Positions 1-18,024 are shown, numbered from the stretch's first letter. The stretch: DNA of 18,024 nt from an uncultured archaeon (GCA_964486045.1 CAZALK010000031.1:1-18024), one strand, 5' to 3'. The notes: generated by a model from the letters alone, not told the origin. Numbers and translations: made by a program.

Positions 1-3000
1 AAAAAGCAAGCAAAAAAACCAGCGGAAAAATCTGAAAAAAAAATTTCTTCTGAAAGTAAAAAGGTTGTTAAAAAAATACCCAGTCAGAAAAAAAGGGAGA
101 AATCTAATGAAAAAAAGGATGAACTTGTAAAAAAGGAAATACAGGTACAAAAACCAGCATCAAAAAGCAAGGTTATAGCTCAACATCGTCAAAAAAAAAA
201 CCAGAAAATTCAAAAAAATATAGAAATGAAAAAAGAGTTACAGCAGAGATACCGTCAGGAAACAGGTAAAAGACCTCTTTATGCTAAAAAAGAAACCAAA
301 GAATTTTTAAAATGGTTGGAGAAACAAAAGAATTTAGCTCAAAAGAAGAAGGTGAAAAAAGAAATTGAAAAATCAAAAGAAAACTGGGAAGTTCTACTAG
401 AGAATTGGATTCAACAAGCTAATGAAGATGATATTTCAGGGGAAAACAAAAAAGAATTGATAGATATAATTCAGAAATATCGTTACTATAGACTGTTATA
501 CGAGAAATTAATTAAATTATTGAATAAAGCAAACCCTACAAATGACGACATTGAAATAATTGAGAATTTAAGTAAAAAGCTTGAAAAAATGACTAATATC
601 CAAGAAGAAATGTTTAAAAACCTGAGCGCTTTTCAAACATTTTATAATAATAAAATTAGGTGGTTTAAACATGAAATTCTTGCTGAAAAACTAAGATTCA
701 CCACGCATCTAACTCAAAAATTAAAGAAACTTAAAGAAACTGAAAAAAGAGGAAAAAATGAAAATCTATCCTTGGTCAGTAAAGACTGGAAGGAATTATT
801 AAGACATAAGCTAACATCTATAGAAGAATTAAGTGAAGAGTCTAAATCACAATTGAACCAAATAATACGAAAAAAAGACCTTACTGACAAAGATATAAAA
901 ATTATAGCTTCAATTTTGAAAAAACTTCATATTAATCAATTAATCGGAATTTTTGGAGATGCATTTGAAAAGCATACTAAAAACTACGTAAAATGGGGCT
1001 GGGATTATTATGAATATATAAAAAAAAATATGTTAATAGCATATTTCAATAAACTTGAATATAGAATTACAGAAATTTTAAAGCAAAATCTATATAAAAT
1101 TGGAGAATTGAGTTTGAATGAAAAATCTAAGATTATTAAGATTATTCAGAATGAAAACTTTGATGAAGAAAATAAAGCAACTCTAACTAATATATTAAAT
1201 AATCTAAGCATAGAAGATTTTAATTCTTTATTGGGAAAGGATTTTAAACCAGAAAAGAAAAGCAAAATCAAAATACCTAATTTTAAGCAAAAAGTAATGG
1301 GATTTCTTGATGAATTGATTAGCAAGATTAATGGCACAGTTAAGCAAAAAGATTTTTTAGGTTTAAAAGCCTCAACCGCTCTTAATGGCCTTATAATGAG
1401 AGCTAACTGTTCTGAAATAATTATCCCTAGTTACGCTAACCTTAAAATAATTGCAGGAGCTATTGTATACGCCATAATTCAATCAGAAAAAGACATTCCT
1501 AGACTTACTACCGGTAAAGAAATAATGGAAAAACTGAATATAAAACAAGGAAGTGTGCACGATTATTACCACATCCATTTGAAACATTTATATCCAAGAG
1601 CGAAAAAACAAAGTCAGATAGATAAAGAGATTAACAAATTGAAAAATATAAAATACTCAAAACATTATTTTACGAGTATTAGAGGAATCCAAAGGATAAG
1701 AGAAATCATTTCTCTTTGTTTTTTTGATATATTAGTCAAAAGTGAGGTTGCAACAAAAGATCTTGTGTCTTACTTAAAAAACATAATAAAGAAGAAGACT
1801 AAACTTCCTATACAATTAACTCATGATGATATTTTAATTCTACAAAAACTAAGTAAACATCCCGATTTTGATGATTATTTTTCTGATTTAGGTGAGATTG
1901 TTAAATATTTAATTACTTCCAGTAGAATGCATAAAAAGATAGGCGCTCATTTAATAATCTCTTATACAGCGAAAACATTGATGGAAAAAGGTGTTAATTT
2001 ATTTCAAACTGCAAAAACTTTTCATATTACTCTTATAAATATATTTGATTGTTTGAAAGAAAATTACAATGATTTTTTACCAACGCGTTCATCTATTGAG
2101 TTTACAACCATAGAAAAGAGGGAGCGCTGGGCGATTGACAGAGAAAGAGCATATATAATTGGGAGTAGAATAAAACTATTTATAATTAAAAATATTTATA
2201 GCGGAAAATACAATAAAAATGGAAAAACCCAATGTTCAGAATGTAATAAAGAAGGATTTACAATAAATACAGACATTTCAAGGCTAGAGGCCATGGAATT
2301 TAATCATATAAGTGGAAATAAAATTTATGAATACACCAAAAAAGTCTTTTATGATTTATTTACTCAAAGCTATGGAGATCCTGATTTTTTAGAGAAACTA
2401 ATTTTTAAAATGGAATCCGAAAAAGTTGAATTAATATGTAGAAATCATCATAATTTACATCATAGTAAATATTTTAAATATTTTAAATATCTTATCAACT
2501 GGAATGAAATGTTTTCATTATCGCCTGTATTAATTCATTTAGTTATCAGAATTGCTGTAAACAGTTTTCATTTAACTAAAAACTTCCCAAAACAATTGAA
2601 AAGCAATATTCGGAGATCTATTATAATCGATTTAAAAAGGAGATATATAATAAATACATTATATTCTGGAAAATGCCCAATTTGTGAAGAATTTAATGCA
2701 AAAGATCATATATCTGTATTTCAAGGACATCATGAAATTCATGGTATCAAGAAACGAGAAGTTTCTAATTTGTTCTATATCGGTCTTTCTTGTTCTGAGA
2801 TTGTAAAAATTTTAAAAGCAGAACATGTAGGTTTTATATGCGGAAATTGCCATACTGTTATTCAATATGTCAGAGATGAATCTATTTTAAATCAAATTTA
2901 TGATAATAAAGAAATTGTTAATAAAATTATTGCTGATTATAAACAAGTTCACAGAAAATTTAAAACCATAAATGATGAAAAATCATTAATTAAAGATCCT

Positions 3001-3291
3001 TTAAAGAAGGCGCCTTTGATTAATGACAACTTTATCAAATACTTATTTTCAATTAATGAAACTTCTAAATCTGAACGGGAAATTAATGCTAATGTTTTAT
3101 CAAGATACTTAGGAGTATCTACCGGCGCTGTACGCCATTTTCTTTATGATAGAGGTGATCTCCTCAAACCATTTATTAAAGTTGTTCAGGATAAACCGAA
3201 GACTCTAAAGCGATATTCTTTAACGGATTATGGTAAAAAAGCGATTGCTTTATTACAGCATTTTAGAGATTATTACAGATCATCACAATAA
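1..3291 (+). CDS. Large multidomain putative nucleic-acid-binding protein/nuclease, 5'-partial: K/E-rich N-terminus, helical repeats, TFIIB-like cyclin/HTH segment, two tandem HNH-like Zn-binding domains, C-terminal winged helix
   Basis: Frame +1 is open from base 1 (KKQAKKPAEKSEKK...) through the listed ATG at 226 to TAA at 3291, so the true start probably lies upstream of the window. Motifs: CSEC...MEFNH...LICRNHH (2233-2451); CPIC...FQGHH...FICGNCH (2674-2853); NLKIIAGAIVYA...TGKEIMEKLNIKQGSV (about 1438-1560); INANVLSRYLGVSTGAV...YSLTDYGK (about 3082-3240). Confidence 0.7.
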   Translation, partial: KKQAKKPAEKSEKKISSESKKVVKKIPSQKKREKSNEKKDELVKKEIQVQKPASKSKVIAQHRQKKNQKIQKNIEMKKELQQRYRQETGKRPLYAKKETKEFLKWLEKQKNLAQKKKVKKEIEKSKENWEVLLENWIQQANEDDISGENKKELIDIIQKYRYYRLLYEKLIKLLNKANPTNDDIEIIENLSKKLEKMTNIQEEMFKNLSAFQTFYNNKIRWFKHEILAEKLRFTTHLTQKLKKLKETEKRGKNENLSLVSKDWKELLRHKLTSIEELSEESKSQLNQIIRKKDLTDKDIKIIASILKKLHINQLIGIFGDAFEKHTKNYVKWGWDYYEYIKKNMLIAYFNKLEYRITEILKQNLYKIGELSLNEKSKIIKIIQNENFDEENKATLTNILNNLSIEDFNSLLGKDFKPEKKSKIKIPNFKQKVMGFLDELISKINGTVKQKDFLGLKASTALNGLIMRANCSEIIIPSYANLKIIAGAIVYAIIQSEKDIPRLTTGKEIMEKLNIKQGSVHDYYHIHLKHLYPRAKKQSQIDKEINKLKNIKYSKHYFTSIRGIQRIREIISLCFFDILVKSEVATKDLVSYLKNIIKKKTKLPIQLTHDDILILQKLSKHPDFDDYFSDLGEIVKYLITSSRMHKKIGAHLIISYTAKTLMEKGVNLFQTAKTFHITLINIFDCLKENYNDFLPTRSSIEFTTIEKRERWAIDRERAYIIGSRIKLFIIKNIYSGKYNKNGKTQCSECNKEGFTINTDISRLEAMEFNHISGNKIYEYTKKVFYDLFTQSYGDPDFLEKLIFKMESEKVELICRNHHNLHHSKYFKYFKYLINWNEMFSLSPVLIHLVIRIAVNSFHLTKNFPKQLKSNIRRSIIIDLKRRYIINTLYSGKCPICEEFNAKDHISVFQGHHEIHGIKKREVSNLFYIGLSCSEIVKILKAEHVGFICGNCHTVIQYVRDESILNQIYDNKEIVNKIIADYKQVHRKFKTINDEKSLIKDPLKKAPLINDNFIKYLFSINETSKSEREINANVLSRYLGVSTGAVRHFLYDRGDLLKPFIKVVQDKPKTLKRYSLTDYGKKAIALLQHFRDYYRSSQ
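787..1245 (+). repeat. Two diverged 60-aa helical repeats within the large ORF (787-966 and 1066-1245); weaker partial copy from about 385
   Basis: Gapless manual alignment of WKELLRHKLTSIEELSEESKSQ...IFGDAF with ITEILKQNLYKIGELSLNEKSK...LLGKDF gives 17/60 identities with a conserved hydrophobic pattern. Confidence 0.65.
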
Positions 3292-3303
3292 ATATCCTTT
3301 CAT

Positions 3304-3705
3304 TTACTCTTGTGGGATTAAATCTCTGCTAGCAATAATATTAATTTCCAGACCTAACACATTTTCAATCATGACATCTCCCATTTTAATTGGAGCTTTT
3401 ACTTTCATTTTTGCTATTTCTCTTAAAGCTGCGGTTAATTTTTCTTTGGGAATAGCACTATTAGACCTGACTGGTATCAAGGGTAAAAATCCATTTTCCA
3501 CCCGCATTGTTGTCGTTAGAATCCGTTTTGGGGAAATAAATTCATCTCGCGAATACACTTCACCTCTCTTACAAGAATGACCCTCAATTATTAACTCTCC
3601 GTTCACATTTTCAACATGGACAAGACAGCCTGTAGGACACACTATACAACGGATTTCTTTACTTCCTTCTGGAATTTCTGACTCTGACATTTTCTTTACC
3701 ATCAA
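3304..3705 (-). CDS. DUF1667-family small Cys-rich (putative Fe-S/Zn) protein, third gene of the GlpA-like operon
   Basis: CIVCPTGC...GHSCKRG and P-x-R-x-LTTT motifs; lies 2 nt downstream of the oxidoreductase stop. The listed start is TTG; ATG at 3702 or 3690 is equally plausible. Confidence 0.85.
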   Translation of the reverse strand: MMVKKMSESEIPEGSKEIRCIVCPTGCLVHVENVNGELIIEGHSCKRGEVYSRDEFISPKRILTTTMRVENGFLPLIPVRSNSAIPKEKLTAALREIAKMKVKAPIKMGDVMIENVLGLEINIIASRDLIPQE

Positions 3706-3707
3706 AC

Positions 3708-5006
3708 TTAATTTTCTTCAATTAAAACCTCTGGACGAGGTATAACCTCTATTTCTATATTTTTGCAACCAGGATCGATTTGTAATTCGCTTAAATTTAA
3801 TTTTAATTCAAGCATCTCACTGGGGATCACATATCTTCTCTTCTTTTTATATAAAACCTTGTTATTCTCATCTTTAAACTGAATTTGAATTCTTCTGTCT
3901 GGTCTTTTTACTCGGAATGTGAATATTATATCCTTTGATAAATTTGCTTTATTTATTAAATCGGGTTTTACGTACTTAACATTTTCTCCTGGGTGGCATT
4001 TTATCTGCGCTTTTTTTCCTATTTCATTACTATATCGTTCTTTAACATATTCAATGGCATTAAATCCCGCTCGTTTTGCTTCAGCAGTCACGAGGTCAAC
4101 TAGATCATGAACTTGCAATACATTACCACAAGCAAATATTCCCTCTATAGTAGTCTCCAAGTTATTATCCACAACGGGACCACCCATATCCGAAATCTTA
4201 GCGCCTGCTTCTCGTGTTAACTCATTTTCGGGGATCAAGCCTACAGATAATAATAGAGTATCACATTCAATAAATTTCTCAGAGCCTATTACTCGATCGA
4301 AGTTGCGATCGACCTTACTCACGGTTAAACCTTTCAGCCGGTCCACCCCATGAATTTTAGTTACAGTATAGCTAGTGATAAGCGGAATTCCAAAATCCTC
4401 TAAGCATTGTACTTGATTTCTAATTAAGCCACTTACGTAGGGGAGAATTTCAACAACAGCTTTTACTTGACATCCTTCCCATGTTAAGCGTCGAGCCATT
4501 ATCATACCAATATCTCCACTCCCCAGGATTACATAGGATCTCCCCGGGAGATAACCTTCAATATTTACGAATCTCTGGGCTTGTCCAGCAGTATATATTC
4601 CGGCAGGACGAAAACCAGGCATATTAATTGCTCCTCGTGTTCTTTCACGGCACCCCATAGCAAGTATGATTGCTTTAGCTTTGATTTCAATAAGCCCTTC
4701 TTTATTATTTACAGCATATACTGTCTTATCCGGTGTTACCTCAATTACCATTGTATCTAATTTATATGAGATTTTCAGCTCTTTAACTTGATTAATGAAT
4801 CTTTGAACATATTCTGGTCCCGTTAATTCTTCTTCAAATTCATGTAGTCCAAATCCATTATGGATGCACTGAAGGGTGATTCCTCCTAATTCCTTATCGC
4901 GCTCCAAAATTACAACATTTAATTCGGCTTTTTTCACAACAATAGAAGCAGCTAGACCCGCAGAACCCCCTCCAATCACTAGAACATCTACTTGGTAACT
5001 TTTCAT
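3708..5006 (-). CDS. NAD(P)/FAD-dependent oxidoreductase (pyridine nucleotide-disulfide oxidoreductase-like partner of GlpA-like flavoprotein)
   Basis: N-terminal GGGSAG FAD motif, LGGITLQCIHNGFG, LAMGCRER, second Rossmann motif ILGSGDIG, GIFACGN; ATGA overlap with the upstream gene at 5003-5006. Confidence 0.9.
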   Translation of the reverse strand: MKSYQVDVLVIGGGSAGLAASIVVKKAELNVVILERDKELGGITLQCIHNGFGLHEFEEELTGPEYVQRFINQVKELKISYKLDTMVIEVTPDKTVYAVNNKEGLIEIKAKAIILAMGCRERTRGAINMPGFRPAGIYTAGQAQRFVNIEGYLPGRSYVILGSGDIGMIMARRLTWEGCQVKAVVEILPYVSGLIRNQVQCLEDFGIPLITSYTVTKIHGVDRLKGLTVSKVDRNFDRVIGSEKFIECDTLLLSVGLIPENELTREAGAKISDMGGPVVDNNLETTIEGIFACGNVLQVHDLVDLVTAEAKRAGFNAIEYVKERYSNEIGKKAQIKCHPGENVKYVKPDLINKANLSKDIIFTFRVKRPDRRIQIQFKDENNKVLYKKKRRYVIPSEMLELKLNLSELQIDPGCKNIEIEVIPRPEVLIEEN

Positions 5007-6475
5007 TCTTGAATAGCACCTCCAGGAGCATCTCTTAAAGTAATATCTTTAGTTTTTCCAATGAGAATATTCGTGTCTTCCCCTCTTTTTGTTATTTCTT
5101 CATATCTCAAACCTAACTCCCTTGCTAGTATCTCAATAACGCGTGGGCGACAAAAACCTCCTTGGCATCTACCCATACCTGGCCTACAACGGAACTTAAT
5201 TCCATCAACAGTCTTAGCCCCAACAGGAGCGTGGATTGCATCAATTATTTCTTTTTCAGGGATTGTTTCACAACGGCAAATAATTTTTCCCCAAGCAGGG
5301 TTATCATGTATTTTAGCATCAAGTTCTTCTTTAGTGAAATCTTTGAAGCGATCTGGTTTAGGACGAATAGGATTATAATCCTGGCGTTTTTCTAATCTTA
5401 TTCCTAACAATTCGAGATAATCAACGACTTTTTCAGCTATAGCAAAGGTTGACGTTAACCCAGGTGATAAAATACCTGCAACATTAATGAAACCAAAAAC
5501 ATCTGTATTGTCTATGATAAAGTCATATGTATCTGGAACAGCTCTAAGACCAGCAAAATTTCTAATAGAACTCCTCAAAGGTAGAGTGGGAACTAAAATT
5601 TTACCACCCTCCAAAATTTCTTTTAACCCGGCTGTAGATGTTGACAAATCTTCACGATCAGTTATGTTTTGGGCATTAGGGCCAATAAAAGTATTTCCAT
5701 GTAGTGTAGGGCAGACCAATATTCCCTTTGAGACTTTGGTAGCCATAGGGAAAAGCACCTTGTTTAGCTGGATAGCATTTCTATCAAATAATATATATTC
5801 ACCCTTCCGGGGTAATATACTGAAATAATCTAATCCTAGCATTTTTGAGATTTGTGAAGCGTATAGTCCTGCTGCATTAATTAAATATCTTCCTTGGAAC
5901 TCTCCTTCAGAAGTTTTTAAAGTAAATAAATAATCTTGATGTTTGATTTTTATAACTTCATGATTCCTGAAAAACCGAACTCCATTAAGAGCAGCGTTTT
6001 CTGCTAAAGCAAATGTTAATTCGTAAGGACTTGCAATGCCTGCAGAGGGTGCGTGCAAAACACCAACAACATCTTTAGTTAAACTTGGTTCCATCTCCAA
6101 TATTATATCTTTATCTAAGATTAATTCTAGATCGGGTATTCCATCTTCAATGCCTTTTTTCCTTACTTCATCTAATTTTTTAATCTGATCATCTTCTAAA
6201 GCAACTACAAAAGACCCGATTCGTTTAAATGGGAAGTTCAACTCCTTTACTGCTTGGGTATAAAGGTTATTTCCTTTGATACAGAGGTGGCGTTTAATAA
6301 ATTCTCTAGGAGAAGAATAACCAGCATGTATAACCCCAGAGTTAGCTTTAGTGGTCCCTGAAGCAATCTCTGCTTCTTTTTCTATCACACATATCTTTAG
6401 ATCGTACTTTGAAAGAGTTCGAGCTATACAGCAACCAGTGACTCCACCACCTATTATGATAACATCGTAAATCAA
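5003..6475 (-). CDS. FAD-dependent oxidoreductase, GlpA/LhgO-like (probable glycerol-3-phosphate dehydrogenase subunit) with C-terminal BFD-like [2Fe-2S] domain
   Basis: IIGGGVTG, GTTKANSGVIHAG, FAGLR, SPGLTS, and C-terminal ICRCE...RCRPGMGRCQGGFC; TTG start. The substrate is inferred from family and operon context only. Confidence 0.85.
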   Translation of the reverse strand: MIYDVIIIGGGVTGCCIARTLSKYDLKICVIEKEAEIASGTTKANSGVIHAGYSSPREFIKRHLCIKGNNLYTQAVKELNFPFKRIGSFVVALEDDQIKKLDEVRKKGIEDGIPDLELILDKDIILEMEPSLTKDVVGVLHAPSAGIASPYELTFALAENAALNGVRFFRNHEVIKIKHQDYLFTLKTSEGEFQGRYLINAAGLYASQISKMLGLDYFSILPRKGEYILFDRNAIQLNKVLFPMATKVSKGILVCPTLHGNTFIGPNAQNITDREDLSTSTAGLKEILEGGKILVPTLPLRSSIRNFAGLRAVPDTYDFIIDNTDVFGFINVAGILSPGLTSTFAIAEKVVDYLELLGIRLEKRQDYNPIRPKPDRFKDFTKEELDAKIHDNPAWGKIICRCETIPEKEIIDAIHAPVGAKTVDGIKFRCRPGMGRCQGGFCRPRVIEILARELGLRYEEITKRGEDTNILIGKTKDITLRDAPGGAIQE

Positions 6476-6610
6476 ATGTAGGAAACCCTTTCAACTAAAG
6501 TTGTTTTTTCAATAATATCTTTAAATAAATTCTAATCTTGAAGAATTTAAATACCTTTTAAATTTAGCATAAGGAAAACTAGATATATTTGGATCAGTAT
6601 TTTTATCCCT

Positions 6611-6931
6611 TTAAAAAATATAAACTGCGAGAAACCAGATTAAGTTAAAAATAATGACTGATAATATCAAAATTTTCGTTATTGGATTAAACATCGTATT
6701 TTTTAACGAGCGTGTAAGGTTCAATTCATGCTCATTAGCCAGTAGTTCTTTAACTTGGGAATAACTAGGATTCATTTCTTTTTTCAGATGAATAGAGCCA
6801 ACAAATTTTGGATTCGATAAATTATTGATAATGTGAGCAATATTATTGAAAGGGTTTAAATTTTTTCTATTAACTGACATATATTCCTTATTTTCCATAG
6901 AGTTTTTCTTTTTGTTTTCTATCTCTTTCAT
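6611..6931 (-). CDS. Hypothetical small tail-anchored membrane protein
   Basis: 106-aa ORF with a hydrophilic N/K-rich body and one hydrophobic helix at the extreme C-terminus (ILILSVIIFNLIWFLAVYIF); co-oriented with neighbours. Confidence 0.6.
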   Translation of the reverse strand: MKEIENKKKNSMENKEYMSVNRKNLNPFNNIAHIINNLSNPKFVGSIHLKKEMNPSYSQVKELLANEHELNLTRSLKNTMFNPITKILILSVIIFNLIWFLAVYIF

Positions 6932-7077
6932 ATTTTTTTTCCTTTAACGGAAATTCTTTAGTATCTGATTCAATATTAACATATCTAAATTCTCTTAAAA
7001 TTTTTGTGGTTATGAAACTAAAACACAAAATATTCATGGAAAAAGAGTTGAAAAATATAGTCAACAATGCATTAATA

Positions 7078-7470
7078 CTATTTTTTGTTATCTTCTAATG
7101 ATTTCTTAATTGAAGTAGTGAAAGTATCGAAAAGACCTACATTACTATCCCATTTCTTTAACATTTCTTCTGGGTATAATGCAAAAAAATTCTCCGAAAC
7201 ATCATCTAATTCTTTTTGAACTTTTTTTATCTTTATCTTGCTTGAGGAATTCGCAACAAAAATAAAATGGTTTTTTTTTAATATTGAAAAACGAAGATTA
7301 CTTAACTCGAAATTCGAAATCCCACCTTCAGTAAGTTTTTCTGCAAATGTATTTAGAGCACTCATGAGAGCTCCAAATAGTTGAGGATTAACTCTTGGAT
7401 CTATCACACGGCTATAGACAGTCGTGCCACTCTCAGTTAAAATCCATAAATCTCTTATTAGTTTTGCCAT
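7078..7470 (-). CDS. Stand-alone longin-like domain protein (Asgard eukaryotic-signature type)
   Basis: 130 aa with longin-like order beta-beta-alpha-beta-beta-beta-alpha-alpha: IRDLWILTESGTTVYSR hairpin, QLFGALMSALNTFA helix, FIFVA strand, L..V...F...Y helix, terminal F..F...I helix. Confidence 0.75.
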   Translation of the reverse strand: MAKLIRDLWILTESGTTVYSRVIDPRVNPQLFGALMSALNTFAEKLTEGGISNFELSNLRFSILKKNHFIFVANSSSKIKIKKVQKELDDVSENFFALYPEEMLKKWDSNVGLFDTFTTSIKKSLEDNKK

Positions 7471-7632
7471 ATTAACTACCAGATAGAGTACGATTCCACT
7501 TCATTTCCTTGTGCTAAGTTTTAGCTAATTTTAGAATTATAATCTTATGCTGACTAAAGAATTTAATGATCTACAAAATTAAGAATTACTTTTTTTGAAT
7601 GGTATTTAATTTTAGTAGAAAATTAGTTTCTT

Positions 7633-8529
7633 TTATAATAACGTCCTTAGTATCTCTTTAATATGATTTACAGCTGTAGAAAGGTGTGCTTCACCAGCAT
7701 AAAATTTGGCTTCGCAGCTAGGAATTTCTTGACATAAAGCTTGTGCCATCTTTTTTGGAACGCTTGTGTCTAAATCACCATGCCATAGATAAACCTTAAC
7801 CTCTGGAGAAATTTCATTTAATCTAAATTCCCAGGGTTTGACAAATAATTGGGCTTCATGAAAAGGACCCATTATACCTTGACGAAAAGGTTCAGTCATT
7901 AAAGGCAAATACATGCTAAGTTTTTCTCTATCCTCAAAAAACTTCTTATCTGGCTCAGGTAAATTTTTACCTCTTTTCCGGAACATTTTGATTATTTTTT
8001 CGATGTCTTTCTTCACCAATTTTTTTGAAAATTTTGCTTGAAGTTTAAACAATAATTTCAAACGTTTTGGATGTTTTTGCGCTAGTTTTAATTCCCTTCT
8101 ATTATTTTTAGCCATACCTTCAATTCCTAATTCAATCGGTCCTAATCCCGAAATAATTCCACAAGTAACTACACGTTTTGGATTCTTATAAGCACAAGCT
8201 AAGGCAAAAGGAGCACCACCTGAACCTCCTAACACCGAAAATTTATCAATATCAAGTGAATTTGCAAATTCTATTATGTCAGAGGACCAACTAAGAAATG
8301 AATGGTCTGGTGTAAAGTCCGATAAACCAAACCCCGGTCTGTCAGCTGCTATTATATGGACCTGATTTTTTATCTCTTCAATATCATATATTTTAGGCTC
8401 AAGTCGAGAAGATCGATGACCATGAAAGTAAAAAATGGGTTTTCCAGTAACGTTTCCATACTCCGCATATCCAATTTTACGTCCATCTCCTAAAGTAAAT
8501 AATTGATTTAATAACTCTTCTTCTATCAT
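7633..8529 (-). CDS. Alpha/beta fold hydrolase (soluble)
   Basis: YFHG oxyanion motif, DRPGFGLS, nucleophile elbow GGSGGAP, WHGDLDTSVP acid motif, EAH catalytic His. Confidence 0.9.
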   Translation of the reverse strand: MIEEELLNQLFTLGDGRKIGYAEYGNVTGKPIFYFHGHRSSRLEPKIYDIEEIKNQVHIIAADRPGFGLSDFTPDHSFLSWSSDIIEFANSLDIDKFSVLGGSGGAPFALACAYKNPKRVVTCGIISGLGPIELGIEGMAKNNRRELKLAQKHPKRLKLLFKLQAKFSKKLVKKDIEKIIKMFRKRGKNLPEPDKKFFEDREKLSMYLPLMTEPFRQGIMGPFHEAQLFVKPWEFRLNEISPEVKVYLWHGDLDTSVPKKMAQALCQEIPSCEAKFYAGEAHLSTAVNHIKEILRTLL

Positions 8530-9046
8530 TATGATCTCATTATATTTTTATAATATCATATTTTACATTTCAGTTTTTAAATATTTTTTCAGTTGTCAGA
8601 AGATGTTTTGTTATAAAATTGAACAAATAAAAATATTATATTCCTAACTTTTAAAATTGTAAGCATTAAGTAAAGATCACATCCTTTTATGATTCAGATC
8701 TATAAAATGAATCAATTGAAAAACAAGAATAAAATGCAAAAATCTTAATTTTACCAATAGGACTTTACATTCTTCCTCTCTTAAAATAAAAATTAAATTA
8801 TTTTCAGATCTTAAATTGGTGTAAAATCCTTAAAATATCAAAATTTACGCTTTCCATTTAAAAATTTATCTTTTCTGTTAATTTTTTATAGGAAAATTTG
8901 AATTAATTAATAAAGCTTTAAACCTTGATTCGAAAAGGAATCAAATCGTATAAGAATATATTCATCAGCCGAAAACATAGAGCAATTATCAGTTTCAATA
9001 ATGCTACACACTTAGTTAATTATTTAAAGACAAGTAGAAAAGAAAA

Positions 9047-10762
9047 ATGCCAAAAGATTTAGTAAGATTGAGGAATATCACAGCGATTAGCTACCTCACG
9101 GTCACCTTGAATATATTTTGTATTGGATTTGGCATTATTTTTATTATAAAACCGTTGTATTCAATATTATGGGACATCTTTGGTGTAGTTCTAGTTTTAT
9201 CCATATTCGAAAATCTTTTGTTTATTTATTTTACTCTCTATAAAAAAAATATTCTGAGAGTAAAAACACAATATATCAGCTATGGTTTTTTACTATTCAT
9301 AATTATTGCTATTCCTTTTATGATGTTAGGTAATTTACTCCTATCCGTAATATATTCAAATATGTTAATCGATACTATAGGTGCCTATTTATTATTATAT
9401 CTTGGTTATTTCGGGATATTTATTTTCGGGACTATATTTGCTTTATTTGAACTCAAACTCCTCTCGAACATTGATTTAACCCTCTTCAAATTTTCACTGT
9501 TTACTACAGATAGGATGAGTCATAACCGAACAAGAAATATTTCAAGAAAAATATTAGTTACATTTTCAAGAATTACATTTATATTTGGTATTGTATTTGC
9601 TGTTGTTATAATTTTTGGGTCATTTGAAGTAGTAACGACTTTTATAGCTATAATCTCCGGTCAATTTGGCACTTTCTTTTCCATTATATTTCTGGCAAAT
9701 ACATTTTTGCTTTTAAAGTTAAAGCGTCGTAAAAGAACCACAAAAAAATATTACAGGACAGCGCTTATTGGATTTTTCGTCTCTACTTGTTTGTTAATGC
9801 CATTATTTTTAACAAATACCACTATAAAAAATGCTGAAAATACTTTTTCGAATGCATTTGGTAGTAATTGGAGAGATCAAATCCCTTCTAGGACAAATAG
9901 CTATTTCTTACAAACACCTTTTTCTCTCACTAGTTATTTTTTAGGTTCTAGACCAAAGGCATCAAAAATCGAAACAAACACTCTTTTTTATAATGATGAA
10001 GGCATTAGACTTTATTTTGATGTTTATAAACCCTTAGATGGGGGAGAAGATCTTCCAGGAGAGAATTCAGTTATAATTCGTATTCATGGAGGGAGTTGGG
10101 TTTCAGGTGACAAAGGAATGACGAATATGATGCAAATGAATAAGTATTTCGCAGCTCAAGGGTATGTTGTATTTGATATACAGTATGGACTTGACCGAAA
10201 TCCTTTATTCGAGCTAGATCCCTTAACCCCAGATTATAAAAAGGGAAATTTTAATATAGATGATATGATACGTCATATTGGAGTATTTACACAATACCTT
10301 ACTTTACACGCAGAGGACTACGGAGTAAATTTAAATTCTGTATTTGTAAGTGGGGGTTCAGCCGGTGGGCACCTTGCAAGTGCTGTTGCTCTAGCTATTG
10401 CAAGCGGTAATTACACCGATATTTTTGGGACAGGTTTAACAATTAAAGGATTAATTCCATTCTACCCCGCAAATGGTCAAATGGTTTTCTTTGGGATTAG
10501 TGGAAGTAATGAATTCAAGAATCCTGAGAATTTAATAGACCAAAATAGCCCACCATGTTTAATTTTTCAAGGTACTCATGATATCCTTAATTATTTTAGC
10601 ATCTCCGAAAGAATTAGAGATATTTACCGCGCTAAGGGCAATAACGAAGTTGCTATTTTGTGGATGCCATTTGGTGGACACGCTTCCGATTTTTATTTCA
10701 ATGGGTATTATAATCAGATTTTCTTGTATTTTATGGAACGGTTCTTGTATATCTATCATTAA
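9047..10762 (+). CDS. Polytopic membrane protein with C-terminal HSL-family (GDxG-like) esterase/lipase domain
   Basis: About seven hydrophobic segments in the first ~255 aa, then IHGGSW, GYVVFDIQY, GGSAGGHLA, IFQGTHD and GGHA (Ser-Asp-His triad). Confidence 0.85.
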   Translation: MPKDLVRLRNITAISYLTVTLNIFCIGFGIIFIIKPLYSILWDIFGVVLVLSIFENLLFIYFTLYKKNILRVKTQYISYGFLLFIIIAIPFMMLGNLLLSVIYSNMLIDTIGAYLLLYLGYFGIFIFGTIFALFELKLLSNIDLTLFKFSLFTTDRMSHNRTRNISRKILVTFSRITFIFGIVFAVVIIFGSFEVVTTFIAIISGQFGTFFSIIFLANTFLLLKLKRRKRTTKKYYRTALIGFFVSTCLLMPLFLTNTTIKNAENTFSNAFGSNWRDQIPSRTNSYFLQTPFSLTSYFLGSRPKASKIETNTLFYNDEGIRLYFDVYKPLDGGEDLPGENSVIIRIHGGSWVSGDKGMTNMMQMNKYFAAQGYVVFDIQYGLDRNPLFELDPLTPDYKKGNFNIDDMIRHIGVFTQYLTLHAEDYGVNLNSVFVSGGSAGGHLASAVALAIASGNYTDIFGTGLTIKGLIPFYPANGQMVFFGISGSNEFKNPENLIDQNSPPCLIFQGTHDILNYFSISERIRDIYRAKGNNEVAILWMPFGGHASDFYFNGYYNQIFLYFMERFLYIYH

Positions 10763-10781
10763 ATTTTGTATTCTTTAGGAA

Positions 10782-10801
10782 TATGGGATATAAATCCCAT
10801 A
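10782..10801. other. Perfect 8-bp inverted repeat TATGGGAT-ATAA-ATCCCATA (terminator hairpin or operator)
   Basis: Seen directly, about 20 nt after the esterase stop codon and about 240 nt before tfb; function not established. Confidence 0.4.
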
Positions 10802-10895
10802 AAATTGTTTGTACGGCAACAAGTCACAACTCTGTATAAAAAAGTTTTTATATGGTGGACTAACTTACATTAACTTATAAGTGTTATATCAAAAA

Positions 10896-10920
10896 CAGAT
10901 CACATTTATAATTTAAAACT
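10896..10920 (+). promoter_or_regulatory. Candidate archaeal TATA box upstream of tfb
   Basis: TTTATAAT at 10905-10912. Other TATA-like words (near 10835 and 10874) exist in this AT-rich spacer, so the assignment is weak. Confidence 0.25.
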
Positions 10921-11042
10921 GATAAGTTTTTCTACATAAATGTTCACGATCATTTTGAGACACGAGTAGAGAAATTTGTAGCAAAAGGATCGATCACCGA
11001 TCACTACAATATCTTAATAAAAAACACATTAAGTGAACAAAA

Positions 11043-11972
11043 ATGAGCTATAAGGATCGCTTACGATCAACCAAAGCACCGGAAGAGGATGCCAGTAATA
11101 AAACTGAACCTCAATGTTGCAGTAATCCATGTATTGAGCCACGAGAAGGTGATGCTGTTTGTACAAGTTGCGGTATGATTCTTGGACGAAATTTAGTAGG
11201 AAATGAACGTCGCGCATATACTGTAGAAGAAGTCAATAAAAGACGTAGAACAGAACCGAGATGGAGGGAGTTTGGACCTCGTACTATGCTCCCGAATTCA
11301 AAGATTGACTCTAAAGGAAGATTGATAAACGCGCGCGGCAAAACGTTATTCTCTCGCCTATCCAAGATTCAGAATTCATTAATCTCAAGCATCGAAAGAA
11401 ATTTCTGGGAAGCCAAGCCCAAACTTAAAATGCTAACCAGCAAGATGAATATCCCAGAGTACATAAAAGAAACCGCTTGGAAAATCTACAGTGTCGTAGC
11501 CAAGAAAAAGCTAACGATGGGGAGGAGCATTGACGGTTTCATTGCAGCCTCTTTATACGCTGCAATCCGCGTACATGAGTTCCCCAGATTGCTTGAGGAA
11601 GTTTGTGAAGCCTCCATGACACCTCGAAGAACAGTTCACCGTTCTTTAGGTATGATTGTCAAAGAGGTTTTACCAGAGCTTAGCCTTAAGTACAAACCGA
11701 TTACCGCAGAGCAATTAGTATTTCGGTTCGGGAACGACCTAGGATTACCAATGGAAACTCAGAAAGTAGCAATAAACATGCTTGTAGAGGCTTCCAGAAA
11801 TGGATTATTACGTACTGGCAAAGACCCAAAAGGATTAGCAGCAAGCGTTATTTACATGGCAGCAAAAGCTGGAAACCACCGGAAAACTCAAGCTGAAGTA
11901 TCAGAAGTAGCCAAAGTCACTGAAGTCACACTTAGATCAAGATCTAAGCAAATAAGAAACAAACTTCGATGA
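11043..11972 (+). CDS. tfb: Transcription initiation factor IIB (archaeal TFB)
   Basis: N-terminal Zn ribbon (CCSNPC...VCTSCG), B-reader-like ERRAY...RRRTEP, and two cyclin repeats (GRSIDGFIAASLYAAIR...PRLLEEV; GKDPKGLAASVIYMAA...TQAEVSEVAKVTEVTLRSR). Confidence 0.96.
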   Translation: MSYKDRLRSTKAPEEDASNKTEPQCCSNPCIEPREGDAVCTSCGMILGRNLVGNERRAYTVEEVNKRRRTEPRWREFGPRTMLPNSKIDSKGRLINARGKTLFSRLSKIQNSLISSIERNFWEAKPKLKMLTSKMNIPEYIKETAWKIYSVVAKKKLTMGRSIDGFIAASLYAAIRVHEFPRLLEEVCEASMTPRRTVHRSLGMIVKEVLPELSLKYKPITAEQLVFRFGNDLGLPMETQKVAINMLVEASRNGLLRTGKDPKGLAASVIYMAAKAGNHRKTQAEVSEVAKVTEVTLRSRSKQIRNKLR

Positions 11973-12021
11973 TCCGGTCAATCTGAGAGATAATATCTCT
12001 GTTTTGAGTAAACATAACACC

Positions 12022-12049
12022 TTTTTTTTTCTTTATTCTTTTTCTATTT
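12022..12049 (+). terminator. Oligo-T tract, probable archaeal intrinsic terminator of tfb
   Basis: TTTTTTTTTCTTTATTCTTTTTCTATTT about 50 nt after the tfb stop, preceded by the palindrome AGAGATA-A-TATCTCT (11986-12000). Confidence 0.5.
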
Positions 12050-12124
12050 AGATGCCATTTTAACCTTAATCTTTATATTAAATTTTAACAAAGTATAGTT
12101 TAATACCAACAAAAGTGTTGAAAC

Positions 12125-13339
12125 TTGGATTTTTTCAGTATAGTAATCGCAATATTAAGCATCTTAATAGGGTATTTTCTAGGTGGGATCTTACCTGCCT
12201 TTATATTTGGCAAATTAAAAGGTATTGATATCCGAGAAGAAGGAACAAAAAATGCAGGAACATCAAATGCATTTAAAGTCTTAGGGCTTACATATGCTAT
12301 ACCTACGGCATTATATGATACCTTGAAAGGATTATTAGCTATGTTAATTGCTTTTTCATTAGGAGCTGATCATATCTTTATACAAATAAGTGGATTAGCA
12401 GCCATCATCGGCCACGTCTTCCCTTTTTATTTAGATTTTCGGGGAGGACAAGGAAATGCAACAGCAACCGGAATTCTCCTTTTTTATCTTGTGAATTATT
12501 TAACGGTTAGTATGAGTCAGTTTTGGCAATTTTTCTATGTGATTATACTTTTGATAGTTTTAGTAATTATCTTTTCGTATATATCTAAAGCCGGTAGTCT
12601 ACTGCCTATGGTTTTATTTCCCTTGCTGGGTTATTCTGTATTTAATATCTACCCTACAAGCGGTTTTAATCTCTTTTTTGTCATAATCCTTGTTCATATT
12701 GCTACTATAGGGATGTACAAGGTAATTACAGAGAAAAAATTAGTAATCACTGATGAAGAATTTTTATCGAGTTGGTGGAGAGTTGCCATACGCCCCGTTT
12801 CGTTGTTGTTTCTTATTTTTTATTTAATTGATCTTCAACTTGGTTTAATTGTTATAGGAATAGTAAGTCTATGTTTTATTGGTCTAGATATTTTCAGATT
12901 TCTTCATAAGGGTACGAATATATTATTAACTGAAAAAACTACAGCGATTTTCAGAAAAGGAGAAGAGAAAAAATTCTCAACGATGACAATATTTTTAATT
13001 TCGACATTTATCATAGTGCTTATTTTTGATTTAGAGATCGCAATAACGTCGTTAATTTTCCTAATATTTGGAGACATGTTTGGTAAAATATTCGGATTGG
13101 CTTATGGGCGACATAAGATATTTGAAAAAACTCTTGAAGGCACTCTCGCTTATTTTGGATCTGTTATTATTTTTGCGTATATTCTGTATACTGGGCTAGA
13201 TGTGCCCTTACTCATACTTATTTCTGGTGGGATTGCCGCTCCATTAATCGAGTTATTACCTATAGGAATAAACGATAATTTTACTGTCCCTATAATAAGT
13301 GGTGCAGTTATGACAGCAACAAAAATATTTTTTCTTTAA
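12125..13339 (+). CDS. plsY: Fusion of PlsY-like glycerol-3-phosphate acyltransferase (N-terminal) and CTP-dependent diacylglycerol/polyprenol kinase family domain (C-terminal)
   Basis: PlsY motifs GYFLGGI...IDIREEGTKNAGTSNAFKVLG, DTLKG and GHVFPFYLDFRGGQGNAT; kinase-family motifs GDMFGKIFG...GRHK...KTLEG and DNFTVP; highly hydrophobic; TTG start with an in-frame TGA just upstream. Confidence 0.85.
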   Translation: MDFFSIVIAILSILIGYFLGGILPAFIFGKLKGIDIREEGTKNAGTSNAFKVLGLTYAIPTALYDTLKGLLAMLIAFSLGADHIFIQISGLAAIIGHVFPFYLDFRGGQGNATATGILLFYLVNYLTVSMSQFWQFFYVIILLIVLVIIFSYISKAGSLLPMVLFPLLGYSVFNIYPTSGFNLFFVIILVHIATIGMYKVITEKKLVITDEEFLSSWWRVAIRPVSLLFLIFYLIDLQLGLIVIGIVSLCFIGLDIFRFLHKGTNILLTEKTTAIFRKGEEKKFSTMTIFLISTFIIVLIFDLEIAITSLIFLIFGDMFGKIFGLAYGRHKIFEKTLEGTLAYFGSVIIFAYILYTGLDVPLLILISGGIAAPLIELLPIGINDNFTVPIISGAVMTATKIFFL

Positions 13340-13458
13340 ATTGGGTCAAATATAGTAACTATTTTAATAATTTGAATTATACCATCTTATCTATTCTTAT
13401 CATTATTATACTTTAAAATAAAATTATATAGCTGGATTTTTATCTTTTATATAAGTGT

Positions 13459-14199
13459 ATGAGCTATATAGAAAAAAAATATTACTACAAAATTCAAGAG
13501 ACATTCGATAGTTTATTGATCTTAGAAAACTCTCTTTTAGTTCAATTAACCAAGAAATCAGTGAAAAACATCAATGAAGTAGCGAAGTTGTGTGCTAATT
13601 TTAATCACAGTATAAATCTTATTCTAAAAAGGTATTACCCTGAGATAAAAGGAATGAGTGATAAGCTAATTATAAAATCTACTTTAAAATTTTATTATGA
13701 TTTGATTCACAATTTAACAAATTTGGTGAGAAACATAGAAGACTTCCAGAAAATTGACCAAGAATACTATGATACGCTGATAGATTTTATTAAAGAGAAA
13801 AATAATTTAATTTCTGGTAAATATAAAAGAATATGCGCTCAGGAGTTAACTGTTTTTTATGATCCAAATTCAAGAAATAATCTAGAGAAAGTTCTTTCTG
13901 AAAAAATAGAAAGAAAAAGCAAACAATACTTCACATTTGGCTCTTTGGAGGAAGAAATTAAAAAAATTGCAGTATTATCAGGTGCAGGTTCGGTAATCAT
14001 CTTGGTTGCTGATCAGCTAAGCAAGGAAGTATTAGATTCTGCTCAATCGATTATCATGTTTGATATAAGTTCCCTTCAAGATTTTAAAGGATTAAATAAT
14101 ATTGGGTTGAAGATAAAAGAATATTTAGAATCCAAAAACTATCGGTGTATACTAAAGGGTGACCATATTATTACTGATGCTAAACTCCTTCCTGATTAG
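13459..14199 (+). CDS. Hypothetical soluble protein
   Basis: 246-aa ORF with genome-typical composition filling the gap between the plsY fusion and proS; no motif recognised. Confidence 0.7.
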   Translation: MSYIEKKYYYKIQETFDSLLILENSLLVQLTKKSVKNINEVAKLCANFNHSINLILKRYYPEIKGMSDKLIIKSTLKFYYDLIHNLTNLVRNIEDFQKIDQEYYDTLIDFIKEKNNLISGKYKRICAQELTVFYDPNSRNNLEKVLSEKIERKSKQYFTFGSLEEEIKKIAVLSGAGSVIILVADQLSKEVLDSAQSIIMFDISSLQDFKGLNNIGLKIKEYLESKNYRCILKGDHIITDAKLLPD

Positions 14200-14306
14200 T
14201 CATAACGTATAATACTTCTTTTTTTAACTTATTAATTTACTTAAAAATATGATTTTTTTCCTCATAAAATATTTATCTTTTAAAATATTATTTTTGATGA
14301 TCTCCT

Positions 14307-15782
14307 ATGGCAAAAAAGAAGAAGGAAGCTCCTATAATGGGAATGACGGTATCGAAGGAAGAAGATTTTTCTGCATGGTATACAGAACTGATAAATAAAG
14401 CAGAATTAGCAGATATAAGATATAATGTGAAAGGTTTCGTTGTCTATAGAGAATGGTCAACTATTACGATAAGGAGAATGTATAAAAAGTACGAAGATCT
14501 GTTAGAAAAAAAGGATCATCTCCCATTAACTATGCCCTCTTTGATTCCTGAAAGTAATTTTTTATTAGAAGCAAAACACGTAGAGGGATTCGCACCTGAA
14601 GTGTTTTGGGTTACGGAGGCCGGAAATTCTGGTCCTTTAAGCGAAAGATTAGCACTTCGACCAACTAGTGAAACAGCTCTATATCAGATGTATTCGTTAT
14701 GGATTCGTAGCTATAAGGATTTGCCCTTTAAACGTTATCTCTCTTGTCAAGTATGGCGTTACGAGGGTAAAGCAACAAGACCGTTCTTTAGGGGCAGAGA
14801 GTTTCATTGGATTGAATCACATAATGTTTTCGCTACTATGGAGGAAGCAATGAATCAGGTTAAAGAAGATATGGAAACCACATACCAGATGCTTCAAGAC
14901 GAGTGTTGCATTCCTATTATCTTTTTCCAAAGACCAGAATGGGATAAATTTGCAGGTGCGATTCACACATATGCTGCTGATGCATTAATGGGTTCTGGAA
15001 AAGTCCTTCAGTTACCTTCAACTCATCTCTTAGGTCAAAATTTTGCTAAGCCATTTAACGTAAAATTTATTGATAAAAATGGTGAAGAAAAATACGGATA
15101 TCAAACCTGTTATGGTCCTGCTCAGAGCAGAAATTATGGAGCTATGATCGCTTATTTGGGGGATAATAAAGGCTTGATTCTTCCATTTGATTTAGCCCCA
15201 ATACAGATAATTATAATTCCGATTATTTATAAAAGTAAAGAAAAAGAAGTTTTAAAGAAAGCAGATGAGATCTTTAACATTTTAAAAAGAAAATTCATTG
15301 TTAAAATTGACGATTCCGATGAATCTGTGGGTAATAAGTTCTATAATTGGGAATTGAAAGGTGTCCCTATTAGAATTGAAATTGGACCTAAAGACATTGA
15401 GAATGGACAAATTGTGATTGTTAAACGTCATGATGCTAAAAAATGCGTTATTAAAAATGCGGAATTAGAATCAAAAATAAATGAAATTGCTCAAAACTAT
15501 ACAAACGAAATAAAAAATAAATCATTAGTCGATTTTGAGTCTCAGGTTGAGTTAGTATATGAAAAGGATGCGGCTGTTGAAGCAATTAATAACGGTAAGA
15601 TAGTCTGTTGTGGTTTTTGTTCAATTGAAATGGAAGCATATAAATGTGCTGAAGTGGTTGAAAAAGAAATAAGAGGACTTGTTCGTGGGAAAAGAGTCGA
15701 TAAGGAAAAACACGAATTTGCAACTTGTATAATCTGTGGGAAACCTGCAGGATGTACTGTTTATATCGCTAAGAGTTATTAG
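14307..15782 (+). CDS. proS: Proline--tRNA ligase, archaeal/eukaryotic type
   Basis: FSAWY, HVEGFAPEV, LRPTSET, motif 2 WRYEGKATRPFFRGREFHW, HLLGQNFAKPF, anticodon domain WELKGVPIRIEIGPKD, Cys-rich C-terminus ending AKSY. Confidence 0.97.
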   Translation: MAKKKKEAPIMGMTVSKEEDFSAWYTELINKAELADIRYNVKGFVVYREWSTITIRRMYKKYEDLLEKKDHLPLTMPSLIPESNFLLEAKHVEGFAPEVFWVTEAGNSGPLSERLALRPTSETALYQMYSLWIRSYKDLPFKRYLSCQVWRYEGKATRPFFRGREFHWIESHNVFATMEEAMNQVKEDMETTYQMLQDECCIPIIFFQRPEWDKFAGAIHTYAADALMGSGKVLQLPSTHLLGQNFAKPFNVKFIDKNGEEKYGYQTCYGPAQSRNYGAMIAYLGDNKGLILPFDLAPIQIIIIPIIYKSKEKEVLKKADEIFNILKRKFIVKIDDSDESVGNKFYNWELKGVPIRIEIGPKDIENGQIVIVKRHDAKKCVIKNAELESKINEIAQNYTNEIKNKSLVDFESQVELVYEKDAAVEAINNGKIVCCGFCSIEMEAYKCAEVVEKEIRGLVRGKRVDKEKHEFATCIICGKPAGCTVYIAKSY

Positions 15783-16000
15783 AGTTTTTGAAATTATTTT
15801 TGTTAATAAAAATTAATATGTATTAATATTTTACCTTCCAAGCCCGTTTTAAATCCCAATCATTTCTTCATTTATCAAAAGCATATTCTTTGATTTTTTA
15901 AAAGTAATCGAGTATAAAGCGATATTTCTCGTGTTGTTTTTCCAATTTCTCTCTCAGAAGGTTCTTGAAGTTTAAACATATCTAATTTAGGAAAAAAATA

Positions 16001-18024
16001 CTATTTTCTACCTCTTATTTTTTCTATACGTTTTATTTCTTTTTCACTAGATTTGTAGGATTTCTTCCTAAATTTTATTATTAGCACGGTCAGTATCCCT
16101 ATTATACTACCAATACTTATCATTGTTATCGGGTTTGTTAAGAATGATATTAAATTAAAACTATCCCCAGATGGTATTTCTACAGTTATCTCTATTTGGT
16201 TGGAATTATTGAAACCCACCTCATTGTAAGACCGAATTAAGAAATAATATTCACCGCTTTCAAGAGACATGGAATAATTTAGATCGGTTATACCTGATGC
16301 TATTAATGTTACACTTGCATTGATTTCAGTAATTGTGCTATTATACATATAAATAGAGTAATTGTCAGCTCCTATAGAAATAGTCCAGTTTAATTCAAAT
16401 TGACCATCAGTGTCAGGAGAATCCGCATCAGATGACAAAATAAAAGAATCTGGTCCAAGTTGTAGGTCTACAGTTACCATTATTTGATTTGAATCTGTGA
16501 AACCCGTCTCATTATAAGACCGAATTAGGAAATAATAGGTACCACTACCAAGCGACATGGAATAGTTTAGATTTGTTAAACCAGATGTGAAATTTGTTAC
16601 ACTAACATTAATTTCTGTAATTGCGCTAGTATGCATGTAAATGGAGTAGTTATCAGCTCCTATAGAAATAGTCCAGTTTAATATAAATTGGCCATCAGTG
16701 TCAGGAAAATCCGCATCAGATGATAAAATAAATGATTGTGGAGAAAGCATATCATAACGAATAGTAACTTCGTTATAACCAAGATTTCCGAGTGTGTCGT
16801 TTGCATAAAACCTGATTGTAATTGTCCCATTAAGCAAAGCTGCTTGATTTAACGTCCCATTTGTTCCTATAAAAGTATAATTTGTTAAACCTCCATCTAT
16901 CGTGTACCAGCTGGTATTCAAATTCCCCTCTACAATTGTAAGATCAAATTGAGGGATATCATGAGTAAAGAGCTGGTTAGAAGTAGGGGAATTGACTGTT
17001 ATTATTGGTGCCAATATGTCTTTTTGAACATCAATCTCTTGATAATTCAGATTCCCTAACGTATCATTAGCATAAAATCTTATAGTAACGGTTCCATTAA
17101 GAAACGTATCCCAGACGGTTTGATTTATTGTGCCAGTTGTTCCATTAAAGATGTATTTCGTTAGTCCACCATCAAGAGTATACCAAGAAGTATTGAAATT
17201 ACCATCCGTGATTGTCACATTAAAATTTGGAGCAATGGAACTATATAATTGATTCAATGCTGGAGCATTAATTATGATAATTGGACCTGCATTATCGACA
17301 TAGATGCTCACCGATCGCGAGGTTTCATTTCCAAAAGTATCGTTCGCATAAAATGTAATAATAGTGAGTGTACCGTTAATTATTCCATCCCAGTCATTTT
17401 GGTTAAATGCCTCGTTCCCCGTGAATGTTCGATTTACTGATGATCCCGCTATAAAGTACCACATGGTATTGAGATTTCCGTCAGTTATAGTAACATCGAA
17501 TACTGGAGCTGTTCCGTTGAGCATATCATTATCACTGGGTGAGTTTATGGTGATGATTGGACCCAATTTATCAACGTAGATGCTTACCGATTGCGAGGTT
17601 TCATATCCAAAAGTGTCATTCGCATAAAACGTAATAGTAGTGAGAGTACCGTTAGTAATACCATCCCAATCGTTTTGATTAAATTGCTCATTCACCAAAA
17701 ATGTTCGATTTACTGACGATCCTGCTATAAAGTACCACATAGTATCGAGGTTTCCGTCAGTTATAGTAACATCAAATACTGGGGCTGTTGCACTGAACAC
17801 ATCGTTATCACCGGGTGAGTTAATGGTGATGGATGGACCCGATTTATCAACGTAGATGCTCACCGATTGCGAGTTTTCATTTCCTAATGAGTCGTTCGCA
17901 TAAAATGTAATTACAGTGAGTGTACCGTTAGCGATACCATCCCAATCATTTTGATTAAATTGCTCGTTTACCGTGAAGGTTCGATTTACTGACGATCCCG
18001 CGATAAAATACCACATGGTATCGA
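16001..18024 (-). CDS. Large cell-surface glycoprotein, 5'-partial: tandem Ig-like beta-sandwich repeats, two FN3-like repeats, C-terminal TM helix and basic tail
   Basis: The frame is open to the window edge (...DT-MWYF), so the listed Met is internal. Five YAND(S/T)xG units, two PDTDGQF.LNW units, many N-x-S/T sequons, TM helix at about 16075-16135 followed by KFRKK. Confidence 0.85.
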   Translation of the reverse strand, partial: DTMWYFIAGSSVNRTFTVNEQFNQNDWDGIANGTLTVITFYANDSLGNENSQSVSIYVDKSGPSITINSPGDNDVFSATAPVFDVTITDGNLDTMWYFIAGSSVNRTFLVNEQFNQNDWDGITNGTLTTITFYANDTFGYETSQSVSIYVDKLGPIITINSPSDNDMLNGTAPVFDVTITDGNLNTMWYFIAGSSVNRTFTGNEAFNQNDWDGIINGTLTIITFYANDTFGNETSRSVSIYVDNAGPIIIINAPALNQLYSSIAPNFNVTITDGNFNTSWYTLDGGLTKYIFNGTTGTINQTVWDTFLNGTVTIRFYANDTLGNLNYQEIDVQKDILAPIITVNSPTSNQLFTHDIPQFDLTIVEGNLNTSWYTIDGGLTNYTFIGTNGTLNQAALLNGTITIRFYANDTLGNLGYNEVTIRYDMLSPQSFILSSDADFPDTDGQFILNWTISIGADNYSIYMHTSAITEINVSVTNFTSGLTNLNYSMSLGSGTYYFLIRSYNETGFTDSNQIMVTVDLQLGPDSFILSSDADSPDTDGQFELNWTISIGADNYSIYMYNSTITEINASVTLIASGITDLNYSMSLESGEYYFLIRSYNEVGFNNSNQIEITVEIPSGDSFNLISFLTNPITMISIGSIIGILTVLIIKFRKKSYKSSEKEIKRIEKIRGRK
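16180..16742 (-). repeat. Two 288-bp (96-aa) FN3-like intragenic repeats
   Basis: Anchor GTCCAGTTT at 16383 and 16671; both units read SFILSSDAD.PDTDGQF.LNWTISIGADNYSIYM...YYFLIRSYNE.GF..SNQI. Confidence 0.9.
17270..18024 (-). repeat. Near-identical 276-bp (92-aa) intragenic tandem repeats, at least ~2.7 copies in window
   Basis: Anchor CCACAT recurs at 17459, 17735 and 18011 (period 276); units share TMWYFIAGSSVNRTF...FNQNDWDGI.NGTLT.ITFYAND. Confidence 0.92.

Follow-up and report, generated by a model that had tools for sequence, protein, structure and literature searches.

Homing elements that replace the end of a host gene have been described from yeast, as a rare third class of homing element (PMC7282813; bioRxiv 10.64898/2026.08.13.744650). 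The WHO elements of Torulaspora and Lachancea replace the 3′ half of FBA1 and strand the old half; the two halves differ in phylogeny and cleavage is allele-specific (PMC7282813; bioRxiv 10.64898/2026.08.13.744650). In fungal mitochondria, the mORFs of Allomyces (atp6) and Glomus (atp6, atp9, cox2 and nad3) pair an endonuclease gene with a foreign segment that encodes the C-terminal part of a gene (PMC3630166).

The locus studied here lies in an 18,024-nucleotide stretch of DNA (the window), which is the whole of contig C31 in the 5.18-Mb, 45-contig genome of an uncultured archaeon. As in the WHO elements, a free-standing predicted endonuclease gene directly follows a working host gene, the element brings a new 3′ half, and the old 3′ half is stranded from a fixed site; the halves differ in phylogeny, there is no splicing, older fragments are nested, and resistance lies in the allelic sequence, predicted here from a recoding signature. 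Unlike the WHO elements, it resides in an archaeal chromosome and carries a cyclin-HNH-HNH-winged-helix tip instead of an intein-derived LAGLIDADG enzyme with a zinc finger. WHO elements mainly target FBA1, whereas the archaeal element and its relatives target many genes (in this case an FAD oxidoreductase), can replace a gene and a half or a 5′ end, and form islands of up to ~23 kb with cargo, an ATPase module and interchangeable tips. Cleavage has been demonstrated for WHO and is predicted for the archaeal element. As with mORFs, the native end is displaced and is nearer to relatives than the inserted end; mORFs are, however, small, reside in organelles and are transcribed together with their host gene (PMC3630166), whereas the archaeal nuclease is a giant modular protein encoded on the strand opposite the host gene, and cargo can travel with it. 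The archaeal element thus works like WHO elements and mORFs but is not a member of either, as enzyme family, host domain, size, target range and modularity all differ.

Some more distant systems share single traits. Some integrative elements restore a protein-coding gene's 3′ end; they place an island in the gene end, with a displaced fragment at the far border and defence-like cargo. Our locus has all of these; unlike such elements, it has no integrase in the island and no identical att core, and divergence is highest at the junction. In free-standing phage homing endonucleases the insertion and cut sites are separate and, to our knowledge, no duplicated, stranded gene end is left. Those of the T4 MobE type are similar in that they are HNH-type enzymes outside introns and inteins that spread themselves and their flanks by gene conversion (PMC2790892). 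The Aloposons of Heimdallarchaeum, with tandem 3,000-6,000-aa proteins, a MinD/ParA-like ATPase and tRNA sites, are likewise Asgard mobile elements with giant genes and an upstream ATPase (PMC8813620), whereas here we find a single gene for ~1,500 aa, a protein-coding target and no tRNA in the window. The literature on Asgard archaea and their mobile elements, as far as our incomplete coverage extends, yielded no description of such a family.

A giant gene in an operon-end island

The giant gene occupies positions 1-3291 (+) of the window and is cut by the contig start. Its frame runs for 1,096 codons with no stop, an openness with a chance probability of ~1e-38 given the base composition, and a frame artefact was rejected. 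The preliminary description, made from the window alone, had proposed an uninterrupted frame of more than 1,090 aa with a charged N-terminus and helical repeats, and this was borne out: Lys and Arg make up 36% of residues 1-125, and a helical unit of ~60 aa occurs twice, at residues 265-327 and 356-420 (E 2e-7). Both units belong to a conserved carrier region (residues 75-420; 223-1260, +) that also contains an ETGxRPxY motif and a helical domain, and that is common to paralogues with differing tips. The upstream sequence that the same description had advised seeking is supplied by a near-identical frame on contig C1, which extends 526 codons further upstream through acidic, proline-rich repeats. 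On that frame, 336-526 further codons would precede the window; counted from the first Met the length would be 1,432 aa, and the open frame spans at most 1,622 codons. The full-length protein probably measures 1,430-1,620 aa.

Window positions 1-1054 match C1:703371-702330 with 96% identity, including 759 identical bases (277-1035, +), and the tips of the two genes differ just 3′ of this tract. In the probable source run, read depth was ~275 on unique DNA and about double over the shared stretch, where sequence variants stood at half depth (278 of 564). The doubled depth and the half-depth variants indicate that two near-identical gene copies were collapsed in the assembly. Two strains as the source of the duplicate carrier were rejected, because each variant is at about single-copy depth and two loci fit better. 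None of the Logan contigs spans the collapsed repeat, and the assembly itself connects the C1 upstream DNA to another tip, not the window's. That C1 tip is convergent with smc, whose stranded end and native neighbours are located on C28; if the C28 end joins the smc tip, the C28 order differs by one inversion from the gene order of a relative, G013. Synteny, read across the collapsed repeat, favours a pairing in which the C1 upstream DNA, with its stranded oxidoreductase end, would belong to the window's gene. One of the neighbouring genes of the island belongs to clusters made up mainly of Promethearchaeota, and we therefore treat the host as a presumed Lokiarchaeia-type Asgard archaeon.

The giant gene ends 12 bp short of the stop of a convergent DUF1667 gene, the last gene of a single-copy glycerol-3-phosphate dehydrogenase-like operon. 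The operon begins with a glycerol-3-phosphate oxidase/dehydrogenase-like gene (5003-6475, −; match below the curated cut-off), followed by the FAD oxidoreductase gene, whose 5′ half (codons 1-226; 4329-5006, −) is host-derived by its half-gene tree and lies outside the island. Its 3′ half (codons 227-432; 3708-4328, −) and DUF1667 (3304-3705, −) are island-borne replacement copies. The last 1 kb of the operon, starting at oxidoreductase codon 227, is found a second time at C1:714698-715719, frameshifted and 75% identical to the working copy; it comprises the stranded native oxidoreductase half (C1:714698-715316) and the native DUF1667 (C1:715336-715719). A second DUF1667 fragment lies at C1:717764-718006. 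Beyond the stranded copies we found a methyltransferase gene and a radical SAM gene, which follow DUF1667 in island-free relatives.

The reconstructed island, joined by inference across the collapsed repeat, measures ~15.7 kb. Besides a DUF87/HerA-type ATPase and a membrane protein resembling M50 peptidases, it encodes cargo with a weak likeness to defence genes (weak PADLOC matches for a PD-(D/E)XK protein and the ATPase, and a weak Abi_C match). It contains no tyrosine integrase, the genome's five PF00589 matches all lying outside it. No identical att core was seen at the junctions examined, and no identical 7-bp run at the oxidoreductase junction of this genome or of G049, although an old core may have drifted. 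Scans for promoters, terminators and tRNAs were uninformative.

Comparison with 53 genus relatives supports this anatomy. A single DUF1667 match was found in 48 of them, two in G049 and G068 and none in three, against three matches in this genome, and stranded copies begin at oxidoreductase codon 227 in all three multi-copy genomes (this one, G049 and G068). In G049, an orthologous nuclease (60%) is convergent on DUF1667 and accompanied by the stranded copy; a JGI contig carries a 77% orthologue at the same site, also convergent on DUF1667. G068 has the stranded end and no such nuclease within the fetched region. By these genome comparisons, most relatives carry empty-site, island-free alleles.

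A foreign gene end with a recoded junction

To compare the two sides of the junction we built half-gene trees from the 660 bp before and the 600 bp after it. The 5′ halves cluster with native relatives, that of this genome with G013, G062 and JGI (100/100) and that of G049 with G019 (100/97). The working 3′ halves of the three nuclease carriers instead form one clade with G022 (96/92), and the stranded halves again cluster with natives: the G049 orphan with G019 (100/98) and the orphan of this genome with G062 (100/99). The contrast is clearest in G049, where the empty allele of G019 shares 95% identity with the 5′ half, 95% with the stranded half and only ~78% with the working 3′ half. According to the trees, the functional end of the gene has a foreign origin and travelled from lineage to lineage along with the nuclease.

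Island and native alleles diverge most in the 30 bp that directly follow the junction (0.35, against 0.12-0.28 elsewhere and 0.15 between natives). This recoded junction (4299-4328, −) is a predicted resistant form of the target site; against the stranded native copy it has 14 mismatches in 30 bases. Ser230 is encoded by AGT in 3/3 island alleles and by TCN in 3/3 orphans and 23/23 other natives. An AGT junction with no nuclease beside DUF1667 was also found in G022, G044 and G053; these would fit predicted resistant alleles or lost islands, and ordinary allele variation fits too. An integrase would leave the junction most alike, whereas selection against recutting leaves it least alike, so the position of the highest divergence argues against an integrase. 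The recoded junction may thus confer resistance to recutting.

This bears on the view that a recombinase acting in trans, or since lost, integrated the island as in elements that rebuild gene 3′ ends, the giant nuclease being cargo such as an anti-phage effector. The defence-like character of the cargo, the five tyrosine integrases elsewhere in the genome and the stranded end that G068 retains with no such nuclease nearby all speak for it. We nevertheless consider it unlikely, since the junctions have no identical core and recoding is strongest exactly there. Moreover, the giant protein matches no PADLOC model (2023 library, covering catalogued systems), which also counts against the solo defence or restriction effector suggested earlier.

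Domains of the giant protein

Among 50%-identity clusters, a search with residues 430-1096 found 190 relatives, 58 of them with E below 1e-30. An AlphaFold2 model of residues 425-1096, built from 50 relatives, reached a pLDDT of 91 and showed a cyclin fold, strand-strand-helix modules and a winged helix in the segments where the preliminary description had placed such domains. The first of these is a single TFIIB/cyclin-fold repeat (residues ~428-536; 1282-1608, +), presumably DNA-binding, which aligns to TFB/TFIIB (1ais_B) with Z 12.3 and an rmsd of 1.9 Å over 96 residues, a Z that helical folds reach more easily. One repeat aligned to TFB/TFIIB, not two; the suggested likeness to a TFB core therefore stands for one cyclin repeat and fails for the two-repeat core. 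No Cys-pair zinc ribbon precedes the repeat, BLAST detected no sequence similarity to the window's own TFB (E 2.6), and Pfam TFIIB was matched by 1 of 50 family members. On the single repeat, the missing ribbon and the BLAST result, a TFB paralogue was rejected. At the other end, residues ~1004-1096 (3010-3282, +) form a DtxR/MarR-like winged helix, as had been suspected, with structure matches of Z up to 9.9 and a profile match to DtxR-family regulators. The cyclin repeat and the winged helix are what one might expect of a domesticated transcription-linked factor in which TFB-like recognition of promoters or TBP is joined to DNA cutting or to regulation. Such a factor is nonetheless highly improbable: nothing beyond the single repeat hints at TBP or promoter coupling, and the gene is patchy (55/161 class genomes), sits at many unrelated sites and has moved horizontally together with a gene end.

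HNH, or His-Me finger, nucleases have a beta-beta-alpha core with a His general base and a metal-binding His or Asn, often with four zinc ligands. The two CxxC...H...CxN(C/H)H modules recognised earlier fit this pattern: both show a strand...strand-helix order in the models, and their Cys/His ligands are conserved in 44-50 of 50 homologue rows. Module 1 (C745-H821; 2233-2463, +) has the motif C745/C748...N768-H769...C813-x-N-H816-H817 and thus possesses Asn768-His769, His817 and His821; His769 would act as general base and His817 as metal ligand. Module 2 (C892-Q955; 2674-2865, +) has the motif C892/C895...H910-H911...C947-x-N-C950-H951, and retains His910-His911 and His951, whereas its +4 position, a His in most homologues, is Gln. 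Among predicted viral structures, HNH endonucleases matched the two-module model best (E 4e-4), and an archaeal HNH-repeat cluster matched with TM 0.50. Solved structures (Foldseek, VIA-align) gave nothing above Z 3.8 or below E 0.78, large helical insertions possibly masking the small core. Searches of Pfam, NCBIfam, PADLOC and PDB sequences with the single protein found nothing significant, a related-locus search with the single tip as query returned no locus, and an ESM Atlas feature search with the carrier gave no usable match. All together, the models suggest that the double-HNH tip would cleave DNA.

Interchangeable tips and a homing model

At least five giant genes in this genome share the carrier motif and differ in their tips. 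The window gene ends in the double HNH, two others in treble-clef fingers with a PD-(D/E)XK-like motif (read from sequence), one in a LAGLIDADG tip found by Pfam (LAGLIDADG_3, E 3e-15) and another in a LAGLIDADG tip found by motif; an HNH_3 match also occurs among the paralogue tips. By these matches and motifs (LAGLIDADG_3, HNH_3, PD-(D/E)XK-like), the paralogue tips fall into nuclease families that homing endonucleases employ. The carrier profile matched 75 of 134 genomes of the host family and none of the 19 genomes from three sister families. A short host-protein motif accounts for many of the weak matches, and strong ones number up to about ten per genome. The tip profile matched 55 of 161 class genomes, all but one within the host family, at many unrelated sites. 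Patchy spread, paralogue expansion and empty-site alleles, which the preliminary description had advised looking for among Asgard homologues, are thus all found. The same tip is joined to at least three unrelated N-termini, or to none, and of two tips that are 93% identical one has the carrier and the other does not.

The gene-end-replacing design recurs at other genes. On single contigs, islands in which a family gene has a working end on one side and a stranded end on the other were found at lpdA (two genomes), a GTPase gene, a helicase gene and smc. One of the lpdA islands measures ~4.5 kb, and the giant gene is its sole long ORF. A 5′ duplicate at a ribosomal protein gene shows that 5′-end replacement also occurs. 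An automated duplicate search, limited by contig ends and a 20-kb window, found a stranded end at 4 of 20 further full-tip loci, and none was found at a TrpRS locus in G043. On the loci seen, the design is recurrent and may not be universal. In a tree of 31 tips, every site sampled at least twice falls in one strongly supported clade and the tips of one genome scatter; the site-specific clades could in part reflect vertical inheritance. That nuclease clades track insertion sites, which cargo would have no need to do, and that minimal islands contain the nuclease gene alone, argue further against integration by a recombinase.

A DUF87/HerA ATPase lies immediately upstream in about half of the loci with upstream DNA, often accompanied by an M50-like membrane protein or a 1,270-aa protein. 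The genome holds eight full copies of this ATPase module, and compact islands exist that have none. Together with the conserved N-terminus and variable nuclease tips, this arrangement recalls a polymorphic toxin or addiction nuclease, in which the carrier would be an export signal for the HerA/VirB4-like ATPase, the tip would kill neighbours with a sensitive allele, and the recoded end would be the immunity, so that spread would result from selection and not from homing. Several observations make this improbable: the 12-bp gap to a convergent housekeeping gene leaves no immunity gene downstream, the reconstructed full protein has no hydrophobic segment, the same tip is also found behind other carriers or without one, and stranded gene ends are an insertion record that killing alone does not explain. 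A complex prediction for the upstream ATPase and the carrier gave no usable answer (score 0.00).

We thus consider it likely that the giant protein serves a homing island without an integrase as its site-specific endonuclease, and that this island spreads by double-strand-break repair; the anatomy of the island itself is much firmer than this mechanism. We infer the exact target and the repair route as follows. The tip would recognise a long site, at about codons 223-236 of the FAD oxidoreductase gene, in island-free alleles; the cyclin repeat and the winged helix would bind, and one or both HNH modules would cut near codon 226/227 of the native allele. The break would be repaired by recombination from an island-bearing copy, one homology arm being the gene's 5′ half and the other its old, stranded 3′ end. 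Because the island supplies a recoded replacement 3′ half with DUF1667, the operon would remain functional without splicing and the island allele would be protected from recutting. The homing endonuclease named among the earlier options thus pointed in the right direction, but "domesticated" does not suit a patchy gene that sits in an island with empty-site alleles and moved between lineages with a replacement gene end. The reading as an Asgard DNA-binding nuclease or regulator holds for the domains, but the gene looks like neither a lone regulator nor a defence gene.

The ATPase module is a candidate transfer device that may bring donor DNA to a recipient. It is conceivable, if doubtful, that these are self-transmitting homing islands, in which the HerA/VirB4-like ATPase and its membrane partner would move island DNA or the carrier-tipped nuclease to neighbours and so supply the second allele, and in which recombination within carriers would swap tips and retarget islands to new housekeeping genes.

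The recurrence of gene-end-replacing logic in one Asgard archaeal family, with up to about ten carrier loci per genome, renders housekeeping genes such as smc, lpdA and the oxidoreductase chimeric, which may mislead marker-gene phylogenies of such genomes. The family also constitutes a natural library of predicted long-site nucleases, among them a new cyclin-HNH-HNH-winged-helix layout, and for each of them a predicted target and a predicted resistant allele can be read from the genome. Finally, gene-end replacement implies regular DNA exchange between cells.

Oxidoreductase and DUF1667 alleles

The island-type recoded junction, which we define as the first 30 bp past oxidoreductase codon 226/227, was also present in three oxidoreductase alleles of related genomes, L039 (G044), L046 (G053) and L054 (G022), where the adjoining nuclease is absent. 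These alleles are candidate resistant alleles. On contig C1 of the window's genome (G000), which carries the stranded old gene end, the last ~80 codons of DUF1667 are present twice (715475-715727 and 717771-718024, 91% identity) via a nested ~2-kb insertion. No nuclease was found in this insertion, which is possibly an end-replacing element of older date.

Tip fragments and HerA-like ATPase copies

Two fragments of a related HNH-winged-helix tip, mutually 96% identical, lie elsewhere in G000, at C18:1-716 and C2:6961-7608. On C18, the fragment is joined directly by acidic repeats, followed by a chelatase-like gene whose 5' part has a duplicate on C2; in four other genomes, the chelatase-like gene is preceded by related full tips. 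The island-type HerA-like ATPase occurs in eight full copies across C1, C12, C14, C16, C28 and C41 of G000, and the genes that follow are diverse, several being giant or nuclease-like. As read from the sequence, C41:152-1651 is an ORF similar to the reverse transcriptases of group II introns; it lies upstream of an ATPase module, the repeats of which match the start of C20.

Other genes in the window

The window encodes a genuine TFB-like protein (11043-11972; zinc ribbon and core read from its sequence); the cyclin repeat of the giant nuclease is unrelated to it in sequence. Near the glycerol-3-phosphate operon, a 404-aa membrane protein (12125-13339) has an N-terminus whose motif resembles that of the bacterial-type glycerol-3-phosphate acyltransferase PlsY, putatively fused to a second membrane domain. 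A 130-aa longin/roadblock-like protein is encoded at 7078-7470; a gene in the equivalent position of a JGI contig gave a weak Fuz_longin match. The 5'-truncated gene at 16001-18024 encodes a surface protein that contains beta-rich repeats of ~90 aa and ends in a membrane anchor.

Shared carrier tract and carrier motif

A 759-bp identical tract is common to C1:702330-703371 and window 1-1054. Across this tract, the smc-targeting PD-(D/E)XK-like tip on C1 was probably mis-joined to DNA that belongs upstream of the giant gene in the window; alternatively, the C1 arrangement may be a genuine rearrangement. Three host proteins of G000 (C13:46731-47123, C10:148444-149001 and C2:150495-151271) likewise terminate in the ~35-aa carrier motif: two have lysine-rich linkers and one is a conserved ~260-aa membrane protein. 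An NCBIfam scan of two of the three returned no family match. The motif may be a small docking module.
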